In this document: positions 1 to 64,000 of the stretch, piece by piece | How the letters are laid out: the number at the start of each line of letters is the position of its first letter | Position numbering within the stretch: position 1 is the stretch's first letter | Assembly: GCA_951406725.2 (NCBI GenBank) | Contig: OX597814.1 | Span: 42,842,001-42,906,000, forward strand | DNA from: Octopus vulgaris | Lineage: Eukaryota | DNA: 64,000 bases | Direction of reading: 5' to 3' | Position numbers and translations under genes: made by a program | The notes under the pieces: generated by a model | What the model was told of the DNA's origin: nothing | Seen by the model: only the letters and a program-made list of their open reading frames with translations | The model's database searches: none

Positions 1-544
1 ATAAAAAAGTAAACGAATAAAAATATCAAGAATCTACATTCATTATATTTGTTTGCATTGACAACCCTGTGTCAAATACAAAATTCCCACACAAGTGATT
101 CATTCCCGAAAGTGATGAACAAGATTTGAATACTATATTGGGAAAATAAAGCAAATTTAAACGTGCAGGCAACGACAAATGAATTAGGTTGAAATACACG
201 ATAACATTTACAAAAACTATCATCTAAACAAGACAGACGAAATACTGTCTATCTTCACACCATTTCTGTGAATCTCTACATCTATATACACACATGCACA
301 AATACAGAAACAAATAAAACACCCAAAATCATGAATTCACACAGTAATTTTAACATGTACATAAATATAAGTATGTATGTATATGTGTGCGTGTGTGTGT
401 GTTTGTATGTGTGCATGTATTTTTACATACATAAACACATATGGTTTTGTCCTTGTCGTTGAATGTCTATTCAATTATGTAAGTATTGATTGATTCAAAT
501 GTGAATCGATCTGACCATCCACAAGACGGCCGCTCACATTATAT

Positions 545-596
<52 letters not shown>

Positions 597-644
597 GTAT
601 TATTAGATTTTGGACGTATATATGTATATATATGTGTGTGTGTT

Positions 645-852
645 TGTGTGACGGTGTTTGTCCCCCTAACATCGCTTGACAACCGATGTTGGTGTGTTTA
701 CGTCCCCGTAACATAGCGGTTCGGCAAAAGAAACCGACAGAATAAGTACTAAGCTTACAAAGAAGAAGTCTTGGGGGTCGATATCCTCGGTGCTCCAGCA
801 TGGGAGCAGTCAAATTACTGAAACAAGTAAAAGTGTAAAAGAGAGTAAAGAG
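645..852 (+). mobile_element. tRNA-headed SINE family A, 3' half
   Basis: Reverse-complement match to the full copy at 26456-26875 (…TGACAACCGATG.TGGTGTGTTTACGTCCCC…GCGGTTCGGCAAAA…GGTGCTCCAGCATGG…CTGAAACAAGTAAAAG tail). Confidence 0.85.
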
Positions 853-940
853 TTCACTTCTATCCAGTTGGCGGTAAGATTTTGCAGAACATAATCTTAC
901 AAGTAATTTAAAATATATATTATTCTCTTTTAATTTCCAG

Positions 941-1008
941 ATACATTTAGTAAGACTAGTCGAAGAACGTTTGGCAGAGATTTTAAAAGAACATTCGTGG
1001 TTAGCCAG
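941..1008 (+). CDS. Probable internal coding exon of an unidentified gene (IHLVRLVEERLAEILKEHSWLA(R))
   Basis: Polypyrimidine acceptor ttctcttttaatttccag at 923-940; open, protein-like frame; candidate GC donor CAG|GCGGGT at 1009; its phase-2 end joins in frame with the exon at 8560. Confidence 0.5.
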
Positions 1009-1798
1009 GCGGGTCTTATTATAAGATTGAGATGTCTCTATATAGTAGAAGTGTTTACCTTGGTTTCAATTAGAGATTGGTATACCAAATTCTTCTGTTT
1101 GGAACAATTATTAAATTAACATTGCAAAAATTTCTCATTATCTCTAGAAACTACATGTTGGTTTCAGGCAGTAATGATATTGCCTTTCGCTAAACATATT
1201 TGCCCGAATCAATTATAGTATTATTCTAGCATAATTCTTATTCGTTTCGTTATATTTCAATTTAAATATCATACTCGGTGTACCCACTAAATAGTTCCAA
1301 TGTACTTTAGTAACCTATAGTCATAATACATAAATATTGATAATCTGCTTTTCTTCATATGACGTATTCCTTCTTACAATCGAATGATCTTCAATTTACA
1401 TATTCATTTAGCTAATAATTAATATTTACAAACTTATTATATTACATTATAACATATACCATAATACATGTTCCCTTAAAATCTACAAGTCTTTTATTTC
1501 ATTACATGATAGTTTTATGTTTTTCTTTCTACACCCTCTTTCAATGTATTTTTTTTCGTTTTCTCACGTATTAACTGAGCAATTTTAAACATTAAATACC
1601 CCTACATATAACCCTAACAACTTATCTTTCCTAATAGCATTTATTTACAAAAAACATATAACTTTGACAAATAGTCTGCATATATATAAACATAAACAAA
1701 AGGAGAGACACGAAAGTTTTGGGAGTACGGTGCGACAGACGCCTGATGAATGTACGCATGTACGGAAAACTATAAGTGTATGTAGTTGAAACATTTAG

Positions 1799-1873
<75 letters not shown>

Positions 1874-2883
1874 AGGTTATTCAAATATACACGTGCGTAA
1901 ATGTGTAGATAAACATGTGCTAATGTGTAAACATATTAATTTGAATATGGATTTATATACTTATGAATAACGACTTCCATGATATATATTATAACGTTCA
2001 ATTTTCAAATTTTCATCTGTGCTTGATTTTAAATATGACACATATTGATAAAATCACTACTCATCTGTAGATTTCCTGAACTGTATCTATTACCAAACCA
2101 ACAGAAATAATTTTCTTAATAGTAATTTTTATCATCTAACCCACTCTTCATGTATATTATTATATAATTATTCCCTTGCATATTTAATTATAATATTTTT
2201 TTTATTTACATTGTATTATATAAATAGTTACTTTTTATCTAAATTTTATACTATATATATATATATATATTACATATATATTTTTTGTTTACTTTCATTA
2301 TATTACTGGTGACATTTTTATCCTTCTTATCTTTTTTCATTACCTTTATTATTTTGCCATTTTATTTACTTTATTTATTTTGTACTATATAACATCTTCA
2401 AAAATATTGATAACTCTGTACCTAGAAATACTTACATTATATATAGGTTCTGACTTACTAAACATATTAATATTTTCTACGCTTCCTTCACAGAAAAATG
2501 CTGACCTTAGTTCTATAAGTTCATAAGAACCCTGAAGAGGTTCTGCAGCATATAGTTGAAAATAATACATTTCTCAGAAAATAACCAAATGCTTAGAATG
2601 GCATATGCCTTGGGGCATCTCGCATCTTCTTTTTTTAGTTTTACAACTTATAATTTATTTGTATTTTTATGCTTTTAAAAATTTCAACATCTTTATATAA
2701 TAGAAATAAATCATTCATACATCCAACTTTCTCCATTTTCTTTCTTTCAATATAAATAATATGCATTTCTACAATAATCTCTAACATATTGCAGGGACTT
2801 TCTCTTTATATGGTAGTGAGTAACCATTGGAATGCTTTCGATCATATAATACCTAATGGGATCTAACTCCCTTGAATTGACTG

Positions 2884-3025
<142 letters not shown>

Positions 3026-3989
3026 TACACGATAAGAATATAGAGAGGTAATTATTAACTTATTTGTTAATTAATAAATTGACAAATGACCCTTACAGCT
3101 GTTTCATTCAAGCCCTTCAGAACATTAATTAATAAAGTTTAATATTATTTGTAAGCAAATTTCATCAGAGGTAGTTGAAGATATACAAAATAGGTGTTCA
3201 TTTCCTGCACGTTGAGTAAATGGCTGCAAAATGTTTGTGAAACAAGTGTTTCTTGGGAACAAAGAAACCAAAGAACCACAATTTTCAAAATCACTTACAT
3301 AGTACAATCATATCGATACATATTTCAATAGATAAATCACAAACACTCCTGAATACGTAACGACACAGCGACAATCTATATATGTGTCGGTTCTTGTCCC
3401 CAATACTACTACCTGAGTACCATCTTTACGTCCCCTTAATTTGCGTCAAAAAGGGTCCGGTAGAATGTGTACCAGACTCAAATAACATGTACTGTGGCTG
3501 TTTTGTTGAATTAAACCCTTCAAGATGGCTGAAATTGAATGACTGTAACATGAATAAGATAAAATATAAATATCATGTTCACAAACTTCTTTCTCATATC
3601 AGATATGCCGTTCGAGACTGTTTGAGTACATTTATTACATTAGCAATTATACATGTTTAGTTCTGGATGTTACGTAATTTTTGGTTTTGTAATTAATAGC
3701 GGTGTTCTCGCGCTTTTTACTATTTACTTAACTGCGAATATGTTTTAACATATTCTTTTGATTATAAAAGTAGTTTTTTCCCAGAATATTCAATACATCT
3801 TCCAGAAATTGCAAAGATTTGGAGATGCAAACATTTTATATATCTGTTTGGAAACTGAAAAATGATGTGCTGTCGACTTCATCATTGTCTACTGAACAAT
3901 ATTGAAAAGACGCTTTAACCGTATAGTAACTTTAATTAAATTCGTTGAACTGATGTTTTTGCCCGTGCTTTTCATATCCGTTTGAAGTG

Positions 3990-5246
3990 AATATATGTGG
4001 CCGAAGCATCAAAATTATATTTTTGAAATCGTTCTACTTTATTATTCTAGGTATATCAATTATTCTTTCTATATGTAAATTCGTCATTTCCAGAACGGAG
4101 GCCGAATGTATACCATATTCTAGGTTATGGATGTTGGATAGTCCATGCGCTAGTTTCCCTTTCGGTTGAAATTGTTGTAGGTGGTGATAGTGTTGTTTCT
4201 TGATTATTGTATACTAATTCTAAATACCTAGATTTAATCTTTGCATTTCGTGAATCATACAATCCATGATAGTAAACACTATTTTCTTTTATATTTAGTT
4301 CGCATAATTGCTATATGTATAGATTTTGCAATTTCAAACTTTATTAATTTATAATGGATCCCATTGGAAGACAACACACTGAAGCGCTTGGTTGTTTACT
4401 GTTTTTAATCCATTTAATATTCTCTTTACATCTTAGTTTTTTTTTCTTGTTTTTATCAACTTTTAGCATTTTTCTCTTTAGATCTTTATCATAATTTGGT
4501 TTGGCATATGCTTCTAATCGAAAATTCAGCAGATTACGAATCTAAAATATTGGTGAGCTTACAATAACCAAAGACTTCATGTTAATAATTAATAGGCTGC
4601 TTAACATATCATAATTAATTTTGTAATCATAGGTTTCCTCTATATTTCAAAGTAATTTTGTGGCGGATGGTTGTACCGTGCAGCAGATTATTCTAGAGGA
4701 TCACACATGTGGACTATACTGCTTCTGTTTCTATGCAATTTCTTGGTAATACAAGATTTGAGTCGTTATTCCTACTAACTGCATAACATACCACAGATTC
4801 TTTTATCTAAATAACGGATATCATTTAAGTTTAAGCTACTTTGATAGACTAACCAGACGAGACATTTAACATTTCCCTTTTAATTTCCATTCCAAAATAC
4901 TTTCTATTCCATCCAGTTCCTTCAGTTGAAAAGAAGCTGTAGCAGATGTCGATTTACCTCAGTAATTTCTTCCGCATTTGCGAAGAGGTGTGCGGTCTGG
5001 CTTTACTGTAATGTTAGACATGACCCATATAATTAGCAAGATATGGAGGCTTTTTGTGAATCTCCTGAGTTTAATTTGTCAATCTGGTCACAGTACATTG
5101 CCGAATTGATTGTCCTGTCCGAGTGAAGACGCTCGTAAAAACTTCCAGTCTCAGCAAATTGTTAGTAAAATATTATTCCAGTAAAGTCCTGCTTTCGAGG
5201 TTGATTCTTAGGGTTCGCTGTGCTATTTCTATGATGGGGCTTCACC

Positions 5247-5250
<4 letters not shown>
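3990..5250 (-). mobile_element. Very decayed Penelope-like RT relic with a degenerate hammerhead-like motif on the + strand near 5121-5152
   Basis: Patchy PLE-like translation on the minus strand; GTGAAGA…AAAACTTCCAGTC motif; ends at a (TA)n tract. Confidence 0.3.
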
Positions 5251-5315
<65 letters not shown>

Positions 5316-5470
5316 TGTATGTATGTATGTATGTATGTATGTATGTATGTATGTATGAGTGTGTGCGTGTGTGTACATATATATATATATATGTATACCT
5401 AGATTTGTATGCATACACATTCACACATTCTCTCACACGCGCACACACACACACACTTATATATATATAT

Positions 5471-5515
<45 letters not shown>

Positions 5516-5679
5516 TGTAGATATAATGACTACTGGTAACAGCTGTATTTCTCTATTACTACCACAAAGGCAAATGTGTGCATCTATCTATCCTACTGGC
5601 TCTTTCTCTCTCGCTGTCTTTCTCTCTCGCTTTCTTTCTCTCTCTCCCCCCCCCCATATATATATATATATATAAATTT

Positions 5680-6990
5680 ATGAGGAGTGGGACGCAGGTA
5701 TTCAAATCTTGTTACTTCTGACATATGTTTCAAAGAAAATATTGGTATTATTCCAGAAGGAATAAAATGGTGTAACACAATGCCATCTTCTCATCATGGA
5801 AAGAAAGAAACCCAACACATCAATTAATAGAATATGATGCGTAAATGATGAAGAAAATACTAGCAATGTTTTATTAAAAAGAGAATCGTTAGTAGATATA
5901 ACGTTGAAGGTAGTATTAGAAAGAGAAGTAGGAAAAAGAAATTAGCAGAACACTGATAGTGGAGAGATATAGAGCGATAGGTAATCCTATAACTCTTTTG
6001 TGCTACATTTGTAAGCAATTCTAGGTAATAATCTTTGGTAAGCTTGTATAGGTTTCGTGTTGTATCTGATCGAACCAGTATCCCATCCATGTTATGAATT
6101 TCCTTGGTGATATTGTGAAGATGACTCAGATGTTTATTCCTTAAGGGCGAACGCTGAAATTTAACATTTAACAGAGATCGCCTTCAAACTGTCTCAGTCC
6201 TGGGTTAGATGGAAGACTGTTTTTAGATTTAAACTAGTTTTTGAATTCAGAAGTTGGAACTCTCCCTGTTTAATATCTTTATTGTTGAAGAAAAAGGCAA
6301 GCTATCTAAAAGAGTTAATAAAGGAGTTTGTCTTACTAATGAATTGCTTAAGGACAATCTTCCTTGGGGAAATGGGTATATCCTTACGAGATGCACTTAT
6401 ATCAAATAACTCTGTATTTGGTAACTATTTTATTTGCAGGTTATATGGAAACCTGGTTAAAGTGTATATAAATTCATGTGTGTTTTTCAATGTTTACAAA
6501 TAACAGGGGAAAATAAATAAATAGTTACCAGGATAGGAAAAATTCACGCAAGTACCAAGGATGTAACAGCTTACTTATAAGGTAGAAATTCCAGGTTTTG
6601 GTGAAATGTTTTTGAATGATTTGGATAAATAAATAAATGGAATTAAGCTTACTAGCGTTCCCTTCATCATACACACAGTCATCACATTCTGTTAAAATGT
6701 ATTATTGATGTGTTTGCTTTCTGTCTTTCGCTCATGAGAAGTTTGCATTGTTTTACACCATTTTATTCCTACTGAAATAATACCAATGTTTTCTTCGAAA
6801 CATATGTCGAAAAAAAAAATTTCACCAGCGTTGAAATCTTTATATTTATCTAACAATAATATATAAAAACATTTCACCAAAAACTGGAATTTCTACCATT
6901 ATAGATAGGCTGCTACATCCTTGGTACTTGTGTGAATTTTTGCTACCATAGTAACAATTTATTTATTCTTTCCATGCTATTTGTAAACAA
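5680..6990 (-). mobile_element. Internally deleted Penelope-like element with an inverted pseudo-LTR
   Basis: Minus-strand relic FKSKNSLPSNPGLRQFEGDL…ILVRSDTTRNLYKLTKDYY matches the PLE N-terminal/DKG-type region. Inverted repeats 5715-5805/6725-6810 and 6490-6612/6866-6989; HHR-like GAAACATATGTC in both orientations. Confidence 0.8.
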
Positions 6991-7188
6991 AAGATATATG
7001 TCCCCTTATTCCTAGCTGTCCCATGTGACCTCTCTGATAGGTCGCTAGCCATTAAACCTTTTTTCTATTTCCTATTCCTGTTTATTTCTGTGTTCCTTTC
7101 TGTCGAATAGCGTAGGTTAAACTGATACATAACTGATAATCTGTTTGTTGTTTACACACCCGTCTTCGTGTATTTTTTTGTAAATACG

Positions 7189-7251
<63 letters not shown>

Positions 7252-7261
7252 ATGTGTGTGT

Positions 7262-7305
<44 letters not shown>

Positions 7306-7340
7306 ATATGTATATGTATATGTAAATATATATGTATATG

Positions 7341-7397
<57 letters not shown>

Positions 7398-7402
<5 letters not shown>

Positions 7403-8352
7403 TAAAAAATGGAGTTAACGCAGGTTTAAACAAGTATTTTTACTTTCGACACATGTTTCAAAAATTCCACTGATATTATTCAAAAGAATAAATGGTATAA
7501 ACAATGCAATCTTCTCTTAGGGAAAGTGAAAAAAACAGTGTATAATCAGTACTCGTAATAAAGTACGATTTTACATTGGAAGCACATCGTTAGAGTTATC
7601 TAAAAGAATTTCTATCCATTACTCAACATTTAGGGATAGAAATAAACGGAATAGTACCGGTCTCAGCAAACTGATTTGGGATTTTAAAGACCACAACGAA
7701 CAATTTCATTTAGAATGGTTGATCCTCTCAATTTAGATACCATATGACAAAGGCAAGAAATTCTGTCTTCTCTGCAATTCTGAGCTATTTTTCATTATTT
7801 TTTCTAAATATACTCTAGTAAACACGGGTATAGAACGAGCATACAGAAGAAAGCATTGGCAGAAACATACATTTAGTGCATATAAGTAGTCTCTATCATT
7901 ATATATAATTTAAACTTTAATTTCCTTTATATTTAACATTCACTATTAATATCCCTACTCTTTGTGTTAGCTACTTATGACGTTACATCATATAACGTTT
8001 TTTTAAACAATATTAATAGCGTTCTGTCTATCGCTATACAAATCCATCATTTTTTGCTAAAATGTCGTATTGACGAGTTTCACTTTCCCGAAGAGAAGAT
8101 TGCATTGTTTATACCATTTATTCTTTTGAATAGTATCAGTGGAATTTTCGAAACATGTGTCGAAAGTAAAAATACTTGTTTAAACCTGCGTTAACTCCAT
8201 TTTTCATTCATATTATTCAAAATATTCAACGTAAACACGAAGTTTCAACCTTTATAAACAAGGAGTTACAACATCTTTACTTGTGAGATTTTTGCTGCCC
8301 TGGTAACTATTTATTTATTTTTCCGTGTTAATTGTTAACAAGGTAAAAATAC
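7398..8352 (+). mobile_element. 5'-truncated Penelope-like element: inverted pLTR, GIY-YIG endonuclease 3' relic, pLTR
   Basis: 7548-7889 reads FYIGSTSLELSKRISIHYSTF…STGLSKLIWDFK…FCLLCNSE…KHW (one internal stop). Inverted repeat about 7398-7530 vs 8079-8213; flanked by (TA)n on both sides. Confidence 0.9.
8082..8167 (+). ncRNA. Hammerhead ribozyme-like motif (type I, degenerate core) in a PLE pLTR
   Basis: Helix I ACTTTC/GAAAGT; core CCGAAGA (U4 changed to C); helix II GAAGATT/AATTTTC; GAAAC-ATGT-GTC cleavage triplet. Inverted copy at 7442-7527. Confidence 0.65.
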
Positions 8353-8357
8353 ACTCA

Positions 8358-8416
<59 letters not shown>

Positions 8417-8559
8417 GCATATATATATATCGCTTTAAATAAGAAAAAGAGAGAAACGGATAAAAATATAAGTACTGATGTTTTTATTTAAAGATATTCA
8501 AATTCATACATAGAAACTCCTCCCTACAGATTTTTCCATGCACAGTTCTTTAATTTCAG

Positions 8560-8664
8560 AAATAAAATTCTATATTTGAAATCAGTGAACTGGTTATATC
8601 CTCCTGAGGAATTTGAAAAGGAAGCCATTGAACGTGTCGGCTAACCCATGAGAAATTCAGACGT
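8560..8664 (+). CDS. Probable coding exon ((R)NKILYLKSVNWLYPPEEFEKEAIER…) with an in-frame TAA or a 1-nt frameshift
   Basis: Acceptor ttctttaatttcag and donor CGT|GTGAGT; only one frame stays open; phase-compatible with exon 941-1008; TAA at 8642-8644. Confidence 0.5.
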
Positions 8665-9033
8665 GTGAGTGCGCGCGCGCGTGTTTTTCTGTTCGCAAGC
8701 CAGTCATTCTTGTTTACAGGTGTAAGATATATTCTGAAGGTACAAATTACGTTTATATTTGTGCTACGAAACATCTTATTTGAAAAAAAAACGAATTTTT
8801 AACCATATTTGCACCTTTAATGATATAAATAGGTCAGCTTCCACTAGCATTAGTAAATTTATTTGAGATTTAAGAGATAACGAAAAGGTCTTTCGGTAAA
8901 GTGGAAACTTATAAGCATGGCCACTGCTTATAAACATGGAAAACTTTATTTTCTTTGTTTAGAACAACTGTATTTGATTTGATTTTCTAGAAGGCATCCA
9001 TTAAATACTAAGATGGAAATGGGATATTCTTGT

Positions 9034-9093
<60 letters not shown>

Positions 9094-9109
9094 TTATATT
9101 TATATATAG

Positions 9110-9272
9110 TGAATACAAACAAGAAAAAAAGCACAAGTGTCTGATAATACAAGTGCTGTATTATCAGACACTTGGGAAAGGAAAGAAAAAGGATTTTAAG
9201 ATTAAGAAAGTCTCTTCGTCAGAAAACGAAGAAAGTCTAAAATAAGGGATGACGGGGGCAGAAAATCGCCAG
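9110..9272 (-). mobile_element. Short (TA)n-embedded repeat family B (PLE pLTR-like relic)
   Basis: Similar to 22325-22523 and 47510-47722; minus-strand CTGACGAAGAG motif; 17-bp-arm hairpin at 9134-9174. Confidence 0.55.
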
Positions 9273-9274
9273 AT

Positions 9275-9311
<37 letters not shown>

Positions 9312-10032
9312 TGTATGTATGTATGTTCATAGGTATGCATGTATACATGCAAATCTTTTCTGTACTTAAAATCTGGTAATATGGGGGCTCTGTTTCTGTT
9401 TGATACGTATAGACCGTGTATTTACATAAACATTGATTAACATCGCAGATTTGGATGGACATGGAGATGATATGATATATTTTGTTAATCTGTACCTTTA
9501 TTGACAAGCATATGCTCAACGAACTGACGTGTCTAGCTACACTCGCCATAACGATTGCTATATAACGCTTTCCCCTATTCCCTTGCTTTATCTACCATTG
9601 TTTTCTGTCTAGATAATGTCTATATCTTAATTATCACAACACCATAAACGAACTATTGTGATTCATATTGGCGCGAGCAAGGATCTGTTGAATGTGTTTA
9701 TTTTTCTATGTATTTAGTATATATGGATCGCTAGCGAGCAGAAAACACAAACACACACACTTCTGAGTTTGTTGTTCCTTAGCCTACACGTGGTTAAAGT
9801 CCCTTTCGAAATAGTCACTGTGGATATACTCAATTCACTGGTTTCGAATATGGAATTTTATTCCTGAACTTAAAGAATTTTGTATGGAAATAGATATAGG
9901 TAGAAATATCTATGCGTGTGAGTGTGCGAGTGTGTCTGGGTGTATCAGTGTGTAAATATACGTAGGTGAACATATTCATGTATATAACAGTTATATTTTA
10001 CACTGAAACATACATATACACCCCAAAGACAT

Positions 10033-10092
<60 letters not shown>

Positions 10093-10187
10093 GTATATGT
10101 GTGTGTGTGAGTGTGTATATATATATATATATATATATACATATATATATTTATATATATATATGCATATATATGTATGTATATGTT

Positions 10188-10227
<40 letters not shown>

Positions 10228-10913
10228 CATATTTTTTGAGCGTACCTGTGTACGCTTGCGTATGTATACTTACACACATACAAACACACACTGAAACACA
10301 CTACCCCGTGGGTATATATAGTACACTAGGAAAATCACACGATGGTTGCAGATCGAATTTTCCACAGTCTACTCAATCAAGTTTGACCAAATTTAAAAAA
10401 CAACAAAAAAAAAAACATCCGGGGAATATTCAATCAATGATAGGCCTCTAAAACAAATGTTTGTTATGTAAATATTAAAATCAATATTATCATTGTTAGG
10501 TTTACTAATTTGTTGTTATTGAAGATTTTGATGCTGATTTTAAGATGCTGCTTTCTTCTCTAATGCAATTAAATGCCATTTGAAAAAAAAACTTTCCAGA
10601 TTTTAACATAATTTGATAACGAAATTTACTTCGAAACCCTCAATTAAATTAATTTTAAAAAAGCGATGCCTAAACTTCATGTATATGATATTGACTTGCA
10701 ACATGTCACTATCTCTCTTTCATTCAATCAATACAGATTGTTAGAGAAATGAATATACATCTACACATACATGCATACATGCATACATACACATATTTTA
10801 TATATATATATATATATATGTCTGTGTGTGTGTACATATTTATATGTATATATAAATATAACTACATATGTATATATATGTATGTAGATGTGTAGATACA
10901 TGTATATCTATAC

Positions 10914-10960
<47 letters not shown>

Positions 10961-11448
10961 TTCTTAACCATTCATTTGTTTGGGTTACTCACATAGACAC
11001 ATTACGTTAAGTATTATTCCATACTATCTCGGAATACCAAGTATACTTTTTGTTTGTATACATTTGGCACCGATGGGTTACTAATATACTTTATTGAAAG
11101 ATTCGTACAAACTTAGGTAAACACGTACACATGAACACATACACATACACAGACACACTCATATATAGACATATATGTATATATGTATATATATATATAT
11201 ATGTGTGTGTATGCATGTATATATATATATATATATATATACTTTTTATGTAAGTGTTCTTTCTGCAGCGCAAATTACGAATTCATTGTTATTCTCCAGT
11301 AATTTATCTTGTCCTTTGGCAAACTATTAATATTACTGGGAATCATTTGATAGAATTTCATTTTGCAATATCAATAATTCAATTATTTCTCCTGATTTTT
11401 GCAATGCCTCTGTTCGCTCGAAAATAAAAATTGATTGCTCGGTATAAA

Positions 11449-11547
<99 letters not shown>

Positions 11548-11785
11548 CTGTACATGTATGTCTCTGTGCATATTTGTTGGTATGCCTATATCATGTGAGA
11601 GAGAAAGAATAAATATAAAAAGAGGATGAGAATTGTTACTTTTCCCCCACATTTTCTTTTATTTTTTCTAGTGATACTCATAGCAGTCTGCAACATACAT
11701 GTGATTGAATTTTGCAAATGGGTACAGAACTCTGATTACAAAGCGGAAACCTAGATATTTCCCCGCCAAGCACGTATTGACACAC

Positions 11786-11832
<47 letters not shown>

Positions 11833-11892
11833 CATACATACATACATACATGCATACATACATACATATACACGCACACACACAGACACACA

Positions 11893-12195
11893 CTTCGTCG
11901 GTTACGACGACGAGGGTCGAGCTGATACCTTCAACGGAACTGGTTACTTGTGCAATTAAGTTGCAAGTGGCTGAGCAATACACAGACACTTGTACATCTA
12001 ATGTAGTTCTCAGGGATATTCACCGTGAAACAGAGTGTGGCAAAGCTGACCCTTTGAAATATAGGTACAACTCATTTTTGCCAGCTGAATGAACTAGAGT
12101 AATGTGAAATAAAGTGTCTTGCTCAAGAACACAATGCGTCGCCAAGAATTGAACTCATGACCTTAAATGCACCAACCACTAGTCCCTCACCTTCA
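11893..12195 (-). mobile_element. tRNA-headed SINE family C
   Basis: Homologous to 45400-45678; minus-strand GAGTTCAATTC B-box and TGTGTTCTTGAGCAAGACAC central domain. Confidence 0.8.
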
Positions 12196-12284
12196 CACAC
12201 ACATACATACACACATATACATACACACACACTTACACACACACACACACATACACATATATCTATATATACATACGTTGTTAC

Positions 12285-12432
12285 GGACGTATCTGTGATG
12301 TAAGAAGCCTGCTTCTCAAGTAGAATGTTCTGGTTTTGGTGCCTATGTGCTGCAACTTGAACAGGTGGCTCGGGCCGACAAAAGCCTTGTGTGTGGATGT
12401 GGTAGATAGAAACTGAAAGAAATCCGTTCTAT
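12285..12432 (+). mobile_element. SINE family A, decayed 5' fragment
   Basis: GCCTTGTGTGTGGATGTGGTAGATAGAAACTGAAAGAA matches the reverse complement of 26720-26760. Confidence 0.6.
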
Positions 12433-12440
12433 ACAGATAT

Positions 12441-12872
12441 ACATAACGCCGGGAGCACTACCTCATTTGTGTGATGTGGAAAATGTCCATTGATATTGCA
12501 GAAATGATGTTGGTATCAATTTTAAAATCCATCCAAGACTTAGCCACCGTACCAAAATACGTGAAAGAAGAAACAGTTCAATAGTTCACTGGACAAATTT
12601 CTTCAAAAAATCTTTGAATAACCTCCTTCACCCGGATATTTCTCTGACAGTAATTCTTTCCTAGTGTGGTTCATGGCTCCCATATATGACTAAATGACTA
12701 AAACACTTCATCAGGTGGTGCTATTAAGTTAGACTTAGCCTGGGCCTATACTGGCCGCAATATATGGAAGTTCTTAATGGATGGATTTTAAAATTGATAC
12801 CAACATCATTTCTGCAATATCAATGGACATTTTCCACATTACACAAATGAAGTAGCGCTCTCGGCGTTATGT
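12441..12872. repeat. About 100-bp inverted repeat enclosing a CR1/L2-like LINE 3'-end relic
   Basis: Arms 12441-12541 and 12768-12872; the interior reads …SLDKFLQKIFE*PPSPGY…. Confidence 0.7.
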
Positions 12873-12873
12873 A

Positions 12874-13023
<150 letters not shown>

Positions 13024-13690
13024 CATACATATGTGTATATATAAAATCAAAATAAGCAACAGGGAAAAGTGACCAATAGGTTAAGTAACATACACTATGC
13101 CAATCAGTGTGTTTGATTCATTCGACCAAATCGTAGTCAATGCGATACCTCCACCGTGGCTGCACGCACACATACATACCCACAATCATGTACACATATG
13201 TATGTATATATAGCTAGGATGTGAAAGAGTGAGAGAGAGAGACATATATATATATATATATATTCATTTATACACACAGACATATATGTATATACACATA
13301 CGAGCATATATGTATATATATATATGTTAATTTATACATACATATATATATATATTCTATGTGTATATATATATATATATATAACTATATATACACATAT
13401 GTATATATATAGATGTATATAACATATATATTCATTATGTACATATATATTAATATATACGCATACACACACGCACATACACACATAAATATGCGTACGT
13501 CTTTGTATATATCTCTCTTATGTTTTTGAATACATCTGAATGCAAATTTCCATTTCATTCTTTCAAATGCGATAAAGAAAATGCTCTTTCATGGTGCTTT
13601 AATTAAATAATACCTCCCCACTTTCTCTCTCTCTCCTCTCTATCTCTCTCACTCTCTGCATATGCATGTTGTAGAGGCACGTGTGTGTGC

Positions 13691-13749
<59 letters not shown>

Positions 13750-13753
13750 TATA

Positions 13754-14722
13754 TTGGGTTGTCAAGAAAGTAATTTTATTTTTCGCAAGTAAAATTATGA
13801 ATTTTTAATGACTTTTGCAATGTTATGATTTTTCCTATTTCCCACTTGATAGCCGGTAGGTTTAGTTTACTTTAAAGGCAAATTGTGTCTTACAGTTGTT
13901 AGTTCGGTGTCATTTTTAACATGGAGGGCAAAAGCAAACATTTTCGCTCTATTTTGCTTTTCTATGTCCGTAAAGATATATTTATAAAGTTTATCTTGTT
14001 GACTGCTCAACACAAAGCACATATCAGAGATGACTTTAGAAATTCCGTTATGGAGATTTTTCACTCAAAGACAACCAATGCTCTGTAAGTTTATGATGAC
14101 CGAATCAAAGATATAATTGAATCTGGTTGTCATATAACTGTGGCAAAGATTGCAGAGGGGGTTGAATATACCACAGACAATAATTGAAAACCATTTAAAA
14201 TGTCTCGTTAAGAAGCTCGATATTTGGGTTCCACATAAATTGAAAGTAATTCACTTATCACAATTACTCTATATTTGCGATATGCATCTGAAACGCAATT
14301 AAATCGTGCATTTTTAAAACCAATCCTCACTGGTGAAGAAAAATTCATTCTCTACAATAACATCAATCGAAAACGATCATGGTCCAAGCCTAATGAACCA
14401 GCACAGAATTCATCGAAAGCTGAAATGCATAAAAAAATACTCATACTGTCAATTTGGTGGGATTACAAAGGTGTTGTGTATTTTGATCTGCGTCCAAGGA
14501 ACGATCAATTCATATGTTTGCTACCAGTAAATAATGAAACTAGAGGAAGCAATCAACGAAAAACGGCCAGAATTGGCAAATTGTAAACGAATCGTACTCC
14601 ACCATGACAACGCTAGACCACACACGTTTTTGCTAACTTGCGAAAAATTAATGGAGCTTGGTTGGGAAGTGATGTCATATCCACCATAGATCCCTGGCTT
14701 CCCCCATCAGATTACTATTTAT
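13754..14722 (+). mobile_element. Mariner transposon fossil, 3'-truncated
   Basis: TA + TTGGGTTG TIR; frameshifted motifs WVPHKL, ILTGEEKFILYNNINRKRSW, SIWWDYKGVVYF, LHHDNARPH, PPSDYY. Confidence 0.9.
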
Positions 14723-14849
14723 TTTTAATAATGATGATGACCTGAAATCACACTTGCTTCAGTTTTTGGTTGTAAAGGAACAGAGGTCCTATGAGCGAGC
14801 GCGGAATCATAAAGTTGTCATAGAGATGGCAAAAGATCATCGAACAAAA

Positions 14850-15040
14850 TATGTGTTTGTAAGTCCTGGTGTTTTTGTTATGTATTTGTCTGAATATTTT
14901 TTTATCATGCCTAATGCACCTACTATGATAGGGATTGTTTCTGTTTTTAGATTCCACATTCTAGTTACCGCTATTTCCAGGTCTTTGTATTTTGAAAGTT
15001 TCTCCATTTCTTTTAGAGACACGTTGATATCTGCCGGTAT
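14850..15040 (-). mobile_element. R4/Dong-like LINE fragment (restriction-like endonuclease C-terminus)
   Basis: SLKEMEKLSKYKDLEIAVTRMWNLKTETIPIIVGALG; near-identical to 30030-30210. Confidence 0.9.
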
Positions 15041-15539
15041 TTAGAATTTATATATTAAAATACACCATATCCTTTGAACATTCCAATGATTTATTCATGT
15101 TCACTTAAATACAGTTTGGTTCTAATAACTACTTTAGTTTTTGTTTTTGTACGTTATGATTATTCTTTTTATTTTCATCGCTTGTGTGTTGTATTGGCAG
15201 AATCTCTGTATTTTTCGGCTTTTTTCGTTTTCATTTCAAATCTAAGTTTAAATTCGCCGTTCATTTTCTCTCAAGTGCGATAACCTTAAGTGCGTTTCAT
15301 GTACTTGGGCTATTGCAATTAATTTAAACATCTTCAGAACTTATGGCCCGGTACATATATTTAAAAAAAAGTATAGATACTTTGGGAAAGTTATTCTCTT
15401 TTAGTGCCTTATTATTTAACACATTCACCGGTAAATTTACCACTCATTTACTCTTTAATTTTCGAAAATTTCCGTTACGTATAGCAACCTGTTCAATATT
15501 TATTCACTCTCTCTGTTATCCGAGCTGCGTTCTTTCTGC

Positions 15540-16030
15540 TTGTTTGTGCGCATGCGTGTGGGTGAGTGTGTGTGCGCATACACATGTATGTATGCATGTA
15601 AGTGTGTGTGTGCATGTATGTGTGTGTGCGTATGTATATATATGTATATGTGTGTGTGTGTAAGTTTGTATGTATGTATTCTGCATATTCATGTGTTTGT
15701 GTTTGTGTTTTGTGTGTTCGTGTTTGTGTGCTTTTCTGTGTGTGTATTTCTATGTGTCTGTGTGTGTACCTGTCTCCTTGCGTGTGTATGTCTTAGTGTA
15801 TCTGTATGTATTAACGTGTATCTCCATATGTGTGGATGTGTGTCTCCCTATGTGTCCTTGTGTCAAGTGAAGTGTGTGCCTATATGGTCATGTGTTTCAG
15901 TCTTCATTTGCGTATGTTTGCGTATATGTGCTTGTCTTTTTATATTACCTATGTACCTATCCGTCTATATGACCATCTGTTTACATTCATATCCATTTGC
16001 CTACATACATGTGCATATACATATACGTAT
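15540..16030. repeat. Degenerate (GT)/(GTAT) low-complexity tract
   Basis: Seen directly; it generates the spurious Cys/Val-rich ORFs. Confidence 0.85.
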
Positions 16031-16129
16031 ACAAATATACACAAGCACATACTATATAACAGCCCATCTATATAACAACCCACTAACTATTCTACCTGTA
16101 TATAAATATAAACTGTGGGTATGGGAATA

Positions 16130-17450
16130 TGATTACCTACGACGTATATTTCCTATTGAGTACTGGGGATATTTCATTTATGAGCACGTACTCCTCTATT
16201 TGTCTGAGGGTTGGGTCCTTTAGGTGCTTGTATAAAATGTGGATGACAAGTTGGCGCTGGTTGCCTCTATGTCGGTCCTTGGCATGTTGGTAGAGTATGG
16301 AGGACTGTATTTTGTCGTCATATTGTCTCAAATTTTCATTTAGTCGTTCCGTAATACTCCTAAATATTTCCCATATGTATGTCATGTCCATGTCTTTACA
16401 AGCACCTTCTATGCATTTTATGCTGTGACTACATTTCTAGTTCTACAATTAATGCCGGGGCTAATCGTATATACCATGCAGTTATTTGTGCATAAGTTAT
16501 TCTCAAAGCGGTATGTCCTATATAGTTGTGATCTGATTTCCCTGGATTTTCCGCAATCTTAATGTAGTGTTTGGTCTTCTGCAGAGATTTCCTAAATCTA
16601 CAGGCTATTTCTACATGGCTTTGCCCGCTATTTGTCGGTTTTATACTACGTGTTCACCATGTTTGCTTCGTCACAAGCTTTTTGTATTCTATTCCAGTCT
16701 TTGCTTCTCTATCTAGGACAAGTACGATTGTTTTCACTACATATAATGTTATCTAACTTCTTTCTAGCACCCCTGTATACCCGAGTCCTATCTTTCTGAT
16801 CATATCCATAGAATTGCATGCGGTGCATGTAGTTTTGCACGTTTCATCGCTTCATAGTGTTTGCATAGTAGGGACACATTTTTCATTATCCTAAGTCAGC
16901 TATCAGCATGTTAATTTTCATGTTGTGTGACAAAGCTGACTTCTTGAGAACAGATTATTTCGAAGCTATGTGTTTTCTGTAATAGCAGTGGAGAAATGGC
17001 ACTCTGTTGTTCACAGTCTCTAACCAGATTTCAGTATCAAGGACGGGGAGTCTATTGTTGGGATGACTAGTTTGTTACCTTGATACTTTGGTGGGTGGGT
17101 TTAGCTACTTGTTGGATGCTCTCTATAATGTGTTTCTCAGTTTCTACATTACCGTTACTGGAGTTGGTCTTAACTAGGATATTAATGCCGTCAACATACC
17201 AACTAAAAAGTAAAACGGTTATAGACTGTTCTGCTAATGATTGCTTAAGTTTACACATCATTTTCAACAAACACTGATAATTTTTCTGACATCACCATCT
17301 TTGACTTTACCCCATTTCCCTGCCCTGTGTCACCCGCTTAATTATTTCATCATACTTTTCTCCCATACCTTCTTTCGAGCTCTCCTTTTAGTCGTCGCTA
17401 TTTCATTTTCCTCTTTTAATGCGTTGGCTTGAAAATCATGTGGTCTAATA
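16130..17450 (-). mobile_element. Penelope-like element relic (RT plus GIY-YIG endonuclease)
   Basis: FSWYVDG (YVDD-like), HPNNRLPVLDTEIW, Cys-rich NCRTRNV, and TYIWEIFRSITERL…HAKDRH…RQIEEYVLINEISPVLNRK. Confidence 0.85.
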
Positions 17451-17759
17451 GGTTTTTGCATCATTAAATCATAAAATCAACCATGTCTGGGCTAAACTTT
17501 CTTCCACTTTTTCAGCCTGATATTCATCTTAAGTACAATTATTTTAATTTTTACTATCTCATTAAGTTCTTTATCATCCTCATCATCATTCTGATTGCTA
17601 TCTCTCTGAACGAAGTAAAATCATTATGTTCGTATCAATTTAATTTGGAGTAATTACACTGTCCTTCTGTTCTTTTTAGTCTGATATAAAAAGAAATTGT
17701 TAATCGTTCAGCTGCTCCCTGTCTTCTACTTGTCAAATACATCATACTATCCGTATAAT

Positions 17760-17940
17760 GATCCTTATCATCATCCTCCTCATCATCATCGTCATCGTCA
17801 ATGTCGTCCTCGTCATCGTCCTCATCATCATCATCTTAACCACCATCAAACTCAAATTCATAACCATCATTATATACATCGTCGTCGTCATTATCAATCA
17901 TCTTCATCGTCCCCATCTACCGCCTCCGCCTCCTCCTTGT
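17760..17940. repeat. Degenerate (CAT/CGT/CCT)n low-complexity tract
   Basis: Seen directly. Confidence 0.8.
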
Positions 17941-20051
17941 ATTAATATTACTTTAACATTCACAATAACTATTGGTACATACTTTCAACACCTGTTTAGT
18001 TCTCGTAAATGTAATCCTAACGGCAGTTTCTTTGTTATTACAATAAAACGATGTTATAGCTTTCATTCTGCTTTCATGGTACATCACCTCAAAGGTAAGC
18101 AAACACAATCTATTTGATGTTTGTTTAAATATTTGTTAGCTTTATATAAGCAGCTGAGTAAGATAATTATAGATGCACTAACTGCCCAATGTACATTATT
18201 AATACACAAGTGAAATGTGCTTATTTCCAGGAAGTAACCAAAAGGTAGTAGCTGCTGGCGATACGTGCAGAACAAAATATCATATGAATATGTATATGTA
18301 ACACTGTTTTTCAGCATATTTTCAGCAATCATGCATATAAAAGATGTCAACACGCAATGCAACCTGCCCTGTAGATATATCAATATAAGATAAGAGGATT
18401 TCCATCTTGCCTGTTTCTCACACTTTAAGTATTATAATAAATAATTGTACTTCCCTTTAATGGCAAGTCTTATAAGACATCTGAAATTATTGTTTTCTTA
18501 TAAATCTTCGGTATATTTAAAGTGTTCCTCACTTTTCGGGAGATTTACGAACTGAATTTGAACGTAACTCAATACGTATGTACTTATATAACCATTGAAA
18601 AGTTTTCAAATATGTACAAGGTCTTGAGGGTAATTATTTATGGAGAGATGTTCAATGAATTATGTTCTGATTGATAATTATTGGATGTGTACATCCTCAG
18701 CATATACTATTCCAATAAGTACTAAAACAACAATAGAATATTCAGGAAAAAGTAATTTGATTTTCTAGAAAATATTTCCCCGTACGTAATTGGATGTAGT
18801 ACAGAAAGAAAACTATGAACCAGTTGCACATTGTGCAAAATAGAGTGATGCATGGAAAGTCTCAAAGCACATGCATTAGTTGACGAATTCACTGATTTAT
18901 AAGAGATGTCTATGGAATTTAAATTTGGACTATCAACGATATATGAGAATACCATTAAATACCGTGAATATTTTTACACATTAAGGAGATAACGAAAATT
19001 GTATTAGCAACAATATACATATAGGGTGCTGAATTATTTAATGATTTTGAGTACATATTTCCCTCAATATTCGGTGTTCACTTTATTTGTGTGTGATAGC
19101 ACATATAGCAAATAGGTTTCAAAGAAATATTAGTGAGAATATCTACAACAAATTGTCTAATAATTAAAAGTTTACAAATTTGACAGGGTACATATCTAGG
19201 TTACGTGTTTAAGAACCTTAGAATTTCATATTAATCAATATGAAAATAACGCTATTTCTCTTTGCAATAATTCTCCCGAGACACAAAAGCGGTTGCGAAT
19301 ATGAAGTTGAAATTGATTATGTATTTATGTGTATATGTATTTACATATGTACGTGTGTATGCATGTGGGTCTTTGTGTTTTTATATATATATTATATATA
19401 TGAGTATATATATATATATATGGATGCAATATATAAGCTGATATGACAACAATAATGCATATTATTATATCATTTTGGTGTGCTGGGTTTTTCTTCATTT
19501 TTTTTTCTTTGGCGATAAAGAAATATGAAAATTATGAATTCAGTCAGGAGAAAGAACAATGCTGAAACCGAAGAGAAGAAACACGCTGGTTTTTCTTCAT
19601 TTACTATCGAAAGACGTACATATATATATATATATATATTTATATCAAATGTAATCTCTTGAGAACAAATTATAGCAGTTTAAGAATTGCTGACGCAAAC
19701 ATTAAAGAAGGAAATTTATGTTGCTATTTCCAATCAACATTATATATTTATTAAAAATGCAAAAAAAAAATAATGTTTTATTCACCATAACAATTTTTTA
19801 ACACTCGATTTTATTATAGATAGACAAAGAAATATTTGAACGATTATTTTTTACGGGATATTTCCGATTCTATCCTATGAGTGAAACAGTTTATCATGGA
19901 TACACGGCAAATAAAAAGAAAGTAATAACATAGAACTGCTGATGAATAGTATCTCTACAGTAACCCAAATTTTAAGTCATCTATGTTTACAAAAATATCT
20001 ACATAACTAGAAAAATCGTTTCGACTCTCTCTGCACTGAGGAAGAAAACAC

Positions 20052-20868
20052 AGATCTTTTCCCTTTGAACGGCTGATCGAGAAATTACGTTTTTTTAAAT
20101 AAACACTTTCAAACTTCGAACACTGTTAGAATGTGTCATATAAGACATTATTTACTCTTAGCATTTTTGAGGAAAGTTTATATTTACGAAGTTATTTCGT
20201 GTTAAAGTTGTCGTATTTTGATAATTTCAACCAATCAATGACGTGTATTCAGCTGAATAAAATTACTGCCGTTGTTTGTCAACAACTATTGATGGTGTAT
20301 ATTTCGTTTGTCACCGTTATTTATGACATCGTTCGTGCGTTTCTACTGGTTTTGGATTTCAGGTTTTAGGGTTAGGGTTAGAGTTAGTGTTTAGAGTTAA
20401 AGTTGCGGAAAAAAATGAACCATATGAAGAAATTAGAGGGGTTGGAGTAGGGGCAAAAAAGTCTTTCCGGAAATAGTATCTGAAAAACAGGATGAGAAAA
20501 AGTAAAAGCAGTAGAAACGCCCGAACGATTTTAGTGGTTCTATGAAGTAAACATGCTTCAGATACACACGTTTATTCATAAAAACGTAACTGTGATGAAA
20601 TATATCATAAATAACAGTGACAAACGAAATATACACCGGCGATAGTTCTTGTTGACAAACAACAGCAGTAATTTTATTCAGCTGATTTGTCGAAATTACC
20701 GAAATACGACAACTTAACACGAAATAACTTCGTAAATATAAACTTTTTTTCAAAAACGTTAAGAGTAAAAGGTGTTTTATATAAAACATTCTACCAGTAT
20801 ACGGAGTTTGAAAGTGTTTATTTGCAAAAAATTATTTTCTAAATCTGCTGGTCAAAAGGCAAAAATCC
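20052..20868. mobile_element. Non-autonomous foldback DNA transposon, Merlin-like
   Basis: TIRs of about 270 bp (20052-20325 / 20605-20868); 8-bp TSD GAAAACAC at 20044-20051 and 20869-20876; termini AGAT…ATCC; internal TTAGGG-like repeats. The Merlin label is inferred from the TSD length and GG/CC-type ends. Confidence 0.75.
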
Positions 20869-22223
20869 GAAAACACCAACCTCCACGTGACATGTTTCTT
20901 TTATTCGAGGAATTCAAACACAAAGGTTGATATTTTCAAGTACTACCTGGATGTGACTCTCTCTATTTGAATCTTTCCATCTCTCACACTATATCTCTCG
21001 CCCTCCTCCTCCCTTTTCTCTCTCTCTCTCATTCACTCACTCACTCTGAATCGAGAGTAACTATATTTCTATGAAATTCTGATGCGAAAATGTTAGCTAA
21101 GTATTCATTCCAGAAATTTACAAATTTAGTTATAAATTAGTACCCTCTTGAAACGTTGCACTAATATTATATAATGATCGAAATACAAGAAAAACTTGTT
21201 GGATAAAATGTTCGTCTTCGTTAGCTCTACAAATAAGAGGGAAGACTTGGGATTACATACATACATACGCACACACGCACGCACATCTGCACACACCCGC
21301 ACATACATATATATACACTCATATGCATACATATTTATGAAGAGAAAGATGGAAAAATTGAGAGACAAAGAAAGAGTAGAAAGGGTAATATGAAAACAAT
21401 GATATTCAGATAAAGGTTATATGAACAATTTCAAATGTTACTGAAATATCTACATACACGACCACTGAGAATGAAAATGATATTTACACCAACACACCTT
21501 CATTGAATTTTCAACGAGAGTGGATGAAGATATATCACCATCAACAGTGACACAATACTAACAGTTTACGTCATAGAATTACATACTAGAGGAAATCTAA
21601 TATAAAACGAATAACTCCAAATGAAAGTATTCAGTAAGTAAGAAAAAATATCTAAACAACATATTCTATGAAAGAAAAAACATTTTCACAGCAAATCATT
21701 TTCAATTATACAGATCAGTAATATTTGTTGATTCAGAAGGAAAATGTCAAGACAATAATGAGTCACAGGAAGATTCATTGCGATAGCGGAAATTTTTTAA
21801 ACATATATCGTGTACATTGTTTAGTCAATAACACTAAAAAAAGTGTTCTGAATATCTGGAACAAATCTTTCAACAAGTTTCTACATAACCAGCTTCCTTT
21901 TTACTTTCCAATCGATCGACATATCTCTCTGTTGACATGCCTGTCAGATTGTCTCTCTTTCTCATTCTCGGCCTCTCCTCTCCCTTTCTCTTTGGTAATC
22001 TAAAGCACCTTGCGATATTACATCATTCACTGTGCGATTGGAAGCATATATATATATATACATATATATATGTGTGTTTGTGTGTGTGTGTGTCTATAGG
22101 CATGTCTGTGCGTGTATATATGTATATATATATATGACTGAAGATTGAAGGCTTCGAATGTCCCGTCCGTTTTTTGTATCTTCTTCTAAATGTTTTACGT
22201 TTTTGTCCCAGTTTGTATTTTTC

Positions 22224-22322
<99 letters not shown>

Positions 22323-22324
22323 GT

Positions 22325-22523
22325 TAATCCAAACAAGAAAGCACAAAAAACACAACAACGCGAGGACGTGGAACAAATATAGTATTATTGGACGCTCAGG
22401 AAAGAAGGAAGGAAGGAGGGTTTATGTTTCGAGCGGAGCTCTTCGTTGGAAACATAGGAGAAGGGAAGATCCAGAGAAGGGAAAACACAGGAAAAAATCG
22501 CCAACGGTACACACGCGGTCACA
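22325..22523 (-). mobile_element. Short (TA)n-embedded repeat family B
   Basis: Homologous to 47510-47722; minus strand ACGAA-GAGC-TCC-GCTC-GAAAC HHR-like relic. Confidence 0.7.
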
Positions 22524-22524
22524 G

Positions 22525-22579
<55 letters not shown>

Positions 22580-22974
22580 GTGTGCGTGTGTATGTAACGG
22601 TTATCATTGGCTAGCAAATATAACATCTAAGCTTGTATCACACTTTAGTATTTCACTTTAGGTGCCTCTAAAATTGTAGGTAGGCACAAAAAAGGCTTGT
22701 GCACACTTTCCACTTAGGAAAATTGTATATTACATATACTGAACATATCAGCAACAGTTACGAAAACATTTTATATCCTACTTGGAAGAACAAGTTGGAT
22801 TTAAACAATTCCTGATCAGATAAATAGAGAAATCAAGAGGAGATCCTCGGACAGTTGGAACTCCATGAATTCAGACAATTTGTACACTCCACGTTTTATC
22901 GCCTTATATAAAAAAAAGTTTCTGTGTGCATCCAAAACTCCATTCCACTGGTCTTTAAATATTGCCTTTTAATT

Positions 22975-23155
22975 TTCGCACAAGGCTTGCAATTTCTGAG
23001 AAGGGAAAAAGCAGATTACATCGACTTAAGTCCTCTAACGGTACTTGTCTTATTGATCACGAAATGATAAAAGGCAAAGTCGACCTCGGTGCAATTTGAA
23101 CTCAGAATGTAAAAATGGACGAAATACCACTAAGCCTTTTGCCCGACGTTCACTG
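22975..23155 (-). mobile_element. SINE family D
   Basis: AAAGGCAAAGTCGACCTCGG…TTTGAACTCAGAA is the reverse complement of copies at 38474-38885, 46228-46435 and 50785-50915. Confidence 0.75.
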
Positions 23156-23777
23156 ACATAGGTTTTAAATATTAGAGATCAAGTCGTTTCTAGGAAAATG
23201 ATTTGCTTCCAAAATATCCGGAACCCCGGCACCTGTCGTGGGTTATATAGCCATTTTCTTTAGGCAACAGAATTGCCATCACTGCTGCTCATGTAATAGC
23301 TGGATCTAGAAAGATTGTACATACCTTTAATACTAGGCATCTGGAAAACATAATGCCTTCCTTATGCAATTCAGACCTGGAGACGTAAGTTTCACAGACG
23401 TCCAGACAAGTAAGTGAATGACATTTACATCTTAACCACATAAATAGCTACTACACTGGAAGAAAAGGCCTGAGGTCAGTCAGTAGTTAACACTTCTTCA
23501 TTGACGATCCTATGCCATAAATATTCCAGTATTAAGGGAAGATTTGAACGAAAAATAAACAGAGGGAGTTATTTAATATAAAATTTTCATAAATCATATT
23601 GCATGTGCTTTTAGAGGATTATCAGGATCAATTCATATACTAAGATTTTAAGAATCGCCCGTTTGAGAAATGCTTCTCAAGGACCAATATATTAGAAATG
23701 TATTTAGTAACAAAAGCTTAGTGGATTTGGTGTGGAGATTCTATTAATTTTGTTCTTCGAATTTGGACGTGTGTTTG

Positions 23778-23939
<162 letters not shown>

Positions 23940-23940
<1 letters not shown>

Positions 23941-24320
23941 TTGACTTTTGCCTTCTATTTGAACTAGTTGGCTCCAAGTCCTACTTAGAGACCTCAAGAG
24001 ACAACACGTTAGAGGTTCATGCTGGTGTTATGCCTAGGGGGTCGTATATTTGGTTTTCTACATAGTATTGTTCTAGAGAATGTTTAAGAAAACATAAGAA
24101 AATTATGAGTTTGTATTAAAATCTGAGGTTACATAAGCAGTATTTTAGGTTGGACATGGGCAGTTTCGATGAGCACTATCTTTCGTTTTTCTGCCATTTT
24201 GGGTTTTCCTGGTATATGAGCAAGGTAGCAGTCAGCCCCTTTTGCTATCATCCCCAGGGCACCTATGACAACAGGTTTTGTTTAAGTCTCGAGGTTCTAC
24301 ATTTTGCCAATGCGTAAAGC
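23940..24320 (-). mobile_element. R4-like LINE 3' end (second family) with 3' UTR
   Basis: TKPVVIGALGMIAKGADCYLAHIPGKP…KIVLIETAHV; ends at a (TAA)n tract. Confidence 0.75.
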
Positions 24321-26215
24321 CACTTTAAGAATTAATATACCTTATGTCATACAGGCCCCCGCATGATCCGTGTTCTGTGTAAACCTGGACAATATCTAAT
24401 CTGGTATCTAATGAAATACTCATTACAAAATTCTCAATATTCAAATATTCAAAGCTTTGGGATCGACGTTCGGTTCACTTTCAGTCAATGAATGAAAGTT
24501 AATAAAACATACTGACATACACATGTTGTTATTGCTTTATTCAAATACAAGTCAGAACATTTCATTAAAGATAACCATCGATTTTTCGTTCCTACTTTTC
24601 AGGACGCTAAAATAATAGACAGTACTTGGGTCGATGTAATGCATTAACCCCTTCCCAACAAAATTGTCAGTCCTTAGTAAAGTCTATTCTTTTGATCAAA
24701 GTAATCAACAGAAAGAATGTTCTAAAATTAACCACTAATAGTATTTGTTCCATCCATATAGCGTATTTAACTGCAATGGATCTTAAAATAAATAGAGGGA
24801 ACAAATGAACTATAAAACCTACATTCCAAGGTGCTAGCCATTTTTTGCTATTACTCGTCTTACAAAACCTTATAATGATATTTATGAATTTTACATAGAT
24901 ATTTATATAAAGATGTGTAAACATACATGAGTAAGTTTTTTGCCTATCAACACAAGCGCTATTTTGAGAAAGAACATCTGTATTATCACGTTAATTAGAG
25001 AATTTATCTGCAAAGGAAGGAGCAATTTGAATACGGCATGTATGTTGTATTTGGAGAACGATGCATGTAAAATGTTGTCTACTAAAAATAGTGTATTAGT
25101 TTCTTAATCAGTGTTATCATTTCATAGATTGCCCATCAAATTTTTATCGGCTTATTCGATTTATATCAAGAATATTTTTCTATGTTTGTATTTGTTATAA
25201 ATACGAAGTGGCATGTGGGCGAGATTATGCGATCTAATGCGATCTAATGCGATCTAACGTGAAAATGTTTACAAAGCTTGATAATACAGCCATATACAAT
25301 TTTCCGCAGAATTGAATGAGAATTCATTTTGATCCCAGTCAGAGATGGCAATGAAATCCGCTTCATGGTTTGATACATATGTATATTCAATTTTAACGCA
25401 CATTTTTAAATCAGTCAATTCAGTTCAAAAGATATTGATGATTATATGCAAATATATGTCTACATTTACCCATTCAGAGAAAACAGCCCTCTTACTACTT
25501 CTTTTATTTATAATCAATTGAAACTAGATAAATTCTTTATGAATGTGACTAGTCTTTCATGACTAAAACGTAGACAATGAAATATATATCTAAAATGTGT
25601 TTTGTTTTTATTATTAACTTTTAATGTATATCTTAATGAAAGCAAATGGAACTCTTTCTTTTTAATCATAATCTTCTCACATCTTCGAATTACTTCTGTT
25701 GCTAGCTTCCCTCGTTAAAAAACGATATAAAATATTAATGATTAATAGGAATTAGTCATTTTTTAATAAAAACAATTATAACATCAATTAAATATGTTGT
25801 TATATAATTCTTAAAACGCCTGAAATGGATACAAAAATGGAGCCTATGAATCAGCGAATTCTGCTTTCAACGTAATTAACAATCATGCCATACTGAATAG
25901 AAGCAATTTTACCTAATAAGTCCCGAATCATTTCGAGTCTATTGGACTTACACTTGAGGTTTATTTTAAAATCATTTACGAGTGAAATCATTTTGAAGAC
26001 CCTAATAGCTCAGACCTTTTATGAAAGAAGTTCTAATACACAAAGGCATTTTATTATACTTCTAATAATGTCCAAAGTGTCTCTATTACCACGCAGTAAT
26101 GGAAAAGTGAGATACATTATTAAATTCAAATTAAATTGAAATCAAATTCGAATCATGTCTTTATAATAGAATTAACGAACGACGTGCGCAATGAATGCAT
26201 TATATATGTTTACAT

Positions 26216-26299
<84 letters not shown>

Positions 26300-26372
26300 A
26301 TATATGTATGTATGTATATATGAATATATATATATACATACATGTGAGTATGTGCGCGTGTGTGTATATATG

Positions 26373-26404
<32 letters not shown>

Positions 26405-26455
26405 TAAGTATGTATACGTTGAGAAAGGAGGGAAATGAATTCCAGGTTATATATA

Positions 26456-26875
26456 TACTCTTTACTCTTTACTCTTTTACTTGTTTCAGTCATTTGACTG
26501 CGGCCATGCTGGAGCACCATCTTTAGTCGAGCAACTCGACCCCGGGACTTATTCTTTTTGTAAGCCCAGTACTTATTCTATCGGTTTATTTTTGCCGAAC
26601 CGCTAAGTGACGGGGACGTAAACACACCAGCATCGGTTGTCAAGCAATGCTAGGGGAACAAACACAGACACACAAACACACACACATAAATATATATATA
26701 TACATATATACGACAGGCTTCTTTCAGTTTCCGTCTACCAAATCCACTCACAAGGCATTGGTCGACGCGGGGCTACAGCAGAAGACACTTGCCCAAGATG
26801 CCACGCAGTGGGACTGAACCCAGAACCATGTGGTTGGTTAGCAAGCTACTTACCACACAGCCACTCCTGCGTCTA
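26456..26875 (-). mobile_element. Full-length tRNA-headed SINE family A
   Basis: Minus strand: A-box TGGCTGTGTGG, B-box GGTTCAGTCCC, CORE-like TTGGGCAAGTGTCTTC, internal (TA)/(TG) tract and (AAAGAGT)-type tail. Confidence 0.9.
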
Positions 26876-28829
26876 TATAATATATATATTATATATATAT
26901 AATTAGACTGGTTTATTTGTGCATAAAACTTTATGATTAGTTGCAGTATCCCAATAATCTATTGACAACATTTATTAAGTTTTAAGTCTTCATAGTTCCT
27001 TTGAAATATATTTTGTACACATGGATTCTTCAACCAGAGGTTATGCTACATTGCGTACTCTCTGAAAATGCAACGTAGGTGTGATAAATAAAGTGACGGC
27101 TAAGCAAACATCTTAACAACTATATATTCCTTTAATGCAGTTATATTGTAAAATTTCTAAATTAATAGCATAATGTAAATATAGTCTGTTTGGTGTTAAG
27201 CATTTCTGTAAAGTAGTTTCATGCCTAAAATAAAACAATTTCATTTAATTGTAGAACGTTAATGCTATACAAGCAGGTGAAACGCATAATACTCAAGACA
27301 GTATTTCCGAAGCATATTAGGTCTGCTTGAGTGATATATTAACCTAACATCAATTTTCTTGCTGGGAAACTTATCCGTAAAAACAATAACACTCTACTGA
27401 GTAGTGAGACATCAAACGCTAAGCAAATTCTTCAAATGATTTTACCAAAATATGAGTAGTGTCTAATTTGATATTAATTTTCATTCAATTGTTCCTGTAG
27501 CACTTTCATTGCTTAAAGCAATTTTAAATATGAATCAGCAAGTCGCATATTTTGTTAATTTTTCATAAATATTTTCGATAATATTATAGAGAGATCAAGA
27601 TATTTTGGGAGGAAAGTAGAGATGTAAACATGGTAAATGTTAAAATTCTATTTAGTCTAACATTTTAAAATGGTTGCAAATATTAAATTTGAAAATTTGA
27701 ATAGTAATTATAAGAATTGCTTCGGAAATTGCTGAAAGAAATCACGTTAAAATAGTTACGTTGTCACACTGATATTTTGAATAATTAAAATAATTATTTA
27801 AAAAATAATAACTGCAATTATTTTGTTGGTTTCGAATGGAATGCAAATGAATATTTTAAAAATATGATACATTATTAAAAGCAATTGAAGAATACATGAA
27901 ATCTAAGTTTTATTGCTTTGATTCCTGCGGGATAATGCACCACTCATTATTTCATGATATTAGCGTTATAACAGAACGGCGTCTTGGTAAATTGCTAAAA
28001 CTATAATTCAAATTGCACATGATGAAAAATTTCTAAATATTTTATTCAAATGGTTCTCTCTCTTCGCAGCTGGGAAAAATAGGTACACAGCACACGAAAA
28101 TATCGTTCTTATGAGAAGTTACATTTATGTAATTTTAAATATTATTCAAGTAACTTTACGAATATAGGTGCGATTGAAAGAGAATAGCAGCATATGACAT
28201 TATACTCCAAATTATGCAGTTATCTGATTGGACCAGAAATAGCCCTACAAATAAAAAAAAATCTGTCAATATGGCTGATTTGATTATCAAATGGAAATAA
28301 TTGCTTTCTTCCACATTATTTCCATCCTTTAGTTTTTGCTTCTAATCAAGTTATTTAAACTATGCAATCAAGATTCTCAATTAAATATATGTAAAATGTG
28401 TTTAGATTTTTAATATTTAAAGTTCAGTGCAAAAAATATAATATACATCGAAGAATAATATTGTTGGAAATGTGTGATGCATGTAGGAAATCGAAGTATG
28501 TAATACGACTTATTACGAAAACATTTTATATTTAATATTTCCAGAAGTATATTCCACGTTGTTCGCTGAACCATAAACAAATATACACCTGAGGTAAATG
28601 ACATTCTTTTATTCTTTTATTTTTGTATTTGTTTCAGTCATTTGACTACGGCCGTGCTGGAGCACCGCCTTTTAGTTGGACAAATCGACCCCAAGACTTC
28701 TCTGTATATGGCGTAGTGGTTAAGACCGCGGGCTACTTAACCCCAAGATTCCGAGTTAGATTCCAGGCAGTGTCCTGAATGATAGTAATAATAATAATAA
28801 TAATGATAATAACAATAATAATAATAATG

Positions 28830-28863
<34 letters not shown>

Positions 28864-28930
28864 TAATAATAATAATAATAATGATGAGAAGAAGAAGAAG
28901 AAGATGAAGAAGAAGAAATGAAGAAGAAGA

Positions 28931-30370
28931 AAGAATAGTATAGACGAGTTAGATCAATACTAAACCAGAGGAAATGCTAAAAACAAGATGATAGGTATTA
29001 ACACTTTAGCCGTCCCAGTTATCAGTTACAGCTACAATATCCTTAACTGGACGCTAAATTAACTAATCAAACTAGATAGGAAAACAGGACAAATAATGAC
29101 AGGATCTAGGATGCATTTCCCAAAATCTGACATACGTAGGCAATAAATACAACGTATAGAAGGTGGTAGAGGCCTTGTAAAGCTGGAAAACTATTATAAA
29201 ATAACCACCATAGGACTGTAAAAATACCTACTTCAGAAGCAAGGAAAACGGATACAAATAGCGGCAAAACACGAGCAAAACAATAACTTGTTCTCAGTAT
29301 TTAAGGAAGCTAATAAATACAAACAAGAAGTTATACAACCTAACAAAGAAGAAGAAGAAGAAGAAGAAGAAGAAGAAGAAGAAGAAGAAGAAGAAGAAGA
29401 AGAAGAAGAAGAAGAAGAAGAAGAAGAAGAAGAAGAAGAAGAAGAAGAAAAAACAAAAGCGTTAAAACAAATGAAATCCAAACTAAAACTAGAATAGCAA
29501 CGGACCGTGATAAAACGATGACAAGAAAAGCCCCTTCATGGCAAATATTGAACTAAACTAAATGCAAAGGAAATAGACAAAGAAAAATCCCAGCAATGGT
29601 TGAGAAGCTCAGGACTCAAAGCAGAGACATAGGGATTTTTAATTGCAGCACAAGACCAAAGCCTCCCCACCAGAAATTTCCAAAAACATGTAATGAAAAG
29701 AAATATAACAAGTAACTGCAGAATATGTGGAGATGGACAAGAAATAATAAATCATATTATCTTTGGCTGTCCAGTCCTGGCTAAGAAAGAATATACTCAC
29801 AGACACGACAGAGTTGGGGGCTACATACACTGGAAGCTATGCCAACATTATGGAATAACAACAGAAAAAAATGACGGTATAGACACACACAAGAAAAGGT
29901 CACATAAAACGAGAAAGCAATCATACTCCGCGATATGCCAATACACACAGATAGAGAAATTAAGGCCAACAGACCAGACACAGTTGTCAGAGATCATTAG
30001 GAAAAAATGCTTTCTAATTGATGTATCAATACCAGCAGATGACAACGTGTCTCTAAAAGAAAAAGAGAAACTTTCAAAATACAGACATCTGGAAATAGAG
30101 GTAGCTACAATGTGGAATCTAAAAACAGAAACAATTCCTATCATTATGCATCATAAAAAAAATATTCAGACAAATACATAACAAAAACATCAGGACTTAT
30201 AAACACATATACCATACAGAAAATTGCACTACTAGGCACTTAACACATCCTACGCAGAACACTTTCCATACAATAACCAACAGAACACCACAACAAATCA
30301 CAACACCTACCCAAGGCACACAGAGCTGCGCTCGGTAGTGAAGTGAAAGCACGCTATAAAAATAAAACTA

Positions 30371-30373
<3 letters not shown>
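28931..30373 (+). mobile_element. 5'-truncated R4/Dong-like non-LTR retrotransposon (post-RT region, CCHC finger, PD-D endonuclease), with frameshifts and stops
   Basis: GGRGL, EKPLHG, IAAQDQSLPTRN, CRICGDGQEIINHIIFGC, RHDRVG, NRPD…LIDVSIP…KEKEKLSKY; lies within (AAT)n tracts. Confidence 0.92.
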
Positions 30374-30422
<49 letters not shown>

Positions 30423-30440
30423 GTAATAATAATAATAATA

Positions 30441-30520
<80 letters not shown>

Positions 30521-30584
30521 AACAACAACAACAACATCGAAAAATACCTTAGGAATGAGAATCTAGGTTCGAAATTTCCCCAAG

Positions 30585-30628
30585 ACACTTGATGAAGCCT
30601 GGCAGGTATATAAGCCGAAACGTTGCGT
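30585..30628 (+). ncRNA. Degenerate minimal hammerhead-like motif in the SINE E tail
   Basis: ACAC-TTGATGA-A-GCCT…AGCC-GAAAC-GTT-GCGT; palindromic AACGTT helix III; C3 mutated and one mismatch in each of helices I and II. Confidence 0.45.
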
Positions 30629-30859
30629 TAACAACAAACAAGATGAGATCAAATATCTGTCTATTGTAAATATTGTAACTATTGTACATAATTCCCCATC
30701 TCGTAAATATAGAACTGCATTAATCTCTGTAATCCTAGTACTTATTCTATCTGTGTCTTTTTCCAAACTGCTATGTTATGGGGAATTAAACACACCAACA
30801 TCGGTTGCCAAGCGATGCTGGGGGACAAACACAGACACACAAACACACACTCACACACA

Positions 30860-30917
<58 letters not shown>

Positions 30918-30949
30918 CCTATCTATCTATATATCTATCTATATCTATC

Positions 30950-31011
<62 letters not shown>

Positions 31012-31150
31012 ACGGGCTTGTTTAATTTTCTATCTAGCAAATCCACTCACAAGGCTTTGGTCGGCCTGAGGACATAGTAGAAGACACTTGTCCAAGGTGT
31101 CACGCAGTGGGACTGAACCCGGAACCATGTGGTTGGTAAGCAAGCTACTT

Positions 31151-33356
31151 TATTTCATTAAGATTTTGTCATAAAGGCATTACAAATAGTAGCTTGCGGG
31201 CTGGACATATACAAAGATGTGGTGAATGATGAAACAAGGATGATATTGATGATAGAAGGCAAAAAACGCCCGCCGATATTCTGCTTCTGTAAAACAGAAT
31301 AAGCAAAACGAGGTCTTGAACATCTCATGACATTTTTTACAATTATTGTATAGTCCATTACAAATATTTAATATACAATCAACACTAGTCTCTTTAAAAA
31401 TTAGGCGCAGAGCCTCTTACACTTTATAACACTGAGGCTTTTCAATCTCTTGTCAATTTTCCACCTCAGCGAGGTTCTGAACATTTCACTACAGTTCTTA
31501 TTCAATATACTATCAACACTAGTCCATTTACAAATGAGGCGCTGAGCCTCTTACACCCTAAAACACTAAAGTTTTTCAACATCTAGTAAATTTTCCACCT
31601 CATCATTGCTGGTGTCCGTGTAATCCACCATAGCCCATGCTTCCTTTAAAATCAAGGCGGTCTCCGAATTGGCGTCACTCGGCCACGAGCGATATTCCTC
31701 TTTTAGTCCCTTCAGTCTTAGTAATACGCGCAACGTTATGACCTCCACAGCTATCTGAGCCAAAGGTACTCCCTCGTAGTGTGCTTTCATTACCTTTTCC
31801 ACCTCTCCGCCTCTACAGAAGAAGACCAACAGTTCTTTGTCATCCTGGTCGTAGGGGATCAATTTTACCGTTGGCGGCACACTTGTCACCAATGGTGTCT
31901 CTCACCCATCCGGTGGCACAATCGACGAGGCTCCGTGACACTCTGGTGCTATGTCTCCGACAGCCGGCACTATCCTGTTTCTCCTCTTTTTTTCTTCTCG
32001 ACTGAGGGAGGGTGCGTCTCCTCCGTGACCTGGAGATTTGTCTCTACTCCCTCATCCCGAGGATCCTTTGGTGAGCACCCATTATTGCTCACCTTCCTCC
32101 TTTTGCGGCTCTTCTTCGAGGCGTCCTCCGTCCCCTCGGCCGCCTTCATTCCCTCCTCTACGGAGGTATCCGTCAATGACTCCAGGACCTTGCTTTGCCT
32201 TTGAGAACAGTTTATTTTTTATATGGTCAGGCTTCAAGTACCGATGACGCTTGGTGGGGCATCGCTCAAGCATCACCGGATACCTAGACCCGGCCATTCT
32301 CAAAAAGTCTGGAAATACCAAACTTTCGGCTAACTGGATCCATAGCGTCAAAACAGCTTTTGACCCCTCTCAGTCAGCCGCAGGCAGACTATTTACGCTG
32401 AGGAACTTGGTGCTACTGCCACGCAGATCCCCGGCGGATAGTATCTCCTATCCACACGGGCTCAACTCCGAGTGGCAAGCCGCAAACCCAAGCCTTCGTC
32501 AACTTCTTCCCACAATAAGTGGGAAGAAACGAAATTTCATTCCCCTCCAGGGGCTGGCTCGCAAATTCACGGGCCACTGCTGGGGAGTCAAACAGCAACC
32601 ACACGGTTGGGTTTTGACTCCCCGAGTGATCAACTTAATCGCTAGGTTAAATTCTGCCAGCTCTCTTTCGATTATATCCTTTCTGAAAACGGCAATGGCG
32701 TCGAGAGTCCTAGAGTAGGTCCTCAAAACCACCGTCTTACTTTCAAGTTCTTTTAACCATTTTGGGGGTTGTGTAATTTCCTACTCCACCAGCTTTTCAT
32801 TGTTATTTGCCATGTATTAAATAGTCCAAAAATACAGTTGTTAAAGTATAAAATACTTAACGAAAAAGAAGGAAGAGGAAAAATTAATGGAAGGAGAGAA
32901 AAATTAACAGTTCAATAAAGAGTTTTTTTTTTAAATAAAAGATAGATGAAGGGAAAGCAACAGTTCAAAACACAGCAAAGGCTACTCGGTACTACAGGCC
33001 AAAATTTTAACGCAATTGTAAAATAGTTTAAAAAATCATTCCAATTTTCTTCTCCTTGACAGGAACAATATTGTTGAAACACTATTTTCAAACAAAATTT
33101 TGCGGCTGGATACGCCCATCAAACCAATAATTTTCACAATTAAGTGAAAAAAAAAAATTCCCTCAGCCTTAGGCAGACAAGAGTCCAGTGAGGAATTCTT
33201 GTTTGTAAAAATAATTGCGATATACAAAAGGCCCTCGCTAGACAGAAGAAAGTCTTGCCTTATAGCTGAGTTTCAAACGTCTTCAATTTAAGACGGCTTC
33301 AAAATAACATCTTACTGCATTGGTGTCAAACACAAGTCTGTCTCGCTCATGCGCAA
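31151..33356 (-). mobile_element. 2.2-kb ORF1-only (half-LINE-like) retroelement
   Basis: 17-bp TSD at 31134-31150 and 33357-33373; GC-richer disrupted ORF about 32813 to 31566; no RT or endonuclease motifs; about 110-bp duplication near the 3' end. Confidence 0.75.
31566..32813 (-). pseudogene. Disrupted ORF1/gag-like protein of a non-LTR element
   Basis: Consecutive ORF pieces: KTVVLRTYSR…, AWVCGLPLGVEPVWI (RRM-like), ERCPTKRHRYLKPDHIK (decayed zinc-knuckle-like), SKKSRKRRK (NLS-like). Confidence 0.6.
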
Positions 33357-34859
33357 TGGTAAGCAAGCTACTTACCACACAGCCACTCCTGCTCCTATAT
33401 TGTAAATAAAAGATATTTTGGGAGCACGTTATTCCATATATAATAAAGCATTTATGATTAGCGGCGATAACTACATGAAGTCAATTGTAGGGAGATACAA
33501 CTGTAGGGATGAAAGCACTGATGCAAAATGGGTAAATTTGTTACAGAGTGCTGTAACACTGCTGAGATTTGATGCAAAAGTGCTATGTGAGAAATAATTT
33601 GGGAGTGGACTGATACTCGGTTTTTGGTATAAAAAAACTACATTCTACAGACCAGCCTAGTTTCACCTGTTCAAATGAACAGTTAAGTGCTAGGAACGAA
33701 ATGCCAGACTGACAGGCTGTTGCTTTCATATCTGCAGATGATATAAAGACGTGTTCTGTCATTGAAGTAATCGACTAAGAGATCCCCGAAGTTGCAAGTC
33801 TTGTGCTTATATTAAGCGCTATTATTAGATTCTAATTCAAGGTTTCGGCATGTTATCCTTGAGAGATACCTTTCACTCTATTTCAAACATATCCGTTTTC
33901 TTTAATTCACAGTCATTAGTTTTTGATAACGAAAACCCTTTTCAAATTTCCTATCACAAGCATGTGAATATTGGGCAAGAGTACAATATCTTAAGAGAAA
34001 GAAAATAACAGAGGGAACAATTGATATTTATTGCAAAGATCAATTATGCGAGATGAAAGTGAAAGACGTTAAATAGATGTTCGTAGCAAATTCAACTTTT
34101 CAAGAAATTGCTTGGTAAGGTTTACAATCCATGCTGCTTCATTAAGTATTTCCGATAAGCAGAGATATTCCCGAGAACATTAGCATACTTTTTATGTACT
34201 TCCGGATTCTGGAATATTCCTCATCTAATGAAATATTTTATATTTCACGGTATACAACTTCCGTTTTGTATGATAAATTTGTATCAGATTTTAAGTATGT
34301 TTAGAGGTAACATATCACGCAGAACTAGATTAATGTAAGCTGAATTTCATATATCAGATTAATACAACATTGATTTAATACATGCAAGTAATATGCTTGT
34401 ATACAGTGCATTATGGCAATTATTAGGTAAATTTTTAAAATAGATATATACACTGTATTACATATAACACTGACACGCATGCATACATTTGTATATACAC
34501 AGTATTCACATGCATGTCTGTAAAGTTACATAGGGATATGTTTATATGGATGACTATATATGTAATCCAAATTACAAGGCAAAGGAATATGTTATAAAGA
34601 ATTTGTTTACAAGTTTCAATAATTTGTGCACAACTGTGTTTTCAAAGCCCGATCTCACAATAAATTCAAGCGAATATTTACGTAATATCTGCAGATTCAA
34701 ACGTACGAGTGATACTTTTTCAGACCTGCATCAAAGGTTTGCTCTCATATTGTGCACAATGTAAGAGTGTATGTTTGGTGCAGGTTTGAATATGTGCAAC
34801 TTTGATGTTTGAAACTGCATATATTCCATACATTTTCAATTGGAACTATTGAGAAATTG

Positions 34860-35995
34860 TGATTTTGCTGTATTCTGCGATTTTATCATGAACAGGAAGT
34901 TAGAGTAAAAGAACCAACGTAAATTTTGCGTTAAACTTGAGAAGTCTGCTACAGAGACGTTGAGTATGCTTCGGCAAGATTACGGCGACGAGGCAATGCG
35001 TCGTATGCAATGTTTCGAGTGGGACGGCCGTTTCCAAAGTGGAAGAACGTCCCATGAAGACGATGAGTGAATTGGAAGACCTAACACGAGCGTCATCACC
35101 AGAAATGGGGAGAAAATCCAACAGTTTGCGCATACAGGATCATCGAAGTACAATCAACGACATTGCGTATGCTATTGGTCTGGCTACGTGTCCGTACAGG
35201 TAATCGAAACGTATGAATTGAACAAGCGGCGTGTCTCTGCCAAGTTTGTACTCTGCTTGCTGACCACTGCGTAGAAAGAATATCGCATCGAAGTATGTTA
35301 AGGTCTCTGTCAGCTTACCGCTGATGATCCATCCTTTATGTTGAAAATCATCACACGTAGCGAGAGTTGGGTCAACAGGTACGACCCTGAGACGTAGCAG
35401 CAATCGTCACAATGAAAGAGGCCTTCGTCACTACTACCGAACTAGGCACGACAGGATGACAGGTCAATCAAGCATGCTCACTGTTTCCAGACATTGACGG
35501 CATTGTGCGTTAAGAATTCGTTTTCCAAGGCCAGATGGTCAATGGAGAGTACTAATGCGAAGTTTTGAAGCGTTTTAGAGAAGACATTCAGCGAAAACTA
35601 GAGGACCTGCGGAATGCGAAATAGTGGATACTTCACGCGAAAATACACCGTCTCCGAGCTCGTGAGTTTCTCGTGAAAAACAACATGGTTTTGCTTTCAC
35701 ATCCACCCTCTTCTCCAAATTTAGCACCTACGAACTTCCAGTTCTTCTCTAAGAGGAAAATACACCAGAAAAGTCCCCGTTTTAACACTTTTGTCGGGAA
35801 TCAGAGCGATTCGCAAAAGAACCTCGGCTCGCTTACGGAAAACGACTTCCAAGCCAGATTCCCAATGTGACGGAGACGCTAAAACCGGTGTATTACTGCT
35901 GAACGTGATTATTTCGAAGAAGATGTTAAAACTGAGGTAATTAAGTAATTTTTAATTTAGCATGAATTGGCTAGGATTATTACGATACCGCCCCT
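34860..35995 (+). mobile_element. Mariner transposon fossil
   Basis: YGDEAMRRMQCFEW…GRTSHEDDE*IGRP, ESWVNRYDPET, HPPSSPNLAPTNF; heavily mutated. Confidence 0.88.
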
Positions 35996-36199
35996 TAAAA
36001 TTCATTAAATGCACACAATGGTTCTGTTGTTGTGAAACTGGAATTTTTCTACGCCTCAGTAATTTCGATTTTCCTTAAAACTCTAAGCCGCTAGTGAAGA
36101 TAGGGTTGACTACCACATTGGAAATACTTCATATTCCTACTCTCGAAGAAGCTTATATACATATATGTGTGTGTGTGTGTGTGTGTGTGTTTATCTATC

Positions 36200-36291
<92 letters not shown>

Positions 36292-36293
<2 letters not shown>

Positions 36294-37949
36294 TTTATGG
36301 TGCCGACATATTCTCTCGCACCAGTCAGAAACAGCTGGAACTTTTTGCCTAAAAGCGACGGTTGAAACACCAGTGACCCAGAATGTTGTGCGACAATGAG
36401 CCCATTGTGTTGAACATACTCTTGTCGTAGATGGGAGATGCTTTTGAATAGCTGAACTAGCATTTTGTGTGTGCGCAGGAACGATGAGTGGATGGAATTT
36501 GGCGCTCCATATTTACCGAGTGAATTTTCACTTATGAGCTATCGTGAGTATAGTTCTTCTGTCTTCTCTTGAGAATTTTTCCCTTAGATGTTGTAAATTT
36601 TGGCAGTCGTTTTCTGTTTGTCTACTCCAGCATGCATTTTCATTTTATGTCTTCCCATCACTTCAAAGTTTTCAGTTTCTTCAATGGGAGTTTGGGGCTT
36701 ACAAGTGTGATATTCTCCTTCACTATGTCTTGGTAGAGATTAATGTGAACACCTTATTTTGCTTGTAAAAATTATCTTCTGAAAATCTTCGTATTTTTTT
36801 AGCTTTTGCTTGGACTTTGTTTTTCGGTATTTCTTTTGTGGATACCACCTCATCTTTTGTTGAACCTCCATATTTCGTCTTCATCTTACTCCCTTTTCTG
36901 AATCTTACATCATTTCTTCGGGTTAGTTAATGTAATATTGATATTTCTCCTCTCATTATTTCAATTACGTTTTCAATTTTAATCCTCCAATTTAGAATTC
37001 TACTCAGCTTTGCTATATTTTTGCTTTTTCGAAGGCACACAACTTCTTTAAATTGCCTTACAAGCGGCCAAAATATCTTCATTTACCTCAGTATGATCAC
37101 GTTATAATTCTTGTACGATTTCTTTTCTTTCTTAATTGCCAAATATAACTTTTGTTTATTAATTTTACTTGCATTTGTATTTGAGAGTCTGTTAATTGCT
37201 TCTCCACCATTCAAAATTGTATGCCTTACAACTGCAAGCAACATCACTCAGAGTTTTCAACTTCATTTCCATCATATTATCTGTGTTCTTCAGTAAATGT
37301 TTGCTCTTCTTATACAGTTTCTGTACGACTTTCCAGGTTATCTTCGTCAGGTTTATTTTATATTCCATGTTTTTTCAGACGTCGCTGTGGTTTCTTCAGA
37401 TCGCAATCTTTCATTTAAAATTCGTTGCAGGTTATTCTCTTCATCTGATTATTCAAGTTCCAACTTATCATGTTTAGGCCATTTTCACAACGTGCATGAT
37501 CTCTTAACGCTTGTTCCTGAGCTGAGCATTTGATTGCTTCTGCTTCTATCTTTAGGTCAATCCTCCTCATCTGTAGTAGCCCGTCCTCTGCATCTGCCTT
37601 GGCGTTCACATCTCTTGCGAACTGACCATACATTTTCTTTTCCATCCATTCTTTCTCTTTTTTTTTATGTTGGTAAGGTTTCATTTATTTGCGTGTTTCA
37701 GCAGTGGCTCCACGGCATTTTTTTTTATACAAACTTAGAATGTTTTCCTCTGCTTCGATACAGTACTGGTAACTGATCAATACTTTCCCGCGTTTCATTC
37801 TGGACAAGTACAGCCTATCGGTGTCACTCTTAGGGTGGAAATCCCCGTGTACTGTCAACATTTTTCTGGTCTTGGTATCCATTTTCTGCATTTCTCTATT
37901 TTGCCATTATATAATTACCGCTCATACCGGAGATGCTACCGCTCATGTG

Positions 37950-37950
<1 letters not shown>
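36292..37950 (-). mobile_element. Older R4-like LINE fragments
   Basis: DTKTRKMLTVHGDFHPKSDTDRLY, KKMYGQF, SAQEQALR (37500-37950); N-terminal-type KVQAKAKKIRR…YKQNKVF (about 36740-36830). Confidence 0.75.
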
Positions 37951-38041
<91 letters not shown>

Positions 38042-38044
<3 letters not shown>

Positions 38045-38289
38045 TAGTTTTATTTTTATAGCGTGCTTTCACTTCACTACCGAGCGCAGCTCTGTGTGCC
38101 TTGGGTATGTGCTGTGATTTGTTCTGATGCTCTGATGGTTATTGTATGGAAAGTGTTCTGCGTAGGATGTGTGCGGTGCCTAATAGTGCAATTTTCTGTA
38201 TGTTATATGTGTTTGTAAGTCCTGGTGTTTTTGTTATGTATTTGTCTGAATATTTTTTATCATGCCTAATGCACCTACTATGATAGGAA

Positions 38290-38292
<3 letters not shown>
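38042..38292 (-). mobile_element. R4/Dong-like LINE 3' end, same family as 28931-30373
   Basis: TIPIIVGALGMI…NIQKIALLGTAHILRRTLSIQ plus a near-identical 3' UTR; (ATT)n on both sides. Confidence 0.92.
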
Positions 38293-38376
<84 letters not shown>

Positions 38377-38409
38377 CTATTAATATTATTATTAGTATTA
38401 TTATTATTA

Positions 38410-38440
<31 letters not shown>

Positions 38441-38473
38441 CATCATCCTCATCATCATCATCATTATTGTGGC

Positions 38474-38883
38474 AAGGCGGTGAGCTGGAGAATCGCAAAT
38501 ACGCCGAGCAAAATAATTTCCGATCATTCGCCCTTCTTTTCGTTCTCCACCGAGGTCGACTTTGTCTTTCGTCATTTCGGGTTCGATAAATTAGGTACCA
38601 GTCAAATACTGGGGTCGATATGATTGACTATCTCCATTCCCACAAATTCCAGTCCTTTTGCTTGTTCTAGAAATGATTATTACGGTGGCAAACAGGCAGA
38701 ATGTTCACCGTACCGAACGACATGCTCAGCGGCATTTCGTCCTTTCTTATGTTCTGAGTTTATATACCGCCCGCTTCGAGTTTGCCTTTCAGATCCCTGT
38801 GTCGATTGAATATCTACTAGTTACATACTGAGGTCGATGTTATCGACTTGTCCTTCTCCGCAAATTTCAGGCCTTATTCCTAC

Positions 38884-38885
<2 letters not shown>
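38474..38885 (+). mobile_element. Two tandem SINE family D copies followed by (AGT)n
   Basis: AGGCGGTGAGCTGG…GAGGTCGACTTTG…GGGGTCGAT occurs twice (38474-38675, 38683-38885). Confidence 0.8.
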
Positions 38886-38974
<89 letters not shown>

Positions 38975-41900
38975 TACACCACATTTAATTGTGAAGAGCA
39001 AATTACTTATTTTGTGTAACTCTACTTCAACGTCAAATGTATTGCTTGATATTCATTCTCTACTCTGCTGTGAAATTGTAACCATTAATGTATTAGTACG
39101 CGTGTGCATTGTAAGGTCGATGTAAAAACCAGGTATTGTTTTGTGATTCAAACTTTGATTCAGCATTGAGGTAGTTTACTCCTCATATACACGCCATCCT
39201 TTGCCTGACGTTTAACATATACGACATTTGTTTATCATGCATATTACGACAATGTACAGTATAAATTTAGAGACATGTTATTTTGTTATGGAAATTGTTT
39301 CGGAAATCAAGTTTAAACCAATGTGCTGTGTTTAATATATGTAGGTTTGGTAATCGAATACCTATTAGGAATATATATATAAACGGTTCCGATGAAACTG
39401 TATTTATAAGATTTGAATATGCAGATTTTCCTTAAACACAGATCGTTTAACTTGCAGTCACGTTGAAGGTACATTCCTGACATGCTTAACTACTAACAAG
39501 TCTAAACACGTAATATACCAGCTGCAACAAACATGTGAAGAATGCTGTACTATTGAACTCCTTACATGCGAAAATGCACATAAATAAACATTATACGTGC
39601 AAGTGTGCTTGTGTATGTATATTTCGTTAATATGATTTTCATATGTACGAGTGTGTGTTTGGAAGTGTACTAAATGTGTATGTGTATGTGCTAGTGTGTT
39701 TTATGTGTTTGAGTGTATTCCTGTTCCGATCAATTTTAGGTGCTGATGAATATATCAAATAGAATGCAATTTCTTTTAAATTTACAGTAAAAATTATAAA
39801 TGCATTACGCCATCATTCAGTGAAAGCTATTTTAAGTCGCCTGTATGAATGAAGAGTAAAAGCAAATTAATTGCATCTCTTCATGAATGTAAACTATTTT
39901 CGCTTGGCATAAATTTAGTGAGGATTAAAATATTTTCATAATTAACATAAGAAAATAATCCAAAGCATAATTAAAATAAAAATGCATACCAAATTCCCAA
40001 CGCAAACTCAGCATAATTAATATAATCTGCTTGTATACAATACTGTATGAAGTGAGTGACGGATATTTGTGTGTGTAGAAAGCCAGAATTAGAAACAACC
40101 CACTCTTCGTTGATGCAATTCATTGTATTCATGCAATTAAACATTCCAACCATTTTCATTAAAATTTTTGAGGCGTATTGTACCTCATCGTAATTAGAAA
40201 AGCAGTTCTCCTTCATTGTTACTATTGCCATTATAATATTTTTTTTTTTATTAAAAACTGAATTCTTAAGAAACAAGAATGTAGCACTCGTGAACATCGT
40301 ATTGAGGTTGAAGTAGTTAATTTTAACAATGAATATTCCTTTAAATATAATATAATGACAAAGGTTTTTCAATTAAATGAAAAATCGTATTGCAACAAAG
40401 AATAATTTGTGCGTTTGGACTAGATAGGAAAATATTTTTATTCATAAAAGTGTTACAGGCCGTTTATCTTATTATTGTGTAGTATATTAGTTGTAGTATC
40501 GCATATGGTGCAGATGTTATTTCATTATTATTTTCTTTCAGTTTATATCCACTTCAGATATTTGTTTCGCCTCTTTATTCCAATTGGACAGCGATTATAT
40601 TTATCTGTGGTCAATGTTTGACATAACATACATGAAAATTTGGTTTCTTAAACATATCTTTACGGAAATGAAAAAATTAGTATTTCAATTTTTTACTTCA
40701 TATCAATGAAAGAGAAGACAAACACGACGTTATAATTTAAAATGAGTTCATATATATATATAATCACAATAAGCAACATTATATCAAGAGGTGATACAGT
40801 ACGATCATTTCTAGTGGGTCCAGTTGATTGAACAATGCAATCATACACCAATTTCAATGCAAGGCTATCCTCAGTGGCATAAATGAATAGAAGTTTTTAA
40901 TCCGTTGGACACATTAATATAATTTTACTTAAATTCTCTAATAGAGTAAGAAGAGGGAGAACGTTCATGTTGCTACTAATGTGACTCAGAATATACTACC
41001 CTTCTAGGTGCGGTATGAAGTTTGTTAGGTTCATAGTTTGCAAATGATTGTGGTTCACTTTTAATTTATTAGTCTTTTGGTATCAACTGCCAAATCTAAT
41101 ACTAGGTGACAGTGTCTGTTTAGAACGGATAGACAAAGTGAGTTGGCATTTTATAGTTTGGCATAATCATAAATATTGTCAGGATTTAGACAATTTATGA
41201 GGGTCTATAAATGAGGCTGGATAGATGACGACCCTAAATCAAGATGTTAAATACCGTGTAAAGGGCCGAACTGCTAATAAAATCTATGATGTTCATACAG
41301 AGGAAATTATCATGGGGTACAATGAATGATTGTGTATAAACAATATTATTCTGTTTTATGAAGATAGAATTCATGAAAAATATTACTAAAAATGATATTA
41401 TAAACACAATTGATGTACTGTGTATATATACCAATTTTCAACATTAGAAAGGGAAGATTATATAGAAATCATTTAATATTCATACCAGTACTTAATTATT
41501 TACTTGTAAGGTGGCTTCTATAAAGATTGCTTTGGATATTTACTTATGGAATATTGGGCCGATAAATCATGCTATATTTATATTAATTATACACCAGGAA
41601 TCAGAAATAAATCAGAAAAATAAGTTGTGCACAGATAAATACACATATTTAACTGTGTACATATGCAAATATACGCAAATATTTGTACTTTGGTATGGGT
41701 ATGTTATAATCAAATCTACTAGACATAAGTAACTAGAAAGTATATATTTCTCTTTAAGAACATTGATTACTTATAAGTGATAAGAGGTTAACAGGTAAAG
41801 ATATCAAAAGAAGAAAACACAATAAAAAGGAATTATAGAGAATAGTAAGAAAATATATATAACTTATTATATATAAAACTAGCGGGTAAGTTCGCCTCAT

Positions 41901-42059
41901 ATACGACACTAAAATTAATTTCTCCTGTCAAGGCTCAAGTACAGCACCTATAAATGCTAATTTCGAAAATATTTAAATGTACGGGTGACACTATGTACGC
42001 ATTATACCGTAACGTCTAATGTATTATTAACCGGCTTGCTCTTGTCTCTATACGTACAA

Positions 42060-43145
42060 ACTAGAGGCAATATCTTCTGTTTAGCTCATGCCAGTCGAAA
42101 TACATCAAAAGAAATATCTCCTCTAATTTAGTAAAAGGATGTTCACAATAGTGCCCTGTGGAAATACTCGGGACATTTGCCTTCAAGACCTCTCAGAATA
42201 GAACTAACTAAAAGATAATATCCATCCTCACTTACAGACGATGGAAATAAGCGTGCTAAGAAATTAGGCATTAAGACACTAAGGGTAATAAAACGTAACA
42301 CCTCACCTCATCTCAAAACACTGCCCTATATATCAAGTCACATCCCTAGAAACAATGAGGCATATAACACTATTGTACAAAGTCTACCTATGCTGACTAG
42401 GGATTTAAAAAGGAACAACATTCTGAAAACACATAAATTCATCAAATACAAAAAGCAACACCATTCGCTGAAAAAGACTTCTAACAAATGCAAAGATTTA
42501 CACGTCAACTAAGTAATCAGAGTTTTAAAATATGGACGTCTAAAATGTGGAACATGCCCCAAACGGAATTCCTATTCAAAGAAGGAAAGAGGTTCACAAT
42601 TAAAACCAACTTGACTTGCATTTCTGAGAATACTATTTATGTTACAGTCTTTTCAGCTTGTGGACAAAACTATATAGGACAAACAAGTAAGACACTTAGG
42701 GCTGAGAACCACACTACATAAGGAAAAGATCCGGTTCTCAGCTTTGAGTTAACACATAGAGAGATTTGCAGGTAATATTCAACCAAACTTCACAGATTTC
42801 CCTAACTACCAGTGCAAAGAAACACCTTCTATACAAGTTTTCGTATATATATTTATGCCCTCCACGAAGAGTGACCAAATGCCTATCCCATTAATAACGA
42901 TCACCAATTACATCTCCTTAGATTTTTATACTTATTGATTGATTCATTCATAAACATCTCTACTCAAAGCATGGAATAAAACCTTCTGAAGAAAATACGA
43001 AATTACAATGATTTCAACATCATGATTAGCGAAAGCGAAACCGGTCGACAAACCCAATATTCTTTCACTTATAACGTTTCTTTAAGAATATATTAAAATT
43101 ATGTAAACTCTGTGCATTTTTATTTTTTAAATATATTTCGCGACA
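42060..43145 (+). mobile_element. Penelope-like element 3' relic (GIY-YIG) with HHR-like pLTR remnant
   Basis: FTIKTNLTCISENTIYVTVFSACGQNYIGQTSKTLR; downstream CTGAAGA…GCGAAACCGGTC at about 42986-43046. Confidence 0.85.
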
Positions 43146-43535
43146 AATTGTATGTTTATTAAGCACAACAGCCTGCAATGCATGCCGCTGGGCATTAAAA
43201 GCCAATCGCACAAAACTAGAGGGGCTCAGGGTCGACTTGAAACGATAAAAATCACTCTTTCTGCCATAGCAACCACATCTTTAGAGCCTGCGAATTTTAA
43301 CCATCGTGGGTCTCATCCGCTCCACTCATTTAGTATCCCGGCCAATCTTCAGCTCGATCCTAGCCTCGGTTTGACCGCCATTAACCGTCAAAGCAAAATG
43401 AGAATACAACTTTTGTCCAAGGACTGGTTTATAGATATCTATATATTGCATTCCTGCTCACCCCGTGGGGATAATCGAAATTCTCCTCCTCCCTTTTTGC
43501 TACAATACACAAACACGCACACACACACACACACT

Positions 43536-43598
<63 letters not shown>

Positions 43599-45399
43599 GT
43601 AAATGGAATTAATGATTCAAATACTTACAGACTAGTTGAATTCATGGTGCAGAGAATATTTCAGTTAATCAGACTCAGGGACATAATAGATAAAAACATT
43701 TATTAAGTATGCTTAGATCAGTTTCATAATCTATTGTACATCATCGACGCCGAGGCATAAGCGCTGTACACATATACATATATATATATATATATATACA
43801 TATATACACATATAGTTGTAACATAATGAATACAAGTTTTCATCAGAACATTTTAAAGGCATTAAATGTTTGACCCAATTGAATTAAGCTGGGTCTTCTC
43901 AAAATGGATCAATTTATATTTGATTTATTGTATTACCTATACTATATTACATTTAACTTTCAGAAACACCATATCTACTCACTGCATTTTCATCTACTAA
44001 CTTACTGCCTATTGCATACATATAATTTCATTTCTGCATCTCTCGTCCAGACGCGATTCTTGATGTTATCCGGCTAAATTATTGTAAACGCGTACGCGAT
44101 TATTATTTTTTTTCTGTATTTTCTATACTTTACTGACTTTATATTCGTTTAATTCCGTTCCCATAATTCTAAGACCTACTGAATTATAGGAATGTAATAG
44201 AACAAAATGTAAAAATAAATCAGATATACTAAAACGAAAAATAGTATTATATTTAATGCTTATTGAATGATGTGGTTCAGAGTTTCATTATGTTACAATA
44301 CAACTATATCCCGGTGTATATTATACAATACTTAAATGTGTGGGGGGCACTTAAGCGGCGATGATACGTGCCTCATTTCTTATGATTTGCGAGTGCGTGT
44401 GAGCGTGTGTGAGTGCTTGTGAGCGAGTGTATGTAGAGAGACAAAGAAAGAAAGATATGTTACTTGGTTATTACGAACACAATCATCCATTATTTTTAAT
44501 TAACTTTGAGCATACTGGCATTACATGCCTCGCATCAAATTGCTGTAGAATCAATGTATTTGAAATAATTTGAATATCGTTTTTATATTCCTTATTCACG
44601 AACAGAATGGATAATTTATTGATAATTAAACTAATGAATACTTCTATTCATATGGGTCTAAATTTATGAATCAAAACCATAATAAATTAAAGAATATGTA
44701 TTTATATTTAATATATATAGTGAATGCTAACAGTGTGATATCTTAAAATATTTACGAAAAATAAAACCGTTAATCACATTGATACCGTACTTAATATAAA
44801 GCCAAGAAGCTACACTTGAGGAGAAATGATCATGTTTACTATCCAGTTATGGTACTTACTTGCGGTGGAATATTGCAGCACAATGAACTTCTAAGTAGCT
44901 GACATAAGATTAGAATGTGAATAATGCAATAGAAAGGGATAGGATTTTGGCAATTTTGGCAATCACATATATTGGGTCGCATTACACTTTCTCAGGAATG
45001 CATAGACCATATCAACACAGTTACAGAATGATGCATGAAAAGTAACTGAATAATTGAATGTATGTGTAGAACGATCTACCTTTCATTGGTTTATAGTCTT
45101 GTGTATGGTGACATATACGACACTTAATTCTGTCGTATATCGATAGCTCTTTTAAAGTATTTCCCCATGTACATTCGGAAACATCGTAGTATGTTTCATT
45201 TAATATTTATGAAACATTCTTTGACTAAACCGAGAGCACACTCACGAATATAGATAAAATTTTGAGCTTTGGTGAGCAAATAAAATGCTTCAAAATATAA
45301 TTATTCTCCATTTTCTAAAAATACTGAAGAATATATTGGGTTCTTTTTTCTGCGGGACATAGCATTTCTTCTCGAATAAAATACGTATGTCTATAGGAG

Positions 45400-45678
45400 G
45401 ACTCCGTTGGTTACGACGACGAGGGTCCCAGCTGAAACGATCAACGGAACAGCTTGCTCTTGCAATTAAATTGTACCCCTAACGTAGTTATCAGGGAGAT
45501 TCAGCGTGACACAGTGTGTGACAAGGCCGGCCCTTTGAAATACAGATCCAACTCATTTTTGCCAGCTGAGTGGCATGGAGCAACATGAAATGAAGTTTCT
45601 AGCTCAAAGACACAACGCGTCACCGGGAATTGAACTCACGACCTTACAATCGTGAGCTAAATTCCCTAATTACTAAGC
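45400..45678 (-). mobile_element. tRNA-headed SINE family C
   Basis: Homologous to 11893-12195; minus-strand GAGTTCAATTCCCGG B-box. Confidence 0.8.
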
Positions 45679-46227
45679 GATTATTACACTGCTATCTGTT
45701 TGCAATGCATGTTGCATTACTGTAAGTATATCTTGTACCATGAATGACAAATTGGATTACGCATGGTTAAGTTGAATCCACTAATATGAAATACTAGATG
45801 TATTTTTATCTGAATGGAATAAACTCAGCATTTGTATTTCTTTGAAGCAGCTTGGTTATGCATTAAGAAAAGCATATTGCATTTCAAAATGTCAAATATT
45901 CTATCGCAAATTATTTTGACTAGGACAAACAAATAATTTATCATTGGAAGCTTATTTTTAAGGCCTGGAGAACGAAAACACTAGCAAAAATGTCGTTTTT
46001 TATATTAAGATTTTAAAGGAAAACAACAAGAACAGATGGTGTTTAGTACAGTATTAGCTCAATATTGCAGCGGTATATTATATACTATATAACATTAGTT
46101 TAAATATTAGTTGCAAGAGTACACTTTCGGTACACTCAAACAGCATTTTGAAATTTAACTTGATAGTATTTAATAATGCGTATGATACTGGTTGTAACAT
46201 AGGCACTTTCAATATTACTTTAGTATA

Positions 46228-46435
46228 AGGCGGCAAACTTGCAGAACTGTTAACATGTCGGACAAAATGCTTAGCCCCATTTGTTTTTGCATTCTGAGTT
46301 CAAATTCCGTCGATGTTCACATTACCTTTCATCCTTTCAGAGTCGATAAAATAAGCACCAGTTGAGCGCTGGAGCCGATGTCATCAACTTAGCCCCTTCC
46401 GACAATTATTGTCCTAGCGCATAAATTTGAAATAG
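46228..46435 (+). mobile_element. SINE family D
   Basis: AAGGCGGCAAACTTGCAGAA…TTCTGAGTTCAAATTCCG…TTTCATCCTTTC…GTCGATAAA. Confidence 0.75.
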
Positions 46436-46839
46436 GTATTACTTCCTTGTGAATATGATTATGCGCAACAATCTTTTGATTCCGTTGTGCAATATAATCC
46501 AGAGATACACTTTACACTATACACTAAATACTGTGTAAAGCATAAGCGCTATAATTTTACTTCGTTTTTACAACACCGGTGTGATGTTAAATCAAATAAT
46601 TTTCATTTGCACTTATTTAGATATATTCCTTCATTCTATTTCCCTTATGAAAATGTTTATGTCAGAATCTTACAAAACACACGAGAGAACGTTTGACATT
46701 GCCATTGTGTAAACGTTTATATAATACATTTCAGCTTGATTGTAACATTCAGATTTGGAATGACAATAAGTTCTCATTTGTTGAAAGTTTTATGGAATTA
46801 TCAGACAATTTGGTATCGGGACAAATATTTTTTCATATT

Positions 46840-47064
46840 TTCGATAAAATGAAAAATGAAGAAATAGTTAAGGCATGCGCATCATTTCGTAACCAGATTG
46901 AACTGGTAAAGAAAGCACATGGTGTTCACAGAGAACTGAAACAAAGATTAAACACTCCACTATAAATCGGCATCAGCATAAAATTCGTAACATTTGATTC
47001 TTCCAAGTTATGCTAATTATAATAAAAATATTTAAATGGTCCCAATTTACATGTTTCATCCTGT
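46840..47064 (+). mobile_element. Tc1/mariner-superfamily 3' end relic
   Basis: EIVKACASFRNQIELVKKAHG resembles a Tc1-like C-terminus; ends in …CATCCTG|TA. Confidence 0.5.
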
Positions 47065-47119
47065 ATATGTATATGAATTTATACGCATGAATGCCTTAAA
47101 CTGATTTTTTTAATAAAAA

Positions 47120-47430
47120 GCGACATCGCGGAACTCCAAAACGCAGATTCAAAGACCAACTGAAGTTTTCTCTCCTTCAAACTGGCATCAGCCTTAACAA
47201 CCAAGAAACAGAAGGCCCCGGCCATTCAACGAAACGAGAAATGTGAAAAAGAAACAAAAAAAAGCAACGCAGGGCGCAGCAAATCCAAGAACGCCACTAG
47301 TCTTGCCATGCGATCAATGCCCGAGATTGTTACACTCCTGACCTGATTGTGAGAGCCATGTAAGACTTAAGCTTCATGGAGGCACCTGATGAACCGAACT
47401 TGGACATGAACAGCGCTGATGACTACGAAA
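47120..47430 (+). mobile_element. RTE-like LINE 3' end
   Basis: RHRGTPKRRFKDQLK…; terminal CDQC…H C2H2-like relic. Confidence 0.65.
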
Positions 47431-47509
<79 letters not shown>

Positions 47510-47511
<2 letters not shown>

Positions 47512-47719
47512 ATCGCCCAGAACGAAGAACAAACACAAGAAAAAAACAACAACGCGAGGACGTGGTACATGGAAAGTATTAGCAGGCGCTCAAGAATAGA
47601 AAAAAGGTGGTTTTATGTTTCGCGAAAAACTCTTCTTCAGAAACAAGAGACAGACGAAAGTCCAGGAGAAAAGGAAGACGGATGAAAAAAATAGCCAACC
47701 ATTCACATGTGGTTACATT

Positions 47720-47722
<3 letters not shown>
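47510..47722 (-). mobile_element. Short (TA)n-embedded repeat family B
   Basis: Homologous to 22325-22523; minus strand CTGAAGA-AGAG…CGC-GAAAC. Confidence 0.7.
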
Positions 47723-47772
<50 letters not shown>

Positions 47773-49499
47773 CATCTTGAACATTATGCTGACTGAATAT
47801 TTTAATACGCTGTAAAAAGGCTACTAAAGTAGTGCCAATGGCATTTAGTTATAGAAATATACAATAGATGGACAAGCAGAGAATTGGGGAAGAAGAGAAT
47901 TACTGCATACATTAAGCTACAATTGGTGAAGTTCTTACAGGTGTTTGGTAAGGCCTCATGGCCACCTAGTAATGGCGTGTTTTAGGAGACTGGTCTTCGC
48001 CCACGAAAGGAAACTGCCTGATACTACTGATCAATATAAGAGGCTCTTCAGAAAGCATTGCACGCAGCCGTGTTAGATATTGTTTACAGCTGCTGCATTT
48101 CATCAACAATCATCAGTACGCTATTTCCCTCAGATGATCAGTTTGGAATGCATATGATTTAAGAAAAGAAATCAGGATAGACATTGCAGCTGATAAATTC
48201 TTAGACTATTTGCGACTGAGACGAGAAAGCAAATGTCGGCTTACTTCATCCGAATGTTAACGTAGCGTGCCTTGCCCAACTAAAGGGTATGATATGGGTT
48301 AAATAACGAAGCACGTTAAAAATACTTGGTATCATACATTTTCAAACACACACACACAGAAATTCACACTAAAACATAAATCTACGCACACCAGCATTCG
48401 AAATATAGGGAAAGAAAATAAGTCCATTTAATCATATCATGTGTAATTCAACTGGGAAAACGGGTAGAATCCTACAACCCAGCAAGGAAACTGTATCAGC
48501 AGGAACATATTAAAACGCCTCTCTATTTATACTTATCTCGCATTCCATCCATTCCTCCACACACACACACACACAGACTGTTAACCAGCGAGAATTGCTT
48601 GTATTCTAAGCTTTATACATACAAGTGTGCAATTATTTGAACTTGTTTTTCCTTTGACAACCTAGTGGTAGTGGCTTGTGCAATTCAGCAAGATTGCCAA
48701 AGACACTTGTATGGATTAAGTTGCTGCCGAGATTATTGTTTGCCGAGCAGTACCAGATCTTTGTATTAATATTGGCACGAGGTAGAGTGTAAATCTTAAG
48801 AATTTTCCAGCATCTCCGATGATCAGAAACTGAAAAAATGCAAAGTACTGTAATGGAGGTGGTTCACCCAGAGAGTAGTGAGATCTGTCTCATAAAAATG
48901 TTATGTTATGTTGACACAAGTTATGATTATTTAGCAGCACAAATTTCCGTCTACGATTTTACGGTTGTTTTTCCCCATTGTTTCAACTCTAAGCAATACC
49001 AAGATTAGACTAGGCGATAGAATAGGTTCACCAAAACTATACGGATCAGTTGGTCTCCTGTATATCTAAATTTGTTTTTATTATTTGCATAATTCATTTT
49101 TATAACTGTATTTTGGATCCAACGACTGTGCATTCCAAAATCCCAATACAGATACTAAACCAGTAGAATCACAAAGTTATTTAAATTTTCAAAACTTTGA
49201 AACATCAAAAAGTTCAAAATACTTTTTAAGGAAGGCTAAATGTTATGATTGAGCCATTGTCATATTGCCATTCGTTTTTTTTTTATTTTTATATTCGAAA
49301 AAAAAATTACGTAATAACCATGTGCCCAGTCATATATATTTTTATGTCTGTTAGTTATGATACAAGATTTGTAGTGCTTACAATAAGAATAAGATATAGA
49401 GTGTGCTATGATATACAGTGTGCTAGAATGCTTAATGCGAAGTTATCATCTCTCTTCAGATTTTCTACACTGTACAATATTTACTCACGCGCGCGCGTA

Positions 49500-49535
<36 letters not shown>

Positions 49536-50784
49536 ATACATTTTATTTTATTCGAATTTCCATTGAATGGAAGACTACCTACTATAAAGACTTTTGAATA
49601 TATATTACTGTTATTAATATGTAAATTGATCACATTCAAATTATCTTTCTAATTTCAGAACATAAAGTATCGATGATAAATTATAGGAAAATATTGTTCT
49701 TTGAAAATACATTTAGATCAATTTAACTGAGTTCCATACTGAAACAATAATTTGCTAAACTGTTGAACAGGAAAATATAATATACGAAGTGTTCAAATAT
49801 TTATTTAGACAAAGTTAAAAATGCTATGCGCAAAATGTCATTATGAAGTAGTTGTACGATATCAGCAGTGGAACAGAACAAAAATGTTTAGTAATTTAAC
49901 ACATTATTTTTTGAAAGTAAACTACATAGTAAAATGTTTTGAATAAAATCAAATTACCTTAAAAGTTGTCATTTCTTTCTGTTTTCATGAACATTTTGAA
50001 GCACATCATTTGTCATGAAGCTGAAACAGTTGAAGCTGATATTATTTACAAATATTCAGTTTTGACAGAGTGATTGCAATAATCATCTTGGACAAAAAAT
50101 GTTATTGAAGTAATACTCTTCCTGTCTTATTTTCTCCCTTTCCCTCTTTCCCTCATCTTTCTTTCTCTCTCTCTCTCTCTATATGTATATATAATTATAT
50201 ACCTATATATGTGTGTGTGTGTATGGATATACATAAAAACATACTTTGCTTCAGTTCTTTAGTTTCATTTGTTTCCCGAACATTTATGAAAAAATTTGGA
50301 AGCAAACGAGCTGCTTTTGCAAACATTGTTCTGAAATGAATAAGTAAAGATTTTAAATAAAATAGGATATTAAAAATGTGGGGAATTAAATTAGAACACA
50401 ATATACAAAACATTTTACACGAAGCAGTAGCAGGAAAAACAATATGATGTTATTTTTCGAAATGTTTCTTTAAAAAGTTGACTTTCGCATAGATCGATAA
50501 TGTATTCAATTAGTCTCCATTACAAATGCCCATCAATGTTTCAATTACAGAAAGCAAACCCATACTATATCCCCGAATTAATTTCATGCCTAAGAAAATA
50601 TTTGCAATAATACCTACTCAATTGTAATGGAAAGCAACTGTTTATATAACGTATACTCGTTACATATCCCACATCTAAGTACCAGTTGTGCACTAGGGTC
50701 GATTTATTCGACTTAGTCTGTTCCGCGGGAGTGCTGACACTCTGCCAAAAATTGAAGCTAATATTATTATACTACATTTAATAT

Positions 50785-50915
50785 GGCGAGTCGGAAGAAT
50801 CGTTAGCACGCTGAGCATAATGCTTTGCAGCATTTCGTCCGCCTTGACTTTTGCGATTCAGTGAAATCGACTTTCCGTTTCGTTCCCTTTGGGATCGATA
50901 AAATAAGCACTATTT
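50785..50915 (+). mobile_element. SINE family D fragment
   Basis: GAATCGTTAGCACGC…GCATTTCGTCCG…TCGACTTT…GATAAAATAAG. Confidence 0.7.
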
Positions 50916-50934
50916 GAGAACTCAATGCCGTAGC

Positions 50935-51895
50935 AACTGCCCTCGCACCATATCACCATCTTGCCCGGTGCGGGGTGTCCTCATTTTCAAACCAATCATT
51001 TCAACTTCCCCCCCCTGCCCCTCCACCTTTTCCTCGGTCTACCTCGCTTTCGCGCTCTATTTACCTCAAACGCAATCCTCCTCCTCAGAACATGCTTTTC
51101 ATCCTTCCCCATCACATGACCAAACCATATCATTTCATTTGCTCTTACACCCATTCCACCGATTCTTCCAACACCAGTATTCCCAGCAAATACTCATTCT
51201 TCTCTCATGAAACAGCTTCACCCCATACATTTCTCTCAGTGTTGTCATATTAGTCCTTCTGAAAATGATCATCTCTCTCCCTAAGACAATGTGTCTCACT
51301 CCCATTCAGCATTGCAGCTCCCACACATCCCATATAGACCCTTCCTTTCATCTTTAATGAGAACCTATTTCCATATGACAATGCTCCACATTCCCTGAAC
51401 TTCACCCAGCCAATCACGCTCTTGCTGTAACAGCTGCTTCGCATCCACTACTGTCTCCTAAATAACAAAACCCTAAAACCGTTTTCACGTCGTCACATAG
51501 CGTTTCCACTGGTTCTGCCATACCTCAAGCTCCTTTCTCACATTCTCCACATAAAAATCTCTCGCCAGTCTTGGTGTACCTTCTTCATTTTCGTACATGT
51601 ATCATGAATCCATTTCTCACATCTCGTACAAAACACCACATTTACCATTACTCTCCTCCCACATATACTACATGGATCCACCTTACTCAATGATGCTTCA
51701 CCTTCCATCCCGATCACCATCACCTTTGTCTTCCCAGGTTTATCTTCAAAACCTTGAATTTCAAACGCCTCCTTCCATTTACAAAACTTCTCCCTCAGTC
51801 CCTCCATCGTCTCACTCATCAGAATAAGGTCATCAGCATACAGTATCGCCATTATCAAGCCTCCTCTTGCACTTTCCGTCACCACATTAACCAAT
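50935..51895 (-). mobile_element. RTE-clade LINE fragment (RT C-terminal half with a Cys/His finger)
   Basis: ILYADDLIL, GKTKVMV, CSICG…CTRCEKWIHDTC, FCYLGD, KGRVY…MLNGSET. Confidence 0.88.
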
Positions 51896-52345
51896 GTGGC
51901 AGAGTTTCCATGTTTTTGTTTTTATGTTTTCGTTTCTCATTGTGTTCAACGTTCTTTTTATGTCATGTACCCATATAAGCATGTAAATATGCATATAGAT
52001 GTAGGTATGTACATATATGTATGTATATATGCATATATTTATATATTATTTATATTATATGATCGAACGCCACGCATTCTTTTGCAAGTAAGTTATATAT
52101 ATATATATATATATAATGTAAAAGTTCATAGTTCTTCAGTTAAGAACCACGGTCATTTACATTTGTGAATGTTAATGTCGAAACCTAGGTATGGACCTTA
52201 TTGCCAAATGTTGCATATTTTCATATGTCTTGCTCTTTTTACATTCTGGCGTTCGCTGAAAATTCTTGAGAACACGTTCTTCGTGACAAGACGATTTGGC
52301 GTCTCCTTCCAGCATATTAGGAATTCACCTCGGTGGTTATGCCTC

Positions 52346-52387
<42 letters not shown>

Positions 52388-53292
52388 ATGTGTGTGTGTG
52401 TGTGTGTATGTGTGTGTGTGTGTGTGTGTGCGCGCTTGCGTGTATATGTCATCGTATGAATGTAATTGTATATGCATATGAGGGAAGAAGGCGAACCGAA
52501 ACCATGAAGCTCTTTGAAGACAATCACACTAAACTTTCTTTTGGGACCACATTTTTCGCTTTATAATAGTTTATATACAAGTCTAACTATTACATATTTA
52601 CAGTTCAAAGTAAGACCGCTTATATTCATTACAAGTGTTCCAAAACTTTTTCAATACATATTCCCTTTAGATGTGTTCCTTTACAGATTTGATGCCCGTT
52701 CCTCCCTTCTCCATAGACAGTCATGCTTACAATAGAAAAGGAATAGGGAGAAATTATTCCCTTGAGCCAAGATAAAGGAGAATGAGCTATATGATGCTAA
52801 TTACCGTTATAAATCTTCATCTATTTGCTGTCGTTCATAATTATAGTGTAAATATGATTTATTATACACAAATTCAGATAATTTTATTATGGACATCTTA
52901 CAAACAAATCGAATGTATGCAAATTCTCCAAAACCTGCATTCCCATCCTGTGTGAATTTCTTATGAAAAATACTGATATATGTCAAATGCATAGCTCTGA
53001 CTGTTTCTGTTGAGTTTATATTCAAATGTAATTCAATTTAGTAAAACCGATTTCCTCGAAATTAATTAATTGTATACCAACACTAGATTATCAATAAATA
53101 CCCTGTCGTGACTATTTCTCTTACTCAAAATATGAGCCCTATCATTTCAAAGCATTTTATTGGCATCTTGTATAAGAATTACCCCATTTAATTTTGTCAA
53201 TTGTAAAGGTTATAATGAGCAACGATTTTGTTATACCATACTACTACATTGATGGATTCTATTTCGTACTCGAGTATCGGTACGTGTTACTT

Positions 53293-53343
<51 letters not shown>

Positions 53344-53346
<3 letters not shown>

Positions 53347-54070
53347 GGTGATTAGAAAGTAACTGCCTATTTTAAAATGCTTATAATTAATTTATTAACT
53401 ATAATATTTTCTCAAATTTGTTGTGTATGTTGTTTAATGTATGTGAATTGATTCCATGTTGTATTTTTTCAGATCGATTATTTTGTTTGAAATTTAGAAG
53501 CCCTACAAACATGGCTGGATGTTTTACTGTGCAGGAGCGTGCCCTGCTAGCTGCATATTACGAAGTTTGGAGATTAGTTGTTCAAGTGCAAAGATGGTGG
53601 AGGACCATTAGAGGAAGACATGCTCAAGTTGATGCAAAGATAATCAAGAATTGCCATGCAGAATTCATGACTACAGTATTTGTAACTGATGCTTGAAGTG
53701 GTCGTCCTTCCAATTCATCAAGGTCCACATGACTTTCTGACCAGAAGCCCTGATTTAATAAGCTGCGACTATTTTCTTTGGGGTTGGTTAAAGAAGGAAG
53801 TCTTCTCTACCAAACCAATGACTTTGGAAGAACTTGAAGGGTGAATACGAGAAGATATGTCTTTCATTCCACAAGACATCCTGATGAAATCAGTTGATGT
53901 GGTTCCCAGACAGCTTCAGAAGCTGGTGGTGAATGTTGATGCCTATATCAAATTTTAAATATAATTCCATGCTATACACTTTCTTTACATATTCGTTTTT
54001 TTCTAAAAATGATAGTTAATAAATAAATTATAAGTATTTTAAAATAGGGAGTTACTTGTCAATGACCCTG
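53344..54070 (+). mobile_element. Internally deleted Tc1/mariner-superfamily element
   Basis: TIRs of about 60 bp (CAGGGT…), TA flanks; N-terminal HTH-like relic and RSPDLISCDYFLWGWLK. Confidence 0.9.
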
Positions 54071-54110
<40 letters not shown>

Positions 54111-54111
54111 C

Positions 54112-54182
<71 letters not shown>

Positions 54183-54329
54183 GTGTGTATGTAAAAATTT
54201 GTATGTTTTATGTATGTATTCTCATGTATGCAGTTGCATATCAGATATGCTCATATATATTTAAATGAGAAACTGGTAAGTTTTACAGATTTTTACAATT
54301 TTGAGTTTTGAGATCTAAATTTTCTTTAT

Positions 54330-56700
54330 TCGGCTTTAATATTCTTTAGTAACACATGTTTTGTTACAGGTACGATTGTAAGTTATATTTTCATCCACCA
54401 CTAGATGCCTGTAACATTCCTCATCAGGTACAGGGCAAAAAGTCAAATCAATAATGGAGATGTTACTAGTCTGGTTTAGAGCTTTTTTCCCTTTTCACAA
54501 CAATAAAACAATATTTATCTAGACCAAACTCCAATCATTCATCTGTTAAGAATGTTGTAACTAGGTCAATGCTCTTTTTCAACTCAGCATATTCATTGCA
54601 TAAAGTTTTAAGTCATCCACAAAGAAATAGTGTGTAACTTTGGTATTTCTGTTTCTTTTTGAACCAGTAAGATATCCTTCAGACTTCCTTAACATGAATG
54701 ACAAGCGGCTTACGGGAAGTATAAACAACATCACAGAGAGGCTGTCTACTTGGAATATGCGTTTGCGATGTTGTATTCTATCAGTGATAATACAGTTACT
54801 ATTTGTGTTTAATTTCAAGATGGTGGCCCACGATGAAATCAGGTTAGCGATGGCTTTGATTATTCGCAATGGAACATTGGCATGCTGAAGGGTGTCTAGC
54901 ATCCATGAGGGGAGAACAGAGTCAAAGGCATTCTTGTAGTCTAGCCACATTGAATAAAGGTTCCTCCTATGCTTTCACACCTCTGACATCACAATTTTGT
55001 TGATTAACAATTGCTCGGTACATCCCCAGACTCCCTTCTTCCCAGCTGCTTGTTCTGCTGTGATAATGTTATTGGTTTCATAATGGCCCTGTAGGAAGAG
55101 GTTTAAACATGCTATATATACATATTTACACATTAAGTTCTGGCATGCAACTGGCCGGTATTTTTTTGTCATGTGGGTGGTTTTGCGTTTGGGGACCAAT
55201 GTTGTCTCTGCCAGAGCTGATCAGTGTGGTATACTACTATTCCAAGAAAAAGTTTACTGGTACAGATTGATAAAATATGGCAGGTGGAATGTTAGATTAT
55301 TGAATCAGTATCCAATAATCAAGTCTCCTCCATGTGTTTTTCCATCTTGGAGTTTCTGGATCACAGTTCCAAGAGTTTCACCATCAATGTTCTATATCTT
55401 GGATGCAATGCAGGAGCAATAACTGTTTTCGGATTTCTTCCAGTCAAAGATCATTTTCGTTAAATTCCTTCTCTTCACTCCAGATTTTCCTTCAGAAGGT
55501 GACTGTATCTTCTCGTGAAGAAGCTTCCGTAATGTTTACTGATTCTCCTCTCATGTCTCTGTATATTGCTGCCTGGTTGCCTTATTTTTATTTTGTTTAT
55601 TTTCAGAGTTTTTCACTGACAGCATTTAGCTCCTACTTGAGGGTAATCAGTTTGCAGGTGAGTGTCCTCTTTTTGCTGTCTCCAAACATCATTTCTATCC
55701 CCTTCTTTACTTTTTGTTGGCTGGTCGTATAGTGATTTGCTTGTTTGCATGTAATAAGTATCATTACCTCACTGATGATCTTCCATAGACCAGTTATCTT
55801 TTTCTCTATCTTCAAAACCCATGATGGCATTTTCTTTATTATTTCTGTTTTGTTTACTTTCTCAATATCATGTATGTAGCTTTACAGTAGTAGCCAGAGC
55901 ACATATACAGGCGTTAATCTGTCAGTATAGGGGTTCATCACACTGTTGTAAATACTCTTCACCAATTACGTTAATAACTTTTAATTACGTATCTGGTGGT
56001 TTTTTACTTACTTTGGTAGAAAACACTCTCTCCTCGAAAGAGTCCTTCAAAAGCAAAATCATTTTTCCTCGGAAAATTTCAGTAAGGGCACATTTCAGTG
56101 GCATATAATCCTGACTACTACTAGTAGTACAATAATCATTGTGGTTGTGCTGCTATTTACCATAATCGTAGTAGGGGCACAGTGGTCAGTTACTTGATCC
56201 AGTAATGTAGTTAGGCTGGCAGGCACAATAGAATCTGTTGGAAAGTCGCTAACTACGAAACTACGTAGTGGTCTTATGTCTTTCACATTTTCGTTTTTGT
56301 TTATAGAGTTGGTAAGATCTTTAAGTTTCGATTTCTTAATAAAGTTGCAGTTACTAACCTTCTTTCAATGTTCTACAAATGTTGCTTCTTGGCGTAGTTG
56401 CTTCGCAGTGAAACGATTTAATTCTGGATACAGATCATCCCAATGTTATTTCAGCTGTTTCATATAGCCAACAACGTGGTTTTGTTTCGCTTTTTCGTAG
56501 CAGTTAAATAGATCATTATTCATTTCATAACTCAAGAAAAATGGGTTTTGTATTTCCGGTTTTTTCTATAAATACAGCTAGAAAGATTTTGCTTATCTGT
56601 TGAGCTGTTGTTTTAATTCTTTTCCTCGATTGTGTTGCTGTCGATGTTATGCTCCTCCATCTTGTTTTGTAGTAACTCTCTGCAAGCTAAATTCAAGTTT
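54330..56700 (-). mobile_element. R4-like LINE: N-terminal region plus RT domain, disrupted
   Basis: YRPVACQN, EQAAGKKGVWGCTEQLLI, WLDYKNAFDSV, IFQVDSLS, HYFFVDDLKLYA, EFGLDK. Confidence 0.9.
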
Positions 56701-56895
56701 CAGTCAAAGATCCCTACGATTTTGAATAGAAAGGCTCCCTCAATTAATTCACCTGACGATTAACCAGTTATTTGACAAGGATGATAGTTGTGGCTCCAAA
56801 GTTGGAGATAATATTCATCGTATTTTGGATAAATAGTCTCCCATGCCAAATACGCGACTTGTCGCTTTGAATGTCTGTACGTATGCATTTTTATA

Positions 56896-57013
56896 CGAGG
56901 GGTGCTGATAATTTCCTGTATTTAGGTAAAAGAAAATAGAGGACGGTGAGTTAATTATGATATCATTCCAGATATTCCAGTCTGGGAATCACACACTTAT
57001 TGCAGCGAACCTT
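56896..57013. mobile_element. Mariner-type terminal fragment
   Basis: TA-CGAGGGGTG terminus resembling the 62194 MITE end. Confidence 0.45.
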
Positions 57014-58571
57014 TAATATTTGGATGCATACACAAATACATGCATACATATAGATAGACAGAGAGATAGACATACCAACCTACCTACCTAACTACCTATA
57101 TACATACATAAATGCATATATACATACATAAATACATACATACTTCTAACCAAATTAGGAAAATACAGGATCATGAAGCATTCCGGTAGCTTAATTTCTG
57201 AGACCACTTTCTTATAATAATTAAATACAATCGGATATTTATTTGTTTGCATATTCTATTCTTCTCTACTGCTCTATTGTTGACGACATTGCATAATTAC
57301 ATGAAACCCCTGTGAAATTCTCTCATAAATCAACCTACAGATTTTAACAAATATGAATAAAATGTAGAATGGAAGAATGGTAGTCTCCAAGGCGCTCTCC
57401 AGACACAGAGTTAAACTGTATAAGTCTATTTCTGGGTTATGTGAAGAAAATCATTAATGTGACCAGAATGCGGAAATTTTACGGGAAAATATATACCCAT
57501 GGCTATCCCATGTTTGAAACTATATATATTCTATTAGCAGTTACTACAAGTCTCAGATTAACTATTTCTAGCAGCTATGAAGTGTTGGCGCCGATTTGAA
57601 TAAATGAATATTCGCCAGAGCATGTATTATGAATGTCTTTCTAGATATTATATGAATACAATCTTTCGAGAAAAATGAGTAGCTGCAAAAAGTTGAAAAT
57701 TTTGCCAAGTTTGTTACAAAACATCCGAAATAATCCCGTAATGTTTCATCTGTCATCTGTTATGAAATGTTTCTGACCAGATTTTTTTAATGGAGAAATA
57801 AAAAAAAACTGTTAAAATAGAAAAGGAAACTTTAAAACGTAAATGTGTGTAAACATGAAAGTAATATAATCATCGGAGTCTGAAAGAAAGAAATATATCT
57901 TTTATTTGAAAATGTGAAATAAAATGTTAGAAATGACAGGATGTATGGGTTACAATAATTTAAAACATGACAATTGTGAAGAACTAATGGGCAAAAATAT
58001 GAAAAAAATTGAAAACAACAGGATTTCTAAAACATATTAAATGGGGTAAAGTAAAGGAATATACTGACATTATATTTTAAATTTTATACACGGTATTTCT
58101 AGAAGAATACATGAAAGAATTTATGTATGTGTGTTTTGTTTGAGAAGAATGAATAAAATATGTATAATTAACATATATATTGCAAAATGAAATAAATGTT
58201 CAAAAGAGAATTTGTAGCTTAATGTGTAGTCATTCATACACAAATATAAGAAGTAAAATGCTGATAATAAAAGTGAAAAGTAGAAATTTATTTGCGATAT
58301 AATAAAATAAAAGTGTAAGATATTTTTATCATTGAACTCAATAGTGAATTTAAATGATCATCTTATTTGTTGAGTGCAACACAAAACAACTGCGGATGTA
58401 AACAAGTATAAATATAAATAGAAAAGTATAGATAAAAAAAAGAACAAGCGAAAATTCTAAATTTAAGTTATATTTCAAAAGTAAGTATACAAAGTGCATG
58501 TAGACAAATGTGAAGGAATGTAAATTATATGATAAATAAATATATATCTGGGTATTATGTGTGCATAAATA

Positions 58572-59832
58572 TTGGGTCATCCCATAATTAATGCAGTTTT
58601 TTCACTTGCAAGAAATAAAAGCCGGAAGGGGACGGGATAAACTACCTGCATCAATCAGGTAGTAATTTTACCTTGTACTTATTCTTAGTGCTAAGTTTCA
58701 AGAGTGAAGTTCGATTTCAAAAGATATATTTCCAAGTCTTCATTGGAAGTGACAAAGGTGCATATTCAACATATTTTGCTTTATGATTTCAATAAAGGCA
58801 ACAACGCAAGGGAATGTGCGAAAAATAGTAATGCAGTACATAGGGATGGGACAATAATCGTAAGGCAGACTCAACGGTAGTTCCTGAAATTCCCAGCCGA
58901 AGACCACAGCCTAGAAGACGAACCTCGTCCTGGAAGATCTGTAGAGCTCAACGAGGAAGTCCCGCAAACTCTAGTGGGAGGAAATACAAACGTAACTGTT
59001 GAGGAACTAGCAGAGAAGCTTGGATTTCGTCCTTCAACCATATATAGACACCTGCATGCTATCGAGAAAGTCAGCAAATTGGGTCGATTGATTCCTCACA
59101 AACTTTCCGATGCTAATCATACGCAGAGAGTGAATTTGTGCTTCTCTTTGCTGTAACATCTCACGAATGAACCATTTTTGGACCGAATAGTAACTGGTGA
59201 CGAGAAATGCGTTCTCTATAAATATGTCAAGCGCCGAAGACAATGTGAGAAACACCGGCACCCCAGGCTAAAAAAGGTCTTCACCCATGGGAGTTGTTGT
59301 TATCAGTTTTGTGAAATACGAAAGATTTAATCCACTTTGATATCTAAGCACAAACTAAACGATAACAGAAGAGATCTAGTGCACTACCTTGAGCGGGTTA
59401 AGTTAGTGATAGAAGAAAAACAACCATCTTTGGTCTCAAGACGAAAGGTGTTCTTCCATCAGAATTATGCTCGGCCACATACAGTGTAGATGACATTCGA
59501 AAGGCTGGCGTAGCTTGAATTGGAAACGAAACCATATCCACCATATTCGACGGACATTTCCCCCTCTGATGATAATTTATTCTGCAGTTTGCAAAATCAT
59601 TTGAAGGGAAAGAATATGTAGACGAAGCCACAGCGGTAGTGGAGGAGGGTTTTTCATCCAGGACAAGTGAATTTCGGAAGAGGGGCCTTTAAAACCTTCC
59701 AGATATATGGCAGAACATTGTAGAAAATGAAGGAGAGTATATTTAAGAATTAAAATAATTTTATTTATTTTAATTTTTAAAAAATGTAATAAGTATGAAA
59801 AAAAAAACTACATTATTTATAGGATGACCAAA
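58572..59832 (+). mobile_element. Full-length (1.26 kb) mariner fossil
   Basis: TIRs of about 30 bp, TTGGGTCATCCCATAA…/…TTATAGGATGACCAAA, with TA TSD; LEDEPRPGR, LIPHKL, RIVTGDEK, HQNYARPH, HPPYSTDISPSD. Confidence 0.95.
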
Positions 59833-59881
59833 TATATATATATATTTGTAGGTATCTATGCGTATATATATGTATGTATGA

Positions 59882-59925
<44 letters not shown>

Positions 59926-59954
59926 CAAAATAAAAACATGATGCAAAGGATTTA

Positions 59955-60042
59955 GCGGTACATATGTTTCTGGCGTTTATTAGACGGTTTATATCAATGC
60001 ATAATTGATGTAATTTGTATGCCAATAGCCTTCTTCAGCCAC
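59955..60042 (-). ncRNA. Type I hammerhead ribozyme fold
   Basis: GTGG-CTGAAGA-A-GGC…GCC-A-GAAAC-ATAT-GTA^CCGC. Confidence 0.75.
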
Positions 60043-60314
60043 GTACAATTACTACTTCAAGGACATATATTACATTATAAGTTTGGGAAGAGACGATTTA
60101 CGTTGGGAATGCCAGTCCTCATAGTCGTGTACAACAGAGCGAGGCGCCAAAACAAAACCACATTCTACATCGAGTGAAAAACGGGATGGACGCTTTGGTT
60201 TTGTTTTGGTGCCTCACTCTGTTGTACACGACTATGAGGACTTGCATCCCCAACGTAAATCGTCTTTTTCCCAAACTTATAATGTAATACATGTCCTTGA
60301 AGTAGTAATTGTAC

Positions 60315-60402
60315 GCGGCTGAAGAAGGCTATTGACATACACATTACATCAATTATGCATTGATATAAACCGTCTAATAAAAGCCAGAAACATATGTACC
60401 GC
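60315..60402 (+). ncRNA. Type I hammerhead ribozyme fold with long helix II
   Basis: Helix I GCGG/CCGC; CTGAAGA; helix II GGCT/AGCC with inner ATCAAT/ATTGAT hairpin; GAAA; palindromic ACATATGT; GUA site, cut after 60398. Confidence 0.8.
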
Positions 60403-60503
60403 TAAATCCTTTGCATCGTGTTTTTATTTTGATAAATGTACTCTATCACCTACACTACTAAATGTCATATACAGGTGCTTACAATTATCAAGTATTCACC
60501 CTG

Positions 60504-60572
<69 letters not shown>

Positions 60573-60668
60573 GGAGTAAACACATAAATGTGAAACAAGG
60601 TGGAAAAAAGAGTACTCAAATACCAGTGGTAGAGTAATATGCTTTATTTAAAGCAGCAGAAAATTCAA

Positions 60669-60718
60669 CAAAATCTGTTACTCTGAGTTTCTCGTTGCCG
60701 TTCATCAGACAATTTTTG
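60669..60718 (-). ncRNA. Type I hammerhead ribozyme fold
   Basis: Copy of 61304-61353 with one C-to-T change in helix I that gives a U·G pair. Confidence 0.75.
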
Positions 60719-61303
60719 CTAGAATGGAACCGATATATCAATTCAATCTAGACTCTTACAAACGCTACACCTTTAAAAAAAATGAACTTGTTTGATTGGC
60801 CTTTAGAAATAACGGTCAATCTTCGAGCGATAAACAAAAAAAGCTCAAAAATATATGTATATATATATAAAAAATTATAAAATTCGAGGAAAAAACCTTA
60901 CATTGAATAAAATACATATTGACGTTAATGAAGAAAATATAATTATTGCATAAAAATTAAAACTTATTATAAATATTACACTGCAATACATATTTATATT
61001 AAAGTGTACATATATATATCAACATACACAGAAGGATGCGTGCAAACGCCATACATATACAGACGTATTAATTATATTTTCTTCATTAACGTCAATATGT
61101 ATTTTATTCAACGTAAGATTTTTTCCTCGAATTTTATAATTTTTATAATTTTTTATATATATGCATATATATTTGAGCTTTTTTTGTTTATGGCTCGAAG
61201 ATTGACCGTTATTTATAAAGGGCCAATCAAACAAGTCCATTTTTTTTAAAGGTGTAGCGTTTGTAAGAGTCTAGATTGAATTGATATATCGGTTCCATTC
61301 TAG

Positions 61304-61353
61304 CAAAAACTGTCTGATGAACGGCAACGAGAAACTCAGAGTAACAGATTTTG
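61304..61353 (+). ncRNA. Minimal type I hammerhead ribozyme fold
   Basis: CAAAAACTGT-CTGATGA-A-CG(GCAA)CG-A-GAAACTC-A-GAGTA^ACAGATTTTG; 9 of 10 bp in helix I, GNRA loop on helix II. Confidence 0.8.
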
Positions 61354-61460
61354 TTGAATTTTCTGCTGCTTTAAATAAAGTATATATATACATATATATA
61401 CGTATACAAATACCTATACAGATACATATACGCATGTGTATATGTGGATATGGGCATGTC

Positions 61461-61499
<39 letters not shown>

Positions 61500-62193
61500 A
61501 TGTGTGTAGTGTTAGGTGTAGTATACTGAAATTGAATATTGTGACAAAAGTTGCCAGAATTTGGGAAAAAATTATTTTAAATATCTTATTTTTAGCAGTT
61601 TCTTTCGTTTCTCGAACTTGTGAAATAAAATTTTGTAAATGTACAAATTGCTTCTTCATTTATATAAAACAGATGTTTTTGTAGCTTTTGTTTAGAAAAA
61701 GAGAATTTAGTTTTTTGAGCTTTTTTGTGGGGTGAAGTTACATAACAATATAGATAGAAATATAGGTAGGTAGATAGGCTGATAGATAGATAGATAGATA
61801 AATTGATAGATAGATGGAGATGGAGGAGAGTGAGAGAAGAGGTTTACCACTTCCTATTCATCATTCACTTATTCATTTATTCATTTACTATTGTATTGGG
61901 ATGGGTTTAACTAGGGTGACCTCTTAAAAAAAAAACCCAAAAAGAACAGGTAAGGTATGGTCATCACTGAAAGTTTTTTGCTTTCTTTCCCTCTTCACCA
62001 ATTTTTCTCTTTCGTTCTTTTTTCTTCTTTCTTTCTTTTTACCTCTTTGAGTTATTTTTAGAATACAAAATTCAATTTTGGAGAGAACTTTTGTGATGAA
62101 ATGTAGTTCTGATGAAAAGAACATTAGTATAATATTTAAAAGTATGAAAGAAATTAAGATAAATATATAAAATAAGGTAAAAATATATATATA

Positions 62194-62316
62194 CGAGAGG
62201 TGTATGAAAATTCTTGAGCTGCAAGAACAACAAAACATAGTAAAAGACTTCTGTTGAAGGTACACGATTTCTGACTCAAAGGACTTGATGGTTCAATACT
62301 TTTCATACACACCTCG
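62194..62316. mobile_element. 123-bp mariner-type MITE
   Basis: TA|CGAGAGGTGTATGAAAA…TTTTCATACACACCTCG|TA. Confidence 0.8.
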
Positions 62317-62356
62317 TATATAAAGGCAAAGCTAGGACATCCCAATGCTACACGCA

Positions 62357-62440
<84 letters not shown>

Positions 62441-62443
<3 letters not shown>

Positions 62444-62860
62444 CTCCTGGGGCTACAAGCTACAGTAACACCTACCCTTAGTGGTTAGCCATATTGAGAT
62501 GGCAAGTATACCTCACATTGTCGTGCAGTTACTGGTTATACCTCGTTCAGATGTTTATTATTGCTTGCAGACAGTTTTTCGAAGTCAGTGACGAAAACGA
62601 TAAAAGTATTTGCATTGGGACAACCCTTCATCGAAAACTGGTGATTGTCGTACGCCGACGACAGGTCAGTATCTAGAAACTGCAGTCCGTGCGTATCACT
62701 TAGGTTGACGAGGGAGGGATGACCTCCCTTTGCAAATACCATAAGGTCACAGAAAGTGTGCCTAAAGCCAGCTAGAGACGATGTTCTCCTGGGGGTACAC
62801 GCTAGAGTAACACCCACCATTAGTGGTTGGCCATATTGACATGGCAAGTATACCTCATAT
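62441..62860 (+). mobile_element. 342-nt unit with about 78-bp terminal direct repeats (retrozyme/pLTR-like)
   Basis: Direct repeats 62441-62518 and 62783-62860; (TA)n flanks; degenerate HHR-like motif at 62700-62765. Confidence 0.65.
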
Positions 62861-62861
62861 G

Positions 62862-62904
<43 letters not shown>

Positions 62905-62907
<3 letters not shown>

Positions 62908-63112
62908 GGTCCCGGGTTGATTCGGGGTTAACCACAGTAAATAAGGTACTCAATACATAGCAGAGTAAAAATAATTTATTATATAGAAGGAGCTTCTACA
63001 GGACTAGAACCGTTTCATTCAAGAGAAATCTTCAGAAATCTTCAGAGCTTCCTGAAGATTTCTCTTGAATGAAACAGTTCTAGTCCTGTAGAAGCTCCTT
63101 CTATATAATAAA
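62905..63112. mobile_element. Palindromic mini-element with a hammerhead
   Basis: 61-bp arms 62975-63035 and 63052-63112 with a single mismatch; (TA)n flanks. Confidence 0.85.
63045..63097 (+). ncRNA. Type I hammerhead ribozyme fold
   Basis: GAGCTTC-CTGAAGA-T-TTC(TCTT)GAA-T-GAAACAG(TTCTAGTC)CTGTA^GAAGCTC; 7-bp helix I, 4-bp helix III. Confidence 0.82.
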
Positions 63113-63244
63113 ATATATATATATATATATATATATAGCTAAATATATGTAGAGATTAGCCACATTTCGAATAAAAAATGCAAATTCTCTACTTTACCTT
63201 CAAACATTCAATTTTGGAGAGAATCCCTGGATGAAGTGTGTGTG

Positions 63245-63294
<50 letters not shown>

Positions 63295-63378
63295 TGTGTG
63301 TGCATTATAGAACATAACTATAACACAAACTAGAAAAACACACACAGCTCAGAACATCTCAATGCCATACATATATAC

Positions 63379-63435
<57 letters not shown>

Positions 63436-63436
<1 letters not shown>

Positions 63437-63721
63437 TTTATTTAAAGAGGCAGAAAATTCAACAAAATCTGTTACTCTGAGTTTCTCGTTGCCGTTCATC
63501 AGACAGTTTTTGCTAGAATGGAACCGATATATCAATTCAATCCAGACCCTTACAAACGCTACACCTTTAAAAAAATGGACTTGTTTGATTGGCCCTTTAT
63601 AAATAACGGTTAATCTTCGAGCGATAAACAAAAAAATGAGCTCAAAAATAATGTATATATATATAAAGAAAAATTATAAAAATTATAAATTTCGAGGAAA
63701 AAACCTTACGTTGAATAAAAT
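63436..63721 (-). mobile_element. Third copy of the 60642-60945 arm
   Basis: High identity to 60642-60915; starts right after a (TA)n tract. Confidence 0.9.
63463..63512 (-). ncRNA. Type I hammerhead ribozyme fold
   Basis: Identical to 61304-61353. Confidence 0.8.
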
Positions 63722-64000
63722 AATAATACCTTGCGTACTGGATTGGATAGAAAAAGAAAAAAGTGTATGGCTAAGGATCTTAACAATAAAAATTTTGAAA
63801 TCAGCTGCCAAACCTCATTCTAATCCTATTATCATTAGTGATGGCAAAAATAAGAATATCAGTACGAATAATAGTAAAAATATTATACACGGAAAATGCA
63901 TGCTTATATTGGTATCTGTATACACAATTTTATCGGTTTCTAAATATTCTTTCTTTTTATATATATTATATATTAACTGATGAGTATAAATTAATCTTTA

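What the first reader, a model, noticed from the sequence alone, without database searches (positions are those of the whole stretch)
59900..63730. Ribozyme hotspot: six complete-core hammerheads from three families share a GUA site and a mismatched 10.1-11.1 pair
Seen: within about 3.6 kb, three families with different helix sequences all show CUGANGA…GAAA, a GUA cleavage triplet, and a non-Watson-Crick pair closing helix II (A·A, A·A, U·U) where canonical HHRs have G-C. All are short, non-coding, (TA)n-embedded and arranged head-to-head. Inference: a lineage-specific HHR variant used by a system of miniature PLE-dependent elements; the mismatch and tiny helix III may make cleavage depend on dimerisation or protein.
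Basis: partly seen in the sequence, partly recalled or inferred. Interest (0 to 1): 0.75.

Follow-up and report, generated by a model that had tools for sequence, protein, structure and literature searches.

The report
Loosened hammerheads in Hydra-clade Penelope retroelements
These are hammerhead RNA motifs at the broken-off ends of known kinds of animal jumping elements that pile up in TA repeats; their odd unpaired base is a loosened position partly on record elsewhere, and it likely helps keep self-cutting weak.

Summary
The three families are not miniature elements. They are truncated, inverted ends of three protein-coding Hydra-clade Penelope-like retrotransposons with 2,400-6,200 motif copies each. 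Only the missed eighth is miniature, a ~345-nt retrozyme. The 10.1-11.1 mismatch is not decay, but it is neither lineage-specific nor one conserved pair. U·U is published and active and stands in 14 of 25 tabulated Hydra families. In family B, position 11.1 takes all four bases, including a Watson-Crick A-U. Best reading: weak, dimer-dependent, likely protein-assisted ribozymes, with most RNA left uncut as template. Not found in my searches: the A·A, A·C, A·G and C·A states, and U4C cores in five families, including the youngest active one. The scan earlier noted a C·C case in another genome. Cleavage is untested.

The parts
59917..60507 (.). Family A insertion: inverted pair of 5'-truncated Hydra-clade PLE ends; short end on the left, tailed end on the right
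   Evidence: arms 59917-60440 91% identical; 74-77% to the full family A unit in L031; tails
59955..60042 (-). Family A hammerhead (C3 60038, H17 59959; A·A over G-C; 61-nt helix II region; helix III an 8-nt palindrome; GUA)
60315..60402 (+). Family A hammerhead (C3 60319, H17 60398; A·A over G-C; GUA)
60507..60570 (.). (TA)n array between the A and B insertions (target site)
60570..61380 (.). Family B insertion: inverted pair of truncated Hydra-clade PLE ends; tailed end on the left (108 nt past the predicted cut), short end on the right (37 nt)
   Evidence: 88-96% to the coding unit in L011
60675..60712 (-). Family B hammerhead (C3 60708, H17 60679; A·A over a 2-bp helix II with a GNRA loop; GUA)
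61310..61347 (+). Family B hammerhead (C3 61314, H17 61343)
62441..62862 (+).
   Evidence: direct repeat 62441/62783; period 351 in L118, inverted and tailed copies, no ORF inside the unit
62649..62693 (+). Family D' hammerhead (C3 62655, H17 62687; U4C core; C·A at 10.1/11.1; helix III an 8-nt palindrome; GUC)
62905..63113 (.). Family C insertion: very short inverted pair of Hydra-clade PLE ends; tailed end on the left
   Evidence: 96-97% to the ORF-bearing copy in L046
62990..63035 (-). Family C hammerhead core with the 5' strand of helix I lost at the inversion junction (C3 63035, H17 62997; U·U)
63045..63097 (+). Family C hammerhead (C3 63052, H17 63090; U·U over a 3-bp helix II; 7-bp helix I; GUA)
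63436..63722 (-). Second family B insertion, single truncated end, short (untailed) type
63469..63506 (-). Family B hammerhead (C3 63502, H17 63473; A·A; GUA)

Best explanation
The cluster is the truncated ends of three protein-coding Hydra-clade Penelope-like retrotransposon families plus one small retrozyme, inserted side by side in (TA)n, and their hammerheads have a loosened, mostly unpaired base of helix II that likely leaves them weak cutters, predicted to work only as dimers and likely with help from the element's protein. Shown: family identity; the hammerhead sits in the pseudo-LTR (family B: 3,352 nt from one predicted cut to the next, start codon 175 nt after the cut); insertions end at two fixed points 22-38 and 93-109 nt beyond the predicted cut; 11.1 varies freely among amplified subfamilies while the rest of the core, the helices and the helix III palindrome are kept. 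Inferred: reverse transcription starts in the tail downstream of the ribozyme and reads through an intact cleavage site, so uncut RNA is the usual template; two same-sense hammerheads in a tandem transcript pair through helix III and occasionally release a unit-length RNA; selection tolerates changes that slow cutting (unpaired 10.1/11.1, U4C, GUA or GUU sites) but not loss of the fold. The window's inverted pairs are predicted to be inactive, because a read-through transcript would fold the arms into a long duplex.
For: ORFs of 727 aa (B), 640 + 463 aa pieces (A) and pieces of C next to the hammerheads; Hydra motifs DKT, CxCx5C, CxxC..E and CxH in all three, RWK in B and RWA in A, with motif-by-motif likeness to Hydra-1_Obim by eye; proteins only 33-48% identical to each other. 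State counts. In contigs of four public runs, the only positions of the 34-nt family B motif that vary at 3% or more are U4, 11.1 and, weakly, H17, against 10 variable positions in the 32 nt at L012:6113-6144. Across 22 family or subfamily representatives 15.2-16.2 is always C-G and helix III is near-palindromic, while 10.1/11.1 takes at least nine states. A compensatory C-G to U-A change in helix II of family A fixes the register. Dimer gain and competing folds. One-sided tails. No peak of copies starting at the cut: 271 against 287 in a control window 3 nt upstream. Precedent: low activity and dimer need, protein-assisted cleavage with uncut RNA as template, active U·U and U4C variants. Clustering: 7 cross-family neighbours within 2 kb against 0.99 expected, p about 0.0005.
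Against: No cleavage or RNA-end data for any of these motifs. Activity precedent covers U·U only; Perreault 2011 says U·U is the best tolerated mispair, so A·A, A·C, A·G or C·A may be nearly dead. Nearest-neighbour energies omit core tertiary contacts, and the double-hammerhead fold is the predicted minimum only for window A+ (P 0.67; otherwise at most 0.05). The anatomy fits a re-ligated circular template equally well. The truncation test mixes point mutations with true truncations (11 of 30 inspected were point changes). Families were mostly found with core-containing patterns, which inflates apparent core conservation. Protein assistance is shown only for a Poseidon-clade element. Pfam gave no RT or GIY-YIG hit.
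Confidence: 0.6

Rival explanations
1. Circle model: the hammerheads cut tandem transcripts efficiently as dimers; the unit-length RNA is ligated to a circle that holds one inactive monomeric hammerhead, and reverse transcription around the circle makes the pseudo-LTRs. The loosened pair only suppresses monomer leak.
For: Two same-sense hammerheads one unit apart; dimer gain; proposed for PLEs and shown for animal retrozymes, including a U·U one; D' is a circularly permuted ~345-nt unit, for which this model is the likelier one.
Against: In the one reconstituted PLE, catalytic mutants insert normally and no RNA reads end at the cut; the youngest family here carries U4C and a GUU site.
Confidence: 0.18
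2. Vestigial catalysis: the fold is kept as a protein-binding or RT-positioning signal next to the tail and no longer needs to cut.
For: U4C in five families (B, D', J, L171, L013); family J's near-identical young copies with intact 717-aa ORFs carry U4C while its diverged copies mostly carry U4; 11.1 is free; no footprint at the cut; cleavage is dispensable in vitro.
Against: Catalytic G8 and G12, the C3-G8 and A15.1-U16.1 pairs, a cleavable triplet and the helix III palindrome persist in families with unrelated helices; the changes seen are ones reported to slow, not abolish, cutting.
Confidence: 0.17
3. One reading: a lineage-specific hammerhead variant whose non-Watson-Crick 10.1-11.1 pair is a required feature of a system of miniature PLE-dependent elements.
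For: Each window family keeps its mismatch in thousands of copies; A10.1 is constant in every family B match listed; one true miniature element with C·A is present.
Against: A, B and C are autonomous; U·U is widespread and published; an A-U subfamily state amplified in family B (23 of 100 listed non-A copies); G-C families coexist.
Confidence: 0.05

Closest known systems
Hydra clade of C-terminal EN+ Penelope-like elements and their hammerheads (Craig et al. 2021, PMC8557442; e.g. Hydra-1_Obim, Hydra-2_Amil, Penelope-1_HM)
   Same: DKT, CxCx5C, CxxC and CxH motifs, (TA)n targeting, inverted 5' copies, one-sided tail, palindromic helix III of the same types; non-Watson-Crick 10.1/11.1 in 15 of 25 tabulated families (14 U·U, 1 U·C) plus 2 G·U; GUA in 11 of 25. 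Hydra-2_Amil has the same helix I and the same helix III stem as family B.
   Different: No A·A, A·C, A·G or C·A and no U4C in the Hydra rows; the table is headed 'canonical' and the passages read do not discuss the mismatch; tails here are ~71 nt against 30-40 bp; units of 3.4-4.7 kb against generally under 3 kb; none of A, B or C has the Hydra-1_Obim hammerhead.
Minimal PLE hammerheads (Cervera and de la Peña 2014, PMC4209133)
   Same: Type I motifs in pseudo-LTRs, mostly on truncated copies, some as close pairs on opposite strands; palindromic helix III; low activity, dimer-dependent; extra nucleotide after A9.
   Different: Their consensus keeps G10.1-C11.1 directly before GAAA. Here an extra nucleotide can also stand before G12 (alone in family J, on both sides in A, B, C, D). 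Their supplement already shows the Hydra U·U row and one row with an extra A before GAAA.
Natural U10.1-U11.1 and U4C hammerheads (Perreault et al. 2011, PMC3088659; axolotl HHR_Amex2 in PMC7229834)
   Same: Same mismatch position as family C and same U4C change; reported active, Amex2 22% in 1 h as a monomer and better as a dimer.
   Different: Rare there; here purine-containing mismatches and U4C are carried by thousands of copies of amplifying elements.
Poseidon PLE of Anolis carolinensis, PAc (Frangieh et al. 2024, PMC11167929)
   Same: Two fixed 3' ends defining a tail downstream of the hammerhead; AT-rich targets.
   Different: Different PLE clade; there the ORF starts inside the hammerhead, here 175-197 nt after the cut; protein assistance is shown there and untested here.
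Metazoan non-LTR retrozymes (Cervera and de la Peña 2020, PMC7229834; Li et al. 2026, bioRxiv 10.64898/2026.07.22.740005)
   Same: Family D': ~345-nt non-coding tandem unit with one type I hammerhead.
   Different: D' shows PLE-type inverted and tailed insertions in (TA)n, C·A at 10.1/11.1, and U4C in 47 of 100 listed copies; mostly 1-2 units in the loci seen, not long arrays.

Membership tests
Type I hammerhead ribozyme | CUGANGA and GAAA cores, A15.1-U16.1 and an NUH site | tested here: met
   A, B, C meet it; D' has U4C, a known natural variant
Type I hammerhead ribozyme | Three helices with covariation, open at helix I | tested here: met
   helix I 4-7 bp, II 2-4+ bp and III differ between families yet pair; compensatory change in family A
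Type I hammerhead ribozyme | Watson-Crick 10.1-11.1 directly flanking A9 and G12 (consensus, not absolute) | tested here: not met
   A·A, A·C, U·U, C·A; in A and D the first pair under the 1x1 loop is G-C; U·U exceptions are published
Type I hammerhead ribozyme | Site-specific self-cleavage leaving 5'-OH and 2',3'-cyclic phosphate | not testable with these tools
   needs an assay or RNA-end data
Type I hammerhead ribozyme | Loop 1 - loop 2 tertiary contact of fast natural hammerheads | not tested
   not analysed; PLE hammerheads are reported to lack it
EN+ Penelope-like element | Single ORF with RT and C-terminal GIY-YIG-type endonuclease | tested here: met
   727-aa ORF with YRDD and a C-terminal endonuclease-like region, motif-level likeness to published Hydra ORFs; Pfam found no RT or EN family
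EN+ Penelope-like element | Pseudo-LTR tandem or inverted layout with a one-sided tail | tested here: met
Hydra clade | DKT in place of DKG; CxCx5C linker; CxxC and CxH around conserved E and N | tested here: met
   all three families
Hydra clade | N-terminal RWK motif | tested here: inconclusive
   RWK in B, RWA in A; the N-terminus of C was not recovered
Hydra clade | Insertion into (TA)n | tested here: met
Hydra clade | Placement in the clade by RT phylogeny; absence of IFD and CCHH | not tested
   the published reference sequences were readable only as supplement text, so no tree was built
Non-LTR retrozyme (family D') | Non-coding ~200-400 nt head-to-tail unit with one type I hammerhead | tested here: met
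   period 351 in L118, 341 in the window; no PLE ORF inside the unit
Non-LTR retrozyme (family D') | Expressed linear and circular monomer RNAs | not testable with these tools
   needs northern or circRNA data
Miniature non-autonomous element (families A, B, C) | No coding parent sharing the same ends | tested here: not met
   the same ends flank RT-EN ORFs

The most novel reading that the evidence does not exclude
Hydra-clade elements of this genome evolve their hammerhead as a throttle. Independent lineages have repeatedly damped it (an unpaired or doubly bulged base of helix II in every purine-containing combination, U4C in at least five families, a core-sequestering alternative fold) while keeping the catalytic guanines and the dimer palindrome, and the damped versions are the ones now amplifying. 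The result is a protein- and dimer-gated switch between cutting and copying, with a natural allelic series of thousands of copies per allele that can settle what PLE hammerheads are for.
Probability: 0.3. Interest if true: 0.62.

Novelty: new variant of a known kind. Interest (0 to 1): 0.38.

Why it matters
The role of hammerheads in Penelope-like elements is still called unclear. This genome holds near-isogenic natural alleles that amplified to thousands of copies (family B: U4/A·A against U4C with A·G, A·U or A·C; family J: U4 against U4C), so one can ask directly whether cutting speed helps or hurts transposition. It also shows that descriptors requiring CUGA and a paired 10.1-11.1 would miss these large hammerhead families, and D' gives structural support for retrozymes being moved by PLE machinery. 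The element class, the dimer logic and the U·U mismatch are already known, which caps the surprise.

Tried and rejected
Rfam scan of the window: none of the 150 best of 216 matches shown was a hammerhead (mostly repeat-driven miRNA-family noise); 66 lower ones were not shown. Pfam found no RT or GIY-YIG family in 5 of 5 proteins. Sequencing runs: no RNA holder listed; both read-laying runs used contigs, which cannot show RNA ends or expression, and served only to list sequence variants. Lünse et al. (PMC5785218) was not held; it may already show such variants. Copies beginning at the predicted cut: no excess; crude test. Age order of family B subfamilies: divergences 0.008-0.028 on 4-14 copies each, not informative. 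Linking the canonical G-C families F, G, H and the mismatch families E, I, K to ORFs: no parent ORF found beside them in 32 loci, so whether the mismatch tracks the Hydra clade within this genome is open. Rejected: reading family J as G·U (corrected: G-C plus one extra base); a shifted register that restores a Watson-Crick helix in A, B or C; a U4-to-downstream-base covariation in family B (one event by descent, no fitting register); Naiad identity (the endonuclease is C-terminal). Other CUGANGA...GAAA strings in the window fail the helix tests. One search crashed and was rewritten.
Full report
OBSERVATION. A scan demanding CUGANGA, GAAA, helices I-III and an NUH site finds six cores in the 64-kb window, all in 59955-63506, all with GUA and a non-Watson-Crick 10.1/11.1: family A (-60038, +60319; A·A), family B (-60708, +61314, -63502; A·A), family C (+63052; U·U). 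100 dinucleotide shuffles give 0.2 loose and 0.01 strict cores per window. A seventh core (C, -63035) has lost the 5' strand of helix I at the inversion junction.

WHAT THE FAMILIES ARE. The window lies in a 2.8-Gb animal genome; I call it octopus-like from protein likeness to Hydra-1_Obim and from earlier scan notes. Exact motif counts are 3,875 for B, 6,238 for C and 2,448 for A, with 0 for the reversed control patterns. Loci with two hammerheads a few kb apart contain ORFs: an intact 727-aa RT-endonuclease ORF for B (L011, L012; L019), frameshifted or partial ORFs for A (L031-L036) and C (L046, L047). These loci were picked for having two motifs some kb apart, so they show that coding parents exist, not how common they are. 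The proteins are 33-48% identical and carry DKT, CxCx5C, CxxC..E and CxH; B has RWK, A has RWA, and C's N-terminus was not recovered. These are the diagnostics of the Hydra clade, which inserts into (TA)n. No tree was built, and Pfam recognised none of the five proteins. The window copies match the ends of these elements at 74-97%, so they are 5'-truncated, inverted PLE ends, the usual layout. In B the unit is 3,352 nt from cut to cut with the start codon 175 nt after the cut; in A it is 4,684 nt with the start about 197 nt after. Insertions end at two fixed distances past the predicted cut: 37/108 nt (B), about 38/109 (A), about 22/93 (C), a one-sided tail of about 71 nt. The fourth family, D' (379 copies), is a 341-355 nt non-coding head-to-tail unit with PLE-like inverted and tailed insertions: a non-LTR retrozyme, and the only miniature element here.

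THE HOTSPOT. From the listed positions on the first 33.9 Mb of contig 1 (A, B and C matches; 152 insertion clusters), density is 4.5 per Mb, or 0.017 expected in 3.8 kb, and cross-family neighbours within 2 kb number 7 against 0.99 in 2,000 randomisations (p about 0.0005). The cluster is unusual in size but fits a shared (TA)n target (inference).

THE MISMATCH. It is not decay. In B with the canonical core, 11.1 is not A in only 93 of 3,875 (72 G, 18 U, 3 C by hand count). In C, 11.1 is not U in 10 of 6,238, and 10.1 is U in all of the first 100 listed. In A, 11.1 is C in 84, A in 15 and U in 1 of the first 100; 10.1 was A in every copy printed and showed no variant at 3% in contigs of three runs; a C-G to U-A compensatory change fixes the register. 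But it is not one conserved pair. B has 1,896 more copies with a U4C core, A11.1 in only 2 of the first 100; among 1,970 copies with non-A 11.1, the first 100 are 63 G, 23 U (a Watson-Crick A-U) and 14 C, 93 of them U4C, all with A10.1. Representatives of 22 families or subfamilies show A·A, A·C, A·G, A-U, U·U, C·A, C·C, G·U and G-C; a looser census found 2,621 further matches against 175 control, with canonical and mismatch families side by side. A simpler description: an extra base may stand after A9 (known for PLE hammerheads), before G12 (family J) or on both sides; in A and D the first pair under that 1x1 loop is the canonical G-C. In contigs of four runs laid on family B, the only positions of the motif varying at 3% or more are U4, 11.1 and weakly H17 (contig depths are not copy numbers).

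WHAT IS IN PRINT. Perreault 2011 (passages and section 8 read) reports a natural U10.1-U11.1 hammerhead, cites U·U as the best tolerated mispair, and notes a viable U4C viroid variant. Cervera 2020 (passages and section 15) reports axolotl HHR_Amex2 with U·U, 22% cleavage in 1 h as a monomer and more as a dimer. Craig 2021 (abstract, passages, section 11, supplement parts 1-2 of 59 and searched passages) tabulates 25 Hydra families; by my count 14 have U·U, 1 U·C, 2 G·U, 7 G-C and 1 an extra G with A-U; sites are 11 GUA, 10 GUU, 4 GUC; a non-Hydra row has C·A. The passages I read do not discuss this. Cervera 2014 (parts 1-2 of 4; supplement file 2, parts 1-2 of 3; file 1 not searchable) shows the Hydra U·U row and one of 56 rows with an extra A before GAAA that the text extraction cannot assign. 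Frangieh 2024 (parts 1-2 of 4) shows a PLE hammerhead that cuts only with protein, with uncut RNA as the insertion template and two RT starts defining the tail. Li 2026 (part 1 of 5 and passages) argues that retrozymes derive from PLEs. Weinberg 2019 was seen as passages. Lünse et al. was not held, and Ruffner 1990 is known only through citation. Seven searches listed no paper on purine-containing 10.1/11.1 mismatches or U4C in PLE hammerheads; unread papers and figure panels may hold them.

MECHANISM. Helix III is palindromic (8 of 8 positions in A and D', 8 of 9 in B, 12 of 16 in C). A double hammerhead is 5.7-14 kcal/mol more stable than two monomers in the seven window copies with an intact helix I, but competing folds usually win; in B the core strand pairs with the helix III loop, 4.7 kcal/mol below the hammerhead fold. 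These energies omit tertiary contacts. Every intact end runs past the predicted cut, so the template held an intact site, either uncut or re-ligated (inference). Copies do not start preferentially at the cut (271 against 287; of 30 inspected, 11 were point changes and the other 19 truncations or indels). Family J, met by chance, is the youngest element seen: 150 of 150 scored hits are 97-100% identical over the queried part, many in long open frames up to 717 aa; it has 5,339 motif copies, a GUU site and U4C in 70 of the first 100, the near-identical majority being U4C and the diverged copies mostly U4 (hand count). U4C also occurs in B, D' (47 of 100) and two further families. The window's inverted pairs are predicted dead: the two hammerheads of a pair lie on opposite strands, and the arms would fold back on each other.

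VERDICT. Real motifs in a known element class. The U·U state and the dimer logic are published. The free 11.1 position, the purine mismatches and recurrent U4C in amplifying lineages are an extension that I did not find described, and they give a ready allelic series. An earlier scan note reported a C·C state in Hydra hammerheads of another genome; I did not check it. New variant of a known kind; interest 0.38.

Noticed in passing
window 62441-62862; L117-L121, L128-L136: Non-LTR retrozyme family D' (341-355 nt unit, 379 motif copies) inserted with PLE-type inversions and a one-sided tail of about 46 nt in (TA)n; a related family D has a 360-nt period (L065) and 264 motif copies.
   Followed up: yes
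L013:6159, L170, L173-L192: Family J: very young, abundant Hydra-type PLE (717-aa ORF with RWK, DKT and a YKDD RT motif) whose hammerhead has U4C, G-C plus one extra base before G12, and a GUU site; diverged copies mostly have U4.
   Followed up: partly
window 60571-60642 and 62905-62975; L012, L046: Tails of B and C begin with a similar stem (ACUC...GAGUA with a short U bulge on the 3' side), also seen by eye in published Hydra-2_Amil; family A's tail does not fold this way clearly. Possible RT-start signal.
   Followed up: partly
all three families: One-sided tails are about 71 nt in A, B and C, against 30-40 bp reported for other PLEs.
   Followed up: partly
L098 (G000:C1:10074300-10076800): Two inverted family B ends 1.4 kb apart come from different subfamilies (U4C/A-U and U4/A·A); either two insertions or a two-template insertion.
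   Followed up: no
L171:3138, L013:71, L169:995, L029:2624, L051-L082: Further hammerhead families with G-C, A·C, U·U or G·U at the base of helix II, two of them with U4C; parents mostly not identified.
   Followed up: partly
published Hydra table and family J: C11.1-G12 is a CpG, and U stands just before G12 in 17 of 25 published Hydra rows and in young family J; deamination may be the route to these states (inference).
   Followed up: no
window 58695-59603 and 14347-14724: Decayed mariner-type transposase remnants (32-49% to mariner-like ORFs of L001, which I named from their look).
   Followed up: partly
window 62191-62320: About 130-bp element with terminal inverted repeats between TA dinucleotides, MITE-like.
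   Followed up: no
window 874-1044, 5941-6424, 7539-7823, 16149-16611: Fragments of other PLE ORFs elsewhere in the window; a hammerhead-like string at +1743 with a GUG site, probably decayed; a family C-like motif piece near 3111 (minus strand).
   Followed up: no
L038, L039: 8.1-kb tandem repeats holding family A, C and J ends and a gag-like ORF fragment.
   Followed up: no
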